Shown here: positions 1 through 61,928 of the stretch, piece by piece | How positions within the stretch are numbered: the first letter of the stretch is position 1 | How the letters are laid out: each line of letters starts with the position of its first letter | Virus record (IMG/VR): IMGVR_UViG_3300018089_000002 | Coordinates: 1-61,928 of that record | Origin: a virus | Taxonomy: Duplodnaviria; Caudoviricetes | Reading direction: 5' to 3' (one strand) | DNA length: 61,928 nucleotides | Notes under the pieces: model-generated | What the model was told of the DNA's origin: nothing | Database searches by the model: none | What the model saw: the letters and a program-made list of their open reading frames with translations, nothing else | Position numbers and translations under genes: made by a program

Positions 1-14
1 CTTCTATCTTTGAC

Positions 15-43
15 TTGACAAAAGAGCACAAAGCGAGTAATCT
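15..43 (+). promoter_or_regulatory. sigma70/HrdB-type promoter
   Basis: TTGACA(15-20)-N17-TAATCT(38-43), followed by a purine-rich AAGGAACGAGGAA leader. Confidence 0.7.
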
Positions 44-192
44 ACGAACGGACAAAGGAACGAGGAATACAGAACTAGACCCCCACTGGCACCGACCGTG
101 CGCGCATGCTACTCTAGATCGCGTACTTGCCCTGTGACCTGCGCTAACGTGCGCACACGATCGCCACTAGACGAACGAAGAAGGAACAAGAA

Positions 193-693
193 GTGACTAC
201 TTTCACCTTGCCCGGGATCCGCGACGTCGGTCGGGATCCGCAGCACTGGACACTGCCGGCTGTTGACATGCCCAATTCCCCGAACATCGTCCCGACTCCG
301 GACAGCACCGCGTTTGTCACCTTCGAGGGAACGTTTCTCGGTTTCGGCACGACCAGGAAGCCGACGCATCTGCGCCATCACGGCGCCTTCGCAGATCCCG
401 CACTCGGTGAGAAGTGCAACGCCTGCCGCTGGTCCGAGATCCGTATCTTCTACTCGAAGGAGGACGACATCTACCTGATTCATCTGTCGGGTATCTCCGT
501 CGCCTCCGGGGAGTCCAACCGCTACCGGATCGAGCGAGCCGTGAGCGCGCTCGAGGTGATCGAGATCCTGACCACGAACCGGCAAGGCGAAGCCGCGCGG
601 CTCTCGGCTCCCGCGTCCCGTGCTCTCGCGCAGGCCGCAGAGTTCGATGAAGACTTGCGCGAGGCGTACGGCGAACGACGCGCGAGGCTGTGA
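193..693 (+). CDS. hypothetical phage protein (CxxC)
   Basis: GTG start after AAGGAACAAG RBS; genome-typical codon use; followed by a hairpin. Confidence 0.75.
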   Translation: MTTFTLPGIRDVGRDPQHWTLPAVDMPNSPNIVPTPDSTAFVTFEGTFLGFGTTRKPTHLRHHGAFADPALGEKCNACRWSEIRIFYSKEDDIYLIHLSGISVASGESNRYRIERAVSALEVIEILTTNRQGEAARLSAPASRALAQAAEFDEDLREAYGERRARL

Positions 694-723
694 CAGCAGC
701 GCATCGTTGCGTCACCCTTAAAC

Positions 724-768
724 GTGCTGGGCACTCCGTTCTTCCCCCGTAGACGGGGTGCCCAGCAC
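724..768 (+). terminator. stem-loop terminator
   Basis: GTGCTGGGCAC...GTGCCCAGCAC inverted repeat after the ORF stop. Confidence 0.55.
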
Positions 769-826
769 TTGCAAGTCGCAGTAGACTACGGAATACAGAT
801 GATGGACGATGACGGAAGGAAGACTC

Positions 827-1189
827 ATGTTTCGGATCCTCGTCACAGGTTCCCGCAACTGGACGAACAGAAATCTCCTTGAGCAGCAACTATACGTGCC
901 ATTCGTTGCCTACGGTGGCGGTATCTCCGTGATACACGGCGATTGCCCTACAGGGGCAGACAAGATGGCCCACGACTGGTGCCAGCGCTACCAAATCATT
1001 GTGCGTCGGTATCCCGCCGACTGGACTACGCACGGACGCGCCGCAGGCCCTATCCGCAATCGCATCATGGTGGAAACCAGACCAGATGTGTGCCTCGCAT
1101 TCATTCGCAACAACTCACGTGGTGCATCGGGCTGTGCAGAGCTAGCCGAGCAATACGGAATCCGCACGTTCCGATACCGGGAGATCTAG
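827..1189 (+). CDS. SLOG-family (DUF2493/YspA-like) protein
   Basis: RILVTGSR, VIHGDCPTGAD, ADW..HGRAAGPIRN motifs; ATG 827 after GGAAGGAAG. Confidence 0.85.
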   Translation: MFRILVTGSRNWTNRNLLEQQLYVPFVAYGGGISVIHGDCPTGADKMAHDWCQRYQIIVRRYPADWTTHGRAAGPIRNRIMVETRPDVCLAFIRNNSRGASGCAELAEQYGIRTFRYREI

Positions 1190-3039
1190 TGAAGCATCTT
1201 AGTGATATCAACGTGCAACTCGTCACGGACATCGACACCGCTTCCGAGTGCGCGCGCTGGCTCTCCACCCTCGATCGCGTTGCGATCGATACTGAAGGCA
1301 CTGGCCTGTCTCCGGAACGCGATCACGTCCGACTCGTGCAGTTCGGTGACCTCGATCAGGCGTACGTCGTTCCGCTCGAGGGTGTCACCTTCGACAGGCA
1401 GCCCGCCTACGCACAGGCGAAGGGCTGGGGCGGCTTCGCTGTCGACATGCTGACCCGGATCGCAGAGGATCCGCACGGCCCGCGCATCGACATGCAGAAC
1501 GCTCCGTACGATCATTCGATGATCCGGGGCACGCTCGGTGTCTTCCTGCCGCGCCATCGGATCGAAGATACCCGGATCGCAGCGCACGTCCTGGACTCGC
1601 GCACCAGGCTCGGGCTCAAGGAGCTCGCGAAACTGCACGTCGACAAGAACGCGGATCTCGGGCAGGACATCCTGCACGATGCGATGAACCCGACGACCGG
1701 ATGGAACTGGGCGACGGTGCCGATCGGGTTCAAACCCTTCTGGTTCTATGCCGGACTGGACACCATCCTCACGTCCCGCGTTGGTGACAAGCTCTTGCCT
1801 GCCGTCCGGCTGGACGCTCCGCGTTCGTACGGTCTCGAGATGGCCGTCCAGTGGGTCTATGAGGACATGGAGCGCAACGGCGTCCTGCTGGATCGTCCGT
1901 ACACCGAAGAGTTTCTCGCACAGCTTGAACAGCACGTCCGCGACCTCGAAAAATGGTGCATGCAGACCTATCGGTTCTACCCAGGGTCGGACACCAAGGT
2001 CACGGCACAACTGCTCAAGGATGGCGTTCATCTCACCAAGCAAACCCAGTCCGGCGCCGCGTTGTCGATCGACAAGGAAGTCCTCACAGGCGTCGATCAT
2101 CCGCTCGCACGTGGCGTGCTCGCGCGTCGTCAGTCGATGAAGGTTGCCGGCTATCTGCGTAGTTATCTTGATTTCGCGGACGAGCACAACATCATCCATC
2201 CGAGCATCAACACCGTTGGTGGGGTTTCAAAAGACCCCTTCAACCCGGGTGGAGGCAATGGCGTGCGCACTGGCCGTTCTTCGATGACGAAGCCCAATCT
2301 TCAGCAGGTACCGACCAGGACCGAGATGGGTGCGAAGGTTCGTCGTTGCTTCATCCCGGGCCCCGGCCACACCTGGGTGTCGGCGGATGCCTCACAGATC
2401 GAGTCCAGGATCCTCGCGCACTACTCGAAGGATCCCGGTCTGATCGCGGCGTTCAAGTCCGGAGAAGACTTCTTCGTCGCGCTCGCAAAGCAGCTTTTCC
2501 ATGATCCTGATTTCCAGAAGTCCGATCCGCGACGCTCGACGCTGAAAAACGGTGTCTACGCGAAGATCTACGCTGCCGGCCCCGACAAGTTCGCCAAGAC
2601 TGCTGGCGTCTCCGTGCAAGAAGCACGAGAGTTCATGCAGTCGTTCGATCAGCGGTTCTCCGGAGTCCCTGCGTTCGTACGCAGAATCTCTGAACTAGCA
2701 CGGCAGCGCGCCGAGCAAGAGGGAGCACCGTACGTCCGATCGCCGTTGACCGGGCGCCGCCTGGTCGCTGACGAAGACCGTCCTTACACCGTGGTCAACT
2801 ACCTGATCCAGGGTACGGCCGCCGAGCTCCTGAAGATGATGAACGTCCGGCTTGCTGACAAGGGACTGACTCCGTGCATGAAGTTTCCCGTGCACGACGA
2901 GATAAACATGTCCGTCCCGAACGACCAACTATCCGAAGTGCTCGCTACGATCAAAGAGACATTGAACGACGATGAGCTGCTGTCGGTTCCCGTCGAGTGG
3001 GAGATCGGGACCGGGGAGAACTGGGGAGAGGCACACTGA
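1189..3039 (+). CDS. polA: family A DNA polymerase with 3'-5' exonuclease
   Basis: Exo motifs DTEGTG, NAPYD, YAGLD; TGRSS..PNLQQ; motif A DASQIE; motif C VHDE; GTG start overlaps upstream stop (TAGTG). Confidence 0.95.
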   Translation: MKHLSDINVQLVTDIDTASECARWLSTLDRVAIDTEGTGLSPERDHVRLVQFGDLDQAYVVPLEGVTFDRQPAYAQAKGWGGFAVDMLTRIAEDPHGPRIDMQNAPYDHSMIRGTLGVFLPRHRIEDTRIAAHVLDSRTRLGLKELAKLHVDKNADLGQDILHDAMNPTTGWNWATVPIGFKPFWFYAGLDTILTSRVGDKLLPAVRLDAPRSYGLEMAVQWVYEDMERNGVLLDRPYTEEFLAQLEQHVRDLEKWCMQTYRFYPGSDTKVTAQLLKDGVHLTKQTQSGAALSIDKEVLTGVDHPLARGVLARRQSMKVAGYLRSYLDFADEHNIIHPSINTVGGVSKDPFNPGGGNGVRTGRSSMTKPNLQQVPTRTEMGAKVRRCFIPGPGHTWVSADASQIESRILAHYSKDPGLIAAFKSGEDFFVALAKQLFHDPDFQKSDPRRSTLKNGVYAKIYAAGPDKFAKTAGVSVQEAREFMQSFDQRFSGVPAFVRRISELARQRAEQEGAPYVRSPLTGRRLVADEDRPYTVVNYLIQGTAAELLKMMNVRLADKGLTPCMKFPVHDEINMSVPNDQLSEVLATIKETLNDDELLSVPVEWEIGTGENWGEAH

Positions 3040-3767
3040 TGCAAAAGCCAAGCCTAAGGCTTTGCTATAAATCTGATCTTGCCTTTGTGTATCATGGTGA
3101 CTGCATGGAACTCATTCCAATAATGCAGAAAGGTTCTGTAGACTTACTGGTAACTGATCCTCCATACGGAATAAACTATAAGAGTAAAAATTTCGACAAA
3201 ATTGTTGGAGATAACGAAGAAACTGATGTAGCGAGTATGCTTGGTGCTGCAACGCGCGTTCTGCGTAATCACAGACATGTTTATGTGTTTGGTTTTCGTT
3301 CAGAGCAGTTACAGCATAAAATGAAGCTTGGTGGCACAACTCAACTGATTTGGGATAAAGAGCAAATAGGCAAAGGTAATATGTCCTCTCTGTGGGGACC
3401 GAGCCACGAAATAATATTGTTCGGGGTGCACGCAAAGTCTGCGGCTAATCGTGCATCTGGTGACGGTAATCTGTCTGCACGTCTACGAAAAGGTAACGTG
3501 CTGCATGTAGCCAGGAAAAATTCTATAGCAGTCGTTAATCATCCAACAGAAAAACCTGTTGAATTAATGCGGCAACTTATAGAGTCATCTTCCCGTCTTG
3601 GTGAGGTGGTTTTTGATCCATTCGCCGGCGTATGCTCAACGGCTGTGGCTGCTATTGTCACAGGCCGTAAAGCAATCGTCTGTGAAATTGACTCAAAGTA
3701 CGTCGACATCGGCATACAACGGATTAAGCAGGCTGAACAACTATGGAGATCAATAGCAGCGCTATGA
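3039..3767 (+). CDS. N6-adenine/N4-cytosine DNA methyltransferase (beta class)
   Basis: DPPY precedes HPTEKP and DPFAG; TGATG coupling to polA; visibly AT-rich. Confidence 0.92.
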   Translation: MQKPSLRLCYKSDLAFVYHGDCMELIPIMQKGSVDLLVTDPPYGINYKSKNFDKIVGDNEETDVASMLGAATRVLRNHRHVYVFGFRSEQLQHKMKLGGTTQLIWDKEQIGKGNMSSLWGPSHEIILFGVHAKSAANRASGDGNLSARLRKGNVLHVARKNSIAVVNHPTEKPVELMRQLIESSSRLGEVVFDPFAGVCSTAVAAIVTGRKAIVCEIDSKYVDIGIQRIKQAEQLWRSIAAL

Positions 3768-3836
3768 TAGGAATACTTCTCACCGTTCTTCTGTCTCTCG
3801 CCACGATCCCGCTTGTTGTCGCTGATTGGAAACGCA

Positions 3837-4343
3837 GTGATCACCATCGGTTGCGATCCCGGAAAATCGTTCGGTCTGGCCATGCTCGGCACCACGAGCC
3901 TGATGTACGTCTATCAGGGCGACGCTGAACAAGGTCTGCGCGCACTGCACAACATCTTGGTGTTTCAGACTGAGATAGCGGCACACAAACCCAACTACCC
4001 GATTGCTGTCGCGATCGAGCAGTTCACGATCACGCCGGGCACCGGGCGGAGGCCAGGCGCCTCCCAGACGGCCCGGCTCGCCGGCCGGGCCGTGGAGGTA
4101 GCCCGCAGCTTCCCGAGTGCCCTGGTGGCGCTCCAGAGCCCGGCAGATGCCGCCCGGGCGTGGCCGTCCCCGTTGCTGCGGCGCCTCGGGCTCTGGGTCA
4201 GCCCCGGCCTGATCCGGGGTACCGACCCCGGAGCCAAGGACGCGGACGACGCGAACTCAGCTCTCCGCCATGCTCTGCTCTGGTTGCAGCGAAACCGGCC
4301 CGAGATGATTCAAGAGATGATGCGCGGGGTTGACATCGTGTGA
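3837..4343 (+). CDS. RuvC-like Holliday junction resolvase
   Basis: IGCDPGKSFG, IAIEQF and DADDA acidic motifs. Confidence 0.75.
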   Translation: MITIGCDPGKSFGLAMLGTTSLMYVYQGDAEQGLRALHNILVFQTEIAAHKPNYPIAVAIEQFTITPGTGRRPGASQTARLAGRAVEVARSFPSALVALQSPADAARAWPSPLLRRLGLWVSPGLIRGTDPGAKDADDANSALRHALLWLQRNRPEMIQEMMRGVDIV

Positions 4344-4397
4344 TAGGCTACCGAGAGATCGCGAGAACGAGGAAGAAGGAAGAGAGAAAGGCGTATT

Positions 4398-4532
4398 ATG
4401 TCTACGTTCTATTGTCGCGGTACGTGTAGTGCATGTGCAGGCACGGGTGAAGAATACGATCAGGACTGGACAGGCGACCCGTGCCCGCACTGCTGCGGCA
4501 CTGGTGAGTGCTACTGCGGCGAGCGTGACTGA
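4398..4532 (+). CDS. 44-aa DnaJ-type zinc-finger microprotein (not in ORF track)
   Basis: MSTFYCRGTCSACAGTG...CPHCCGTGECYCGERD; RBS GAAAGG; stop overlaps the helicase ATG. Confidence 0.7.
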   Translation: MSTFYCRGTCSACAGTGEEYDQDWTGDPCPHCCGTGECYCGERD

Positions 4533-7222
4533 TGCCGACCGCTGAACTCACCTCCGATGCCGGACACATCGCCGTTGCAACAGACTGGAATCAGCGCGAT
4601 CTCATCAAGCTGATCCCTGGCGCTCGGTACAAGCGTGGCAACGAGTGGCATCTCCCGCTGACGTGGGCAGCCTGCGTGCAACTCCGTGGCGTCTTCGGCG
4701 ACTCGCTCACGATCGGCCCGAACTTAATGCTGTGGGCGAAGCAGTGCCGCTCGGATTACGTGGATCCCGCCACGGAAATGCGCGACCGTACCGAGGGGAC
4801 GATCCTCACCGAGCATCCTTCAGGCATCGCAGACGAGATTGCACGGCTGTACCCATTCCAGCGTTCGTGTGTGGACTTCATGCGTGTCACGAGCAATGCG
4901 CAGTTTACTTCTGAGTGGGGTGTCGGCGGAGGTCTGCTCGGGGACGAGATGGGCTGTCTAACTGGTGACAGCATCATTCATGTCAACCGCAGAGGTAAGG
5001 GATACAAACTTCGTCTAGACGAACTTGTCGCTAGATTCAACGGAACAACAGTCTCCGGACCGCGATGCAACTATGCTGACGGGCAAACGAAGGTACGTGG
5101 ACTGTCAGCAGATGGCACTATGCGTTCATTGCCTCTAATCGGTGTGAAAGATACCGGAGTGCGTTCTGTTATTCAGGTCAACACAGAAGATGGCAAACAA
5201 GTTAAGTGCACTCCCGGACACGAGATTCTCACACCAAACGGCAAGGTGCGCGCAGATTCTCTCCGCCCCGGAGACGCTGTTCTCACCGATCCACTAACGT
5301 CCGTCGTGCCTGCTGCGAAACAACGTGTGTCTCAGGCCCGTGTGCTTCCTGACGGTAGGCAAACAGACAAGGATGGCTACGTTAGAGTGCACGGAACGGG
5401 ACATCCGCGTAGTGGTACTGGCGGTGTGTATGAGCACATACTCGTTGCCGAAGATGCCTACGGGATGAGCATTGACGAGAGTTTCCACGTGCATCACATC
5501 AACGGCATCAAACACGACAACCGACCAGAAAACCTAGAACTCCTTGACGCGGTTGAGCATTTGACACATCACGGTATCAAGCACCGTGTAAATCTTGGTG
5601 ATTCGTATCCGTGCATCACTCGTGTTGTGTCCATAAACGACGTGGGCACCGAACACGTTTACGACCTGTCCATCGCAGACGACGCACACACGTACGTAGC
5701 TAACGGGATCGTAGTCGGGAATACAGGAAAGACGATCGAGGTTCTTGGCTATCTTCTGCATCTGCAATTGGAACAGTTCCCCGTTCTTATCGTCTGCCCG
5801 AACTCCCTCAAACTCCACTGGTCGAAGCGGATTAGCGAGTGGATCCCCTACGCCTCCCCGTTCGTCATCGAAGGCAACGCCAAACAGCGGCAGGCCGTTC
5901 TTGACGAGGCTGCCGAGACACCTGCCGCGATCGTGATCGTGAACTATGAATCACTGCGCACGCTGTCCAGGCTCGCACCGTACGGCGCTACTCGTCTTCG
6001 TCGCTGCCGTGAGTGCGATCCGGACGGTGGGGACGAAATCGTCAAGCCGGCGCAGTGCCAAGCGCATCCGAAGCCACTCAACGGCTTCGGTTTCGGGGCT
6101 GCCATCCTGGACGAGGCACACCGGATCAAAGAGCCGTCGTCTCAGCAGACACGCGCCGTCTGGGCTCTGTGCCATGAATCTTCCGTCAAGCACGTGTGGG
6201 CTCTTACGGGTACGCCGATCGCGAACCACGTCGGAGACCTCTGGTCCGTCATGCACGCGGTTAACCGACACGAGTACCCCACTCGATCGACGTTCACCGA
6301 GCGCTACGGCCTACAGGTCTGGAAGGGTTGGGGCGGAGTCGACATCGGCGGGCTCAATCCCGCTAACGAAGCTGAGTTCCGCCGGTTCTTCGATCCTCGG
6401 TTCCGCCGCATGACCAAGACCCGTGTCCTGCCGCAGCTCCCGCCGAAAGTGCACACGTCCCGCATCGTGGAGATGGGGCAGACGCAACGCAGGATGTACC
6501 GAGAGCTCGAAGCCACCCTGATGTGTCGCACCGACGATGGCGAACTGATCATCACGGGGCATCAGATCGTGGCACAGACCAGACTCGCTCAGCTCGCCTG
6601 CGCGACGTGCAAGATCGAGTATGGCCCGGATTCGGATCCGAGTGACCCGAAGTCCTGGAAGGTGGAGCTTCGCGAGCCTTCCTCGAAGATCGATGAGTTG
6701 ATGCTCGTGGTGGAAGAACTCGGCGGCCGGCAAGCGGTCGTCGCTGCCGAGCACGCGAAGTTGATCGAACTTGCCTCCCAGCGGCTCACACAGGCCAAGG
6801 TGCCACACCTGTGTATCACGGGGGACGTGGCTCCGATCGACCGTCAGCGCGCGCTCGATGCCCTCGAAGCAGGCACGATCCAGCTTCTCCTGTTCACCGC
6901 GAAGGCAGGCGGAGTCGGGCTGGACATGTCCGCCGCGTCCTGCCTGATCTGGCTTCAGCATCCGTGGAGCATGGTGGAGTACCTGCAAGCCGAGGACCGC
7001 GTTCGGCGGATCGGCTCCGAACGACACAACCAGATCGATATCGTGCACATCGTCACCAAGGACACGATCGAAGAGGACAAGCTCACCCGTCTATCGAGCA
7101 AACTCGAGCGGCTCGAGCAGATCACGCGGGATCGGCAACGTCTGATCGAGTCCGGAGCGACACAGGATCAATTGGACGCAGAGATGAACTACCTTGCTAC
7201 CGCGTTCTTGGGAAAGGAATAA
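4532..7222 (+). CDS. SNF2-family helicase, intein-containing
   Basis: DEMG/TGKT Walker A split by an intein; ILDEAH, LTGTP, QAEDRVRRIG motifs. Confidence 0.92.
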   Translation: MPTAELTSDAGHIAVATDWNQRDLIKLIPGARYKRGNEWHLPLTWAACVQLRGVFGDSLTIGPNLMLWAKQCRSDYVDPATEMRDRTEGTILTEHPSGIADEIARLYPFQRSCVDFMRVTSNAQFTSEWGVGGGLLGDEMGCLTGDSIIHVNRRGKGYKLRLDELVARFNGTTVSGPRCNYADGQTKVRGLSADGTMRSLPLIGVKDTGVRSVIQVNTEDGKQVKCTPGHEILTPNGKVRADSLRPGDAVLTDPLTSVVPAAKQRVSQARVLPDGRQTDKDGYVRVHGTGHPRSGTGGVYEHILVAEDAYGMSIDESFHVHHINGIKHDNRPENLELLDAVEHLTHHGIKHRVNLGDSYPCITRVVSINDVGTEHVYDLSIADDAHTYVANGIVVGNTGKTIEVLGYLLHLQLEQFPVLIVCPNSLKLHWSKRISEWIPYASPFVIEGNAKQRQAVLDEAAETPAAIVIVNYESLRTLSRLAPYGATRLRRCRECDPDGGDEIVKPAQCQAHPKPLNGFGFGAAILDEAHRIKEPSSQQTRAVWALCHESSVKHVWALTGTPIANHVGDLWSVMHAVNRHEYPTRSTFTERYGLQVWKGWGGVDIGGLNPANEAEFRRFFDPRFRRMTKTRVLPQLPPKVHTSRIVEMGQTQRRMYRELEATLMCRTDDGELIITGHQIVAQTRLAQLACATCKIEYGPDSDPSDPKSWKVELREPSSKIDELMLVVEELGGRQAVVAAEHAKLIELASQRLTQAKVPHLCITGDVAPIDRQRALDALEAGTIQLLLFTAKAGGVGLDMSAASCLIWLQHPWSMVEYLQAEDRVRRIGSERHNQIDIVHIVTKDTIEEDKLTRLSSKLERLEQITRDRQRLIESGATQDQLDAEMNYLATAFLGKE
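4955..5722 (+). mobile_element. intein with HNH homing endonuclease
   Basis: CLTGDS N-terminus, TPGH block B, VYDL..HTYVANGIVVGN/T C-terminus; internal HHINGIKHDNRPENL. Confidence 0.92.
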
Positions 7223-7224
7223 CG

Positions 7225-7905
7225 GTGAGGAAACCGCGTGTGCTTGATGCCTGCTGTGGTCAAGGTGGCACGGGAATGGGACTTCATCGTGCCGGTTTTG
7301 ACGTCTATGGTATTGATATTCATCCGCAACCACGATACCCGTTCAAGTTCTATCAAACGGATGCAGTGAAGTTCATTGAACGTTGGGGCAGTGAGTTTGA
7401 TGCGATCGTCGCCGGCTGGCCATGCCAGGCATACACGGCATGCCAGCAAATCCAAGGCAACGCACACCCGATGCTGATCGAACCAGGGCGAGAGGTTATG
7501 CGTTCGTCAGGTAGGCCGTATGTAATTGAGAATGTAGAAGGTGCGCGCGAACATCTAATCAATCCTACCGAACTGTGCGGCTGTATGTTTCCTGACTTGA
7601 ACGTATACCGTACACGGTTGTTTGAGGCGTCATTCGATCTTCCGCAGCCTGCGCATAGACCACATGTGCAGCTTGTGACGAAGATGGGTAGACCGCCGGT
7701 TGATGGCGAGCGTATGCACGTTGTTGGCAATTTCTCTGGTGTAAACGCTGCGCGGTCCGCTATGGGTATTGACTGGATGACACGCGATGGACTTCGAGAA
7801 GCTGTACCACCAGCGTACGGCTACTGGATCGGTAAACAATTGCTAGCACAAGTAGACATACGTGATACCATAGTGACTGAGTTCTGGGAAAGGAATAAGG
7901 GATGA
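7225..7905 (+). CDS. C5-cytosine DNA methyltransferase-like protein
   Basis: VLDACCGQGG (motif I), WPCQ (motif IV), IENV (motif VI); GTG start after GGAAAGGA. Confidence 0.85.
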   Translation: MRKPRVLDACCGQGGTGMGLHRAGFDVYGIDIHPQPRYPFKFYQTDAVKFIERWGSEFDAIVAGWPCQAYTACQQIQGNAHPMLIEPGREVMRSSGRPYVIENVEGAREHLINPTELCGCMFPDLNVYRTRLFEASFDLPQPAHRPHVQLVTKMGRPPVDGERMHVVGNFSGVNAARSAMGIDWMTRDGLREAVPPAYGYWIGKQLLAQVDIRDTIVTEFWERNKG

Positions 7906-8978
7906 TCAGTGATGGGCAGTATTCCTACTGCATCAGCAACTCCGAACTTCGTGATTGGAAGCGTTGCCGGCGCCGCTGGTGGCTCACCTGGTATCGGAAG
8001 CTCACGCCGCGTCTGACCGATCACTCAAGCAAGCTCGCCTCAGGTACTCGTGTACATGCTGCGCTAGCGGAGTGGTACAAGCCGAATCCCACTGTGAGTA
8101 CGAACCTACTTGCCACTCTTTCACAGCTCATCGACGCAGAGCGCACCGAAATCACCCGAGAGGTCTTGGAACTCTGCGGAGACGACGCAAGTCCCGATGA
8201 TTATGCCATACTTGTCGAAGACAATACTCTCAACAACATGCTGAACGAGTATGACAAGGTCACTTCCGTCGAACGCGCCATGGTCGAGGGTTATCTCCAG
8301 TGGCTCGAAGAGACCGGCGCAGATCAGCAGTACGAAGCTGTCGCTTCCGAACTCCCGATCGTTGCACCGTTCGCCACCATCAAGCACTCCGACGTGCCCA
8401 TCCGAATCTACGCCGTTGGCATCATCGACGCACAGATCAGGGATCGTGAGACGGGAGAGTTGCACTTCATCGATCACAAGACGGTTGATTCTCTCGCTCA
8501 CCCACTCCCGACCCTGCGGCTTGATGAACAGATGCTCCACTACATCCTGCTTCTCCAGCTCCACCGTGGTCTGCATCCCGCTGTCGACGGACTGCACCCA
8601 CTACCGACCGCGTTCTACAACATGCTCCGTCGCGTCAAGCGCACGCCGGCCGCGAAACCACCGTTCTTCGCGCGGCACCGCGTGCACCACAACCAGCTTG
8701 AGATTCGCCGCTACTCTGATCATCTGCTCGGCGCAACCCTGGACATCATCACGACCAGCGGAGCGCTGGCCAAGAGCACCGACGCACATCACCAGGTCGC
8801 CTACCCCTCGCCGACTCGTGACTGCGCGTGGGACTGTCCGTTCTTCACCATCTGCCCGATGTTCGATGACGGTTCGCGTGTCGAGGAAGCGATTGAGGCA
8901 AGATACAAGACACGCAACCCGCTCGAGCGGTACACTGAAGCATTCAAGCGCCACCAGACGACAACGAACAAGGAATGA
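7902..8978 (+). CDS. Cas4/RecB-like PD-(D/E)XK exonuclease
   Basis: SNSEL..WKRCRR, GTRVH, GIID..IDHKT, QMLHY, C-terminal CAWDCPF..C cluster. Confidence 0.88.
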   Translation: MISDGQYSYCISNSELRDWKRCRRRWWLTWYRKLTPRLTDHSSKLASGTRVHAALAEWYKPNPTVSTNLLATLSQLIDAERTEITREVLELCGDDASPDDYAILVEDNTLNNMLNEYDKVTSVERAMVEGYLQWLEETGADQQYEAVASELPIVAPFATIKHSDVPIRIYAVGIIDAQIRDRETGELHFIDHKTVDSLAHPLPTLRLDEQMLHYILLLQLHRGLHPAVDGLHPLPTAFYNMLRRVKRTPAAKPPFFARHRVHHNQLEIRRYSDHLLGATLDIITTSGALAKSTDAHHQVAYPSPTRDCAWDCPFFTICPMFDDGSRVEEAIEARYKTRNPLERYTEAFKRHQTTTNKE

Positions 8979-9247
8979 GACAGATGACCAATACATGGGT
9001 AAGTGCAGCGTCAGCTACCGGCAGCCGACACGAACCACACGTCAAAGTATCCGACGCACTTATCTCGGATACACCCACAGATGAAGTCACTAACGGCGTG
9101 TTCTGTATCTACATCACCAATTACGGTGATTCTCCCGGTACGTGCTTTGCCAAGGTCATCGCGGAATCCGAGGCTCGCGCACTAGAAGTACTTGCTCGCG
9201 TACACAAGACAATAGAAGAAACGGCTGTTAGTTGGTATGCGTCATGA
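8975..9247 (+). CDS. hypothetical protein
   Basis: ATGA-coupled within the operon. Confidence 0.6.
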   Translation: MRQMTNTWVSAASATGSRHEPHVKVSDALISDTPTDEVTNGVFCIYITNYGDSPGTCFAKVIAESEARALEVLARVHKTIEETAVSWYAS

Positions 9248-9534
9248 CCACGAGAACAGCAACCACGCGCGCTCAGTATGCCTACGCTATGCAGTTGTGG
9301 GCAGCCTGGTTCAACGAGCACGGCATCCACAGCACCAGAAACATCCTGGGTGACAACCTGATCGAAATCGATGACGACGAAGGAACCATCACGGCAACGA
9401 TCGTGCTGCGTGACGACAGCACTGATCGTATGTACAAGGTCGATGGCAAACTCGCAACCACGCGCTTCACGTTCACGAGTCTCATCACTCCCATCAAGCC
9501 GTTTCCATTCGAGCAGAGAAGGAAGCCCGAATGA
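9244..9534 (+). CDS. hypothetical protein
   Basis: ATGA overlaps on both sides. Confidence 0.65.
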   Translation: MTTRTATTRAQYAYAMQLWAAWFNEHGIHSTRNILGDNLIEIDDDEGTITATIVLRDDSTDRMYKVDGKLATTRFTFTSLITPIKPFPFEQRRKPE

Positions 9535-10361
9535 TCGTCTTCGCACCTGGCCAGTGCCTCTCGCTGCTCATCCATGCCGGCAGCAAACAGGGCAAGTCCA
9601 CCCTCTCCAGCACGGCGCCCGCTCCGATCCTCGTGCTCGATGCTGAAGACTCGTGGCGCTTCATCCCCGTTCGCAAACGATTCTGGGATCCCGAGCAGGA
9701 AAAGATGCCGCCGCAGTATGACGGCACGTGGGATGTCTGTTTGGTCAAGGTGACGAAGTGGTCCACCGTCGAAACCACGTACAACCTTCTTCGGGCCTAT
9801 CCGAACGTCTTCACGTCGGTTGTGATAGACTCGATCACAGAAATCCAGCGTCGTTGCGCAGCGCACATGAAGTTGCCAGATGGAGTTGCTGACGGAACCG
9901 CAATCGTCAACATCAAACAAGCGTCAGCCATGCAGATGAAAATCCAAGAGTGGGGTACGCTGCTCGGTGTGATGGATGCCGTGATCCGTGGCTTCCGTGA
10001 CTTCACGATGCAGCCCAACTGCTCGATCCGGTGCGTCGTCTTCATCAGCGAGACGAAGCAACGCCCGTCTGACAACAAGTGGGTTCCGCACCTGCGTGGA
10101 CAACTCGGCGCATCGCTGCCGTACTTTGTTGACATCTGCGGCTACCTGTATCCTGTTGCGCTCAACGATGAGAACGGACAACCCACAATTTCCATCCGTC
10201 AACTGTGGATGGGTCCGAGTCCGTACTATGAAACAGGGTCGAGGGTGCTCCAGCAACTCGGCCACTACCAGAACATCACGCTGCCGACGAACGGAGGAGT
10301 CGGAACAGACATAACCAGGTGGATGCAGCACATCTTTAACGTCACTGAAGAAGGGAACTGA
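9531..10361 (+). CDS. AAA_24/Sak4-like recombination ATPase
   Basis: AGSKQGKST Walker A, LVLDAE, VVIDSITE; lies between Cas4-like and SSB genes. Confidence 0.8.
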   Translation: MIVFAPGQCLSLLIHAGSKQGKSTLSSTAPAPILVLDAEDSWRFIPVRKRFWDPEQEKMPPQYDGTWDVCLVKVTKWSTVETTYNLLRAYPNVFTSVVIDSITEIQRRCAAHMKLPDGVADGTAIVNIKQASAMQMKIQEWGTLLGVMDAVIRGFRDFTMQPNCSIRCVVFISETKQRPSDNKWVPHLRGQLGASLPYFVDICGYLYPVALNDENGQPTISIRQLWMGPSPYYETGSRVLQQLGHYQNITLPTNGGVGTDITRWMQHIFNVTEEGN

Positions 10362-10366
10362 AACTG

Positions 10367-11116
10367 ATGACTGACTTTGACTGGGGCGCGACCTACCAGC
10401 GCGCGCAGGCTTCCTCGTTCGAGCCTGCCCCCGCCGGCAACTACCTCGTTCGGATCCACAGCACCGAAGCAAAGTCTTCCAAGGAAGGCAAGCCGCAGAT
10501 TGAGGTGCATCTGAAGATCGCGGAAGGTCCGTACGAAGGCAAGAAGATCCGCGACTGGTGGACGCTCACCCTGGACAAGGAAGACGCGTTGGCTATGTTC
10601 TTTGCCAAGTGCGCCGCGTTCGGGATCGGCGCGGACTTCATCACGTCGCTTCCGCGCGGCACGATGGCTCCGCTCGCTCAGGCTCTCGTCGGCCGGATGG
10701 CACGCGCTGATCTCATCATCGACACCTACAACGACCGGAAGAACAACAAGATCAAGAGCGCGACTCCGGTCGACGGACAGCCTCCGGTCGTTCCGCTCGC
10801 GGGGGCGGCTCCGGGGTACGCTCCCGGCCCGGCCCCGGCTAGCGCTCCGCCGATGGGTCCGCCTCCCGGAGGCCCCTCTCCGGTCGCCAGCGCCCCGCCA
10901 GCGGCCTACCAGCCGCAGCCTGCTCCCATGGCACCCCCGGCCCCGGTCGGCGTGCCTGCGGGCGCTGTGGCACCTCCCGGCCCGGCCCAGGCTCCGCCGC
11001 CCATCCAGCCGGGGCAGGCCACCCAGTCCGCAGCGGCGTACGTCGCGAGCACGCCGAGTGGACAGCAGGAACCGCCTACGGATCCGACGAACTTGCAGCC
11101 GCAGCTTCCGTTCTGA
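10367..11116 (+). CDS. DUF669-like single-stranded DNA-binding protein with Pro-rich tail
   Basis: FEPAPAGNY..I, EGPYEGKKI, YNDRKNNKIK; C-terminal LPF. Confidence 0.75.
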   Translation: MTDFDWGATYQRAQASSFEPAPAGNYLVRIHSTEAKSSKEGKPQIEVHLKIAEGPYEGKKIRDWWTLTLDKEDALAMFFAKCAAFGIGADFITSLPRGTMAPLAQALVGRMARADLIIDTYNDRKNNKIKSATPVDGQPPVVPLAGAAPGYAPGPAPASAPPMGPPPGGPSPVASAPPAAYQPQPAPMAPPAPVGVPAGAVAPPGPAQAPPPIQPGQATQSAAAYVASTPSGQQEPPTDPTNLQPQLPF

Positions 11117-11126
11117 TCTACAACAG

Positions 11127-11157
11127 CGAAGGCCCCGGACATCGTCCGGGGCCTTCG
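11127..11157. terminator. bidirectional terminator
   Basis: CGAAGGCCCCGGAC-atc-GTCCGGGGCCTTCG between convergent genes. Confidence 0.8.
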
Positions 11158-11172
11158 TGTTGTCCGTGCTGT

Positions 11173-11337
11173 TCAGCTCCGACGCTTCCGGGATGCCATG
11201 AACGCTGCGAAGTTGGCCGCTGCGTCGTCCTGGCTCTGCACCGGAGCCTCCATCGCCTGCCGCAGCGCCTCTTCCTGCACCACGCCGAGCTGCGCCGGCC
11301 GGTAGGTCCCGTTCACGGTTGCCTCGGTGCTGAACAT
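11173..11337 (-). CDS. 54-aa hypothetical protein
   Basis: ATG after GGAGAG RBS, directly behind a cassette promoter. Confidence 0.7.
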   Translation of the reverse strand: MFSTEATVNGTYRPAQLGVVQEEALRQAMEAPVQSQDDAAANFAAFMASRKRRS

Positions 11338-11358
11338 CTTCGCTCTCCGTTCTTCCTG

Positions 11359-11406
11359 TTTCCTGCTGACAAGAAGAACACTACGCGCTTCGCGCTTCGT
11401 TGTCAA
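11359..11406 (-). promoter_or_regulatory. cassette promoter A
   Basis: TTGACA-N17-TAGTGT-TCTTCTTGTCAGCAGGAAA. Confidence 0.85.
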
Positions 11407-11423
11407 CTCTCGCGCAAAACAGT

Positions 11424-11453
11424 GAAAGCCGAGACTGTGAAGTCTCGGCTTTC
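11424..11453. terminator. stem-loop terminator
   Basis: GAAAGCCGAGACT-gtga-AGTCTCGGCTTTC, perfect 13-bp stem. Confidence 0.8.
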
Positions 11454-11465
11454 GTGCTGTCTGCG

Positions 11466-11639
11466 TCAGTGCAGTGCGCACATCTGGCAGATGCCGATCT
11501 CCGTCTCATAGATCTCTCGGTTACCCGCACGATCACGGACGGGCTCGTAGCGCAGGATGACCAACTGGTCTGCGCAGTCGTCGCACACGTGGAGCGTCTC
11601 TCCGTCGTTCACCTTGTCAAAGTAGATGTGCAGGTCCAC
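11466..11639 (-). CDS. 57-aa zinc-ribbon microprotein (not in ORF track)
   Basis: MDLHIYFDK..CDDC..CQMCALH; GTG after AAGGGAG RBS; own promoter and terminator. Confidence 0.7.
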   Translation of the reverse strand: MDLHIYFDKVNDGETLHVCDDCADQLVILRYEPVRDRAGNREIYETEIGICQMCALH

Positions 11640-11659
11640 GCTCGGCTCCCTTGTTCCTT

Positions 11660-11709
11660 GTTCCTCGCTGACAAGTGAAACTTTAGCACAAAATACGAAA
11701 CCGCGTCAA
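11660..11709 (-). promoter_or_regulatory. cassette promoter B
   Basis: TTGACG-N18-TAAAGT-TTCACTTGTCAGCGAGGAA. Confidence 0.8.
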
Positions 11710-11743
11710 CTGAAGAGTTGACGCGGTTCCGCTGAGCTGTGGC

Positions 11744-12019
11744 TTATTCGTCCAGTGCTGCCGGCATTGGCTTGCCTTCGAGGTTCTGATACGGACGCAC
11801 AGCGTGCAACGGACAGTCCACTTCGCAGTTGCCGATCTGCCAACGCCAACCAGGATCGGCACCTCTTCCGCAACAGTCAAAACACTTCGCTGACACCGCA
11901 AGACGAAGACTCTTCGGATTCTCGGCAAGCTTCTCGATCGGGTCCTTACGCTGCCCTCCGGCTGCCAGCCACGCCTCGTAACCGGCCCGTAACCGGTTGC
12001 TACTGTCCTCGTTCTCCAT
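11744..12019 (-). CDS. small Cys-motif phage protein
   Basis: AKCFDCCG...NCEVDCPLHAVRPY; ATG after GAGAGG. Confidence 0.7.
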   Translation of the reverse strand: MENEDSSNRLRAGYEAWLAAGGQRKDPIEKLAENPKSLRLAVSAKCFDCCGRGADPGWRWQIGNCEVDCPLHAVRPYQNLEGKPMPAALDE

Positions 12020-12133
12020 GATCTGCCTCTCTGCCTTGCCGTACGCCCTGTAGAGCCTGTGGACCACGCTACCCGGCCTAGGAGACCAGGCAACCCCATT
12101 GCCTCCCGCCACCTTGCCCTGCGCCCGGACAAA

Positions 12134-12169
12134 CGAGGAGCAGGGCCCCTTCCGGGGCCCTGCTCCTCG
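12134..12169. terminator. stem-loop terminator
   Basis: CGAGGAGCAGGGCCCC-ttcc-GGGGCCCTGCTCCTCG. Confidence 0.75.
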
Positions 12170-12191
12170 TCCTCGGGGACTCCGAAGATCA

Positions 12192-12725
12192 CTACCCGCC
12201 GACGAAGGTCGGGGGCTCAACCGGCAGCAGCTCCGGGCCGGCCGGGGCCTCGGAAGCGCCGTTCGCGGACGCCTCGCTGTTCACCGAACCGGAACCGCGC
12301 CGACCGCGCTTCTGCGCGGGCTTCGCCATCACGGTGACGTTCAGCGTGACGGGGTTGCCGTCCTTGTCAGTCGTCGAGACCTGCCCGTTGTAGCGGTAGA
12401 AGGGCACAGCTGCCTTCTCCGGGTGGATCAGATCGGTGTGCTTGGTCAGATGCTCGATCACGGCGCCGAGCAATTCCCTGCTCTGCTCGAGGTCGTATCG
12501 CGCGGTGCGCTCGGCCTGGCCGCGCTCCGCACGCCGCTTCGCGCGCTCGTCCTTGTTGAACTCCGCGATCTGCTTGACGAGCGCCGCGCGCGCTGCCAGG
12601 TCCATCGACGCGATGTCAACCGGACCGCTCGGCAGAGCCGGCGCCTCGGTGACCTCGGTTGCGCCGTCCATCGTCTGCACGACGTCCTGCACGTCGCCCG
12701 GGGTCTCGAACTGGATGTCAGTCAT
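12192..12725 (-). CDS. hypothetical protein
   Basis: ATG after GGAAGGA; upstream TTGACA-N16-TACGGT. Confidence 0.75.
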   Translation of the reverse strand: MTDIQFETPGDVQDVVQTMDGATEVTEAPALPSGPVDIASMDLAARAALVKQIAEFNKDERAKRRAERGQAERTARYDLEQSRELLGAVIEHLTKHTDLIHPEKAAVPFYRYNGQVSTTDKDGNPVTLNVTVMAKPAQKRGRRGSGSVNSEASANGASEAPAGPELLPVEPPTFVGG

Positions 12726-13001
12726 GATGTGTCCTTCCCTTGTCTGGGATCCGTGTCCCGTTGTCTGTTGTCGTCGTTCATCGACTAGTAGAACCGTAGC
12801 ACGTCTCTCGTCTGTGTCAAACTCCGAATCGGACAAATCTTAGACTTGTTCGATCGAGGCTCGCGCACGTACATGCGATGCACGTGTGCGTGAGTCTCGG
12901 GAATAGCGTAGACACGAGAAGTGTTGCGGATGCTCTCTCATGCGTGGTACGGTAGGACCAGATCGAACGATGATGACGGAAGCAAGACGAAAGGAAGACC
13001 G

Positions 13002-13340
13002 ATGCAGGTCGATCGCATCCCGACTGATGACCAGATGCGCATGCTCGTCGCACTGCTGGACACCGCGCACTTCTGCGGCAAGGACACGCGCGGCTACACC
13101 GTGTCCAACGGATCCACTATTCAGTTGCACGTGTACGACGCGCCGGAGTTCGACACCCCGCTGGTGAGCGAGAAGTTTGCGCAGGACTTCCTCTGTTCCT
13201 TCGGCGCAAGCCCCGATGCGATCGTTCGCCACGACATCGTGTCGAAGGAAGATGGCCATCGGACCACCTGTCTGACGGCTCCGATCACCTACATCGGCCG
13301 AGACTTCATGGTCACGCTCTTCGTCACTCCGAAGGACTGA
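13002..13340 (+). CDS. hypothetical protein
   Basis: ATG after GAAAGGAAG; divergent promoter with TACGGT -10. Confidence 0.7.
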   Translation: MQVDRIPTDDQMRMLVALLDTAHFCGKDTRGYTVSNGSTIQLHVYDAPEFDTPLVSEKFAQDFLCSFGASPDAIVRHDIVSKEDGHRTTCLTAPITYIGRDFMVTLFVTPKD

Positions 13341-13430
13341 TCCCACAAGCCGGCGCGCCTGTCCATGACGAGTCCAGCTCTGGGCAGGCGCGCCTCACCA
13401 AGACATGACTACGGAAGAAAGAAGACGACG

Positions 13431-13598
13431 ATGACTGAGCGATACGCCTGTCTGCTCTGTGGGCAATACCACGACGCGACGCGCGAGTGTGAGCGATGCC
13501 GTGTGTGCGGCAACCTGGTCCTGATGATCATTCAGCGCGGTACCGGGTTGTGCTGTGGCAACTGCCAGAAGATCGACAAAGGGACGTTGATGCGATGA
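13431..13598 (+). CDS. Cys-rich zinc-finger microprotein
   Basis: CLLC, CERCRVC, CCGNC. Confidence 0.6.
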   Translation: MTERYACLLCGQYHDATRECERCRVCGNLVLMIIQRGTGLCCGNCQKIDKGTLMR

Positions 13599-13693
13599 AC
13601 GAACCGCAGAGCAACTGGTACTGCATCGCTTGTCATAGATACTGCGACGGAAGTAGCAAGTGCAAGCACTGCACTACTGAACACACGCACTAG
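13595..13693 (+). CDS. 32-aa Cys-rich microprotein
   Basis: CIACHRYC..CKHC; ATGA overlap. Confidence 0.5.
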   Translation: MNEPQSNWYCIACHRYCDGSSKCKHCTTEHTH

Positions 13694-13747
13694 ACGCAAC
13701 GAACGGCGAACCTCTCGCAGAAACTTTGAGCGGTTCGCCGTTCTGCG

Positions 13748-13792
13748 TTGACAACGAAGATGAACGAGAGTAGAGTTTCACTCATCAGGAAA
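13748..13792 (+). promoter_or_regulatory. cassette promoter C
   Basis: TTGACA-N17-TAGAGT-TTCACTCATCAGGAAA; upstream hairpin 13701-13743. Confidence 0.85.
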
Positions 13793-13813
13793 ACGGAAGC
13801 AGGGAGAACGAAG

Positions 13814-14161
13814 ATGCAGACCAACGGCCAGCCCGCCAGCACCGAGGTTCACTGCCCGCGCTGCGGCCGGATCCTGAAGTCCGAGAAGTCCATCAAGCGC
13901 GGGGCCGGCGAGATCTGCCTTCGCAAGATGCGCGAAGCCGAGGCTGCAATCAAGCTGAACGCCAAGCCCGAGCAGATCGCGAAGGCTTACGAGGTCATCG
14001 AGCTTCACGCCTTCGACCGCACCGCGCAGGGTCGGTACGACATCATCAGCGGCGACGCCACGGAGCTGTACGACACCACCAAGGACACCTGCACCTGCAA
14101 GGCGGGGCAGTACTCGAAGCTCTGCTACCACCGACTCGTCGTTGCGATGCTGTCGGCGTGA
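13814..14161 (+). CDS. DUF6011-like plus SWIM zinc-finger protein
   Basis: CPRCGRILKSEKS..RGAGEIC and CTC..CYH. Confidence 0.75.
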   Translation: MQTNGQPASTEVHCPRCGRILKSEKSIKRGAGEICLRKMREAEAAIKLNAKPEQIAKAYEVIELHAFDRTAQGRYDIISGDATELYDTTKDTCTCKAGQYSKLCYHRLVVAMLSA

Positions 14162-14199
14162 AAGTTCTGCAAAACACACGAAGTCGCTACGTCCTTAGC

Positions 14200-14246
14200 T
14201 TGACAACTTTGGACGTAGCGACTAGTGTTGTCTTTATCAGCAGGAA
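14200..14246 (+). promoter_or_regulatory. cassette promoter D
   Basis: TTGACA-N17-TAGTGT-TGTCTTTATCAGCAGGAA. Confidence 0.85.
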
Positions 14247-14268
14247 CAAGGAACAAGGAGAAACCGAG

Positions 14269-14472
14269 ATGACCGACAACGACACTCCCCGCGAGATCGA
14301 CATGGTTGCAGTGGCCGATGTTGTCTTCGGCAAGGTCATCGTAGACTGCCCCGACTGCAACATCCCGATCTACGTCTCGAATGAGCCGCGCGGCATCTGG
14401 ATGGCTTGCGACTGTGAGGCAAGCTACGTCGACGCCGAAGCAATCTACGCGATCATCACCAAGCAGAACTGA
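14269..14472 (+). CDS. 67-aa zinc-binding microprotein (paralog of 15402-15605)
   Basis: VADVVFGKVIVDCPDC..W..CDC; AAGGAG RBS. Confidence 0.75.
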   Translation: MTDNDTPREIDMVAVADVVFGKVIVDCPDCNIPIYVSNEPRGIWMACDCEASYVDAEAIYAIITKQN

Positions 14473-14539
14473 AAGCCGCCGGCAGGGAGCCTAGTGCCAA
14501 GCCGCTAGGCTTCCTGTCGTCTTGACTAAGGAACTAGAG

Positions 14540-14836
14540 ATGACGACGATCCCGCACTACTGCGGTCCTTTGTACCTCGATGGACGACCGCAATGCACGC
14601 GTGCACGCGCGCTGTACGAATTGCAGCGCATGCGTGAAGATTACCGAGTCACTGTAGAGAGCCTAGAGATCGTGTGTGATCCGATCAACGCACGAAACCT
14701 GCGCTCATGGCTGGTCGCTGCAAGAGAGCAGTATGCCAAGACTGCCATGGTGTTTGTTACGCATCCGCCGGCTTGCACGCATGCGGATTCTGATAAGCGT
14801 GCCATTACCTCTGTACGAGACCTCTGGGTACGGTGA
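14540..14836 (+). CDS. hypothetical protein
   Basis: ATG after AAGGA. Confidence 0.6.
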   Translation: MTTIPHYCGPLYLDGRPQCTRARALYELQRMREDYRVTVESLEIVCDPINARNLRSWLVAAREQYAKTAMVFVTHPPACTHADSDKRAITSVRDLWVR

Positions 14837-14839
14837 GTC

Positions 14840-15358
14840 ATGAACGCCAACACGAAGATGTTGCTTGATCTCCTGTTTAGTGCGAAGCCTGATGAGGTTG
14901 AGCAACTACTCGAACTGTGCGACGAGGAGACGAAACGGCTCTACACCGAGATCAGTGCGCGTGCTCACGTTTCGCAGATGCTCGAAGACTTGCAAGCCGT
15001 GTGTAAGCAGCTGCACGAGATCGAGGTGGCCGAGCATCCTGATATCACGGACCGATGGGGGCGCACCTGGACGTGGTGGGAAGGTGACCTGTACAAGCAC
15101 GACGACACGTTGTGCTTCCCTCTTCACTTCATCACCAGCACAGAGCATCCTGTAGGTCTTCCAAGTGCAAAGCTCGCGGACAACCCCGGCTACGTAGATC
15201 TGTGTTCTACATGCACACAGCAGTGGCCTGTGGCGGCTCGCGAACGACTCGCAAGTCTTATCCCAGCGAGCGCAGCCGCGAATGAAGGCAACTGGGCTCT
15301 GTATTTCGACATCGTCAACGGTATCGAACGAGTTGACGAGTCTAAAGCAAGGGAGTAG
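14840..15358 (+). CDS. hypothetical protein
   Basis: 172-aa ORF in operon; DRWGRTWTW motif. Confidence 0.7.
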   Translation: MNANTKMLLDLLFSAKPDEVEQLLELCDEETKRLYTEISARAHVSQMLEDLQAVCKQLHEIEVAEHPDITDRWGRTWTWWEGDLYKHDDTLCFPLHFITSTEHPVGLPSAKLADNPGYVDLCSTCTQQWPVAARERLASLIPASAAANEGNWALYFDIVNGIERVDESKARE

Positions 15359-15380
15359 AGTTCTTCTTGTCAGCAAGGAA
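15333..15380 (+). promoter_or_regulatory. cassette promoter E
   Basis: TTGACG-N17-TAGAGT-TCTTCTTGTCAGCAAGGAA. Confidence 0.85.
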
Positions 15381-15401
15381 CACGGAATAAGGGAGCACGA
15401 A

Positions 15402-15605
15402 ATGTCGATCACGATCCCGCGTAAGACGGAGAACGTCAAGGTTGCCGACATCGTCTCCGGGCGCGTGCTGGCCGACTGCGCGGACTGTGGATCCGCGTTC
15501 TGGGGGATTCACGACAAGAATGGCACTTGGCTCGAATGCCTGTGTGACTCGGGTTACACCACCAAGAACGTGATCCGCGCGGTTCTGGTCGCCGAGAACG
15601 ACTGA
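15402..15605 (+). CDS. 67-aa zinc-binding microprotein (paralog of 14269-14472)
   Basis: VADIVSGRVLADCADC..W..CLC; AAGGGAG RBS. Confidence 0.75.
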   Translation: MSITIPRKTENVKVADIVSGRVLADCADCGSAFWGIHDKNGTWLECLCDSGYTTKNVIRAVLVAEND

Positions 15606-15607
15606 CC

Positions 15608-15658
15608 ACCAAACAGCGAGAGGCCCCGGACGCTGTCCGGGGCCTCTCGCTGTTTGGT
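15608..15658. terminator. bidirectional terminator ending the late operon
   Basis: perfect 24-bp stem ACCAAACAGCGAGAGGCCCCGGAC-gct-complement. Confidence 0.85.
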
Positions 15659-15668
15659 TGTCGACGGA

Positions 15669-16631
15669 TCAGGAATCCGCTGCCGCGATCATCGCGCGGA
15701 TGTCCGCCGCGAGTTTCTGCCACTGGTGCGACATGTGGTGCTCTGTGGCGAAGGCCTGCGCCTCTGGGCTCTGCACGAGCGTCAGCGCGGCCTGAAGAAA
15801 CGCACTCGGCGTAGGAGGCGTAGGAGGCACCGGAGGAGTTGGCGGAGTCGGCGGAGCTGGAAACGGGTTCGGATCGCCCGTCAGGTCATGGAAGTCCAGT
15901 CCGAGGCTCGCAAGGTCCAGTCCCTCAGGGCTCTTCCCCTGCGCGTTCAGCCATTCCGGCAGGATCGGGCACCAGGCTTCCTCGACGTATTTCAGCCAGA
16001 AGGCCTCGGTCATCGTGATTACCCTGGCCCAGGTCACCAGGTCAAACGTGCCGGCATCCTGGTCGTAACCCCCGACGAAGACTGCGTGTCCGCCTTCGAT
16101 GCCTCCGTCGTCCGGGACGATGGACCAGCCCTCACCATCGTTGAATTGAGTCATCGCGCTGGCAGGGAAGTTCAGCCCGACGCTGAGCCCGCCGAACAGA
16201 TCGATCGCGGCGCGCACCAGGTCCAGGGACTGCACGGAGCTCAGTTCGGCGTAGGCCAGAGACTTGTATCCGAGCACACCTGTTTTGCGCCAGTACGCCT
16301 GCATCGCCTGCATGTCGGTGCCCTGGTCGCTGTTCGGATCGGCTGGGTTGTAGCCGGCGACCGCTTCGTACAGCCGGATCGCGTCCTGATCGGTCGGCAC
16401 GACCGAGAGCCCGCGACCGCTGTATGCGCTGCTCTGCGTCCGGTGCAGAACTTCCGCCTCGACGCAGTCTCCGAGCCGATCGTTGCCCAGCATGCCGTAG
16501 GACAGACTGCCCATCCAAGAACGCTTGCGCGGAGGCGTGGGCAGCGCTCGGAGCGCGAGGTAGTCCTCGAGCACCAGCCGAGCCCTGGACCGGTCCGGCG
16601 CGAGCCGGCCGGGGCGAAAGATGATGGTCAC
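15669..16631 (-). CDS. papain-like (C1-type) cysteine peptidase, lysis region
   Basis: GNDRLGDCVEA (Cys) and GGHAVFVGGYD (His); PPT linker. Confidence 0.75.
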   Translation of the reverse strand: MTIIFRPGRLAPDRSRARLVLEDYLALRALPTPPRKRSWMGSLSYGMLGNDRLGDCVEAEVLHRTQSSAYSGRGLSVVPTDQDAIRLYEAVAGYNPADPNSDQGTDMQAMQAYWRKTGVLGYKSLAYAELSSVQSLDLVRAAIDLFGGLSVGLNFPASAMTQFNDGEGWSIVPDDGGIEGGHAVFVGGYDQDAGTFDLVTWARVITMTEAFWLKYVEEAWCPILPEWLNAQGKSPEGLDLASLGLDFHDLTGDPNPFPAPPTPPTPPVPPTPPTPSAFLQAALTLVQSPEAQAFATEHHMSHQWQKLAADIRAMIAAADS

Positions 16632-16873
16632 GGAATCTGAGTCGCCTTTCCATTCTTGAGTCCGAGCTGATAGCCAGCGGCGTGCTGCTTGTCACCGTGG
16701 TCCCTCACGGCGGTATGCACGACGGCCGGCGTGAGGAAGATGCCGAGAATGGCCACGAGTACGTCAACCACGACGCGCGTCGTTCCGGTCAGGTGCGGCT
16801 GTGCCGCCGTGACGATGGTGAACACGATGCCGAGACCTGCGGTCACCAGCGCCGGGAGCTTCGGAGCAGTCAT
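16628..16873 (-). CDS. putative holin
   Basis: 81 aa, two hydrophobic helices, inside lysis cassette. Confidence 0.65.
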   Translation of the reverse strand: MTAPKLPALVTAGLGIVFTIVTAAQPHLTGTTRVVVDVLVAILGIFLTPAVVHTAVRDHGDKQHAAGYQLGLKNGKATQIP

Positions 16874-17499
16874 TACGGGCTCACGACCGTGCACGGGAGC
16901 AGACACATCGGATCGGTCCACAGAGCCGCACACGTCCTGTGGTAGCCGTCTGCGAGCAGCGCATGATGCTTGTTACCGTCCCCGCGCACGAGAAGGATCG
17001 GTGGCATCTTCTCGCCTGCCTCCATCCGCTTGATGTGATCAGCCACCTCGTAATCGTCTTCGGGCAGCCTGTCCACCTTGCAGGCGCGCAAGATATCGCA
17101 TGGCTTGAAGTGCTCGATCTGCGTCTGGTCCTTGAGCTCGTCCGCGAGATCCTGCGCTTCGTCAGGATCCATCTGGAGACTCAAGAACAGTTGCGCGTCA
17201 ACGAAGTTCTGCGGATCCGATTCGTGCGTCCAGTCAGGATGCATGCACATCGGCTGGTTGCCGTTGTTCAGGATCGACAGCGGATAACGACCTTTCGTCT
17301 TTTGACGCGCCTTACCGCCTTTCTTCGCCTTACCGCGCTGCTTCTTGGTTCCCTTCGGCGCTTTCTCTTCGCTCTCGTCCGTGTCATCTTCCTCGTCCGG
17401 CTCTTCGTCCGGCTCCTCGTCTTCGTCCTCGTCCGGTTCTTCGACCAGACCAGGTACGCCGAGACGCTTCTCTTCGTCTTCGTCGTTGCTCTTGCCCAT
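16873..17499 (-). CDS. ParB/Srx-like domain protein with acidic/basic N-terminal tail
   Basis: PPILLV...LLADGYHR motif; DE-rich then K-rich N-terminus. Confidence 0.7.
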   Translation of the reverse strand: MGKSNDEDEEKRLGVPGLVEEPDEDEDEEPDEEPDEEDDTDESEEKAPKGTKKQRGKAKKGGKARQKTKGRYPLSILNNGNQPMCMHPDWTHESDPQNFVDAQLFLSLQMDPDEAQDLADELKDQTQIEHFKPCDILRACKVDRLPEDDYEVADHIKRMEAGEKMPPILLVRGDGNKHHALLADGYHRTCAALWTDPMCLLPCTVVSP

Positions 17500-17528
17500 A
17501 GTGGTAACCTCCTACTCTGTTCGGTGAA

Positions 17529-18320
17529 TCAGCCGGAAACAGTAGCATCGGCAACGATCGTGGCGACCTCAGCGAACGTGGTTTCGTCCTTGAAGGTGAC
17601 GAACTGAACGCCAGGCTTCTCGACCTTGCCAGTCGGGACGTAGAACGCGGCGGGCCCAGTTTTACCAGGAAGAACCGCGTAGACGCGCTGAATCTGGTTG
17701 GCGTCCGGAACGATGGCATAGTACATGTCTGTTGTCTCGTCCTTCAGGTAATCGTGCACGGGAGGAATAACCACAACTGGATCGGTAGCACCGGATACGT
17801 CCGACAGCCAAGTGCTGTCGAAAACGTCAACATCGTAATTGGGATTCACGTAGCTGAACTGCACCCCGACGATGGGGAAACCATACCGAGACGTGTTGCC
17901 GAGCATAGCCTCCGCAGCGCTGCGCGACGTGATGTCCGCAAGCCACAGCTTCGGACCGGAGCGGATCCCGGCAGCGTGCAGGTGCTGCACGATGAGAGGC
18001 ATCGTCGATTGGTTCGCGTAGAGCGTCGGCCGTCGCTGTCCCGGACGCGCGCACGTGTTGAAGTCGCGTAGCGCGCTGACGTACCAGGCTGGGCACTCTG
18101 CCGGCGTGGCCGCGCCCGTTTCGACGTCGAGCACATCTGCTGTCGGATCGCCCGCATTCCAGTCCTGATCGATCCGGACCGCGCCCGGGAACCGTGCCCA
18201 ATCGGAAGCCGTCCAGCGGATATCGGATGATCCTGTGGTGTATCCGGCGTACGCACCAGCACCTTTTGGCAGATATCCGATAGCCGAGTGCGTTGTGTCG
18301 TATCCGAGAATCGCTGTCAT
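17529..18320 (-). CDS. putative endolysin (GH25-like)
   Basis: ILGYD, LDVETG, PTLYAN, LWLAD, DVDVF motifs; follows tail genes. Confidence 0.7.
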   Translation of the reverse strand: MTAILGYDTTHSAIGYLPKGAGAYAGYTTGSSDIRWTASDWARFPGAVRIDQDWNAGDPTADVLDVETGAATPAECPAWYVSALRDFNTCARPGQRRPTLYANQSTMPLIVQHLHAAGIRSGPKLWLADITSRSAAEAMLGNTSRYGFPIVGVQFSYVNPNYDVDVFDSTWLSDVSGATDPVVVIPPVHDYLKDETTDMYYAIVPDANQIQRVYAVLPGKTGPAAFYVPTGKVEKPGVQFVTFKDETTFAEVATIVADATVSG

Positions 18321-18330
18321 CGTGCTCCGA

Positions 18331-18765
18331 TCAGTTGCCATTGAAAGCGAAAGCCGTGATACCCGTCTGCGATGCGAGCACCTTGTACGTGCCGACGTTC
18401 GCGTCTTTCTCTGCCTGCAACTTGATGGTGTGCGATCCGGCCGCCGACAGAACGAACGTCCAGGCGCGCGCGCACGACGCACGCTCACCCGATGTCAACC
18501 CGAGAAATTGGATGAACCCGGTCTGCGCGCTTCCGTCCACCACACATCGCACCTGGATCTGTGTACTGCCCGATACCGTCGTGCTCTCGCAGTACGCGGA
18601 GCCCGTGACGATGCACGTGCAGTTCGCTACCGGAGTGTTGAATGTGACCGAGCAGTTAGGCACGTCAACGAATGCGTTCGTGAGCGTCTGGTCCCCGCTG
18701 CAATCGGCATCAATACCGAGCATGAATGGGTCGCCCGATCGGACGTTGTTTCCTGCGAAAGGCAT
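18331..18765 (-). CDS. minor tail protein
   Basis: beta-rich ORF at the end of the tail cluster. Confidence 0.65.
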   Translation of the reverse strand: MPFAGNNVRSGDPFMLGIDADCSGDQTLTNAFVDVPNCSVTFNTPVANCTCIVTGSAYCESTTVSGSTQIQVRCVVDGSAQTGFIQFLGLTSGERASCARAWTFVLSAAGSHTIKLQAEKDANVGTYKVLASQTGITAFAFNGN

Positions 18766-18789
18766 CTGTGTCTGTATCCCTTCTTCCGT

Positions 18790-21700
18790 CTACAGCGCGA
18801 TGTCGTAATAGATCGGGGACCAGAGCCCGAGCGCTTCGCCGAGGAGATGAAACTTGAGTACGCCGTTGACAGCTCTGGTAACCGTCATCGTCTGTGGCCA
18901 GGACGATCCGCTGACGGCCGTGACAGTCATCCGTTCGCCTGTGATGCTGATGTCGTAATCGCCGTCTGCGTGCGTCCAGTAGCACAACGAGTTGCTGTCC
19001 GTGATCGTGAGCTGGCTCGTGGTCTGCGCCGTCCTGCTCGCTCCGGTTCCCGAGCCTGAGTAGCCATCCGTCCAGTCCTCCGGATCAAACGGAACCAGGT
19101 TTGAGAACACCGCGCCGATGCCGTCCAGCACTTCTGCTGTGTAGACGGTACCCGAAATGCTCGAGGTCAGCGACGTCCCGGAGCGCGATCCAAGCTGGTA
19201 AAGCGCAGTTGACGGGAAGATGGATATCGGACTTCCGCCTGTGACCGAAGTGCCCAACTGTGTCCAAGAATATCCGTCTGAAGACGTGTAGAACTTCACG
19301 GTGTACCCGCCAGCGCCGTTGTTGGCGTCCAGCGTGAAGCGTACCCAGTGCGTAGTCCCGTCCGTGAAACCTGTTGCTGCGGTTGACGTTGCCTGCACGT
19401 TGGTGGAGCCGTCCGCCGACAGGTAGACGTGCAGATCACCGGCCGTCGTCACGTCGAAGGCCCACGACCGCTGATTGCCTGTGTTCTGGTATTTCGCGAT
19501 GAACGACTGTTCAGTGGCGGGAGTCCAGTCGGTCAGCGAGAGCTGTACGCGGACGTCGAGATCGGCCGAAGCGTTGATGCCCGAATACGACAGCGCTTGC
19601 GAGCCTGTGAATTCAGCCTTCTGCCTGGACAACGGCACGGCAACAGTCGTCGTCTCTCCGTCGTACTTGCATATCCCGTCGTCGTAAGAGCCTGTGTTCC
19701 ACGGTTCGGCAGGCGTACCGACAAATGCGATCTTCCAAGAGAAGGCGTTCAGCGTCTCCGTGTAGCCGACCACAATCTGATTGATGCTGTCGGGAGGCAT
19801 CTGGGTGCTCGGCGGATTGGTGATGGAGAGCACGTCACCGATGTTGACGGCTATCGCCTGGTTCAGTTTCGTTGAGTTGTTGATGAAGTTGGTGCGCAAC
19901 ATGTTGATCAGGATGGACGGATATCGATAACCGGGATACGTGCCTCTGTGTACCATCCATGCCGCGATGTCCGTCAACTGCACATCGTATGCCGTGTTAA
20001 TCGTGGCGCTCGTGTCGTATGTGCCGATGCCGTTCGGGGGATCCTGGATCGACAGCGCACCGGAGTTGAGCGTGTAGCGACCGGACGCGCCCGCAGAACT
20101 CGACGCAGTGACGTCGTTCGTGACGAACTGATCGTCCTGCGTCGGCGCGAACGTGGAGAAGTCAGCGCTGGGGAAGTCCAACACCAGCGCTGGTGTCTGA
20201 TACTCGAGGTTTTCCCGCGTGCGGTAGCCGACAGCGAGGTTGCTTCTCCGCGTGTAGAGGAGTCCCCCGTCCGTGGCTTCGCATTCCTGCATCAGCCCGA
20301 TCATCGTGTTCGTGAGCTGATAGCCCATCGGACTCGTCAGCGTCGGGTCACCGAGCAGACTGAACACGTAGCCCTTCTGCCCGCACAGTCGACTCAGCCG
20401 GATACCAGCAGTCTCACCGAAGTACGCGAACAGTGCGTCACTCAGGTCAAACGAACTCGTGATCTGCGCCTGAACAGTGATGTGCCCGATCGTGATACCG
20501 GCGAGCGAGTAATCGGGATTGATCGCGACCCACGTAGCGGCACCGATCGACTGTCCCGTAACGGTTCCGCCGATGTCCAGTCCCGTAGTCTGTCCCGGCT
20601 GAAGTATGGACAACGAATAGTTGACGTCACTTCCGCTGTTGCCCATCGCCAGCGAAAGACGAAATGCCTTGCCAATCACGCCGAACGTCGCTGACGTGTC
20701 ATGCAAGACGTTCGCCCCGCTGGTGTCAAAGGCATCGACCGTCAAAGTGCCCACGTTGTTGCTGCGGATCTCCCACCTGGTCACTGTTCCGCCGCACAGC
20801 AGTGTGCAGATCCGTGTCGTTGATGGGATAGAGCCTGCCGGGATGTTGATCAGGAATCGGAATTGAATCATGCCGGTATCGGCGTACCGCGTTACCGGAC
20901 CTGCGAGCGCGGCTGTCGTTCCGAGCGTCAGCAGCGGTGCAGAGCACACGAACGATGTGGAGTCGTTGGCCAGGTTCGGGTTTCCGTTGACGAATTGCAA
21001 CGGCGTACCACCCGGGTACTGTGTAGAAACCTGCGTCGCGTACTTGCCGTCTTCACAAGGCCAGTATGAAACCAGGTGCGACAGCGGAGACACAACGCTC
21101 GTGCACGCGAAGTTATACGCGGACTTCGCCTGTTTCCCGCCCTGGCCTGCGCGACGGAACACGTCGTTGCACACGATGCTCGTGACGACGTCTCGTGCGG
21201 ACGTGTCCCATGTCGTGGGGAAGTCGGAGACGACTCCCCAGAACCGGTAGTTGCCCGCTACCGAGACACGTACCTCCGTGTTCCGCCCGAACTGCCCGAA
21301 CCACGGGCCAACTGGATTGCTCGGGCTGAATCGTCCATCGCGGTTGTTGACCAGGAACGTGCAGGATGCGCTGCTCGCTGTCGATGACTCGTTCGCACGA
21401 CCGCGCGTGATGGTGGTGGCCTCGCGCTGGTAGACGTACGTCGTGATGTCCGTCCACACTCCGCCGATCAGCAGCTCGTATTTCAGTGACAGCGGGAGCA
21501 GGCTGAAACTCGTCAGCGTCGTGGTGACGCTGTCCGTCACGCCAACGGCATCGGTGAACGTGTAGGTATGTCCGGAGCCGACGCCAGCGTCACTGATACC
21601 TGCGGAGTCCGTGAACGTGAGCACGTTCGCCGGCCGCGTTATCTCCGTGCTGGTTCCGAGGTTCTGCCGGATGTCGTCGTACGTCCATGCCGCGATGTTG

Positions 21701-22272
21701 GCGCTTGAGCCCTTGCCGTAGCGGACGCGCGTTATCGTGCTGGACGTGGTGAACGACGACACGGTGAGTGTGTCGAGCGCGGTTCCGCTTGAGATCGAGT
21801 AGAGCTTGTACGTCGATGTCCCGCTCGCGCCGTTCAGCCCGGATCCGGTCCAGGTGATCCAGTACCACGTAGCCGTTGACAGCGTTACGGCCGACGTCCC
21901 GAGCGTCGCACCACCCACGATGCGGATGAGTCCGGTCGTGGTCATCTGCAACCGCAGGACGTGCGTGTCCGTGCTGCTGCGCACACCTACCGGGAATTGT
22001 GCTTCGGCATCGGGCAGACCAGTCATGTAGAAGAAGAACCCGACGCTGAACGCCGTCGCGCTGCTGTCGTCCATCGCGACGTAGCACAAGTTCGCGCCCG
22101 TTGCCTGCGTCGATGTGATGGATAAGAATCCGTGCCAGATCGGGGAGTTCGTGTAGTTGATGGTCCCGCCCGATCCCGGCGAGACGACGGACAGCGTGTC
22201 CGGGCTGGCATCCGATGTCGTGACACCGGTGCCGTTGCTGCCCGCTTCAGCGGTAAAGCTCTTAAGTGTCAT
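18790..22272 (-). CDS. large minor tail/baseplate protein with LamG-like domains
   Basis: ELLIGGVWTDIT, NRDGRFSP, YWPCED; Thr/Ser-rich beta-sandwich segments. Confidence 0.8.
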   Translation of the reverse strand: MTLKSFTAEAGSNGTGVTTSDASPDTLSVVSPGSGGTINYTNSPIWHGFLSITSTQATGANLCYVAMDDSSATAFSVGFFFYMTGLPDAEAQFPVGVRSSTDTHVLRLQMTTTGLIRIVGGATLGTSAVTLSTATWYWITWTGSGLNGASGTSTYKLYSISSGTALDTLTVSSFTTSSTITRVRYGKGSSANIAAWTYDDIRQNLGTSTEITRPANVLTFTDSAGISDAGVGSGHTYTFTDAVGVTDSVTTTLTSFSLLPLSLKYELLIGGVWTDITTYVYQREATTITRGRANESSTASSASCTFLVNNRDGRFSPSNPVGPWFGQFGRNTEVRVSVAGNYRFWGVVSDFPTTWDTSARDVVTSIVCNDVFRRAGQGGKQAKSAYNFACTSVVSPLSHLVSYWPCEDGKYATQVSTQYPGGTPLQFVNGNPNLANDSTSFVCSAPLLTLGTTAALAGPVTRYADTGMIQFRFLINIPAGSIPSTTRICTLLCGGTVTRWEIRSNNVGTLTVDAFDTSGANVLHDTSATFGVIGKAFRLSLAMGNSGSDVNYSLSILQPGQTTGLDIGGTVTGQSIGAATWVAINPDYSLAGITIGHITVQAQITSSFDLSDALFAYFGETAGIRLSRLCGQKGYVFSLLGDPTLTSPMGYQLTNTMIGLMQECEATDGGLLYTRRSNLAVGYRTRENLEYQTPALVLDFPSADFSTFAPTQDDQFVTNDVTASSSAGASGRYTLNSGALSIQDPPNGIGTYDTSATINTAYDVQLTDIAAWMVHRGTYPGYRYPSILINMLRTNFINNSTKLNQAIAVNIGDVLSITNPPSTQMPPDSINQIVVGYTETLNAFSWKIAFVGTPAEPWNTGSYDDGICKYDGETTTVAVPLSRQKAEFTGSQALSYSGINASADLDVRVQLSLTDWTPATEQSFIAKYQNTGNQRSWAFDVTTAGDLHVYLSADGSTNVQATSTAATGFTDGTTHWVRFTLDANNGAGGYTVKFYTSSDGYSWTQLGTSVTGGSPISIFPSTALYQLGSRSGTSLTSSISGTVYTAEVLDGIGAVFSNLVPFDPEDWTDGYSGSGTGASRTAQTTSQLTITDSNSLCYWTHADGDYDISITGERMTVTAVSGSSWPQTMTVTRAVNGVLKFHLLGEALGLWSPIYYDIAL

Positions 22273-23234
22273 GGCGTATGAATCGTGATAGCCGAAGAGT
22301 CGTCGTACAGGTTGCCACTCTGCGTCCAGGTGGCGCCGTGGTAGAAATCGAGTGTGTATCCGGCGTAGTACGTGGTGCCCTTGCCGAAGATGTTGTTAGT
22401 CCAGGTGCCGATGTTGTTGCCGTTGTTCCCGCTGGATGATGCGTTGACGGCAATCTCTGAGCCATAGAACCAGTTTTTGTCCACGAATGTATTCGTGATT
22501 GCGCCGACGTTCGGCGTATACATCATGTTGCTCACGTTGTGGTGCAGCGGATCCTTGACCGTGGTCAGGTTCAGCCGGCCCCAGGGACTCGTCCCAATCG
22601 ATGTGTTGTAGTAACCGTGAATGTAGTTGCCGAGCACCTGCATGTTGGCACCACCTTGGATCTGAATACCGTCCGAGTGGGTGCCGTCGCTCTGGTTCGG
22701 ATCTGGATACCACCAACCGAAGTTCGTGACGTAGCACATCTGGATCGTGACGCCAAGGTCCCCGGTCGGGTCACTGGTGTTGTACACACCAAACCCGTCC
22801 GCGCAGTACTGCACATTGCAGCGTGTCGCTGTGTAGTGGTGTCCGATGATGCCGTCCTGCCACAGCGTAGGTGTGGTAGGAATCATCGTGCAGTCTTCCG
22901 CGATCACGTTCGTCACGTTGGCGTTCGTGCAGTCCAAGCATGCCGTGTTGCTCGTGAGCGCGCCATTGCCGTAGAACCAGCAGTTTTTGAAGTACTTCCG
23001 TCCAGAGCTGTTGACCTTGACGCGACCGTGAAAATCGTAGTTGATCCAGTTCTCGTCGCCCGGAGTACTGAGCGTCAGATCCCCGGTATGCGACGTGCGC
23101 GTGATCGTGACGGAGCTGACGGTTCCTGTGTTGGTGCCGTCTGGTTGCACAACACCATACGTGGTTGGTCGTCCCGCGTACGGATCCGACAGCGGGAAGC
23201 CAACGATGATGGTGCGCTTCGTGGTGGATGTCAT
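22269..23234 (-). CDS. parallel beta-helix tail protein (putative depolymerase)
   Basis: Asn-ladder repeats, HSDGIQIQGG. Confidence 0.7.
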   Translation of the reverse strand: MTSTTKRTIIVGFPLSDPYAGRPTTYGVVQPDGTNTGTVSSVTITRTSHTGDLTLSTPGDENWINYDFHGRVKVNSSGRKYFKNCWFYGNGALTSNTACLDCTNANVTNVIAEDCTMIPTTPTLWQDGIIGHHYTATRCNVQYCADGFGVYNTSDPTGDLGVTIQMCYVTNFGWWYPDPNQSDGTHSDGIQIQGGANMQVLGNYIHGYYNTSIGTSPWGRLNLTTVKDPLHHNVSNMMYTPNVGAITNTFVDKNWFYGSEIAVNASSSGNNGNNIGTWTNNIFGKGTTYYAGYTLDFYHGATWTQSGNLYDDSSAITIHTP

Positions 23235-23238
23235 CGCG

Positions 23239-23880
23239 TCACGCGCCGAGAAAAACGTTGTTCCAGATGATGGTCAGAATCTCCGTCGACGTCTTGTTCT
23301 CGGCTGTGAACGTAACTCGCGCGTACGTGTTCGCGCTGGTGCTCGTGGCATCCGTTCCGGAGTCGTTGACGAGCACGGCTTCCGTGATGGCGCTGTTCGT
23401 CGCCGTGCCGGCCGCCCACGTCGTCTGGTACGTGGTCTGCCAGCCTGTGTCTACGCCAGCGACGGCCGCACCTTGAGGGAACGTCGCGTCGAACGCTGCG
23501 TTGCTGCCCGAGATGTACGATCCGAGCGCACTGTTCGTGCTGGACTTCGTCGGCGTGGCTGTTCCGGTGCCGAGTTTCATGCCATTTACCAGCGTCGGCG
23601 CAGACGGAGCCGCAGGACTCACGCCTGAGATGACCTTCTTGGCGTGGTACTGATCGCCAGCCGTCGTCACCAGGTTGCGGAACTGACGGATCCGTTCCCT
23701 GCCCGTTTCCGCATCACGAACAACCACGAGTCCGTAACCACGGACGATCGTGAAGTCCGTCAGTCCGCAGCGCTCAGCGGCGTGCTGCCGAGCAATCCTG
23801 GCCTCTCGGACGATCCTCTTCTGCGCTGACTCGAGCGATGACGACACAAGGTCACTACGCTGGTAGCTCAACGGTTCCAT
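23239..23880 (-). CDS. tail/baseplate structural protein
   Basis: NLVTTAG, MKLGTG, ITEAVL motifs; directly after tape measure gene. Confidence 0.65.
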   Translation of the reverse strand: MEPLSYQRSDLVSSSLESAQKRIVREARIARQHAAERCGLTDFTIVRGYGLVVVRDAETGRERIRQFRNLVTTAGDQYHAKKVISGVSPAAPSAPTLVNGMKLGTGTATPTKSSTNSALGSYISGSNAAFDATFPQGAAVAGVDTGWQTTYQTTWAAGTATNSAITEAVLVNDSGTDATSTSANTYARVTFTAENKTSTEILTIIWNNVFLGA

Positions 23881-23894
23881 TGCTGCCTCGTCAC

Positions 23895-26879
23895 TTATGC
23901 GTGTCCGGCGAAAAGAACTTGAACGTTTCCGTTTCCATTGGTTCGTACGATCTTGCGAATGAGTTGCAGGAAGATGGCTTGTGCCTCCGTCGAGCCACAG
24001 AGTTCGATCTTGATTGCGTCGCCACCTGAGGCGCTATGGCTCTGCCCCGGTGCCAGCACTCGTTCGGGCTGTCCCGTGCCGTTGTAGGCCATGCTGAGCC
24101 CCGTAGGCAGCCATCCTCCGGAGTCGTACCCACCTGGACGCGCGAGTGCTGCGAGCGAGCCGTAGCGGTGCAGCGCGTAGTTCAGGCCTGCGTAGGTGTT
24201 CGCCAACGGGTTGACGCTAACCCCGTACAGGAATGGACCGGTGTTGCGGAACGGACCGGCGTATGCCCGGAACGTCGGGCCGATGACCTGCATAAGGCTG
24301 ACGCTCGGCGTGCCTGCGAGCCAGTTGGCATCCCACTTGTTGACGACCATCGGATCTCCGCCGCTTTCGCGGTTCATCCTGGACTCGACCGTGCCGAGCC
24401 AGCCGGCGGACTGCCCGAGCATCGCCAGCGCGGTCAGGATCGTGCTGGCCCAGCGAGCAGCTCCGCCGCCCCCTCCGCCTCCGCCCCCGATCGCCGCGAG
24501 CGAACCGATGTTGTTCATGATCGCGCGTTCGGCCGCCACGGTGGCGTTGTCCCGGTAGCGCGCGAGCAGGTCCAGACCGACCACGCCGCCTGATGCGAAC
24601 CGATCCGCGTTGATGCTCTCGAGCAGTGCGCGGTGCTTCTGCGACGACGAAGAGTTGACGATGTACTCGCCGTCGCTCGCCCAGATCAGATTGCTGTCGC
24701 TCGTTCCGGTCCCCTGCCCTCGGAACATGCCCCCGCTCGCGAAGCCCTTTCGGCCGACGTGTCCGGGTTGCGTCTGCTGGAGGAACTGCGCCGTCACGTT
24801 AACGGCGACGTGTCGCGTGATGCCGTTCAGTGCGTTGTTCACGCCGTCTTTGAACCTGTCGAACTGCTGTGCTGCGGCGCGCAGCTTTCCTCCGACGCCC
24901 GGCACCCAGCCGAGCATGTTCGCTGCGCCATGGATGACGATTCCGACCATGTTCAGGAACACGTTGACGATGAACGACACGCCTGCACGGAACAGGTCTT
25001 TGAGGAAGTCCCATTGCGCACGGAAGATATCAGAGATGGAATGCCAAACCTGAATACCGATGTCTTCGATGTCGTGCATCGCTTTGGACCAATGCCCGGT
25101 CATAAGATCGAGCCATACCTGGAACACACCGACAATGATGTCCCACACGATTTTAAGGATGTCAATGATCGTAGTCCACGTGACTTGCAGGGCTGCGACC
25201 ATGACAGTCCATGCAAGCTTGAATATCGCAATCATATTGTCCCAGAACGCGGACCACAGCGGTTCAATAATGCCGATTGCTGTTTTGAACACTACCAGGA
25301 TGATTGCCCAGTTGGTCTGAATCAGTGGACGGATGAATGCCCAGGCGACACTAAGCGTATCAGTGACAGTTGACCATAGATTGTGCCAGAGTTGTTCGAT
25401 CTCTCCACCGTAGGACTTCCACCACTTAGTGAGAGAATCCCATAGAGACTGTATTCCGTGTTCGATTGGCTTAAGGACGTTTCCGTCAAGCCACTTCCAC
25501 GCTGCTTGCGCAGCATCGACGATGTCTTTCCATAGCGTCTTCCAGAAGTTCCGGAAGTCAGCCGACTTGTTCCACAGAACGATGAACGCGGCGACCAAAC
25601 CAACGATTGCCAGGCCCACCAATATTATAGGGTTGGCATCCATCACAAGATTGAATGCGGCCTGTGCGAACGTCCATGTTTTGGTAGCGATCTCAACAGT
25701 CTTAATGATCGCAGCGAGTATCCCGATTGCGCCAACCAACGGAAGAATGACCATCGCAACATCGCCGAGCACGCTGGCATGTTCAGCGAATGCCTTCGCT
25801 ACTGCTGTCACGACCGGAAGTAGTTGTGTTCCTAGCTCAATCAGCAACGTTGTTACAGCTGAACCTACTGCATCTAGTTGAAATTTGAGTGTCTTCTGAA
25901 TCAGTGAGAAGCCTTCAACGTTCCCCTTGGCGTCGGCACTCGCGCCGGCAATGCCCTTGATCGCCTCTTGCGTTGATTTGGCGTTCTCACCTGTCGTCAT
26001 GAGCGCAACGTTCATGCCCGTTGCGGTTCCCATAAGCTCCCGCAGCGCGCCAGCATACGTCGTGCCGATCTTGTCGTGCCCTTGCATCGCGAGTTGCGAG
26101 ATCCATTGAAGCGTGCCGGCAAGGCCTTGCTGTGAAAGGTGTTGGTTCAGTTCCTCTACGCTTGCACCGGCTTTCATGAAGGCGCCAACCTGTTTCGACG
26201 TTGGTCCCTCGAGCGAGCGGATGGCGTTGGCGATGTTCTGTGACGCACGCTGTGCCGTCATGCCGTGCGCAGTCATCTCGGCTTCAACACCCGCAACGTC
26301 AGCGAACTTCAGATGCACGGCTGACGCTAGCGGCAGGATGTTGGCGAGAGACACGCTGAAGTTGTCGAAGTTCGTTTTACCGTATGACACAGCCTTGACC
26401 ATCTGGCTTGTAACGTTCGCTGCCTGGTCTGCCTTCAGGTGATAGTCAACGAGGATATCGGTAACCGCGTTGGCGACGTGTGCCAGATCTGCGTTCTCAT
26501 CCTTGGCGCCCTGCGCAGCGGCTTTCAGGACCGTCAGTCCAGCGGCGCCGTGAAAGCCAGCCGACTCGACCGTGTACATGCCCTTGGCAAGTTCGGTCGC
26601 GCTGAATCCGACTTCGGATGCCATCTTCAGCATGCCCTGCCGAACGAGGTTCAGGTTCGACTGCTGCTCACCAGCAGACGTAACGAGACGCGCAGTAGCG
26701 TTCTGGTAGTCGCCTGCCATCTTGATAGAGATGGCTCCGATGGCAGCGACGGCAGCACCACCGACCAAGCCTGTGTTGACGAGCGACGTCTTAAGGCTTT
26801 GGCCTTCAGCCTCAACCTCTTTGAGTACGCCGTGCGCAGCGTTGCGCGCGGTAATGACAACTTCTACAACATTCGGCAC
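23895..26879 (-). CDS. tape measure protein with C-terminal lytic transglycosylase
   Basis: TP901-like core, Trp-periodic repeats, RESGGDP..LMQVI..TF. Confidence 0.92.
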   Translation of the reverse strand: MPNVVEVVITARNAAHGVLKEVEAEGQSLKTSLVNTGLVGGAAVAAIGAISIKMAGDYQNATARLVTSAGEQQSNLNLVRQGMLKMASEVGFSATELAKGMYTVESAGFHGAAGLTVLKAAAQGAKDENADLAHVANAVTDILVDYHLKADQAANVTSQMVKAVSYGKTNFDNFSVSLANILPLASAVHLKFADVAGVEAEMTAHGMTAQRASQNIANAIRSLEGPTSKQVGAFMKAGASVEELNQHLSQQGLAGTLQWISQLAMQGHDKIGTTYAGALRELMGTATGMNVALMTTGENAKSTQEAIKGIAGASADAKGNVEGFSLIQKTLKFQLDAVGSAVTTLLIELGTQLLPVVTAVAKAFAEHASVLGDVAMVILPLVGAIGILAAIIKTVEIATKTWTFAQAAFNLVMDANPIILVGLAIVGLVAAFIVLWNKSADFRNFWKTLWKDIVDAAQAAWKWLDGNVLKPIEHGIQSLWDSLTKWWKSYGGEIEQLWHNLWSTVTDTLSVAWAFIRPLIQTNWAIILVVFKTAIGIIEPLWSAFWDNMIAIFKLAWTVMVAALQVTWTTIIDILKIVWDIIVGVFQVWLDLMTGHWSKAMHDIEDIGIQVWHSISDIFRAQWDFLKDLFRAGVSFIVNVFLNMVGIVIHGAANMLGWVPGVGGKLRAAAQQFDRFKDGVNNALNGITRHVAVNVTAQFLQQTQPGHVGRKGFASGGMFRGQGTGTSDSNLIWASDGEYIVNSSSSQKHRALLESINADRFASGGVVGLDLLARYRDNATVAAERAIMNNIGSLAAIGGGGGGGGGAARWASTILTALAMLGQSAGWLGTVESRMNRESGGDPMVVNKWDANWLAGTPSVSLMQVIGPTFRAYAGPFRNTGPFLYGVSVNPLANTYAGLNYALHRYGSLAALARPGGYDSGGWLPTGLSMAYNGTGQPERVLAPGQSHSASGGDAIKIELCGSTEAQAIFLQLIRKIVRTNGNGNVQVLFAGHA

Positions 26880-26894
26880 AGACTGCCTTGCTTT

Positions 26895-27469
26895 CTAGTA
26901 GAAGTCAATCGGATTCATGCTCTGCGCGTTTTCGTCCTTTGGATTGCCTAGCTCTTGGATCTTTAGATAACGCAACACTTCTGCGTCTTCTCGCATGATT
27001 TCAGACGGTAAGCACTTGAACCTGTCGCACAAACCAATGACGACATTCGCCTCACGAAGTTCTACAGGTTCTGTGACGAGGCGTCCATCAGACGTAACAG
27101 ATCCTCCGAAGTCGCGCCATCGGATGAGTTCTCGTTCAAAGGGCTATCAGTGGACGTAATCGCCCTGAACCATCCGCCGATCAACTTGAGCACGAAGTCA
27201 ACGTCTTGGTCCTTGAGGGATTCATACGTAGCCGGGATCGGCGTACCGTCCTCTTCCTCAAGGTTCCAGGAAACGAGAGCCTGCCCGAACACCTTGAACT
27301 GAGTTTCAGTGTCGATGTCCGAGAAGGTCTGACTCTTGAGATTCGAGGCAACGCTCGTAATCGCAAGCATTTCGCCGAGCTTGAGGGATGTTGCGTATGC
27401 CTCGAAACCTTCGTACTCCGAATCGGCGAAGGTGATGCGGAACAGCTTCGTAGACTTGCGGAAACCCAT
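26895..27469 (-). CDS. tail assembly chaperone; G form ends 27062, GT form via -1 frameshift
   Basis: slippery C CCT TTG at 27143-27137; -1 frame open to 26895 with LCDRFKCLPSE. Confidence 0.8.
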
Positions 27470-27489
27470 GATTTACCTTGTCTGCTCGA

Positions 27490-27909
27490 TCAGGTCCAGG
27501 AGGGCGGCGTACCGTCCTGCAACACTCCGGGCGCCTGCCACGTCAGAGCACCGCCAGCGGCGCGAGTGATTTGGTAGTCCGTGTAGAGCGCGTTCACCTG
27601 AAGGTACGGAGACGCACCGCTCGATGCAGTCGGCGCAATCTTCGTGACGCGCGTCGCGCTGGTGCTCGCAACGTCCTTGAAAACAGGGTGGCTCGCACCG
27701 GCCGCAGAGTTGAACACACCATTCAGCGTGTTCGTGTAGTCCGCGAGCAGGAGCAACGCTTCCTTCGCAGACTTGTCAACACCTGTGATGTCTTCGACAG
27801 CGCGCGGAGTGGTGAACGTGAAGTTCGTGACGTCGTTGGAAATGGTCTGCGTGACCGCGCTGGAATCTTGCACCGTCACCAGAGCGCCAAGACCACTGAT
27901 TTTCGCCAT
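27490..27909 (-). CDS. major tail (tube) protein
   Basis: immediately upstream of chaperone and TMP; DITGVDKSAKE loop. Confidence 0.75.
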   Translation of the reverse strand: MAKISGLGALVTVQDSSAVTQTISNDVTNFTFTTPRAVEDITGVDKSAKEALLLLADYTNTLNGVFNSAAGASHPVFKDVASTSATRVTKIAPTASSGASPYLQVNALYTDYQITRAAGGALTWQAPGVLQDGTPPSWT

Positions 27910-27917
27910 TGGCTGAC

Positions 27918-28364
27918 CTAGCCCTTTTCTCGATCGTGTCGAACCTTGTCAAGTGATTCCTGGAAATTCTCGATCCAGTGCTCAGGCTTCGTGTGCAGCG
28001 TGCGCGTGCCGAGCGGATTGCCCCGCTGGTCTCCACCACGAGCGACGTAGAGCGCCGGCCGATCCGAGCGGACCAGATGCCTGCCGAAGCAGCGGTTGCC
28101 CGGAGGGAACAGGAAGCGGGTCAATCCGTTGGGCAGCCTCTCTTCGGTGCAGGTGCGCGTGTTGTCGTGACGCATGTAGTGCGCCCGCGCGGCCCCGCCG
28201 AGTGCTCTGCGGTCACTCTCGTCAATGTCGAGGAAGAACCCGTTCAGGTACGCCTCACAGTCGTCTTCCTCGCACGTGCCCGGACGCCAGTGCGTATCCA
28301 GTGGTGCGCGGATCGCGAACGTCTGGAATGCTTGCGGCGGAAGGATCCTGTTGGCGCGGTTCAT
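27918..28364 (-). CDS. conserved hypothetical protein in tail cluster
   Basis: MNRANRILPP.. start overlaps upstream stop; Cys/His motifs. Confidence 0.65.
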   Translation of the reverse strand: MNRANRILPPQAFQTFAIRAPLDTHWRPGTCEEDDCEAYLNGFFLDIDESDRRALGGAARAHYMRHDNTRTCTEERLPNGLTRFLFPPGNRCFGRHLVRSDRPALYVARGGDQRGNPLGTRTLHTKPEHWIENFQESLDKVRHDREKG

Positions 28365-29329
28365 CACAGCCCGCTCAGCGGTGCGGATGCGTTTCGAGTG
28401 AACTGAACGACGTATCGCGCGTAACTGAACGTTCCCTGACTCACGACACGGATGTACTGGTTCACGGTTGCCGTGGTAGAGCCCGCGAGTCGTTGCGCAG
28501 TAGGTGCGGAACCGCCATTGACAGCAGTGAATGCACCACCCGTAAGCGCTGTCCATGTGGAGTTGTCCGGGGAGTCCTCGAGCTTTAGCTGACACGACGT
28601 GCCGACGACATTCAATGTGTGCGCGTATGCCTGCCAACCGAACGATGTCGCCGCGAGTTGATTGACTGTGGTCCCGCTGGTCGCTGCGGCGGTATCGATC
28701 TTCGCGCCGGCCGTGAGCTGCACTCCCCAGTCCATCACGTGCCCGTTGGCCACCGCGCTCACGGCCATCGACAGGTCGCCTGCCTGCGCACGCGTCGGAT
28801 CGTAGTTCAGTTGCTTTCCGATCATGCTCGCTGCCGGGTTGCCGACAGCCGCTCCGACGAAGAAGGTCACGATCTGATCTGTGGTCGGCAACGTGGAGAG
28901 CAGATCGTGTTCCGTGTTGACCGGTGCCCAGGACCACGTCGGCGCCACCGTGTATGTCAACGTGATGGTTCCGAGCGCGGGCAGGATGTACGTCCCTGCA
29001 CCCGTGCCGACCGTCGAGCCATTGATCGATACGTTCGTCATCGTGCCGCCGGTAATCGTCACGTACACCGAGAAGTTATACGTACTGATTAGCGGCACAG
29101 TCGTTGCGGGCACGCCTGGACTTGATACCGACGTAGTGTCTTCGAACAGTGTGGTGAAGTCGATGCCAGCGTCGTGCACCAGGCCGATTCGCTCCATTGC
29201 CTGTGACTGAATGGCAGTCACGTCAGCGGTATTCATCGGCGCTGAAACCTTGCTGACCGCACTGACATCACCCGACAGGTCAAAGCCGCCAATGTAGAAC
29301 TTCGATCCGAGACCTGAGATTTTCGTCAT
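28364..29329 (-). CDS. tail-tube-like protein
   Basis: N-terminus MTKISGLG resembles MAKISGLG of the tube protein. Confidence 0.65.
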   Translation of the reverse strand: MTKISGLGSKFYIGGFDLSGDVSAVSKVSAPMNTADVTAIQSQAMERIGLVHDAGIDFTTLFEDTTSVSSPGVPATTVPLISTYNFSVYVTITGGTMTNVSINGSTVGTGAGTYILPALGTITLTYTVAPTWSWAPVNTEHDLLSTLPTTDQIVTFFVGAAVGNPAASMIGKQLNYDPTRAQAGDLSMAVSAVANGHVMDWGVQLTAGAKIDTAAATSGTTVNQLAATSFGWQAYAHTLNVVGTSCQLKLEDSPDNSTWTALTGGAFTAVNGGSAPTAQRLAGSTTATVNQYIRVVSQGTFSYARYVVQFTRNASAPLSGL

Positions 29330-29352
29330 GATCTGCTCTGACCTGCCCTGCT

Positions 29353-29820
29353 CTACGGCGCTTGAATGAACATGTCGTTAAAGATCAATGGAACGGTAAT
29401 CGTCATCACGCGGAAGACCTTTCGGTCTTCCATCGTGATGTAACCAGCGGCGGCACTGAGCGGCCTGCCGTGCTCTCCCAGCAGATCCACCATCCGGAGC
29501 GTCTGCCCGAAATCGAAATCGCCTGTGTAGGCATCGAGCAGATCTGCGGTTGCTGCCATGATGTCCGGATCGATGCCATCGGCCGGCTTGGCTATGAAGT
29601 TCATGTAAAGCCGCGCGTTCATCTCGACGCGCCCGCTGGTCGCGCTCAGTCCTGATGCTTGAATCGGCGTGATGGTCTGTACCCAGATCGCAAGATGCAG
29701 TCCGCTCAGCGGAGCTGACTTCGGTTCGTGCAGCGTCACGCCCTGGAAGTCACCGAGCTTGCGCGCGTGTGACGAGACGTTGTCCAGCAACGTCGCTATG
29801 GCTGCACGATCAAATCCCAC
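29353..29820 (-). CDS. tail terminator/completion protein
   Basis: position and size; HEPKSAP motif. Confidence 0.6.
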   Translation of the reverse strand: MGFDRAAIATLLDNVSSHARKLGDFQGVTLHEPKSAPLSGLHLAIWVQTITPIQASGLSATSGRVEMNARLYMNFIAKPADGIDPDIMAATADLLDAYTGDFDFGQTLRMVDLLGEHGRPLSAAAGYITMEDRKVFRVMTITVPLIFNDMFIQAP

Positions 29821-29828
29821 TCAGATCA

Positions 29829-30032
29829 TCACCAGTAGTGCAGTTCGTCGGCAAGTGCATCGAACTCTTTCGCAATCGTGAAACCAATCTGTGCAGTCGC
29901 ACTCGTCTCGAATGAAAGTCGTGCCTCTTCCCGAATGGCGGTTGCGCGATCACGTAGTGCTCGCTCGAGCGGCACCAGCGACGCGTCGAGGAATCTACGC
30001 GGTTGTTCCTTGCGCTGTGGTTCAATCGGCAT
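29829..30032 (-). CDS. hypothetical protein
   Basis: fills the gap in the operon. Confidence 0.5.
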   Translation of the reverse strand: MPIEPQRKEQPRRFLDASLVPLERALRDRATAIREEARLSFETSATAQIGFTIAKEFDALADELHYW

Positions 30033-30038
30033 CGTCGC

Positions 30039-30440
30039 TCACCAGGCCATATTGATTTCGTCAACAGCATGATTGATCTCATCTTCCGTCTGAAGCACTG
30101 CGGCGCCCTGCAATTCCTGTGAGACCTTTCGGAACGTGCCGTATCCCTTGAACCGAGTCACGGGATAGTTCCTGCTGCCGACACCTTCGAGCCACGGACC
30201 GTAGATGCAGTTGTCGTCGTTGACGGCGTAAGCGTACTGATTCACAGCACGCACGTTGATCCGACTTTCGTACGCTCCGGTCGGATGCTGTAGCACTTCT
30301 TGCAGCGTGGCGTGCACGAGATCTTCCGCATACGTCGCAATCACCTCTGCCGCGCGTCGGCAGGCAGACGAAATCATGATGTTCGCGCGGCCGTCGAAGA
30401 TCGGACCACGAACCTTCACGCTCATAGCTTCCTCGGACAT
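30039..30440 (-). CDS. neck/tail-completion protein (HK97 gp10-like)
   Basis: PTGAYESRI, YGPWLEG motifs. Confidence 0.65.
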   Translation of the reverse strand: MSEEAMSVKVRGPIFDGRANIMISSACRRAAEVIATYAEDLVHATLQEVLQHPTGAYESRINVRAVNQYAYAVNDDNCIYGPWLEGVGSRNYPVTRFKGYGTFRKVSQELQGAAVLQTEDEINHAVDEINMAW

Positions 30441-30441
30441 T

Positions 30442-31536
30442 TCACACCACCCTCGATCGGGCCTTGCGTCCGTGGTGCGCAATCACGTCCTGCTGTAGCT
30501 GCGCGATGTTACGGCCGACGTTTCGCATCGCGGATGATCCAGAGCCCTGCACGTCGGCGTATCCACCGATCTCCGCGAGCACCTGGACCAGCGAGGCAGC
30601 CACGACGTAGTCACGCACCTCGGATGGCGGGATGTTGATCTGCACAGGTGCCGCGATCAGGTGCGTCGCCGCTACAGTGCCGAAATCGCCTCTGGTGACC
30701 GTCAGGAGGCGTGGAGAGTAGATCGTTGCCCCGGAGTGCACTGCCAGCACGGTGCCGTCGAACGCGCGCTCTACGGTCAGCGTGTTGCCGGCTACGTCGA
30801 GCACGAGCATCCGCTCCGTATCGAGCAGCACGATCTCATCGGGCGAGAACTTCGTGCCGTCCGTGACCGCGAGCGCGTTGTCAGCCATGCTCACGGTGCT
30901 GCACCCGGATCCCTGCTGCGTCTGCCCGGTCGTGACCATCGCGCGATCCGTGACGAGCATGCGCTCAGAGTCGATGGTGACGACGTCTCCGACGCCCGGG
31001 GAGAACGAGTTCGTCACCTGAATCGTGGTAACTGTCGTGCTGGACACAGCGGCACCGAGCGCGCCGGCCGGACCGAGATTCAGCGCGTAGCCGAACGTCG
31101 CTGTGATGGCGATGTCCCGCTGAGGAGTCGCGGAGTAGCCGAACGCAGCATTGCTCGATCTATCGAGCTCAAGAAACGTGAACGGTGGCGAGTAGTTCCA
31201 GGGTCCCCAGAAGATATCGCTCGCGGCAATGAGCACCGGAGTGCTGTGTCCGCCCGAGCCCGTGTAGACGACCGGAGGATTCACGGTTACGTCTGCGATC
31301 TCACGTTCATCGAACCAAACTCGCCACGGATACGCGCGCTGGAAGTTGGGCCAGTCCCAACGATTCGTCTGATCGACGTTGTAGAAACGTCGGTGCGTGA
31401 AGCCGTCAAGGTCCGCGCTATTCGCCTCGATCGCGCGATCGACAGCGGTAAAGGCGCGCGCGGTCATCTTGACATCGATCGCACGAGAAACAAGCTCCCT
31501 GCTCGCGTAGCAGGGTCGCGTAATGATGCTAGTCAA
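30442..31536 (-). CDS. head-tail connector-like protein
   Basis: CYASRE..DRAIEA..HRRFY; start approximate (TTG 31536 or GTG 31545). Confidence 0.65.
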   Translation of the reverse strand: MTSIITRPCYASRELVSRAIDVKMTARAFTAVDRAIEANSADLDGFTHRRFYNVDQTNRWDWPNFQRAYPWRVWFDEREIADVTVNPPVVYTGSGGHSTPVLIAASDIFWGPWNYSPPFTFLELDRSSNAAFGYSATPQRDIAITATFGYALNLGPAGALGAAVSSTTVTTIQVTNSFSPGVGDVVTIDSERMLVTDRAMVTTGQTQQGSGCSTVSMADNALAVTDGTKFSPDEIVLLDTERMLVLDVAGNTLTVERAFDGTVLAVHSGATIYSPRLLTVTRGDFGTVAATHLIAAPVQINIPPSEVRDYVVAASLVQVLAEIGGYADVQGSGSSAMRNVGRNIAQLQQDVIAHHGRKARSRVV

Positions 31537-31713
31537 CCGTTGCACTCTTCTTTCTGGTGCCAGCCTCAGTTTCGGGCCGGATGACTGAATATGGAGTTGT
31601 GTATCAAGCTGCTTAAGATCGTCTATCTCAGGCCAGAGTAGCGCCTGTGTCAAGGGGTTCCCGTGTCGCATACCAGGCGATTTGCCCGTTATGCTCGCAT
31701 CCGTCGTCCATTA

Positions 31714-31917
31714 TCACATGCCCGACATTGTGTGATAATCCCAATCCGACGGATAGTAGAAGTGTCCCCACGGACAGTACTTCGTGGATTCCTGCTGTGG
31801 TGGGCCTTGCCGCAGCGGCTCCCCGCAGTGCGGACACGCGACAGGCTCAGCCGAGTTGTAGTACGTGATCAGTTCGGCTTGTGTTTTGAGGATCGTATCG
31901 AGTTCCCACCAGGAAAT
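31714..31917 (-). CDS. small zinc-ribbon protein, possible ATT start
   Basis: ACPHCGEPL..YCPWGH; GGAGG-N8-ATT. Confidence 0.6.
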   Translation of the reverse strand: MSWWELDTILKTQAELITYYNSAEPVACPHCGEPLRQGPPQQESTKYCPWGHFYYPSDWDYHTMSGM

Positions 31918-31933
31918 TTTGACCGCCTCCGCT

Positions 31934-32134
31934 CTACTTCTGTGGCTCTGCCATCGTCTTCTGGACGCTGACGGAATCGCTACCACCCGCAGAGTCAGTG
32001 ACGCTCAGCGTCTTCGCCACAGGAACCGGATCCTGCGCAGGGACCTTCGTCTCTCCGCGTTCGTGCCCACACGCAGGACAGAACATCAGATCATGCGCGA
32101 TGTTTCGGCATCCGCACTTCGGACAATCCCACAT
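31934..32134 (-). CDS. zinc-ribbon microprotein
   Basis: WDCPKCG..FCPACG. Confidence 0.65.
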   Translation of the reverse strand: MWDCPKCGCRNIAHDLMFCPACGHERGETKVPAQDPVPVAKTLSVTDSAGGSDSVSVQKTMAEPQK

Positions 32135-32144
32135 AGCGCTCAGC

Positions 32145-32402
32145 TCACTTCTGCGTAGTGGACTTGCCGATCGGGCTGGCCTTCTGCACGTCCGCAGCGG
32201 TCACAGGTGCGACGGCAGGAAGCGCAGACGAAGTCGGCGTACTCTCGGGCGCCTTCTGCTCCACAGGCTTCTCAGCGGGCTTCTGCGGCTCGCTCGCGGG
32301 CTGTTCCGCCGGCTCGATGAACTGGACCGCAGCGACTTCGACCGAAGGCTCTTCGACAATTTCGTGCACGTTGTAAGAGCCGCTGCTCGTGGTCTTTGGC
32401 AT
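32145..32402 (-). CDS. low-complexity Pro/Ala/Glu-rich protein
   Basis: ATG after GGAG RBS; in operon. Confidence 0.65.
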   Translation of the reverse strand: MPKTTSSGSYNVHEIVEEPSVEVAAVQFIEPAEQPASEPQKPAEKPVEQKAPESTPTSSALPAVAPVTAADVQKASPIGKSTTQK

Positions 32403-32414
32403 GCTTACTCCCTG

Positions 32415-34328
32415 CTAGTTCAGAGCAACCCAGAAGGTGAAGGCGCCCGTTGCCGTCGTACCGGACATGGTGATCGGAGTAGTGATCGCGGTCTGCGCCG
32501 TGCCGGCCGTGAAGAATCGTCGTGGAGACGCTGATGTCAATCCGCCGTTGGCTGTCGTCACTCCTGTTGCCGCACCACGTACCAGAGCGACCGGAGTACT
32601 CCCATTGGACATGATCAGCGCTGCGACGTGCGTCCCTGCGGCTGGCGTGAACGGAGTCACGAGCGCGCACGTGACCAAACCGGTACTCAACCACGCTGTT
32701 GACTGGTCTCCGGTTCGTCCCAGTTCTACGCCCGTTGTCCCGTCGATCAGAACAATCAGGTTTTGTCCTGATGTGAGCGTGTTTCCCGCAGTGCCGACAA
32801 CGACCAAAACGTTACTAATCTGGGCACCAGACTGGATGTCGACGCGACAGCCGTAAATGGTCCCAGATGTTAGCACCTGTCCAGTGCCCGAACCAGTGCA
32901 GTCTGTCGGATAGTTCCACTCTAGCCAGCCGTGATTGGCCGGCACGTCCCAACTGTACGGACTCGTGGCGGGATGCTCGTTGACTCCGTTGTGTGCCGAA
33001 AGACGAAGACTAGTGGCACCGAGCAGGTGCAGATCCGTCGTGACCGCACCCTGCGATCGGTTGTTCGTAACGAAGTTGTTGTCTTCGTTGCTCGTCTTCT
33101 CTGTGATCCCGTACTTCGGCGCGTTCGTGACGCCAGACGTCACGTTCAGATCGTTGTCAATGACGGTGTTGAACGTTGAATACGTGGTGCCCGACTCGTT
33201 CAGGTAGATCTGATTGCTCGTGTTGGTCGTGGTCTGGCTGGAGTCCCGAACGGTGTTCCCGGAGATGTGGTTCCCGGACGCTCCGACCAGATGAATGCCG
33301 TGCGTGCCAGACAGCAGGATCAGGTTTCCCGTGACCTTGTTGTTCGTGCCCGGCGCGTTGTCCTGCTGTCCGGTCTGCGGAAGTCCGTTGACGAGAATGC
33401 CTTCAGCCGTGTTGCTGTTGCACAGATTGTTCGTGATGAGACAGTTCTTGGCACCATTCTGGAGCACGATGCCTGCGCCACCGTTGCTATAGCATTCGTT
33501 ACCCTTGACCGTAACCCGATTCGACGCGGTGACCAGGTTGATGCCGTGTCGGCCGTTGTTGTACGACACGCAGTCGATGATGCGCGAGTCGTAGCAGCCG
33601 TCCAGTGTGAAGCCGTCGTGCGCACCGTCGCTCCCGTTGTCGTGCGAGATGCAGCCCTGCATCAGTAGGCGTGTCGTACGCTCGTGAGGGTCAAAGCCGT
33701 AGCCGGTACAGTTCATCACTTCGACGTTGATGACGCGGATATCGGTATCCGTCTGCGTACTGTTCGGCGTGACACCACAGAAGAACCCGATGACGACTGG
33801 CGAACTAGTCTGTCCGGCCGCGTTGCCGTCGATCGTGAAATCCCGAAATGTGATGTGGTTGTTCTGTACTCCGGATGGCGTGCGAACGATACCGGTCACG
33901 CCCGTACTGCCGGGCGCGAGCTGGATCGTGGTAACTCCCATGCCCTGACCGAACAGTTCACAGTGGTTCACGGATACGTTCACGCAACCGAGTGATGTCG
34001 TGGCGGGTGCAGGAACGACGTAGGTGCCTGCACGAAGCTGGATCCGTGCTACGCCAGAGAAAAACGTTGCGGCAGACGTGATCGCAGCGTTGATGTTTGC
34101 GATGTCGGTAGCCGCGACACCTGTCGGTGCAGCACAATCGATGACGGGATACGTCGTCCACGTGTTGTCGCCACGCAGATAACTCGCAGCACTCGCAGAG
34201 CCGGCCGCCGACATGATGGCAGGCGTGATCTGACGCATCGTGCCGTCGCCGCACAGCACCAGATCGCTCGGCGCTGTCGGTCCGGTCACGCCCGGTTTCG
34301 GCGTTCCGCTGCTCGTGCTGGTCGGCAT
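32415..34328 (-). CDS. right-handed beta-helix protein (pectate lyase/NosD-like; putative virion depolymerase)
   Basis: LRAGTY, GQGMGVT and repeated NN..GI.L beta-helix turns. Confidence 0.8.
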   Translation of the reverse strand: MPTSTSSGTPKPGVTGPTAPSDLVLCGDGTMRQITPAIMSAAGSASAASYLRGDNTWTTYPVIDCAAPTGVAATDIANINAAITSAATFFSGVARIQLRAGTYVVPAPATTSLGCVNVSVNHCELFGQGMGVTTIQLAPGSTGVTGIVRTPSGVQNNHITFRDFTIDGNAAGQTSSPVVIGFFCGVTPNSTQTDTDIRVINVEVMNCTGYGFDPHERTTRLLMQGCISHDNGSDGAHDGFTLDGCYDSRIIDCVSYNNGRHGINLVTASNRVTVKGNECYSNGGAGIVLQNGAKNCLITNNLCNSNTAEGILVNGLPQTGQQDNAPGTNNKVTGNLILLSGTHGIHLVGASGNHISGNTVRDSSQTTTNTSNQIYLNESGTTYSTFNTVIDNDLNVTSGVTNAPKYGITEKTSNEDNNFVTNNRSQGAVTTDLHLLGATSLRLSAHNGVNEHPATSPYSWDVPANHGWLEWNYPTDCTGSGTGQVLTSGTIYGCRVDIQSGAQISNVLVVVGTAGNTLTSGQNLIVLIDGTTGVELGRTGDQSTAWLSTGLVTCALVTPFTPAAGTHVAALIMSNGSTPVALVRGAATGVTTANGGLTSASPRRFFTAGTAQTAITTPITMSGTTATGAFTFWVALN

Positions 34329-34371
34329 GCTGTGCTTTTCCTCGATAACTGTTGCTACAGGTCTGCATCCA

Positions 34372-36195
34372 TCACGTGACGGTCAGATTCCCTACGGAGA
34401 ACCGGACGCCAGACACCCATCCCTGCATTCCAAGATGGAAGTACGCGCCACGGTAGGCGGTATCTGAAGTAGTCGTGTTCCCGCTGGTGCCGTCAGTGCG
34501 CGTGACCGTGATTCCAGACGGAGTGACAGCAATCGTGATCGTAGCCTGCTGAAACAGCGTTGCTCCGGACGCCACGGCGACACTCGGCGTAAGGCTGTTA
34601 ATGGTGATGGAAGTCGCACTAGCTGATGCGGGAGCCGAAGCCGTAGCAACCTGGCCAGAGTCCGGAATCAGGAATTGATGACCAGTCTGCACCGCGCTGG
34701 CCAACGCGTTCACCGGTAGCGAAGTAATAGGTGTTCCAGCGGTCAATCCGGACGACAGGACTGGCAACTGAATCGCAGTCGTGGTGGCTGTCGTACCGAC
34801 CTGCACAGAGGATTGTGCTGTAACCTTGAATAGCTGAAGCTGTCCGTTCGCTCGCAAGACCATATTGTAGCCATTGAAATATGTCTCACCGGCTACGTTT
34901 TGGATCTTCCGGTCATCGGCCAGAGCGAACGCGCAGTCTGCGTGCCGAGTTACGTCGGCAGGAATCCCTTCCCACACAATGGGAATGGTCAACGTGTAGG
35001 TCCCGGCCGCGTTTGCGAGTGGACAGAACGGGCCCATGAGGGTTTGCGAGTCAGACGGTGCGGTGTGCCGCCAACGGTAGAACCCTGGGCCGGTTGCTGT
35101 CGTGTTCGTCGGACCGACGATCGCACCTCGGTTAGCGTCGACAAGCGTCGTATACCCGACAATACCCGGAGTCCATACGCCTGCCTTCACCCAGGGGGCC
35201 GACGTCACTCGGTACTTTGCTGTCTGACCAGAGAAGTAAACAGGATCGTTGGCCCAGTAGCCGCTTACTCCGAGCGCGTCAAATCTGGCTTTGTCGAATT
35301 GACGAACCGGAGCGAAGATCGTCACTTTGTAGCCAGCCGCGATGAACGCGGTAACCGTCGAATCGGCTACCTGTGTGCTGTCCAGGCACACATACCTTAC
35401 CTTCGTCGTACCGACTGCGGCAGCATCCAGACTAGCCGTGTAGGTCGAAACAGGTGTTGCCGCACCAGAGATGTTCAGACACGTAACCGGGATGCCGGCA
35501 GTGATGGCGGCCGTCAGATCAGAGACAGAGAAACTGCTCATACACACGCGATTTTGCAGATGGAACTGCACAATCAGTGCGATCAGAGCAGCGCCAGTAG
35601 CCGCGTTTCCGTCTTCCTTCGGCTCTGGAGTTAAGAGAGCCTGCGGACCGAATTGCGCGAAGACCTCGGGCGCAGTCGGAGGCCTGTGCGTAGCCGACCA
35701 ACGGACTGCACCGAACCACACCGAAGGGTTGATAGCTACGTTTTCCCAGGTGCTCGGCCCGAGCGTGTCGTAGTTGATGCCAAGACCGTTGTAGTCCGTG
35801 CGTTGCATATTGCGGTCGTGCATATCTGCAAGCGTCACGCCGTCATTCAGAAGCCTGTAGTCGCCACCATCGATGACACCGAAGCCCTGTGCAACACCGA
35901 GCCTGTACGCCGCGAGAGTGTTCTCGGGTGCTTCGAATTCTCCAGCACCACGGTGTGGAATGACAAACGGTTCGGGTAGATCACTCCACGTTTTGTACGG
36001 TCCGGAAAGCGGCGCATAGGTACCAGTGAACGAGGGATCTTTCGACAGCGCAGAGCCGACTACGCTGCCTGTTGCCGAGACGATCTCCGGGTTCTCGGCA
36101 GCGTGTCGGTACACTCCGTCAGAGTGCAGAAACGCGTAGGAATCACCAACTGGTTGCCCACCGCGCGGATTCCCGCTGGACGCACTGATCGGCAT
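34372..36195 (-). CDS. glycerophosphodiester phosphodiesterase-domain virion protein
   Basis: IPHRGA..APENTLAAY, D..HD, EPK, SSF motifs; beta-rich C-terminus. Confidence 0.8.
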   Translation of the reverse strand: MPISASSGNPRGGQPVGDSYAFLHSDGVYRHAAENPEIVSATGSVVGSALSKDPSFTGTYAPLSGPYKTWSDLPEPFVIPHRGAGEFEAPENTLAAYRLGVAQGFGVIDGGDYRLLNDGVTLADMHDRNMQRTDYNGLGINYDTLGPSTWENVAINPSVWFGAVRWSATHRPPTAPEVFAQFGPQALLTPEPKEDGNAATGAALIALIVQFHLQNRVCMSSFSVSDLTAAITAGIPVTCLNISGAATPVSTYTASLDAAAVGTTKVRYVCLDSTQVADSTVTAFIAAGYKVTIFAPVRQFDKARFDALGVSGYWANDPVYFSGQTAKYRVTSAPWVKAGVWTPGIVGYTTLVDANRGAIVGPTNTTATGPGFYRWRHTAPSDSQTLMGPFCPLANAAGTYTLTIPIVWEGIPADVTRHADCAFALADDRKIQNVAGETYFNGYNMVLRANGQLQLFKVTAQSSVQVGTTATTTAIQLPVLSSGLTAGTPITSLPVNALASAVQTGHQFLIPDSGQVATASAPASASATSITINSLTPSVAVASGATLFQQATITIAVTPSGITVTRTDGTSGNTTTSDTAYRGAYFHLGMQGWVSGVRFSVGNLTVT

Positions 36196-36210
36196 AGCTA
36201 CCTCTCCGTA

Positions 36211-36248
36211 GATCCCACGAGCGCCCCCGCCCGGACGCCCGTGGGATC
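36211..36248 (-). terminator. possible internal terminator after decoration genes
   Basis: GATCCCACG...CGTGGGATC inverted repeat. Confidence 0.45.
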
Positions 36249-36256
36249 AGACGAAC

Positions 36257-36733
36257 TCACGCTACAGACGCGCCGTTGTCCAGCGGGATGTAGGTGAGAT
36301 ACCAGAGGATCACGCCGGCACCAGCATTAGCGGACGTGGTTGCCGTGATGGTTCCAGCATTCACGGAGAAATCAAAGTTTGTGAAAACTGGAACACCAGC
36401 GTTCGTGCCGACCACAAGCGCACCACCGACACCAGAGGAAGCCTGAACACCGATGAAGGTACCGACTTCCTTGCTGGTGACAGCAACAGCGGTAGCGAGC
36501 GCCGTCGTACCCGTACCAGTGCCGACAGTCGGCACGGTGCCCAACGATACCGTGGTGGCCGTCGAACCGATCAGCGTCGTCACACGTCCGATCAGTGACG
36601 TAACGAGAACCGCGCCGCCAGACACCGTGAACAACGTGTTGGTGGTGGCAGACGCGGGAAGCGTCCACGATTTCGTCGCCTGGTAACCGAACACTTCCAC
36701 ACGCAGTTGCGTGCCCTTGACCATGCTCGACAT
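36257..36733 (-). CDS. putative head decoration/structural protein
   Basis: Thr/Gly/Val-rich, second gene after the capsid gene. Confidence 0.6.
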   Translation of the reverse strand: MSSMVKGTQLRVEVFGYQATKSWTLPASATTNTLFTVSGGAVLVTSLIGRVTTLIGSTATTVSLGTVPTVGTGTGTTALATAVAVTSKEVGTFIGVQASSGVGGALVVGTNAGVPVFTNFDFSVNAGTITATTSANAGAGVILWYLTYIPLDNGASVA

Positions 36734-36738
36734 ATCGA

Positions 36739-37206
36739 TCAGGCCCCCGGGACGGTCATGTTCGCAGGCGTGCGCGCCACGGACAGGTCGTGAAGAACTG
36801 CCGTCACGAGACCCGTTCCGCCCGTAGCCGTCAGCTTCACGTACTTGTAACCGTCCGGAAGCTGCGTGGCGTAGAGCGGGATCACGAGCGTGTCAGACGT
36901 GGCCGCGCTGACGACGGTGCTCGCTGCGGTCTGCGTGTTGCGGACCCATGCCACCGTGCCCGCCGTGTCACTGGTGCGAGTCCAGTAGACCGTGAAAGGC
37001 GTGAAGTTCGGCGTGAAGAAGTTGTACGCACGGTAGGTGCCTGCGAACGTCGTCGCCACGGTGAGAGTGAAGGTCGTTGCGCCTCCGCTCTCAGTGCAGA
37101 CGAAGTCGATCGCATTGCAGTTCTGCATGCTGATGCCCTGGCTTGCCGCGATCGGGACCACATCGTAGACCCGACCAAGACCAAGACCAGCAATAGTTGC
37201 AGCCAT
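36739..37206 (-). CDS. putative capsid decoration protein
   Basis: directly follows MCP; QLPDGYKYV motif. Confidence 0.6.
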   Translation of the reverse strand: MAATIAGLGLGRVYDVVPIAASQGISMQNCNAIDFVCTESGGATTFTLTVATTFAGTYRAYNFFTPNFTPFTVYWTRTSDTAGTVAWVRNTQTAASTVVSAATSDTLVIPLYATQLPDGYKYVKLTATGGTGLVTAVLHDLSVARTPANMTVPGA

Positions 37207-37294
37207 TGGCTGTTACCTTTCTAGATGGCTTTGGCGTTTATCCCAGGGCGCCACTGCTGGGTACCGTCCATATTCAGTTGTTTTCTTACAGAAC

Positions 37295-38743
37295 CTAACG
37301 GGTCTGCAACTGCACGAAGGCCGACAGCGTGTTTGAAGATCCATTATGAGGTGTCAATGGGGTCTGCAACCAGGGGCGGCCGTCTACGCGGGAAATGATG
37401 CGGTACGCGGTTTGATTATTCTGAAAGGCGTAGTGTTCAGACGCAGCAACTTCAACCTGCTGCCTATCACCAATGAGGTAATAGCTCAGGTCAACGAAGT
37501 TGATGTCCCCAGTCGTGCCGAGCGCCGGCACCTTTTCCGTGAAAATGACCGGCCGGCCAAGGATCGTCACGGGCGGCATGTCCTTGCCGCCCTGGCCACC
37601 AGCAAAGTTCCCAATCCAGACGGGGCCACCACCCGTGCCGACAGCGAGCGCCATCGTCGCAAGCTCGGGGAACGTGTCGATTGCGCAGATCCATACGGCG
37701 TTCGGGATGCTGGTGGGCAGCATCCGGGCGTACATCTTGGTGATGTTCTCCCACAGGATCGTGGAGGACGCCTGCCCGGATTCCTTGTTCGTGGTGGCAA
37801 CGCCCGGGGAGTTGATGAAGCCTTCCGGAGTGCCAACGCCCGATTCGGTCATGAATGCGAGGTCTTCAAACCACGCGAGACCCATCGGGATCCGCTGGTC
37901 GAACCAGCCCGAGAACGCGGGCGCGTCCGCCAGCAACTCGTTCGGCACCTTGAAGAAGCCGGCAAGCTTCTTGGCGGTCAGCCGGATCTGCCCGAACGTG
38001 GCCTGCGTCTCGGTCAGGCTCGCGGACTCCTCCGCCCAGTAGAACACGACGCCACCGAACAGACTGGAAACGTGGCTCGTGTCGTCCACCGTCGGAATCG
38101 GCACGCTGAGCGTAGACATCGGGATCACGGTCGCGCGCGAACGCACGATCGAGGACTCGAGCGCGAGCTGGAGCAGTTCGGACCGCATGATCTCCGGAAT
38201 CAGGAAGCCACCGCTTCCCGCCTCTTCCGAACCGAACGAGTTCTGGAACTCCCGAACGTTCTGGAGCTTCTGGAGGAGTTCCTGCCGATTCGCCAGCGTA
38301 CTCGGGCGCGCTTCCTCGCGGATGGCCTGGCAGTACTCGCCGATGCTCGAGAACCGGTCTTCGTTGCGGTACTTCTGCTCGAAGACAGCGCCCGGAGCGA
38401 GCTTGTTGTAGACCGCGCCACGGCCCTTGCCGACAGCGGCCATGCTCGGTGCGAACCGGGGCGAACCGTTGCTGAAGTCGATCAGCTTGTCAGCGCCGAC
38501 CGGAGTCCTGCCACCACCGTTCGCGCGCAGCATGTCGAAGAGTTCGGCGGAGACCTGGTCTCGGATCTCAGTGTTGAAGTCGTTGTGCCGGCTCGAGAAG
38601 TGCTTCGCGTACATGTCGAGGAACTTCTTCGTGGTGCCGTCAGTGACAGCCTCACGAGAGAAGTACGCCTGCACCTGCCGGTGGTCACCGAGCAGCGCCA
38701 TCAATTCGTCGGGCTCACTGGGAACCACGAGTTTCGTTGCCAT
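37295..38743 (-). CDS. HK97-fold major capsid protein
   Basis: GGFLIP, WAEE, ILGRPV, RVDGRP motifs. Confidence 0.92.
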   Translation of the reverse strand: MATKLVVPSEPDELMALLGDHRQVQAYFSREAVTDGTTKKFLDMYAKHFSSRHNDFNTEIRDQVSAELFDMLRANGGGRTPVGADKLIDFSNGSPRFAPSMAAVGKGRGAVYNKLAPGAVFEQKYRNEDRFSSIGEYCQAIREEARPSTLANRQELLQKLQNVREFQNSFGSEEAGSGGFLIPEIMRSELLQLALESSIVRSRATVIPMSTLSVPIPTVDDTSHVSSLFGGVVFYWAEESASLTETQATFGQIRLTAKKLAGFFKVPNELLADAPAFSGWFDQRIPMGLAWFEDLAFMTESGVGTPEGFINSPGVATTNKESGQASSTILWENITKMYARMLPTSIPNAVWICAIDTFPELATMALAVGTGGGPVWIGNFAGGQGGKDMPPVTILGRPVIFTEKVPALGTTGDINFVDLSYYLIGDRQQVEVAASEHYAFQNNQTAYRIISRVDGRPWLQTPLTPHNGSSNTLSAFVQLQTR

Positions 38744-38748
38744 ATCGG

Positions 38749-40188
38749 TTAGGCTCCCTTCAAGCCTTCAGTGAAAAGTGCTGCCAACAGCGAGGAGTCA
38801 ATGTCCTCCGACTTCTCGCTGAACTTTGGGTCAATCCGATTCATCAGATCGGTCAACATCACGCGAGCCTGTTCACGGTTCGTGAGCCCAGGCTCGGTGC
38901 TCAGTCGCGCAAGTGCGCTCAGGATGGCGTGCACGTTCGGTTTCGCCGTGGGTGACGTCTTGTACGGTAGGCACCAACTGTCGACGTCCTTCGGATCGCC
39001 TGCCTTCCGGCCGGCGCAGACGTTGCGGAAGAACGCCTCGGGATCCTCCGCACGCTCACCCTTCGCCATCACCTTGCGCACGTCGAACGTGTTGCTGTCC
39101 GCCTCGAGCGTTGGCGTGGCAAGGATGCTCAACGCCTGCTCCCGTGCGCGGATCGCCTTTTTCGACCAGTTGGTGACGAAGTAGTCGAGTTCGTTGTTCT
39201 CGTCCCCTCCGCCTCCGTCCTTCAGGTGCGCGCGGAGGTGCGCCTCAACGCCGGGCTTGTCGGAATCCGGAATCTTCGAGCCCGACAGACGTGCCAGGCC
39301 ATTACGCACGCCGTTCAGGTTCGCCGGGCCGCCGGGGGTTGCGTGGTGCGGGAACCTGTAATTGCCCTTCTTGTCGTCCGCACCCTCCGACGTGTCGGAC
39401 GTGTCCTCCCAGGCATGGATCGCGCGCAGGCTCGAGGCCTTCGCAGGGCAGTTCTTCTCTGCCGCTCCACCGTCCCACGTCGTGTCAACGGTGTCAGTGT
39501 GGTGCACGGGCAAGGCCTTGTCCCGAACGCGCGGAGTCTTGTCCAGCAGTGTCAACCGCGCCGCAATCCGATCGGGAACGTGCGTGAACGCTGCGATCGG
39601 CATCCCGTCCGGAAGCTGCGCCGAGATCTCGTCAATGCCGTCCGCGAGACCGGAGACAACCGCTTCCTCAGCCGTGTACCACGTTTCGCCTCGCATCGAC
39701 TCGCGCCACGACTTCGGCGTGCCCTTCTTGCTGCGCGTGGCGTAGATGCTGGCAAGGTTGTCGGAGATCTTGTCGAGGGTCGCTGCCATCGACTGGAGCT
39801 CTGCCGCGTTGCCGACACAGCCGCCGAACGCATCGTGAATCATCATCATCGAGCCGGCGCGCATGATACGCCGTCGTCCGGCCTGCGCGATGACGGATGC
39901 AATCGAGGCAGCAAGCCCGTCAACGATCGTAGTCACTTCACCTTTGTAGCCAGAGATGGCGTTCTGGATGGCAATCCCGTCGAACACATCACCACCAGCG
40001 GAGTTGATGTGCACCTCGAGCTCACCACGAACACCGCTGATCTGTGCAGCGAAGTCGGATGCCGAGATCCCGGGCATGGAGAAGAAACCATCTCCGCCCC
40101 CGATGTCGTCATAGATATCAACCCGCGTGACTCCGGCTTTCGCTGACGCCTGGATACGGCACTTCAGCGGGTAGACCTTCTGATCCAT
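38749..40188 (-). CDS. ClpP-like prohead protease with C-terminal extension
   Basis: INSAGGDV, GLAASIAS, MMIH, ETWYTAEEA. Confidence 0.9.
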   Translation of the reverse strand: MDQKVYPLKCRIQASAKAGVTRVDIYDDIGGGDGFFSMPGISASDFAAQISGVRGELEVHINSAGGDVFDGIAIQNAISGYKGEVTTIVDGLAASIASVIAQAGRRRIMRAGSMMMIHDAFGGCVGNAAELQSMAATLDKISDNLASIYATRSKKGTPKSWRESMRGETWYTAEEAVVSGLADGIDEISAQLPDGMPIAAFTHVPDRIAARLTLLDKTPRVRDKALPVHHTDTVDTTWDGGAAEKNCPAKASSLRAIHAWEDTSDTSEGADDKKGNYRFPHHATPGGPANLNGVRNGLARLSGSKIPDSDKPGVEAHLRAHLKDGGGGDENNELDYFVTNWSKKAIRAREQALSILATPTLEADSNTFDVRKVMAKGERAEDPEAFFRNVCAGRKAGDPKDVDSWCLPYKTSPTAKPNVHAILSALARLSTEPGLTNREQARVMLTDLMNRIDPKFSEKSEDIDSSLLAALFTEGLKGA

Positions 40189-40191
40189 AAC

Positions 40192-41577
40192 TCACCTACT
40201 TCTGGCCGCATTCCAAGCGGCGTTGCGCCGCATGTTCTCCAGTACCTTGTCAAGGTCTTTCTGTTGCTTTTCTTGCTCGGGCGTGGTCGGCTCCGGCGTG
40301 GTGATCGGAGCTGGTGCAGGCGTCGGAGGCTTCTCCTCCGTATCAATGCCCGGAAGGCCAACGACTTCGAAAACGTCGTTGATCTCATAGCTCAGGCCAG
40401 CCTGGTTCAACGCCTGCACAAGGACGAGCGCTGCGTTGGTCTTCGTGGTGAGCTCAAGACTGTCCGCTTCACGGTTGTCCGGGCTGGGATTGTCATAGTC
40501 GAACTCGACGTTTTCGCCGAGCGTGCCGAACATCGGCAGTAGCTTCTCGTTCAGCGTGTGCTTTCGCCGCTCGAGGCGCGGGACCGTGTGCCACGAGACG
40601 AAAACCTCTTCTGCGGTCTGCGCGTTGGCACGGTTGACGTCGTCCGCCGTACCGAGCATGGACTTGTGCATGCGCCATGCTTCGCGAATCTCGTCACGAT
40701 TGGCCAGGCGAAGGTTTCCGTACTCGAGATCCTTATTGTTCATCCCTTCGGGTGCCCACGAAATGCCGTTCTCCAGCACGCCGACGCGACCCGCACGTGC
40801 AACACCCTGGTGTGTCTCGCGCCAGCGCGCGATCAGTTCATCAAACTCAGGTTCGGTCAACCGATTCGGAACCGTGAGCATCCCGCCTGGCGTCGCACCG
40901 TTGATGAACAGGTTTCGCTGGTACTCGGTCGCATATTTCTGCTGCTCGATGTTGGCCATGATGGAGCCGGTCGGACTGAAGCCACGGAACGGGTCCATCG
41001 GATCCGGGATCTTCTCCTGAATGACTTCCTTCAACTTGAGCGGGATCTGTTCTCCCTGCGGAGACGTGTAGATCCAGCCGATCAGGTAGTCCTCAGGGTC
41101 GGGCACCGGTTCCATACGGTCTGGACGGACGTACCACATCGACGTAGGAAATGTGAAAGTCTCTGTGTCCAGCACCCAGAACGTCTCGCCGGCAAGCTCG
41201 AGATGCTGATTCGCGCCTTCTTGAAACTCAAAGTTGGTGTGAAAGGCGTTCGGGTGTTGCCAGAGCTTCACGGCAGCGTGCTGCACTACCTCTATGCGCT
41301 GGTCCGAGCCACGATCGCCTGTGGTGTACCGAACGCGGCCGTCAACAGGCTGCTTCTTGAACAGATGCCACGGAATAGAGGCAGGCGCCATCTGCAAAAG
41401 CGAGACGATCGAGTAGACCGTTCCCGACTGCGCGTACGTCCGTAGTTGCGCTTCCTTCGACATTCGGCCTACGCCGAGATCGAAGATGGAGCCCTTACGG
41501 TTGTTGTACGGAGCTAACGGTATCGGTGCTTTTGACTTCCTCGCCTGATTTACTAGCCTACGGATGCCGGATTGCAT
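40192..41577 (-). CDS. HK97-type portal protein
   Basis: HPN, LELAGE, RGFSP, NGATPGG, NRANA motifs. Confidence 0.92.
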   Translation of the reverse strand: MQSGIRRLVNQARKSKAPIPLAPYNNRKGSIFDLGVGRMSKEAQLRTYAQSGTVYSIVSLLQMAPASIPWHLFKKQPVDGRVRYTTGDRGSDQRIEVVQHAAVKLWQHPNAFHTNFEFQEGANQHLELAGETFWVLDTETFTFPTSMWYVRPDRMEPVPDPEDYLIGWIYTSPQGEQIPLKLKEVIQEKIPDPMDPFRGFSPTGSIMANIEQQKYATEYQRNLFINGATPGGMLTVPNRLTEPEFDELIARWRETHQGVARAGRVGVLENGISWAPEGMNNKDLEYGNLRLANRDEIREAWRMHKSMLGTADDVNRANAQTAEEVFVSWHTVPRLERRKHTLNEKLLPMFGTLGENVEFDYDNPSPDNREADSLELTTKTNAALVLVQALNQAGLSYEINDVFEVVGLPGIDTEEKPPTPAPAPITTPEPTTPEQEKQQKDLDKVLENMRRNAAWNAARSR

Positions 41578-41589
41578 ACAACCGCCAAG

Positions 41590-41970
41590 TTAGGCAACTG
41601 TCCTTTGCTTGCGTGCACGTTCATCAATGAACTCGATGTCGCTGAGCTTACGTTCAAGGTCTCGTGCTGTCTTGCCTTCTGCACTGTCATCGTCCGCGAG
41701 CATCAACTCAAGCACGAACAACGACAGACCCGTGACCAGCCATCCCCAGCCGTGCGCGAGATGAAATGCCGCAAAGTCTATACACACAAGTCCGACAACC
41801 GAAAGCGGGATCGCGCGGAGCTTGCTCCACAGCGCGTTGACGGACGTGGCGGACGAGCGCAGTGCTCGGACCGAGGTGATGACGTAGCGGGCACGGCGCC
41901 GAGCCGCCGCAGTATCGATCTGCGGCCTGCGCGTGACAGGAGCCGCGATCGGAAGTCCGTCCGCGCTCAC
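41590..41970 (-). CDS. small membrane protein upstream of portal
   Basis: two hydrophobic helices; GTGA overlap. Confidence 0.6.
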   Translation of the reverse strand: MSADGLPIAAPVTRRPQIDTAAARRRARYVITSVRALRSSATSVNALWSKLRAIPLSVVGLVCIDFAAFHLAHGWGWLVTGLSLFVLELMLADDDSAEGKTARDLERKLSDIEFIDERARKQRTVA

Positions 41971-42263
41971 CCAGAGCCGTTCGGTGCGAGCGGCATCGTC
42001 GGGCCGGCGAGAATCAGACCCGTCCGGGCTTGTGTGCCCGCCTGATGGATCGCTCGGGACCATGTCTCTGCCTCCTCCGGACGCCACAACACGGTGGTCT
42101 GAAGAGCCACTGCGCGTTGTCCCGGACCTACCTCCACCAGCACAAGCTGTAGACCGAGCTGACCAGGTGGCAGGTGTCCGGGCGGCACAGGCGCGCTCGC
42201 GGGAGCTGGAGGCGGCGCCTGTGCACCGGATGACTGCCGAGCTGGATGCTCAAGGTCGGTCAT
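41967..42263 (-). CDS. hypothetical protein, probably leaderless
   Basis: TGC-TACCCT -10 lies six nt before the ATG. Confidence 0.55.
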   Translation of the reverse strand: MTDLEHPARQSSGAQAPPPAPASAPVPPGHLPPGQLGLQLVLVEVGPGQRAVALQTTVLWRPEEAETWSRAIHQAGTQARTGLILAGPTMPLAPNGSG

Positions 42264-42347
42264 GTGCGCAGGGTAGCAGGATCGGACAAGCAGAACCACA
42301 GGCTCTACGTCATGTCCGGAATGTCTGAACTAAGAATTGTGACAAAT

Positions 42348-42383
42348 GGCAATCGCCCCGATCCGAAGATCGGGGCGATTGCC
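42348..42383. terminator. stem-loop terminator of moron
   Basis: GGCAATCGCCCCGATC-cgaa-GATCGGGGCGATTGCC. Confidence 0.8.
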
Positions 42384-42389
42384 TGTCTG

Positions 42390-42524
42390 TCAGTAACGGC
42401 CTGCCGAGTCGAAATGGTCGCACTCTAGGCAGTACTCGTTTGAGGTCCAGTCGCCGTTGTCGGTAATCCAGAGAGTGAACAGGTGGCACTTCGGGCAGAA
42501 TCCGCGCTGTCCGTTGCTGTTCAT
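42390..42524 (-). CDS. 44-aa zinc-ribbon moron gene (not in ORF track)
   Basis: MNSNGQRGFCPKC..YCLECDH; own promoter and terminator. Confidence 0.7.
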   Translation of the reverse strand: MNSNGQRGFCPKCHLFTLWITDNGDWTSNEYCLECDHFDSAGRY

Positions 42525-42548
42525 CGTCTTCTCTTTTCTGTTTTCCGT

Positions 42549-42596
42549 TTTCCTGCTGACAAGAAGAACACTACTCCTGTCTCAGAGAGGTGTCAA
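42549..42596 (-). promoter_or_regulatory. cassette promoter F
   Basis: TTGACA-N17-TAGTGT-TCTTCTTGTCAGCAGGAAA; 26 nt identical to promoter A. Confidence 0.85.
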
Positions 42597-42634
42597 CCCC
42601 GATGTACGCGGAAAACGAACAAATTTTTAGTGGC

Positions 42635-43072
42635 CTACAGCACGCCTTCTATCTGGTAGATGTTCACGATCCCGGTCTTGGACGCGCCGGCTGCGGACAC
42701 TGTCAACTGGTAGCCCGCTCCACCGTGCAACCAGCAACGCGCGTAGACCGGAGTTGCGTTCGTACCAACGATCATCGGAGCGCGGTGCACGCCGATCGTG
42801 TTACTGAGGTTTGCTCCGATGCTCGTTCCCGTACCGTCATCGAACATCGATTCGCCGTTGGCGTCCAAGAAATCTACATCGTAGTTGAGCGTAGGCTGCG
42901 TTCCACCAGAACCGGGGATGAACTCCACCACGACGATACAGCCGGATCCGAACGTGAACGAGTTTCCGCTCACGTTGCCCGATCCGTCGCTGGTCCAGGC
43001 GAGCGAGGTTTTACGCACCTGTGATAGGTCAACCTGGGAAACTGTGGCAACAACAGTGCCGACGACAGCCAT
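42635..43072 (-). CDS. hypothetical (possibly structural) protein
   Basis: beta-rich ORF after terL. Confidence 0.6.
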   Translation of the reverse strand: MAVVGTVVATVSQVDLSQVRKTSLAWTSDGSGNVSGNSFTFGSGCIVVVEFIPGSGGTQPTLNYDVDFLDANGESMFDDGTGTSIGANLSNTIGVHRAPMIVGTNATPVYARCWLHGGAGYQLTVSAAGASKTGIVNIYQIEGVL

Positions 43073-43076
43073 GTGA

Positions 43077-44432
43077 TCAGATCCCTATGTGAGTTGAGAA
43101 CGAACGAATGCGTGGACGGCCTACGTTGTCTACCTGGGCACATAGATAGCGAAGTGCGTCGTTGCCATCATCGTACTCTTTGACCGGTTGTTCCTTCGTC
43201 TTGTGGTCCGCCCAGACATAACTCGGAATCTCGTCCGCTGTGCACGTCGGAACCTTGTACTGCGAGAGTTCTCGGTCCCGCTCAACGACAGAGTTACGGA
43301 AGATGAACAACCGTGGCTTGCCGTCCGGCTGGACTCGAAGACGTTGCTGTACGGCCTGGATCCCGTCTGAGACGGTCTTCTTCGCCGGCACGGTCGCCAT
43401 GCCGAGATGCCTCTCTAACGTCGCTCGGTCCTCTGCGTCATGGTCGCAGATGATAGCGAACGGGCGTGGCTCCATCCAGTCCTCTTTGCGCCGCGCGCTG
43501 CCCGGACGGTAGACCGCGTTCAGCGCGGCCCGCGCGTGGTCCTCGACAAGACGTTTCGTGTGGTAGATCTCGCGGTACAGGTACGCACGTCCGTCCGGAT
43601 CCAGGGCCCACCACTGAAGCACAAAAGGGTGCACGTACCCGAAGTCAACCGACCAGTAGCGTTGCCACGAATCGGGAACCTTGAACGGCTCGATCAGGTG
43701 TATGGACTCGTCCCAGGCTTCGTAGATGACGCCTTCGGCTGCTGTCCACTTACCGAGATAGAGGCGCGAGTAGTTCAGTCCGGACAGGCTCTTGAGCAGC
43801 TCGAGGTAGCGCTGTCCTTCCTCGGTCCACTGGCCTGTCTCCGCGTTGAACATGCGCGGATTGTCCTGATGCACGGATCGCAGCATCTGGCAACGACCTT
43901 CGTCCGCGCGCACCTTGAGATGATGCGTCGGCGGACCTGGGTTTGTCGCCATGAGTAGTTGCTGGTAAGAGAGCTTGCCGTTACGAAGACGAGTCAGGAG
44001 AGTTTCTACGTCGTTGTCCGTGACCTCTACAGCCTCGTCAATGAAGATGATGTCATAGTCCGTGCTCAGCATCCGCGTAGGCTTGTCCAGCCCGCCGACG
44101 ACGATGGTCGAGCCGTTGGCGTAGCGGTAGGCCGCCGGCTCTTGCCCGGAGCCGCCGTAGAACAAGAGCAAGTTGCTCTTGATGGCTTCCGGCGCAACCT
44201 GTTTCCGGAAGGTCACGAGTGTGGACGCTGTGAGGGACGCATGCGTCTTGCGCACGACCAGAGCGCGGACGCCCGGCACGAGCAAGCACGCGAGATGAAT
44301 CTTCGTCATCGCAGCAACGCTCTTGCCCGTGCCCGCTGGTCCTGCGATGAGGATCTGTGCAGCTTTGGACTCGAGCAGTTCTTTGCCCGCGCCTCGAAAC
44401 TCGAGTTTGATCGAACTCTGTTCCGTTGTCAT
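43077..44432 (-). CDS. terL: terminase large subunit
   Basis: GPAGTGKS, IFIDEA, ATNP, SVDFG, DDGNDALRY. Confidence 0.95.
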   Translation of the reverse strand: MTTEQSSIKLEFRGAGKELLESKAAQILIAGPAGTGKSVAAMTKIHLACLLVPGVRALVVRKTHASLTASTLVTFRKQVAPEAIKSNLLLFYGGSGQEPAAYRYANGSTIVVGGLDKPTRMLSTDYDIIFIDEAVEVTDNDVETLLTRLRNGKLSYQQLLMATNPGPPTHHLKVRADEGRCQMLRSVHQDNPRMFNAETGQWTEEGQRYLELLKSLSGLNYSRLYLGKWTAAEGVIYEAWDESIHLIEPFKVPDSWQRYWSVDFGYVHPFVLQWWALDPDGRAYLYREIYHTKRLVEDHARAALNAVYRPGSARRKEDWMEPRPFAIICDHDAEDRATLERHLGMATVPAKKTVSDGIQAVQQRLRVQPDGKPRLFIFRNSVVERDRELSQYKVPTCTADEIPSYVWADHKTKEQPVKEYDDGNDALRYLCAQVDNVGRPRIRSFSTHIGI

Positions 44433-44435
44433 TCT

Positions 44436-44654
44436 TCACGTCAACTTTGTGTAGAAGAGATCCGAATGTGTTCGAATGAACTCGTTTCCTGCTTCTTCCA
44501 TCACGTCTGCGAGTTGACGACGGATCCATTCTCCGTAGCCAGTATCCGCGTTGGTCTCTTCGTGATACCGCAGACGACTAGGCAGGTTTCCGTCTAGATA
44601 CGGTCGAGTCATGACGGACCAGGCTAGGGTGTGCTCGTTGTCAGACATACACAA
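44436..44654 (-). CDS. hypothetical protein
   Basis: fills the operon between terS-like gene and terL. Confidence 0.5.
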   Translation of the reverse strand: MCMSDNEHTLAWSVMTRPYLDGNLPSRLRYHEETNADTGYGEWIRRQLADVMEEAGNEFIRTHSDLFYTKLT

Positions 44655-44846
44655 TCATCGCCGCAAGGCTTTGATTACCTGCTTGACGTCATCAATAGTC
44701 GCAAGACCGTCTACTGTCCTTTCTATCCTCTCAATCATTTCTTGCGTCATCTCAACGTCTGGCACAAGCAGCGGGCCGAGACGATACCCGGGCGAACCGT
44801 TCTTTTGCTCCGCAACGTACGTTCTTCCGAACAGATTGATGATCAT
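44655..44846 (-). CDS. hypothetical protein
   Basis: ATGA-coupled. Confidence 0.5.
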   Translation of the reverse strand: MIINLFGRTYVAEQKNGSPGYRLGPLLVPDVEMTQEMIERIERTVDGLATIDDVKQVIKALRR

Positions 44847-45325
44847 TTCAGCAACTCCGGATCGATTCCGACGAGTTCGTACTTGATGCTTCCCTCGACC
44901 TGGACCTGTGCTGGCGCATCCATCCCGAACAACTTCCGTCGTGCTGCCGAAATGCTCAGTAGTTGGTTGATCGCGGCAAGCGTCAGCTTTCGCTCAACCT
45001 CTCCCTGAAGTCCTTGCCGATTGCCCTCGAGCGTATCGTTCACGATAACTTCGGCTCGATCATATCGAGCACCCTCGAGCGCGCGCATACGCTGCGTCTG
45101 TTGGCTGTACGCCGCGATCTGGTCTGTGGCATAGTCGATGACTGCACTGATCGCGACGGCCGGCAGACCGAGCCGCGAGCCGATGGCCGACTCGTCTTCA
45201 CCGATGATGCGATAAGCAAACACGCGATCAATCAAGTTCTGTGAGACGAGCATCTTTCGCTCAGTCTCGTCCTGCACAAACGTCAACGGTATTGTGTTGG
45301 TATCGTATTCTTCGATCGCAGACAT
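44843..45325 (-). CDS. putative terminase small subunit
   Basis: HTH-like segment and RRKLFGMDAP motif; upstream of terL. Confidence 0.7.
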   Translation of the reverse strand: MSAIEEYDTNTIPLTFVQDETERKMLVSQNLIDRVFAYRIIGEDESAIGSRLGLPAVAISAVIDYATDQIAAYSQQTQRMRALEGARYDRAEVIVNDTLEGNRQGLQGEVERKLTLAAINQLLSISAARRKLFGMDAPAQVQVEGSIKYELVGIDPELLK

Positions 45326-45936
45326 CCGTTTCCCTTCATCACTTCGCCCCTGGTCGGTGGTGCGTTGAACCATCCGCCCCAGTCAGTATCTTCCGGTCCC
45401 TGGATCACGTCAAGATCGGTATCGGGGAAGCCAGTCGGGTCAACGAGCTGCACGATCCGCGCTCGGCTGCTCACCTCCACACGCTGCCAAGGCTGCGTCT
45501 GCCAGAGGTACGGAGTGTCATAGCGCGCGCAGAACTCGATGATTTCAATCTCGCCGTAGATGCCGAGCGGATGGGGCCAGATAGCAGCCTCGAAACCTCC
45601 GAGGTAGTTGGCCACAATCTTTAGACCATCCCGGACCGTGTGGATGTCGATAGCAGTATAGATGGGTCGGTCTTTCGGCCAGTCGAGCACACTTGCCATT
45701 GCGTTTGCGTGCGCACCGTCGAAGTATCCGCCGTTCCTCGACGTCAACGGCCGATGGCGCGAGGAATCCCAGAGCAGCGCGATACCAAGGCCGTTGGCGT
45801 GCAGCACGTCCCGCTCTGCTGCCGTGAGGGTCTTGCTCGCGCTGTGCGAGAGGTATCGAATCACGCCCGAATAGCCAGCGGCCTTGACACGAGAAGGATC
45901 CGGACGGGCGAACGAGTAATCCAGGAGCTTTACCAT
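45283..45936 (-). CDS. DUF1906 glycoside hydrolase (putative peptidoglycan hydrolase)
   Basis: DYSFARP, GVIRYLS, IYTAID, GIYG, WQT. Confidence 0.75.
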   Translation of the reverse strand: MVKLLDYSFARPDPSRVKAAGYSGVIRYLSHSASKTLTAAERDVLHANGLGIALLWDSSRHRPLTSRNGGYFDGAHANAMASVLDWPKDRPIYTAIDIHTVRDGLKIVANYLGGFEAAIWPHPLGIYGEIEIIEFCARYDTPYLWQTQPWQRVEVSSRARIVQLVDPTGFPDTDLDVIQGPEDTDWGGWFNAPPTRGEVMKGNGCLRSKNTIPTQYR

Positions 45937-46276
45937 CTTTCCTCTTCTCTCGTCATCGAGCACGCGCTGCACGGCGCACAACAAAGGCACGCACGCGATG
46001 GGTGCGTACGTGCCTTTGTCGGATCTGCACCGGTCAACAGGGGCGACACCGGAAGATCTATTCAAACGCTCCGACCCGGGGGAACGAGTGAACTGTCACG
46101 CACCATACCAAACCCGTTACTCGTTGTGTAGTGCTTGATGACACGTGTTGAGAGTGGTACCAATGGTGACACATTTGCATATGTCCGTTCCTACCACGTG
46201 CCTACGATGTGCACTATCCCGAACAGCGCACCGAGGTCAGCAAGTGCGAGCAACATCAACAGCGTGGTGGACGCCG

Positions 46277-46900
46277 TCAGTTTCCGCCCCCGCCGACCGC
46301 TGGGATGTACTGCGTATCGGACGTGATAGCGATACGTCCAGCGCGTTCGTGATGTGCTGTGTCTCGGTGCCACATCAACCTCTGAGTTCCGGGCGCGATC
46401 GTAAAGGGCACGTAGCGGTGCCCGTGCAGTCGCGCAAGTGAGATCTTGTCCGTGATGGCTAGCACGCGCGATCCGCCGTTGTACGGCCAGCGTTCCTGCG
46501 CGTACTCAACAGCCTGCCTCGGACCGTCCGCCAGTACCGCCAATTCTGGTGCCATCACGCATTCCGCGCGCAGATGCAGGACGACCTGCATGCGCAGGTC
46601 CTCGATATCGAGATCCTTGCAGTCCTTCCGGATCCGCCACTCGCCCCCGGACTTGCCTGCGCTCGGCACCCAATACCTGATTTCTTCAAGAGTTGAGTAC
46701 TCGGCGAACCACATCCCCGCGTCAGCAGCTCTCACGTGCAGTTTCTTCGCTGCCTCGTGCGCGGCGTGCATGAACTGCGCGTCGCTCGTCTGGACGTCTT
46801 CGCGTTCCTGCGGGACCACGATCCTACACGTCAAGAGCCTGTGTTCCTGGATCCAGCGAGACTGCGTCATCGGCTGCTCAGCGCTCGGCACGTCTGTCAT
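46277..46900 (-). CDS. hypothetical protein
   Basis: ATG after AAAGGA, overlapping upstream stop. Confidence 0.6.
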   Translation of the reverse strand: MTDVPSAEQPMTQSRWIQEHRLLTCRIVVPQEREDVQTSDAQFMHAAHEAAKKLHVRAADAGMWFAEYSTLEEIRYWVPSAGKSGGEWRIRKDCKDLDIEDLRMQVVLHLRAECVMAPELAVLADGPRQAVEYAQERWPYNGGSRVLAITDKISLARLHGHRYVPFTIAPGTQRLMWHRDTAHHERAGRIAITSDTQYIPAVGGGGN

Positions 46901-47073
46901 TTCGATCCTTTCAGCACGCGGATAACGTCTGCTGTGTTTGCGCGTTGCTGCTTTCCGCACGACTCACAGAGCAGCAACAACGGATCAGCCTTCGGCTTCG
47001 CCTGACGCATCGTCACGTGCGTCAGGCACTTAGGGCAGAACGCATGCACTGCGATCCGCACCAACTTAGCCAC
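46897..47073 (-). CDS. 58-aa zinc-ribbon microprotein (not in ORF track)
   Basis: FCPKC..LCESCG; ATGA overlap. Confidence 0.6.
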   Translation of the reverse strand: MAKLVRIAVHAFCPKCLTHVTMRQAKPKADPLLLLCESCGKQQRANTADVIRVLKGSK

Positions 47074-47079
47074 TGTTAT

Positions 47080-47316
47080 CTACCTGCCTCGCGTGGTTGC
47101 TCCGGTAATGAGCACAATCGTTATCAGCGTGCCGGCAATCACGGCCCTGCGTGGAAGCGCTGCGCGCTGTCCCGTGAACCATCGCTCGGCGGCCGTAGAC
47201 GCCCGATGGAGAGCCTTACGACGCCTACGCCGTGCCGGATACACCTGCTCCTCGATCCAGTCGTCAAAGCCCGCTGGTCCGAGCTGGACAGCCTGCGCTG
47301 CCGTTGTTACTGACAT
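47080..47316 (-). CDS. small membrane protein
   Basis: C-terminal hydrophobic helix. Confidence 0.5.
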   Translation of the reverse strand: MSVTTAAQAVQLGPAGFDDWIEEQVYPARRRRRKALHRASTAAERWFTGQRAALPRRAVIAGTLITIVLITGATTRGR

Positions 47317-47431
47317 CTTCTATCGTCTCTTTTCCGTATCGATTGCATTCGCACTTACAGAGCGGACATGCTCTGCACATGCCGTCCCTGCAATCCAGGC
47401 AACGGCACGTGCACAACCTGCCCGTACACAT
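47264..47431 (-). CDS. Cys-rich microprotein
   Basis: 10 Cys in the first 29 aa; TGATG coupling. Confidence 0.45.
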   Translation of the reverse strand: MCTGRLCTCRCLDCRDGMCRACPLCKCECNRYGKETIEDVSNNGSAGCPARTSGL

Positions 47432-47601
47432 CAGGTTACTCGCGCTCCACAGCACCGCATGACCATGATGTGCACGCCACGTTCATCTTTGGCGATGTTC
47501 AGATTCCGCGTGTCCGTCGTCGGTGTGCGGCTCTTACGGTGATAGACGAACAATCCGCAGTACGGACATTCGCCCATCACGTTCTCTTCGACGTATTCCA
47601 T
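47431..47601 (-). CDS. small Cys-motif protein
   Basis: CPYCG..RCCG; GAGG RBS. Confidence 0.55.
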   Translation of the reverse strand: MEYVEENVMGECPYCGLFVYHRKSRTPTTDTRNLNIAKDERGVHIMVMRCCGARVT

Positions 47602-47603
47602 TA

Positions 47604-48068
47604 CTACCTCAGAACCTTCGCACCCTTGCGCTGGTTGTGCTTGCCACACAGCAGTTGAATGTTGCCAGGATCCAGGCTCGATCCGCCGAGCGCGTACGGA
47701 TAGATGTGATCATAGTGCAGGTTCTCGGTCGTGCCGCACTGCCGGCACCGTCCGCCATCGCGCAGGGCAACCTCAATCTTCACAGGCTGCGGTATGGTGC
47801 GTGACTGCTGGCGTCGCAGCACGCGCTGGACTCGAGCCTTCCGGGCAGCACGCCAACGAGCAACGCGGTAGACGACGTAGGACACAGGCACAGCTCCCGC
47901 GCCGGCCTCGACGGCAATGCTGCTCGAGCCGATCGCGACGGCCGGCGCTGCGACGAACACCACAAAGGATCGCGCAAGCACGAACTTGCCGTGTGGTGTG
48001 ATTTTGATCGGCTTGCGACGGTGCCAGTTGATCGAAACCATCTGGTTTGTGCGCTTGTGACGAGTCAC
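47604..48068 (-). CDS. HNH endonuclease with N-terminal hydrophobic segment
   Basis: RDGGRCRQCG..DHIYP..GG..NIQLLC..HN. Confidence 0.85.
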   Translation of the reverse strand: MTRHKRTNQMVSINWHRRKPIKITPHGKFVLARSFVVFVAAPAVAIGSSSIAVEAGAGAVPVSYVVYRVARWRAARKARVQRVLRRQQSRTIPQPVKIEVALRDGGRCRQCGTTENLHYDHIYPYALGGSSLDPGNIQLLCGKHNQRKGAKVLR

Positions 48069-48122
48069 GGTCTGTCTCCTGTCTGTCTTCCTTCGTCGGT
48101 AGTCTCAACGTAGCCTAGCACA

Positions 48123-48362
48123 CTACCGATGTTTGAACAAGAAGTGCATAACACGGAGTGGGAACCTATACCGCCAGCCGCCGCCGGCGCAACTGAAGCA
48201 ATGACGGAACGATCCGTTGGCAATCGCGCCATAGTACCGTCCTTCGCCATTGCATACTTTGCATTTGGTCTTAGGATGCAGAATGCAAGAAAGCACTATG
48301 CCAATGACAAAAACCGCAATAACGAGAGCCCACGCCTCGGCCTGCGTTAGGGTCACCTTCAA
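48123..48362 (-). CDS. membrane-anchored DnaJ-type zinc-finger protein
   Basis: TM helix, then CKVCNGEG and CFSCAGGG. Confidence 0.75.
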   Translation of the reverse strand: MKVTLTQAEAWALVIAVFVIGIVLSCILHPKTKCKVCNGEGRYYGAIANGSFRHCFSCAGGGWRYRFPLRVMHFLFKHR

Positions 48363-48366
48363 ATTC

Positions 48367-50127
48367 CTATCGCTCGATCATCCACACGAACAGTTCTTCG
48401 CGGTCGTACAGCCGCTGTCCGCTCGGGCCGTCGCCGCGCTCTGCCGGCTCCGGAAAACCGTTACGCTGACTCGCCTTGCGAACTGCCTCTAGGCTCATGC
48501 CCTCCAGTGGTCCGCCTGCCTGCACAGCTTCTGCAAGGCTGAGCAGATCCGCATCACGCTCTGCCGGAAGAGCCTTCTGCCCTGCACTGGACAGTTCGAA
48601 CGTATCCAGTCCGTGTGCGCTCAGCAGTTCAGGCACGTCTCGCGGAATCATCGTTGATTCGTAACCGAACTTCTCGCGTGCCTGCACAGCGATGTCTCGC
48701 AATTCGCCCGATGTGAGGTAGGGGAATTGCACAATTCGAGCGGTGTCCTGCTCGATCAGGTGGACGCGACCGCGCACCTTCGGCTTCTTCGGCGCTGGCT
48801 TGACCTCAGGCGCGAGCAGCTTCCACTGCGCAGGGGATCCCTTCAGGAACCTACCGCCGAAGCACTCCCGGCCGGCAGAGCCACCCGTCACAGCCGCGAG
48901 TCCGTACTGCGCAGCACAGATCACGTTCTCCCGGCAAGCACGACCGGTGAACAGAACCTTCGCAAGTGCACGGATCGCAGGGCTCTTGATCGGCGCACCC
49001 TGCGGCTTGATCTCGCGCCAGTAGTCCTGCAACTGGTCGGCAAGCATGTTGGCCTCTTCGACTATGACCAAGATGCGAGGCAGGTTGTCACAGGCGTGTT
49101 CGTCATTCGTCTGCTCGATGAACGTGTATCGGTCATCCGCTATCTTGGCCGCTGCAAGACATGCCTCGTGCATCTGCTGTGGAGTCGAGCAGTAGACAAC
49201 ACCCGGCTGATTGCGCAGATGCATCAGAGAAGTACGCTTCGGATCGAGCACGATCACGAGTGCGCCTTCGAGATACTGCAATTGCGCGACCAGATAGCCG
49301 ATGAAAGTTGACTTTCCTGCACCAGTTGTGAGGCTGAGCAAGATGTGTGGTTCGGTCGCGAGCGACAACGTAACAGGCTTCTCTCGGATGCCGAGACCAA
49401 CAACGACCTCATCGGCCTTCAGACCATCGAAGAACGGCAGTACGTCGCTGTATCCGACCTTCTTCGGTGGCTGGAGTGCGGGACGAATCAACACGTGCGG
49501 CTCCTGCCCTGCTAATTGGAACGTGAACTCCGGATCTTCGAGCGCAAGCCGAGACGTCGCGATATCCGTAATCAGTTTGCGCGTGGCCGTATCGCACTTG
49601 TTGTCAAGTGGGAGCTTGATGCAGACCTGCGCGTCCGGGTTCTTGCCGAGGTCGCTCGGAACGCTGATCCAAGAGTTCGGCTGTGTCGCGACAGGCCAGC
49701 CAACGACTCCGCGCAGACTGTACGCGAGCGGACGGACACGCTCTCGGTAGTTCTTCCAATCGCGGATCACGCGATACAACAGGAACGAACCGCCAACCGC
49801 GCAGACACCGAGCGCGATGCCGTAGGCAATGACAATCGTCCGCGTGTGCCCGGTCCACCACTGGTAGAGCGTCCAGAGTGCGACGAACGCGCACACCTGC
49901 CGAACGACTGAGCGCTTCCAGCCTGGCCACATCATCCACGCGGACGGGACCTGACGGTACTGATCGATGTGCGCACTTGCCGGCCGGATGAACCCGGAAT
50001 CAGTCATCCGCTTCCCGAGCGGACGTCCGGAGAACCAGCGGTACAGAAGACGCCAGATCGTCGTCTTCGGCCCTAGGTTGTTCAGCAGTTCTCTGGTGAG
50101 CTGCTGGCTGTCCTTGCCTGCCATCAC
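48367..50127 (-). CDS. traB: FtsK/SpoIIIE-family TraB-like DNA translocase
   Basis: two N-terminal TM helices; PHILL..TGAGKST, LDPK, VIVEEAN, TGRA..AAQ; C-terminal HTH. Confidence 0.85.
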   Translation of the reverse strand: MMAGKDSQQLTRELLNNLGPKTTIWRLLYRWFSGRPLGKRMTDSGFIRPASAHIDQYRQVPSAWMMWPGWKRSVVRQVCAFVALWTLYQWWTGHTRTIVIAYGIALGVCAVGGSFLLYRVIRDWKNYRERVRPLAYSLRGVVGWPVATQPNSWISVPSDLGKNPDAQVCIKLPLDNKCDTATRKLITDIATSRLALEDPEFTFQLAGQEPHVLIRPALQPPKKVGYSDVLPFFDGLKADEVVVGLGIREKPVTLSLATEPHILLSLTTGAGKSTFIGYLVAQLQYLEGALVIVLDPKRTSLMHLRNQPGVVYCSTPQQMHEACLAAAKIADDRYTFIEQTNDEHACDNLPRILVIVEEANMLADQLQDYWREIKPQGAPIKSPAIRALAKVLFTGRACRENVICAAQYGLAAVTGGSAGRECFGGRFLKGSPAQWKLLAPEVKPAPKKPKVRGRVHLIEQDTARIVQFPYLTSGELRDIAVQAREKFGYESTMIPRDVPELLSAHGLDTFELSSAGQKALPAERDADLLSLAEAVQAGGPLEGMSLEAVRKASQRNGFPEPAERGDGPSGQRLYDREELFVWMIER

Positions 50128-50690
50128 GGCACTCGCACAAGTTCAGCGACTTCAGCCGTACCGTCCGGGCTGATGACCGTAGCGGTGACGACAGGACCGG
50201 GCGCAGCCATGCTCGCGATCGGGGGTGGAGCGAGCGGCGCGACCGGACGCTGACGACGGACCAGGAAACGCGTCGCGAACCGATCGAGCGAGGCAGGCGC
50301 GAGGAACGAACCGACAATGATCGTGGTGACCGCTGCGTACTCGATTGCCAGGATCCCGAGTAGCAGCCAGTCGCCGGCAGAGGTGTGCAGAGGCCACACG
50401 AGCCACGCGAGCAGCGGGATGCCGACGTACCCGAGCAGCGCAACCGCGTTGATGAATCGGGCGCCGCCGCTCAGATACGCGTCGAGCATGTGCACGCCTC
50501 CGCCGAGGTGACGGCCGACACGCATGTCTCCCGTGCTCAGGTTCCTGGTTCCGTTGTCGTGTCGCCGATTCCGTAGCCGACCTGCACGGACGTTCTTCGT
50601 GCGGAGTACCGAACCGATGAGAACGACCATGAACAGCACCACGGGAACCGGGGTGTTCAGAAGTGCTGCGGGATGCGAAAGGATAGGCAC
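50124..50690 (-). CDS. multi-pass membrane protein of transfer module
   Basis: three hydrophobic segments; stop overlaps the traB start. Confidence 0.7.
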   Translation of the reverse strand: MPILSHPAALLNTPVPVVLFMVVLIGSVLRTKNVRAGRLRNRRHDNGTRNLSTGDMRVGRHLGGGVHMLDAYLSGGARFINAVALLGYVGIPLLAWLVWPLHTSAGDWLLLGILAIEYAAVTTIIVGSFLAPASLDRFATRFLVRRQRPVAPLAPPPIASMAAPGPVVTATVISPDGTAEVAELVRVP

Positions 50691-50818
50691 CGCTGGCCTC
50701 CAAGCTGGGATTGGATGTCAGAGCAGAGCCTCGGTCACGAGCCGGGGCTCTGCGTTTTCAGTGCCTACCATACGCGCTTCTTGAATGCTACAGGGGAACG
50801 ATCACTCTCCGTTACTAC

Positions 50819-50896
50819 GGTATACCGCTGTCCCTGGGACAACGCCTGCATATCCCCAGGAAACTGAGTTCTGGATATCGAGGACAGCGGTATACC
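50819..50896. promoter_or_regulatory. 15-bp inverted repeat, operator-like
   Basis: GGTATACCGCTGTCC...GGACAGCGGTATACC upstream of the tra operon. Confidence 0.6.
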
Positions 50897-50912
50897 CGGC
50901 TACTATCTGTAG

Positions 50913-51437
50913 TCAGTCACATCTCTGTGCCATCCACGCTTCAAGATCAGATTGCCTGTACAGCCGCTGTCGGTGCCTGTCCGAGCCTCTGCCCACCGGG
51001 CGCGGAAACCCGGCCCTTTGGCTCGCCTTCCTAGCGGCTTCGAGCGACAGACCGTGCAGCGGACCTCCCGTATGACAGGCAGTCGATATGCCTATCAGTG
51101 TGTCAGCGACAACATAGGTCTTGAGTTCTTCTCCCTTGTGCTCTCTACGAAACTTACGTAGCCACGTGGCAGCATTGTTCTTCGGCTTCTTTGTGTGCGC
51201 TTTTTCGAGTTCTTCGATGAGAACATGTGCTACATGTGCATTAGTTTTTGCGGCGTGCAGTACGCGAATAGGATCCCAATCAAGAAGAGATCTAGCTCTC
51301 TTGTCTGAGTTACAGCGTGCACAAGCAGGGACAAGGTTTTCCTCTACATCTTGCCCATCGAGACAACGTGCTTTTATGTGATCTTGTTGTATTTGCACGC
51401 TAGATTCACCACAGTAGACGCACGTCCCGTGTCTCAT
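50913..51437 (-). CDS. HNH endonuclease fused to a TraB-like C-terminal HTH
   Basis: CVYCG..DHI..NLVPACARCN; C-terminus matches the TraB tail. Confidence 0.85.
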   Translation of the reverse strand: MRHGTCVYCGESSVQIQQDHIKARCLDGQDVEENLVPACARCNSDKRARSLLDWDPIRVLHAAKTNAHVAHVLIEELEKAHTKKPKNNAATWLRKFRREHKGEELKTYVVADTLIGISTACHTGGPLHGLSLEAARKASQRAGFPRPVGRGSDRHRQRLYRQSDLEAWMAQRCD

Positions 51438-51673
51438 CGCGCAGTCTTGCTCTCGTTCCAGCGCTTACGCGCTTCATCTCGCTGCGCTTCCTGCTCGTCT
51501 AACTCTGCTTTTCGCTCAGATTTCAGATCGTTCGTGATCTGATCGGTATTGACCACCTTCTCCAACATGCGGCCGATACCATCGGAACGAGAGACGCCAA
51601 GAGCTGTGCACAGAAGATCGATACGCTCGATGAGATCGGGTTCTACCTTCGCAGTGACAATCTGCTTCGACAT
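51434..51673 (-). CDS. ribbon-helix-helix (CopG-like) regulator
   Basis: IVTAKVEPDLIERIDLLC..GVSRS; extended -10 TGTGGTATACT upstream. Confidence 0.7.
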   Translation of the reverse strand: MSKQIVTAKVEPDLIERIDLLCTALGVSRSDGIGRMLEKVVNTDQITNDLKSERKAELDEQEAQRDEARKRWNESKTAR

Positions 51674-51717
51674 GGTGTTCCTTTCAGTTTTCCGGGAACA
51701 CCCAGTATACCACAGAA

Positions 51718-52746
51718 TCAGGTCACAGAGCGTAGTTTCGTGCTGGTCTGGCCCTGCTCCTGTCGCGCCGTGCGCAGCCTGGCACGGATCGTGGAGTCTC
51801 CGACCGTGGTCCCCGGGCGGTTGTCCATGATCCAGGCGTGGACCGCTGGTACGTCGACCTCCGGGCCGATGCCGAGCGCTTCGAGCGCGTCGTTGATCGC
51901 ACTCGCCTTGCTGCCTGTGCTCGAGCGCGCGCCGGCCGGACGCTGGCGCTCCGCTCGCTGCTCGCTGCTCTGCTCGGCGCTCGCGCTTGCCGATCGCTGA
52001 GCGCTCGGGTCGTTCTGCAGCTCAGCGCTCGCAGCGCTGAGCGCGCTGGTGATGTGCTGCTCGAGCGCTAGCGCTCGCTCAGCGCTGCTCAGCGCTCGCT
52101 GCTCGCCGGCAGGCTGCTCAGCGCTCAGCGCTGGCGTGCTCAGCACCTCGGCGCTGACCGCTGGCGCCCGCTCAGCGAGCGCTCGATGATCATGCTTGCT
52201 CAGCGCCAGCGCTGGCAGGTCAGCGCTCGCCCGAGCGAGCGCCAAGCGAGCCAGCACGGCATCGCTCAGCGTCCGCCACGCAGAGCCGCCGTGAAGTGCC
52301 CAGGTCAGCGCGCCGAGCACGGGCAGAGCGGCCGGCGTACGCCCGAGCTGGCGCAAGCGCTCGCGGTGCGCCGCTCGCCCGCTGAGCTCGAGCACGAGCA
52401 CGGCAGCGATCGGCGGCACGGCGTACATGGTGCGAGCGCTGGCGCTGGCGTGCCCGCTCAGCGCTGCGTGCTGCGTGTTGAGCCAAGCGCTGGCGCTGGC
52501 GAACGCCAGCGTAGTCAAGCGCGCGAGCGCTGCACCGTCACCACGCAGCGCTGCCGATCGCTGGTGGCTGGCGCTGACCACCGCCACGCCGTCGAGCGTG
52601 GCGCTGACGATGAGCGCCAGCGCTGGCGGCAGGCCGTAGCGGATCCCGAGCGCATCGAGCGACCACCAGGACACCGCGAGCGCCGCGAGGCAGACAGCGA
52701 ACGTGGCGATCCCGGCCGACAGGGATGCGAACTTCGAGGAGAGCAT
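51718..52746 (-). CDS. DUF2637/Spd-like membrane protein with C-terminal HTH-like region
   Basis: four TM helices, SWWSL..G..DG..SAWLN..H..VPP pattern; low-complexity linker. Confidence 0.75.
   Translation of the reverse strand: MLSSKFASLSAGIATFAVCLAALAVSWWSLDALGIRYGLPPALALIVSATLDGVAVVSASHQRSAALRGDGAALARLTTLAFASASAWLNTQHAALSGHASASARTMYAVPPIAAVLVLELSGRAAHRERLRQLGRTPAALPVLGALTWALHGGSAWRTLSDAVLARLALARASADLPALALSKHDHRALAERAPAVSAEVLSTPALSAEQPAGEQRALSSAERALALEQHITSALSAASAELQNDPSAQRSASASAEQSSEQRAERQRPAGARSSTGSKASAINDALEALGIGPEVDVPAVHAWIMDNRPGTTVGDSTIRARLRTARQEQGQTSTKLRSVT
51870..52625. repeat. dense AGCGCT palindromic repeats inside the DUF2637 gene
   Basis: about 20 AGCGCT by hand count, often as CTCAGCGCT or GAGCGCTC. 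Confidence 0.75.
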
Positions 52747-52776
52747 CGTTTCTGTTCCTTTCTCGTTTTCCTTGTG

Positions 52777-52998
52777 TCAATTGCTCTGGCAGACCGGAAT
52801 CAATATACCTTTTCCTGCTGGAATCATCACGAGATGTCCGTGCGGACAATATGAGTTACCCGAACCAACTGTCACGGACAGTATCGCGCAGAGTAGAACA
52901 ATGAGTCCAACGATAAATATGGCACATCCAATAAAACCTGACCAATCGTATACAAATCGCTCGAAACGTGTTCTGCCGAAGACATCACGCTGTTTCAT
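52777..52998 (-). CDS. small membrane protein
   Basis: TM helix; GAGGAG RBS. Confidence 0.6.
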   Translation of the reverse strand: MKQRDVFGRTRFERFVYDWSGFIGCAIFIVGLIVLLCAILSVTVGSGNSYCPHGHLVMIPAGKGILIPVCQSN

Positions 52999-53024
52999 CG
53001 CTCCTCATTCCTTTCTCCGATTGA

Positions 53025-53309
53025 CTACCTGCTAGCCTGGATCCGTTCCAGTTCTTCGTCAAGCGCGTATTGCAGGATGTGATCCCGCAGACGAACCAGG
53101 GAGAATCCGTCGTTGCCGTGCCGATGATCCACCAAAAGAAGAGTGGCGAGAGCTTGCGTGAGCAGCTCATCGTCGGACAGCGCAACGGTGTGAGGGCAGA
53201 CCAGAGACATGACGTCGTCTTCGAGCGTGCCGGCAAGGACGCCGAGATACTCGCTCGCACCGTGCCAGAGTTCAACGCGAAAATCCATGTTCATCCCTTC
53301 ATCGTTCAT
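53025..53309 (-). CDS. hypothetical protein
   Basis: extended -10 TGTGGTAGACT upstream. Confidence 0.55.
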   Translation of the reverse strand: MNDEGMNMDFRVELWHGASEYLGVLAGTLEDDVMSLVCPHTVALSDDELLTQALATLLLVDHRHGNDGFSLVRLRDHILQYALDEELERIQASR

Positions 53310-53388
53310 CTGTTTTCCGTAGTCCTACAGGAGTCTACCACACGTCTGTATGCGCTGCTACGCTTCTGGCGTGTCTGACGTAGCTATC

Positions 53389-53727
53389 GTGATAACGAGC
53401 ACGGACACGCTGAATCAACTTCTGGCAACCGTGCAGGACATCAGGAGCACACAAATGGTGCAGCAGAGCGACCTTGACAGCCTCGCCTCCCAGATCGCGG
53501 CACTCAGCGCGGCGGAGGCAGCCCAGACCACTGCCCTCCAGACGGCCACAGGCCTGGTCCAGCAGGAGCTGGACCTGCTGAGGCAGGCCAACCCCACCCT
53601 GGACCTGACAGGCGTCCAGAGCGCCGTACAGGGCCTCTCAGACGTGGTCGCGGCGAGCACGGCAGCCGTCGCCGTGGCGACCACGGAGAGCACGGAGGTC
53701 CCGATCCCGCCGCCGGCCGGTCCGTGA
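53389..53727 (+). CDS. coiled-coil hypothetical protein
   Basis: heptad Ala/Gln/Leu pattern; start may be ATG 53455 (AGGAG RBS). Confidence 0.6.
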   Translation: MITSTDTLNQLLATVQDIRSTQMVQQSDLDSLASQIAALSAAEAAQTTALQTATGLVQQELDLLRQANPTLDLTGVQSAVQGLSDVVAASTAAVAVATTESTEVPIPPPAGP

Positions 53728-53753
53728 CAGCCGGCCGGCAGTAGGCTACTGGC

Positions 53754-53927
53754 ATGGGTCAGCGTGATTACGATGAGAACCCTGACGAAGAGTTGCCGCA
53801 AGTGTACTCAGTTGACGTGTCATCTGAGTTGCTTGCGCAACTCAGTGACGACTGGAGCGAACCGGTACGGCTACGCATCGTCAGCCGTGACGGATCGCGG
53901 CTGACGATGGAAGTACGTTCGCCGTGA
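53754..53927 (+). CDS. 57-aa acidic protein, probably leaderless
   Basis: TAGGCT six nt before the ATG; MGQRDYDENP...EVRSP. Confidence 0.5.
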   Translation: MGQRDYDENPDEELPQVYSVDVSSELLAQLSDDWSEPVRLRIVSRDGSRLTMEVRSP

Positions 53928-54020
53928 TGTGGATCTTGCAGTAGTCTGTACCAGCCACAGGGATCCTCCGTGTGACGAACGATTGAACCGCGCAGGACGC
54001 AATTCCTGTGGTCCAAAGAC

Positions 54021-54056
54021 GAACGACCCCCGGGGCCCGAGACCCGGGGGTCGTTC
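54021..54056. terminator. bidirectional terminator
   Basis: GAACGACCCCCGGG...CCCGGGGGTCGTTC between convergent genes. Confidence 0.75.
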
Positions 54057-54063
54057 TTTGCGT

Positions 54064-54213
54064 TCAGAGTTTGTGCTGACCACGTCCGCAGCCCGTGCAC
54101 ATCATGATTCCGTTGTCTTCGTCATCCGTCTGCTCGAGCGAGAAGTACACGTCTTCGGCCGGCTCCGTGCAGCCGCACTCACATTCGCAGGGCTTACTCG
54201 TTGACAGGACCAT
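54064..54213 (-). CDS. 49-aa Cys-rich microprotein
   Basis: CECECGC..CTGCG; GGAGG RBS. Confidence 0.55.
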   Translation of the reverse strand: MVLSTSKPCECECGCTEPAEDVYFSLEQTDDEDNGIMMCTGCGRGQHKL

Positions 54214-54227
54214 CCGGGATCGCCCTC

Positions 54228-54359
54228 CTACTTGTCCTTAACCCAGACTTGGCACGTTCCGTTCTTATTCCATGAGGCACACGTATGATCCGCAGACATG
54301 CTCTTGCATCCAGAAAGCAGCAACAGAATGCCGAGCGCGCAGAGAATGGTCTGCTTCAT
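54228..54359 (-). CDS. 43-aa lipoprotein
   Basis: MKQTILCALGILLLLSG/C lipobox; GGAG RBS. Confidence 0.6.
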   Translation of the reverse strand: MKQTILCALGILLLLSGCKSMSADHTCASWNKNGTCQVWVKDK

Positions 54360-54364
54360 CTCCG

Positions 54365-54940
54365 TCACACCTCGATATCGGACCACACGTAGTACGAACA
54401 ACCACGTGCGAGCACCAGCCGATAGAATCCGATCTTCGATCCCGAGCGCTGGAGATCATAGAGACGCTGTGCCTGCTCCCTGCGAAGGCCGTTGCCCTTG
54501 TCGTCGCGATAGTGCCGCCAGTAGCCGGCCGATCGGCTCACGGTCTGCTCGTGCATCGGCCCGCCGATGTACAGCGCGGTGTTCTGCGCGATCTCGTGCA
54601 CGACGTGGGCGGATCCGTTGCTCGCTTGAGGCGTCTCCGTCGCGTCGTTCTTCAGCAGCTTGTCCATCGCCTGAAGGCCCTTCTTCGTGAAGCTGTAGTA
54701 GCGGCGGAGCGGACGCCGCAGACGTCGCGCGTCTCCTTGCTCGATCCGCGACTGAAGGTAGCCGTGCGCCTCGAGCCGATAGAGAAGCGCGTACGCGGTG
54801 CCGGACGCCACGCGGGCAGTCTGCATCACGTCCCCGCTGAAGACTTCCTTCTCCGGGTGCTTCCGCATCGCGCGCAGCACGTGAACTGCCGTCGCGCTGA
54901 TCGCCGGCAGGGCTGCTGCGGTCCGGGCCGGACTCGTCAT
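54365..54940 (-). CDS. PadR-like winged-helix regulator with C-terminal extension
   Basis: SGTAYALLYRLEAHGYL..RRYYSFTKKG. Confidence 0.8.
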   Translation of the reverse strand: MTSPARTAAALPAISATAVHVLRAMRKHPEKEVFSGDVMQTARVASGTAYALLYRLEAHGYLQSRIEQGDARRLRRPLRRYYSFTKKGLQAMDKLLKNDATETPQASNGSAHVVHEIAQNTALYIGGPMHEQTVSRSAGYWRHYRDDKGNGLRREQAQRLYDLQRSGSKIGFYRLVLARGCSYYVWSDIEV

Positions 54941-54993
54941 CTTTCGTTCCTCCGTCTTCATCTCGAGTTTTCGCTTCGCGTAAGTCTACACGA

Positions 54994-55194
54994 TCAGCGA
55001 CGTTCTTCGATTCCTCGTTCCTTGAGTTCGGCAGCGAACAGCCGTTCCCATTCCGCGCGGTGCAGCCTCTTCAGTGCCGCGTCGGCCGCACGCGCTGCTT
55101 TGTTGCGCTGCCGGTTGCGCTCAGCATAGTCCGAATTACCCGCGCGGTAGTCGCGCATCTGCTCAGCGTCATACGGCGGCATCGGAGTCGTCAC
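54994..55194 (-). CDS. hypothetical basic protein
   Basis: helical Arg-rich ORF in operon. Confidence 0.55.
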   Translation of the reverse strand: MTTPMPPYDAEQMRDYRAGNSDYAERNRQRNKAARAADAALKRLHRAEWERLFAAELKERGIEERR

Positions 55195-55351
55195 TCAACA
55201 GCTCAACAGAACGAGTCTCCGTCAACGTGACCATATAGAAAGGACGAGATTTGTTGCCGAAAAAGAAAACTCCGCCAGCATTCCACGAAGTGTCGCACTC
55301 AACATCCTTCGTGCTTCCGTCCAACCACGTAATCCGGTAGTGCTTGCTCAT
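55169..55351 (-). CDS. hypothetical protein
   Basis: MSKHYRITW..; TGATG coupling. Confidence 0.5.
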   Translation of the reverse strand: MSKHYRITWLDGSTKDVECDTSWNAGGVFFFGNKSRPFYMVTLTETRSVELLSDDSDAAV

Positions 55352-55452
55352 CACTTTTCTCCATTCTTGGTGTCTTCGATGCTCTTGGTTCCCTCGGTCT
55401 TGGCAACGAGCGTCGCCATCTCCCGTTGCATCTGGTTGAACTCCGCCATCAC

Positions 55453-55677
55453 TCAGCCCTGCCAGATGCCGAGAACGCACGTGGCGTTGATGTTGCCAGT
55501 CTGTAGGTGCCACGACAACGCATGTCCGGCGTGCCGCTCTGCGATCCGCAGAACCTCGATCCCGTCGTAATGGCTGCGAACGGTACTGACAACCTCCGAA
55601 TCGTGCCAGATCTCCCAGGGACCGTCATCGTCGTCGTTCTTCGTCACGATCCAGACGTCGACTGTGGTTTCGCTCAC
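55453..55677 (-). CDS. hypothetical protein
   Basis: GTGA overlap. Confidence 0.5.
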   Translation of the reverse strand: MSETTVDVWIVTKNDDDDGPWEIWHDSEVVSTVRSHYDGIEVLRIAERHAGHALSWHLQTGNINATCVLGIWQG

Positions 55678-55856
55678 CGTGCACTCGTCTTGTGGTTGAT
55701 CGAGTCCAATTCATGGAGAATCGATACAAGAAGCATCGTCTGTGCCTCAGCGAGCATTGCCATCCGACGATCATGATTCATGGTGGCACGCGCGTCCTTG
55801 ATAACCTCCAGTGCTGAGTCAGCTACTCGTTGCCATGCTGTTCCTTGCTCTTCCAT
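55674..55856 (-). CDS. hypothetical protein
   Basis: GGAG RBS. Confidence 0.55.
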   Translation of the reverse strand: MEEQGTAWQRVADSALEVIKDARATMNHDRRMAMLAEAQTMLLVSILHELDSINHKTSAR

Positions 55857-55873
55857 GCCACTTCTCCCTTGTC

Positions 55874-56152
55874 TCAGGCCAGCGCGTCAAGGATGCGCTT
55901 GCGTAGGTTCTTGCCCTTCAGGTACTCGGAACGGCCGCTGATGACGGTCGCGGAGCGAAGCAGCCGACCATCCGCCGTGATGTCGATTGCCACCGAGTCG
56001 GTGCCGCGCCGCATCGAGAGGAACGTAGCGTCCACGTCGAACGAGATCGTCCAGCCGCGCGAGGTAGCGAGATCCGTGATGTCCTGAACAGCGGCCTTGC
56101 GAGCGTCGATCCGCTCCTGCTCGATGTCCTGAAAGTTCATCATCTCTGCCAC
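55874..56152 (-). CDS. hypothetical protein
   Basis: promoter TTGTGC-N18-TAGGCT and purine-rich leader upstream. Confidence 0.65.
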   Translation of the reverse strand: MAEMMNFQDIEQERIDARKAAVQDITDLATSRGWTISFDVDATFLSMRRGTDSVAIDITADGRLLRSATVISGRSEYLKGKNLRKRILDALA

Positions 56153-56243
56153 TCCGTCCGCTCGCTCTTCCGTTTTCCTTCTTCCTTACGTGTAGAGCCT
56201 ACCACGAGTGTGCATCGACGCACAAGCCGGCCGGCTTGCGTCG

Positions 56244-56465
56244 TTACTCTTCCTTCGTCGTCTCGTCACTCGTCACAGTTGTCAACGCCAGCTTGCGCGC
56301 CACCAGGCAGGTGGTGACCATCGATGCTGCCGCGCGCTCGATCTCCTCGAGCGGCCGGCACATCATCTCGAAGTCTGGCACGAACAGCACGATCTCAGTT
56401 CCCGTTCGCACGTCTCCGGTTACCTGAGATCGGCGGTGTGCGCCTCTGGACTGGATCTGCACCAC
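56244..56465 (-). CDS. hypothetical protein
   Basis: AAGGAG RBS before GTG. Confidence 0.55.
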   Translation of the reverse strand: MVQIQSRGAHRRSQVTGDVRTGTEIVLFVPDFEMMCRPLEEIERAAASMVTTCLVARKLALTTVTSDETTKEE

Positions 56466-56486
56466 AACTCCTTTTCCTTAGTCTCG

Positions 56487-56753
56487 TTACAGCGTGTCTA
56501 GTAGTTCCTTCGCTCGCTTGCTATGCCTGGTCCTGCCGTCTGCGATCTCCTGCAAGAAGTCGAGAATCTCGCCGTCGAGCGGAACAGCGTCGAGCGTCAC
56601 GCCGAGCGTCACGACCGACGGACGGACGTCTACGTCGACCAAGGAGAACTCCGCGACTGCATCACCGTTGTTCTCAACCACTTCCAGGCTTGTATCCGGA
56701 GCCGCGCTGGAGAGTGCGCCTATCAGGTCACCAACCGTACGGAGAGCAAGCAT
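56487..56753 (-). CDS. hypothetical protein
   Basis: LRTVGDLI motif; operonic. Confidence 0.6.
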   Translation of the reverse strand: MLALRTVGDLIGALSSAAPDTSLEVVENNGDAVAEFSLVDVDVRPSVVTLGVTLDAVPLDGEILDFLQEIADGRTRHSKRAKELLDTL

Positions 56754-56771
56754 CGTCGTACTTCTTCCTGC

Positions 56772-56957
56772 TCAGGATACAATCGCATAGAGTCTATCTT
56801 GAATTTCTTTCAGATTCTCTTGATCGAAAAGACTGTGATCGGCAGTCTCAGCGCTTGGCACAACTTCGTCCATAGCGTCGAGCACATCGCTGTAGTCGAA
56901 GCCTTTGGCCTCGAAGTAAGCGTGTACCTCGCGGGGAATGTACAATCGACGGCTCAT
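56772..56957 (-). CDS. hypothetical protein
   Basis: AAGGA RBS. Confidence 0.55.
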   Translation of the reverse strand: MSRRLYIPREVHAYFEAKGFDYSDVLDAMDEVVPSAETADHSLFDQENLKEIQDRLYAIVS

Positions 56958-56959
56958 CG

Positions 56960-57391
56960 TTATCCTTCTTCCTCGTCCTTGCTTCCTTGTTCCTGCGTGT
57001 AGCCTAACACGTTCAAGTCTTCTTCGTCAACTTCCATCACTTCGAGCGTCCCGGGCGTGATGATGAAAAACTCCTGTGTGTCGACCAGACCACCAGGATG
57101 CACACCTCGGAGCCAGCGGTAGGTCCGCGTATACGGCTCGCCGATCTCGCGTGCGATGTCCGCGATTGGACGGCCGGCGAAGCGCATGTGAAGCGCACGA
57201 AGGCAATGAGACACTTCACGCACGCGCTGTTCCGCTTGTTCCGCTGTATCTACGACCTTGCTCACGTTCTGCCGGAGCGGTGGACGATGCCAGACGTCGG
57301 GACGAACGTAGAGCTTTCGACCGTCCGCGAGTTCGTCAACTAGGACCAGTTGGTTGAACATGACACGCGTGAGGCGCCGTTCCTTTGTCAT
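56960..57391 (-). CDS. helix-turn-helix protein
   Basis: GRPIADIAREIGEPYTRTYRWL; ATG after AAAGGA. Confidence 0.7.
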   Translation of the reverse strand: MTKERRLTRVMFNQLVLVDELADGRKLYVRPDVWHRPPLRQNVSKVVDTAEQAEQRVREVSHCLRALHMRFAGRPIADIAREIGEPYTRTYRWLRGVHPGGLVDTQEFFIITPGTLEVMEVDEEDLNVLGYTQEQGSKDEEEG

Positions 57392-57475
57392 CTGAGCATC
57401 CTTTTCGCGAAAGCGTAAATTAAACGATGTCCGATATGTACCTATTTCAGGACACGTGATCTTGATGCTCTCTCC

Positions 57476-57803
57476 GTCCGGACCCCGCCGCCCCATGGAC
57501 ACCCCCGACTCTAAAGAGTCGGGGGGTTGTGTCCATGGTTCGGGCCGGCGTGGCTGTCCATGGTGCGTCCATGGTGCGTGTCCATGGTTTGACCTGCGGT
57601 TTCGTGAAAAACCGGTGATCTTGTCCATGGAGTGTCCATGGTTTCGTCCATGGACACGAAAAGATGATCTTGTCCAAGGTGGTGTCCATGGTGCGTCCAT
57701 GGTCGCCGGCTCCCCGATTTCCGTGTTTCACCAGGTCACATACCTACGTGGGTACCAGCGCGAAACGATCTTGTCCGCCGGGTGTCCATGGTGTGTCCAT
57801 GGA
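57476..57803. repeat. GTCCATGG iteron-like array, candidate replication origin
   Basis: 12 CCATGG plus one CCAAGG, GATCTTG sub-repeats and a hairpin near 57503-57526; intergenic, close to the primase-helicase gene. Confidence 0.75.
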
Positions 57804-57831
57804 CGATTAGTTACCAAGTAACTACGCATAG

Positions 57832-58260
57832 TCACTGTTCCACTTCGTCTAAATCTGCTTCATGCCTGTCTAGAAGTGCGCGTCCAAGTTCTCCAGGCCA
57901 TCCACCGCAAGCAGCCATCAGTTGTGAACCCTTGTGGTTACCCGTAGTTAGGTTGAAGTGAAAGCCACAAAGTGAACACCACATGAAGATACGAACAAAT
58001 CCACCTCTTGTGCGCAACTGATTATCGTCTTCGTAATCGTCGTGGTCTGTACGTACTTCTATGCTGTTTTCGAGAGTTTCGATACCACAGTATTCACCAC
58101 AAGAAGGGCAGCATAGATTCCCACGAGCAGTAAACACAGGCATCTGGACCAGTTCCTCCGTACTACGCCGTTCACTCTCCCTGCTCACTTTGTCACGTAC
58201 AGTCTTGTCTTCTGCAGCCGTTACCGCAGCGTGTGCCCATTCGATCATTTCATCAGTCAT
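57832..58260 (-). CDS. hypothetical zinc-binding protein
   Basis: CPSCG, CSLCG, HKG motifs. Confidence 0.65.
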   Translation of the reverse strand: MTDEMIEWAHAAVTAAEDKTVRDKVSRESERRSTEELVQMPVFTARGNLCCPSCGEYCGIETLENSIEVRTDHDDYEDDNQLRTRGGFVRIFMWCSLCGFHFNLTTGNHKGSQLMAACGGWPGELGRALLDRHEADLDEVEQ

Positions 58261-58267
58261 TTCTTAC

Positions 58268-60472
58268 TCACATCCCGAAGTCGTTGTCAGGTTCATCCTG
58301 TTGGTGTGCCCAGATAGCCGCAGCCGTCAGGTAGTACGTATTCGATCCGAGCTTTCCCTCCGCATCCTTTGTACGAGAAACCTTCGCGACGAGTGGCGTA
58401 TCCAGTTTCAGCAACTTGTCAAGCTTTCGCTGAATACGCTTCACGTCACGCTCTAGCGGCTCGCTGTCTCCGCACAGCATCCGCCGAGCGAGGGAAGCAG
58501 CCGTTACGCCGGCTTCCGGCCGTACCGCGCCAGCCTGGTACATGACGTAGCGCAGTCCTGTGTTCTCCTCGAAGATGACACTTGTTCCGGTCGCGTGATT
58601 GTGGCGCACGCTCAGTGGACCGACTTCCATCACAGGCTGTTTGAGATGCTTCATCTCGATGTTGCCATCGCCCGGCTCACCTTCGAGCGCAAACACCGAA
58701 CCGAGACCGCTGGTCAACCATGTCGAACCATAGATGTCGTCCAGCTTGTGATGACGATGCTCGCCGTTCGATGCCTTGCGCTCGTGGTGAAGCAGCATCA
58801 TGTCGATGTCTCGCGCGATGACCTCTTGCCACGCCAAGTTCAGCGCCGCACCGACTTCGTCCTTCGAGATACCGGGCGCAAGGTCTTTCACGGAGTCCAC
58901 CACAACGACCGCACAGCCCGGACACTGCTCCTGTACGAAGTCCGCAAATCCCGTCGTACTCGCGAGGATGTTGAACGGAAGCGGACCGCGCCAGATCACC
59001 AGACGCTCGCGCAGCACGTCCAGCGCCGACTTGTCCACCATCCGGCGAAGTGAGCGCATCGCCTGGTGCGGCCGGTCGAGTGCGAGATAGAGCACCTTCG
59101 ACTCTTCCGGCAGCCTGCGCACCGGATGTCCGAGGAAGTCATCCGAACGCACACCGATCAGATGCAATATCAACTGCTGTGCGATCGTCGTCTTGCCAAC
59201 GCCCTGCTGGCTTGCGAGCATGACCGCTTCGCCACAGGACCACAAGATTTGATCGCCAGAACCCCACAAGCAAGGCGTGTCCTCCGGTTCATCGAAGATG
59301 GCCTCACCCGTGACACGACGGTCCGCCGTATCGACTTCGTTCCGCGCGGATGCAGCCTCTATGTCGTCTACTAGTTTTCGTATCTTCCGGCGTCGTAGTT
59401 CCTTCTCAACTTCTGCCAGTTCTTCCTCGGACGGACGTTCTTCCAGACCCTCTACGAAGTCCCAGGGAATCTCTCTGTACTCAACACGCCACTTGATACA
59501 GCTATTGACGATCTGCCAGAGATCGTCATCTTCCCATGGACGTGCAGGATCAAGCGTCGGCAGGTTCTTCATTACCATACGAGCAAGCGCAATGACTTCT
59601 TCAGGCGTCCGCCCCATGTTGAACAGCCAGCCGATACCGCGCAACAGGTAGTTTCGTTGTGTCACGTCGGCCGATGCGTCAACGTTCTGTGCGTTGCGCA
59701 GCCATGCCGCGATGTCCACCCGTGCTGGTTTGTAGCCTTCAGCGTTCGGGTCTCCGGGCAGCATGTACGAACTAGACGAGTGTCCGACACGAACGGTGTA
59801 ACTCTTGACGATCTCGTCCGGCTCTCCGAACAAGTCATCCGTGGTCCAGACGTACCGATCGTTATTGATCGTGCTCGGTGACGCAACGATGTAGCCGTTG
59901 TGCTTGATGGTCGTTCCCGCGATGCCGTCACCCGGTCGCTCAGCCGTGTTCACACCGATGTTGCCGGCGAAGCCTGTTCCGTTGACACTCGTGGCGGACA
60001 GTAGGTAGTGATGCGCGGGATTGGCTGCACTGTGGCTCGCGGTCTGCTGGATCAGGAACTTCGGTAGTGGCGCATCACCCGATGCGTACGCAGGCCACTC
60101 GGCCGGCTCGAGCTTCGGAGATTGCCTGTTGCTGCCACTGTCCACATCGAGCACGAAGAAGCCCGATCGGTCACAGGCGATGCCGATGTTCATGTCCGGA
60201 TGCTCGTCCCACCAACGCATGACCGTAGGCACGTCGTTGGTGGCGTCGTCCTTGCCGTTCGGTGCTAGAACCGTGAACGGATGTTTACCGGGAGATCGAC
60301 ATGTCTTCTGATCCTTGCCACACGAGCACAGCCGTTGCCGCACCGTGTGCAGCGGCAGGACGTACCAACCCATCTGCGCGTACGCGATAGCTGCCGCACG
60401 CTTGGACATGCTGTTGAGTCGCAGCATCCCCCGCTGTGCGTCCCCCGGAGTTGCTGTTCCGCTGCTGGTCAC
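58268..60472 (-). CDS. bifunctional primase-polymerase (Prim-Pol) fused to AAA_25/RepA-like helicase
   Basis: GWYVLPL, PGKHP, NIGIA..VLDVD; QQGVGKTT, VVVDS, LHHERK, YGS. Confidence 0.9.
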   Translation of the reverse strand: MTSSGTATPGDAQRGMLRLNSMSKRAAAIAYAQMGWYVLPLHTVRQRLCSCGKDQKTCRSPGKHPFTVLAPNGKDDATNDVPTVMRWWDEHPDMNIGIACDRSGFFVLDVDSGSNRQSPKLEPAEWPAYASGDAPLPKFLIQQTASHSAANPAHHYLLSATSVNGTGFAGNIGVNTAERPGDGIAGTTIKHNGYIVASPSTINNDRYVWTTDDLFGEPDEIVKSYTVRVGHSSSSYMLPGDPNAEGYKPARVDIAAWLRNAQNVDASADVTQRNYLLRGIGWLFNMGRTPEEVIALARMVMKNLPTLDPARPWEDDDLWQIVNSCIKWRVEYREIPWDFVEGLEERPSEEELAEVEKELRRRKIRKLVDDIEAASARNEVDTADRRVTGEAIFDEPEDTPCLWGSGDQILWSCGEAVMLASQQGVGKTTIAQQLILHLIGVRSDDFLGHPVRRLPEESKVLYLALDRPHQAMRSLRRMVDKSALDVLRERLVIWRGPLPFNILASTTGFADFVQEQCPGCAVVVVDSVKDLAPGISKDEVGAALNLAWQEVIARDIDMMLLHHERKASNGEHRHHKLDDIYGSTWLTSGLGSVFALEGEPGDGNIEMKHLKQPVMEVGPLSVRHNHATGTSVIFEENTGLRYVMYQAGAVRPEAGVTAASLARRMLCGDSEPLERDVKRIQRKLDKLLKLDTPLVAKVSRTKDAEGKLGSNTYYLTAAAIWAHQQDEPDNDFGM

Positions 60473-60571
60473 CTAGAATGGCTCCTGTCTGGCAGAGACG
60501 CTTTGGCGCCCGATCCGTTAGCGCGGTCGGGCGTCACTCTTTTGCGCGCCGTTACGCACAAGTGGTGTTGA

Positions 60572-60775
60572 TTAATTGAACACGATTGCTTCCGCTTCCT
60601 TGGTCAGTTCGTCCGCAATCTTCCTGTGGTCCTCCGCCTGCGCGAGCAGCATCGACTTTCGTGCTTCGTCTACCTCTCGCTGTCGCGACGGATCAGTCTT
60701 CAGAACACGTGCAAGCGCGCCGAGACGCGCATGATATTTGCGGGTTTCAGCAGAGTACTTGATCGGAGTGGGCAC
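60572..60775 (-). CDS. small basic helical protein upstream of primase
   Basis: GTG after GAAGGGA; extended -10 TGTGGTAGGAT. Confidence 0.6.
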   Translation of the reverse strand: MPTPIKYSAETRKYHARLGALARVLKTDPSRQREVDEARKSMLLAQAEDHRKIADELTKEAEAIVFN

Positions 60776-60991
60776 AACTGTTCCCTTCACAGAGGCCGGC
60801 CGCCCCGGGTGACGGCGGTAGTCCATCCTACCACATGCCCCCGGCGGGAGCTACGCATGCCCTCCGTACGGGCAACCGCTTCAAGATCACATCACCCCAC
60901 CGTGCCGGATCCCTGCCCGCCGGCCGTCCCCACCGTGCACACTAGGCGCAAGCCGCTTTCGCGCATTGACACCTTGTGCACGGAGTCCCCT

Positions 60992-61285
60992 TTGTCCAGA
61001 GATAACACAGTTTTCTTCGGTATCGCCATCGTGCCGATCATCCTGCTTCTCGGCACCATCGTCGGCGTGATCTGGCGTGCTGCCGCGCGCATCACACGGA
61101 TGCAGGACGAGATCCGGGGCATCGCGCAGGACATGCACGAGATGGGTGAGGCGAAGGACAAGTTTCACGCCACGCTCGTTGCTCAGATGACGGAAGACCG
61201 ATCCGTGAACGATCGAAGACTTCGCTTCATCGAGGAACACTGGATGCGCATCGGTCGGGAACATGAGCACAGGGAGGACACGTGA
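60992..61285 (+). CDS. single-pass membrane protein with coiled coil
   Basis: TTG after GGAG; TM helix FFGIAIVPIILLLGTIVGVIW. Confidence 0.65.
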   Translation: MSRDNTVFFGIAIVPIILLLGTIVGVIWRAAARITRMQDEIRGIAQDMHEMGEAKDKFHATLVAQMTEDRSVNDRRLRFIEEHWMRIGREHEHREDT

Positions 61286-61728
61286 TGTCCTTCCACTACG
61301 AACCGCACCCACGCACGCACCAGCGCCGCGAGCAGGGCCCGCCGCTGCACGAGGACGTGCACCTTCAGGTGCACGGGCTCTCGGCGCTCGGCCGGCTCAA
61401 CGCCAGAATCGGTCTGCGCGTGACGCTTGTGGTGGGCACGATGTGGTGCGCGTATGCCTTCACGCTGCTCGCACTGGTCGCGCTCCCCGGCGCTGTCGGC
61501 TCGCACAATCCAGTCGTGATCGTCGCCTGGATCTCACAATCATTTGTCCAACTTGTTCTGCTGCCAATCATCATGGTTGGACAGTCCGCACAAGCCGCAG
61601 CGGGCGACGCCCGATCTCAAGCGACGTACGACGACGCGACCGCAATTCTGCATGAAGTGCGTCAGATCCAGTCTCATCTTTTAGAACTGCATAGTGATAT
61701 CGCAAATCTGCGAAAAACGACGACTTGA
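61285..61728 (+). CDS. DUF1003-like membrane protein
   Basis: VGTMWCAYAF..WISQSFVQLVLLPIIMVGQ. Confidence 0.7.
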   Translation: MSFHYEPHPRTHQRREQGPPLHEDVHLQVHGLSALGRLNARIGLRVTLVVGTMWCAYAFTLLALVALPGAVGSHNPVVIVAWISQSFVQLVLLPIIMVGQSAQAAAGDARSQATYDDATAILHEVRQIQSHLLELHSDIANLRKTTT

Positions 61729-61770
61729 CAATCACGCAAGGACAGGAGTAGGGTCTTATCTATCAGGAAC
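61725..61770 (+). promoter_or_regulatory. cassette promoter G
   Basis: TTGACA-N18-TAGGGT-CTTATCTATCAGGAAC. Confidence 0.8.
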
Positions 61771-61793
61771 AAGGAATAAGGGAGATGGAAACG

Positions 61794-61928
61794 ATGGCGA
61801 AGTACCTGGTGCGCTATACCACAGTGATCAGCCTGACCGTCACGATCGATGCCGACGACGAAGACCTCGCAGCTGATTTGTCGTGGGACAAGGCCGAGGA
61901 GTACCTGAATACCGTGAACGGCGACCAC
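61794..61928 (+). CDS. hypothetical protein, truncated by window end
   Basis: MAKYLVRYTTVISL..; open to the end; behind cassette promoter. Confidence 0.6.
   Translation, partial: MAKYLVRYTTVISLTVTIDADDEDLAADLSWDKAEEYLNTVNGDH

What the first reader, a model, noticed from the sequence alone, without database searches (positions are those of the whole stretch)
50913..51437. HNH nuclease fused to a copy of the translocase's own C-terminal DNA-binding domain
Seen: TraB tail GGPLEGMSLEAVRKASQRNGFPEPAERGDGPSGQRLYDREELFVWMIER aligns without gaps to the HNH tail GGPLHGLSLEAARKASQRAGFPRPVGRGSDRHRQRLYRQSDLEAWMAQR (29/49 identical by hand count). The 14-mer GTACAGCCGCTGTC is shared at DNA level. Known: the TraB C-terminal winged helix selects the clt repeats of the DNA to be transferred. 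Inference: nuclease and pump may recognise the same site, so the HNH could cut or linearise concatemeric phage DNA for transfer, drive homing of the module, or destroy competing elements. I know of no described equivalent.
Basis: partly seen in the sequence, partly recalled or inferred. Interest (0 to 1): 0.87.

Follow-up and report, generated by a model that had tools for sequence, protein, structure and literature searches.

The report
Nuclease that borrowed a DNA pump's tail
A phage nuclease carries the same small DNA-binding end-piece as the phage's plasmid-type DNA pump, most likely because a mobile, foreign nuclease gene fused onto a resident copy of that end-piece, as an unrelated nuclease has demonstrably done in a soil bacterium.

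Summary
**Observation: confirmed.**
- The 174-aa HNH protein (50913-51437, -) and the 586-aa TraB/FtsK-like translocase (48367-50127, -) end in homologous ~60-aa tails: 31/59 identical, E=6e-18.
- Both tails fold as the same MerR/Xis/gpNu1-type winged helix.

**Interpretation: partly supported.**
- The tail is the family-typical C-terminus of these translocases.
- The HNH copy is an old, diverged one (dS 1.26, omega 0.41). It is barely closer to its own translocase than to foreign ones.
- The shared 14-mer is within chance.

**New here.**
- The gene is a compositional chimera. The HNH part has GC3 0.41, in the lowest 1.2% of windows; the tail has GC3 0.63. The switch falls at the domain junction.
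- The fusion is a database singleton and is absent from 36 related viral loci.
- An independent analogue exists: Endonuclease VII + translocase tail in Plantactinospora.
- There, DNA comparison with two sister genomes shows a cassette (replacement tail + stop + nuclease) inserted exactly at the translocase body/tail junction, so the nuclease took over the resident tail.

**Best reading (0.55).** A mobile, homing-type His-Me nuclease that acquires its targeting domain from the translocase. Shared site recognition is plausible but untested.

The parts
50913..51437 (-). HNH-tail gene, 174 aa. Its ATG overlaps the stop of the upstream RHH gene (ATGA).
   Evidence: ORF; Pfam HNH E=7.9e-9; PHROG HNH families down to 1.2e-16; overlap read.
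51099..51437 (-). HNH nuclease domain plus linker (codons 1-113), compositionally foreign.
   Evidence: GC 0.472 and GC3 0.407, against genome GC 0.592 and GC3 0.71-0.73 in neighbouring genes. It lies in the lowest 1.2% of 6159 windows of 339 bp. The GC switch falls at about 51090-51120.
50916..51098 (-). Tail: MerR-type winged helix (codons 114-174) with resident-like composition.
   Evidence: 31/59 identity to the translocase tail. AF2 pLDDT 90.4, beta-alpha-alpha-beta-beta-alpha. Foldseek hits CarH, CarA, NmlR, BldC, gpNu1 and RdfS with probability 0.9-0.98. GC 0.618, GC3 0.629.
48367..50127 (-). TraB/FtsK-like membrane-anchored dsDNA translocase, 586 aa.
   Evidence: PHROG FtsK/SpoIIIE-like E=1.6e-11. 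Pfam FtsK_SpoIIIE 22 bits, just under the cut-off of 24. Relatives on 66 Streptomyces plasmid records are annotated Tra protein, pRL2-11, DUF87 or FtsK. One hydrophobic segment at residues 97-115.
48370..48546 (-). The translocase's own C-terminal winged-helix tail.
   Evidence: AF2 pLDDT 85.3 with the same topology. Same fold matches, CarH probability 0.99.
50819..50896 (.). Perfect 15-bp inverted repeat (arms 50819-50833 and 50882-50896) in the 222-bp gap directly downstream of the HNH-tail gene. A candidate protein-binding site; function unknown.
   Evidence: Its core GGACAGCGG also occurs in the translocase tail-coding DNA. The 8-mer GACAGCGG occurs 11 times against 4.3+/-1.9 expected, but local clustering gives p=0.065. 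The RNA fold z-score is only -1.73.
51434..51673 (-). RHH (CopG-type) regulator gene, translationally coupled to the HNH-tail gene.
   Evidence: Pfam RHH_1 E=6.6e-5; ATGA overlap; GC3 0.60.
50124..50690 (-). 188-aa membrane protein. Its stop overlaps the translocase start (GTGA).
   Evidence: three hydrophobic segments and the overlap; no Pfam or PHROG family.
51718..52746 (-). DUF2637 membrane protein, the recurrent neighbour of this translocase family.
   Evidence: Pfam DUF2637 E=1.2e-9. It also sits directly upstream of the translocase in Plantactinospora L037 and occurs in 6 of 138 flanking ORFs from 22 viral loci.
47604..48068 (-). Second HNH gene (154 aa) without a tail. Listed for contrast; normal composition.
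   Evidence: Pfam HNH_5 E=4.8e-8; GC3 0.729; no tail hit.

Best explanation
The HNH-tail protein is a free-standing, homing-type (selfish or mobile) His-Me-finger nuclease. Its DNA-targeting module was obtained by fusing a horizontally acquired HNH cassette onto a resident tail-coding segment of a TraB/FtsK-like translocase.

Shown:
- The two tails are homologous, fold alike, and belong to a DNA-binding fold class.
- The gene is a compositional chimera whose break coincides with the domain junction.
- The fusion is sporadic.
- A different nuclease family (Endonuclease VII) made the same fusion in Plantactinospora through a precisely bounded cassette insertion at the translocase body/tail junction. 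That cassette also supplies a replacement tail to the translocase.

Inferred:
- The tail directs the nuclease to the sequence class that translocase tails of its clade recognise (clt-like repeats), and the HNH nicks or cuts nearby.
- The likely outcome is spread of the cassette into nuclease-free alleles, or damage to competing elements. An obligatory step of DNA transfer is less likely.
For: 1. Homology and fold: 31/59 identical, E=6e-18. Both AF2 models (pLDDT 90.4 and 85.3) have the same beta-alpha-alpha-beta-beta-alpha topology. Both hit the same MerR-type winged helices, several of them solved on DNA: CarH-DNA 5c8e, NmlR-DNA 5d8c, BldC-DNA 6ama.
2. The tail is native to the translocase family. 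It is conserved in P0005-P0008. Of 11 hits among 1.84 billion representatives, 2 are the window's own HNH protein and translocase, 7 are translocases or their fragments, and 2 are multi-repeat HTH_17 proteins. A profile search gave 176 hits, almost all about 580-aa translocases.
3. Chimera: the HNH part has GC 0.472 and GC3 0.407, the tail GC 0.618 and GC3 0.629. The HNH part lies in the lowest 1.2% of 6159 windows, and the switch falls at the junction.
4. Sporadic distribution. The only relative found besides the protein itself, in 5.8 billion clusters, is an HNH-only one. No second tail on a nuclease was found in 36 related viral loci. Among 138 flanking ORFs from 22 loci, HNH scored 1 and Endonuclease_7 scored 0.
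5. Independent analogue. P0105 and P0103 are PF02945 + tail. In L037 the nuclease start overlaps the translocase 3' end.
6. In that analogue the translocase body is 97% identical to P0061, but its tail is 45-55% identical to other translocase tails. The nuclease's tail is 79-87% identical to those tails.
7. Sister genomes G212 and G203 have a plain translocase. Their tail-coding DNA matches the nuclease's tail-coding DNA at 87-89%. The insert lies between two GGGGAC copies at the first tail codons.
8. Only 1 of 201 genomes of that family sample holds the fusion.
9. P0103 and P0105 share the nuclease and linker (57/112 identical). Their tails are only 34/62 identical to each other, yet 75-87% identical to different translocase tails. 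This indicates repeated capture or conversion.
10. omega=0.41 between the window's two tails indicates that the fold has been kept in both.
Against: - No close relative of the window phage is available, so a presence/absence polymorphism at the HNH site could not be shown for the window itself.
- The window's arrangement differs from the Plantactinospora one. The HNH-tail gene lies upstream of the translocase, separated from it by a 222-bp gap and a membrane-protein gene. It is not inserted in the translocase's 3' end. How the tail segment came to lie there is unexplained.
- The HNH-tail gene is translationally coupled to an RHH gene inside a co-oriented operon-like block. That would also fit a domesticated function.
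- The two tails are marginal reciprocal best hits, which a co-evolving functional pair would also give.
- No target site is known, and the candidate shared motif is statistically weak.
- The Foldseek E-values (0.03-0.4) are not significant on their own. Pfam HTH_17 is below threshold: 14.5-16.4 bits against 27.
- Only 120 of the 176 profile hits were listed, so further fusions may exist unseen.
Confidence: 0.55

Rival explanations
1. Dedicated processing nuclease of the transfer module. HNH-tail and translocase bind the same clt-like site. The nuclease nicks, linearises or debranches the DNA so that the pump can load or pass it.
For: - The recognition helices are nearly identical.
- The gene sits inside the co-oriented module, with coupled start/stop overlaps.
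- The tails are marginal reciprocal best hits.
- In both natural cases the nuclease-tail gene lies within about 1 kb of a translocase with a DUF2637 neighbour.
- Endonuclease VII is a branched-DNA resolvase family (family name PF02945; the function is recalled).
- clt sites can abut the tra gene's end, as in pWTY27 (passages read in PMC3583192). An inverted repeat lies right after the HNH-tail gene.
Against: - Absent from 36 related viral loci and from the 22-locus census, from sister genomes G212 and G203, and from 200 of 201 sampled genomes. The pump evidently works without it.
- Streptomyces TraB is reported to transfer unprocessed double-stranded DNA, with TraB alone sufficient (passages read in PMC4447253).
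- The HNH half is compositionally foreign.
- In Plantactinospora the nuclease's tail is only 48% identical to its neighbour's tail.
Confidence: 0.2
2. The tail serves mainly as a protein-docking module. It recruits the nuclease to the same membrane partners (Spd-like or DUF2637 proteins) that bind the translocase tail, without reading a DNA sequence.
For: In pSVH1 the C-terminal recognition domain of TraB (aa 717-772) interacts with Spd198 and with the C-terminal domain of SpdB2 in two-hybrid assays (passages read in PMC4447253). DUF2637 and another membrane protein flank the HNH-tail gene.
Against: The fold class is a DNA-binding one, with many members solved on DNA. Homology of this tail to the pSVH1 TraB domain was not tested. 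No interaction was computed here.
Confidence: 0.12
3. A chance by-product of recombination with no function: a decaying HNH fused to a leftover 3' fragment of a lost second translocase gene.
For: It is a singleton. It is a compositional chimera. The tail split is old.
Against: - The ORF is intact with a complete HNH motif and Zn-finger cysteines.
- omega is 0.41 over the tails.
- The tail model is confident, pLDDT 90.4.
- The same architecture persists between P0103 and P0105 at about 50% identity.
Confidence: 0.13

Closest known systems
Free-standing HNH homing endonucleases of phages (T4 MobA-MobE; intron-encoded I-HmuI)
   Same: An HNH catalytic domain joined to a separate C-terminal region taken to be the DNA-binding domain; sporadic distribution; insertion into or beside host genes, sometimes splitting them (passages read in PMC2988022).
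   Different: Here the DNA-binding module is not a dedicated endonuclease module. It is the family-specific tail of a neighbouring host-element protein, the translocase. In the Plantactinospora analogue the cassette also brings a replacement tail, so the invaded gene stays whole. The split nrdA described in that review is instead left in pieces. No cleavage or homing was tested here.
Streptomyces TraB (pSVH1) and TraA (pWTY27) conjugative dsDNA translocases with a C-terminal wHTH that reads clt repeats
   Same: Membrane-anchored FtsK-like ATPase with a small C-terminal winged helix. Relatives of the window's translocase sit on 66 Streptomyces plasmid records annotated Tra, pRL2-11 or DUF87. 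clt recognition by the C-terminal wHTH is from passages in PMC4447253 and PMC3583192.
   Different: Direct homology of this tail to the pSVH1 TraB wHTH was not tested. The predicted fold matches MerR/Xis/gpNu1-type domains. No clt was identified in the window. No nuclease partner is described for TraB, which is reported to move unprocessed DNA.
MerR-type winged helices used as portable DNA-address modules (lambda gpNu1 small terminase N-domain, RdfS and Xis excisionases, BldC, CarH/CarA N-domain; Pfam HTH_17)
   Same: Same predicted fold and size. Weak sequence matches to gpNu1-type terminases, E 0.06-0.24, and to HTH_17, E 0.012-0.044. Related multi-repeat proteins P0010 and P0013 hit HTH_17, E=1.7e-5 and 1.1e-13 respectively.
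   Different: The tail falls below the Pfam gathering score for HTH_17. It forms its own subfamily, tied to translocase C-termini.
T4 endonuclease VII family (PF02945), for the Plantactinospora analogue P0105/P0103
   Same: The N-terminal domain matches PF02945 at E=1.7e-16.
   Different: It carries a C-terminal translocase tail. None of the other 73 genome loci or the 80 viral loci holding EndoVII relatives has such a tail.

Membership tests
HNH endonuclease (PF01844, His-Me finger) | Match to the family model above the curated cut-off. | tested here: met
   36 bits against 21.4, E=7.9e-9, covering model positions 1-46 of 47.
HNH endonuclease (PF01844, His-Me finger) | Catalytic His and Asn residues and Zn-binding cysteines present. 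| tested here: met
   C6, C9, D19-H20, N34, C39, C42 and N43, read from the translation. The assignment of roles is from recalled knowledge of the motif. Activity was not tested.
MerR/Xis-type winged helix (Pfam HTH_17 clan) | Sequence match to HTH_17 above the gathering score. | tested here: not met
   14.5-16.4 bits against a cut-off of 27; 2 of 15 aligned tails reach E<=1.
MerR/Xis-type winged helix (Pfam HTH_17 clan) | beta-alpha-alpha-beta-beta-alpha fold superposable on solved members. | tested here: met
   Both models (pLDDT 90.4 and 85.3) hit CarH, CarA, NmlR, BldC, gpNu1-type and RdfS with probability 0.85-0.99 and TM 0.55-0.63. The E-values are only 0.03-0.4.
FtsK gamma-type winged helix | Fold or sequence match to FtsK gamma domains. 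| tested here: not met
   No FtsK chain is among the rows listed by Foldseek for either model or in the PDB profile search. A weak similarity below those lists is not excluded.
TraB/FtsK-SpoIIIE conjugative translocase (for the 586-aa neighbour) | FtsK/SpoIIIE-type ATPase domain. | tested here: inconclusive
   Pfam FtsK_SpoIIIE 22 bits against a cut-off of 24. PHROG FtsK/SpoIIIE-like E=1.6e-11. Closer relatives P0012 and P0004 carry PF01580. Plasmid homologues are annotated Tra or FtsK.
TraB/FtsK-SpoIIIE conjugative translocase (for the 586-aa neighbour) | N-terminal membrane anchor and C-terminal wHTH. | tested here: met
   Hydrophobic segment at residues 97-115 (simple Kyte-Doolittle scan); C-terminal winged helix.
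TraB/FtsK-SpoIIIE conjugative translocase (for the 586-aa neighbour) | Binds 8-bp repeats of a clt locus and transfers dsDNA. | not testable with these tools
   No convincing clt was found. The candidates are the inverted repeat at 50819-50896, the AGCGCT-rich stretch and the CCATGGAC array.
Free-standing homing endonuclease gene | Presence/absence polymorphism at a precise site between close relatives. | tested here: inconclusive
   Met for the analogue: G001 against G212 and G203, with the insert bounded by GGGGAC. Not testable for the window, for which no close relative was found.
Free-standing homing endonuclease gene | Foreign composition and sporadic distribution. | tested here: met
   (GC3 0.41 against about 0.72).
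Free-standing homing endonuclease gene | Cleaves the nuclease-free allele and is copied into it. | not testable with these tools
   Needs cleavage and co-infection or mating assays.

The most novel reading that the evidence does not exclude
Domain-hijacking nucleases. His-Me nucleases (HNH in this phage, EndoVII in Micromonosporaceae elements) invade TraB-like transfer modules and take over the translocase's own address-reading tail. They then cut DNA that carries the clt-type address of not-yet-invaded or rival elements. The invaded translocase is re-equipped with a divergent tail. The result would be homing and exclusion driven by the very signal that marks DNA for transfer, plus a motor for rapid switching of translocase specificity. 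In the window, the inverted repeat directly after the HNH-tail gene would then be such an address site.
Probability: 0.25. Interest if true: 0.85.

Novelty: new variant of a known kind. Interest (0 to 1): 0.62.

Why it matters
If the tails really read the same class of sites, these fusions would be natural reporters of what TraB-like pumps recognise. A nuclease leaves a mappable cut where the pump's tail binds. That would make the poorly known clt specificity of phage- and AICE-borne translocases directly testable.

The Plantactinospora case also shows a way for a selfish nuclease to invade an essential-domain boundary without breaking the host gene: it brings a spare domain and keeps the old one for its own targeting. 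This is a tidy example of modular evolution of endonuclease specificity. It is also a possible driver of tail diversification among conjugative translocases.

Tried and rejected
1. Shared DNA site. The 14-mer is explained by four conserved residues with common codons.
2. The inverted-repeat core GACAGCGG is enriched genome-wide: 11 against 4.3, with 0 of 100 shuffles reaching 11. But 4 sites within 2.6 kb gives p=0.065. The 15-mer has no further copies within 3 mismatches. I kept it as a lead only.
3. The intergenic RNA fold is unremarkable, z=-1.73. The promoter/terminator scan gave nothing above shuffles.
4. Close relatives of the window. There was no DNA match in the phage collection, no tail-covering protein match in phages, and nothing in viral contigs with single proteins. 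The GGPL-clade alignment found only a distant locus. A metagenome scan with P0019 found nothing. A scan with P0018 returned its own 4.6-kb contig, L222, which has no nuclease or second tail in its short flanks.
5. False leads. H86, a Streptomyces goshikiensis plasmid endonuclease, has no tail and sits in a T4SS-type cluster. G303/L219 is a standalone small winged-helix ORF next to an IS element. The other short tail-bearing proteins that were fetched and read (7 of 10) are translocase fragments; P0079 has an uninterpretable N-terminus.
6. The ESM Atlas showed only HNH-only clusters, with scores of 0.88 or less.
7. The class-level genome census has low sensitivity (15 candidates scored per genome, 4 of 401 genomes hit) and is not used for absence claims.
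8. Complex prediction, read laying and the look-up of sequencing runs were not used. I make no binding or expression claim.
9. Supplementary files of papers were not opened. Table S6 of PMC4447253 (two-hybrid data) may bear on the docking rival.

Full report
**What is there.** The window is a complete 61,928-base virus record of a tailed phage. It has a large terminase, portal, head protease, endolysin and primase-helicase. On the minus strand lies a co-oriented block:
- DUF2637 membrane protein (51718-52746)
- RHH regulator (51434-51673)
- HNH-tail protein (50913-51437)
- a 222-bp gap with a perfect 15-bp inverted repeat
- a 188-aa membrane protein (50124-50690)
- a 586-aa FtsK/TraB-like translocase (48367-50127)
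- a 79-aa protein
- a second, tail-less HNH (47604-48068)

The RHH and HNH genes overlap by ATGA. The membrane-protein and translocase genes overlap by GTGA.

BLASTP aligns the last 59 residues of the translocase to HNH residues 114-172 without gaps: 31/59 identical, E=6e-18. The genome holds only these two copies. The HNH domain passes Pfam's cut-off, with the Zn-finger cysteines and the H/N motif residues in place.

The shared 14-mer is real and in register. However, the tail-coding DNAs are 56.5% identical overall, with dS=1.26, dN=0.52 and omega=0.41. Fourteen of the 31 identical residues use the same codon. One such run at a conserved QRLY is therefore unremarkable. The split between the two tails is old, and both have stayed under constraint.

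**What the tail is.** It is the native C-terminus of a translocase family.
- It is conserved in the distant homologues P0005-P0008.
- A full HMMER scan of 1.84 billion representatives with the HNH tail gave 11 hits. Besides the window's own two proteins, these were seven translocases or translocase fragments and two multi-repeat HTH_17 proteins. No other HNH protein was among them.
- A profile of 15 tails gave 176 hits. The 120 listed are almost all about 580-aa proteins of Micromonospora, Actinoplanes, Plantactinospora and Dactylosporangium, named 'type IV secretory system conjugative DNA transfer family' or 'HerA/DUF87'.
- The same family sits on 66 Streptomyces plasmid records as 'Tra protein', 'pRL2-11' or 'DUF87'.

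AlphaFold models of both window tails are confident (pLDDT 90.4 and 85.3) and share one topology. Both match MerR-type winged helices: the CarH/CarA DNA-binding domain, NmlR, BldC, gpNu1-type small terminases and the RdfS excisionase. Probabilities are 0.85-0.99, although the E-values are only 0.03-0.4. Sequence-level support is weak but points the same way. No FtsK-gamma chain appears in those lists.

According to the passages I read, TraB-type proteins use a C-terminal wHTH to read repeats in clt (PMC4447253; PMC3583192). Whether this tail is homologous to that domain was not tested.

**Is it the translocase's 'own' tail?** Only loosely. The HNH tail belongs to a 'GGPL' subclade of translocase tails. 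It is 31/64 identical to its own translocase, 32/64 to P0012 and 31/64 to P0011. By bit score the two window tails are reciprocal best hits, but by a small margin: 65.9 against 63.2 and 61.2. The predicted recognition helices differ by one residue, and the wing tips differ more.

**The fusion is sporadic, and its nuclease half is foreign.**
- The whole protein has one weak, HNH-only relative in 5.8 billion clusters.
- In 36 related viral loci the tail HMM hits only translocase ORFs (17 loci) and one 72-aa ORF.
- Among 138 co-oriented ORFs within 2 kb of the translocase in 22 of those loci, DUF2637 occurs 6 times and small terminase 4 times. HNH occurs once, HNH_3 once and NUMOD4 twice. Endonuclease_7 never occurs.
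- Codons 1-113 of the HNH-tail gene have GC 0.472 and GC3 0.407. The tail has GC 0.618 and GC3 0.629. Neighbouring genes have GC3 of 0.71-0.73.
- The HNH part lies in the lowest 1.2% of 339-bp windows, and the switch falls at the domain junction.

**An independent analogue shows how such fusions arise.** Two of the listed profile hits are short proteins with PF02945 (Endonuclease VII) followed by a translocase tail: P0105 (192 aa, Plantactinospora sp. WMMB782) and P0103 (183 aa).
- In the Plantactinospora genome (L037, G001) the order is DUF2637, translocase, EndoVII-tail. The nuclease start overlaps the translocase's end.
- The genome has no other tail-bearing translocase.
- The translocase body is 97% identical to P0061 and 84-89% to many Micromonospora proteins. 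Its tail is only 45-55% identical to theirs.
- The nuclease's tail is 79-87% identical to those tails, but 48% to its neighbour's, ranking 124 of 136.
- Two genomes of the same genus, G212 and G203, have a plain translocase and no nuclease. Their tail-coding DNA matches the nuclease's tail-coding DNA at 87-89%. Homology to the G001 translocase breaks just before its tail.
- A three-way alignment places the foreign block (alternative tail, stop codon, EndoVII, linker) between two copies of GGGGAC at the first tail codons.

So the cassette inserted at the body/tail junction, gave the translocase a spare tail, and let the nuclease read into the resident one.

P0103 and P0105 share the nuclease and linker (57/112 identical). 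Their tails are only 34/62 identical to each other, yet each is 75-87% identical to different translocase tails. This points to repeated capture or conversion.

The fusion is rare:
- 1 of 201 sampled genomes of that family
- 1 of 74 genome loci with EndoVII relatives
- 0 of the 80 viral loci kept, out of 322 candidates
- none in plasmids

**Reading.** The window's HNH-tail is best explained as a mobile, homing-type His-Me nuclease that gained its targeting domain by fusing to a translocase tail segment (confidence 0.55). What is shown is homology, fold class, chimerism, sporadic distribution and the mechanistic precedent. What is inferred is that the tail addresses the nuclease to clt-like sites, and that the result is cassette spread or exclusion of rivals.

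Against this, the window's gene order differs from the precedent. No polymorphism could be shown for the window. The gene is also embedded in a coupled operon-like block. The processing-enzyme reading (0.20), a protein-docking role for the tail (0.12) and a functionless remnant (0.13) therefore remain open.

**Comparison with what is known.** Free-standing HNH endonucleases with separate C-terminal DNA-binding regions, and gene-splitting insertions, are described for T4-type phages (passages read in PMC2988022). Taking the DNA-binding domain from the invaded or neighbouring translocase, with a spare domain supplied to the host gene, did not turn up in my searches.
- The TraB, clt, winged-helix and FtsK terms were searched. 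The TraB, phage and HNH terms were searched.
- The endonuclease VII, TraB and AICE terms gave no paper combining them.
- The AICE review mentions only an 'HNH-endonuclease signature' gene in a figure legend (PMC2440964).

These searches cover open-access papers and bioRxiv only.

Noticed in passing
window 57493-57800: Dense array of CCATGGAC/GTCCATGG (15 copies of the 8-mer in the genome, 14 of them here), next to the primase-helicase gene. It is probably an iteron-type origin; a clt role is not excluded.
   Followed up: no
window 51870-52630: The DUF2637 gene is saturated with AGCGCT-containing repeats and palindromes, for example GCTCAGCGCT 8 times. This may be a side effect of Ala/Leu/Ser-rich coding (GC3 0.83) or a binding array.
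   Followed up: no
window 2871-3859, 52721-53079, 57781-58149: The only other regions whose 339-bp windows are as GC-poor as the HNH part. They are possible further foreign inserts or regulatory regions.
   Followed up: no
P0010 (620 aa) and P0013 (525 aa), metagenome/NCBI proteins: Proteins built from 4-6 tandem copies of a tail-like HTH_17 winged helix. Function unknown.
   Followed up: partly
L207:3864-4127 (-), L209:3663-3926 (-), L208:769-999 (+), L210:1862-2107 (+): A conserved small ORF of 77-88 aa just downstream of the Plantactinospora-type translocase, on the opposite strand. It gives weak tail-HMM hits (E 5e-5 to 6e-4) and is possibly a small Xis-like winged-helix protein.
   Followed up: no
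Related viral loci L001-L025: In 4 of 22 loci a small terminase subunit gene lies within 2 kb of the translocase on the same strand. This translocase family is therefore often placed beside the packaging genes of phages, as it is in the window.
   Followed up: no
window 50723-50753: A 13-bp-stem hairpin (GCAGAGCC...GGCTCTGC) in the same intergenic gap. The scan scores it terminator-like only on the + strand, opposite to the genes.
   Followed up: no
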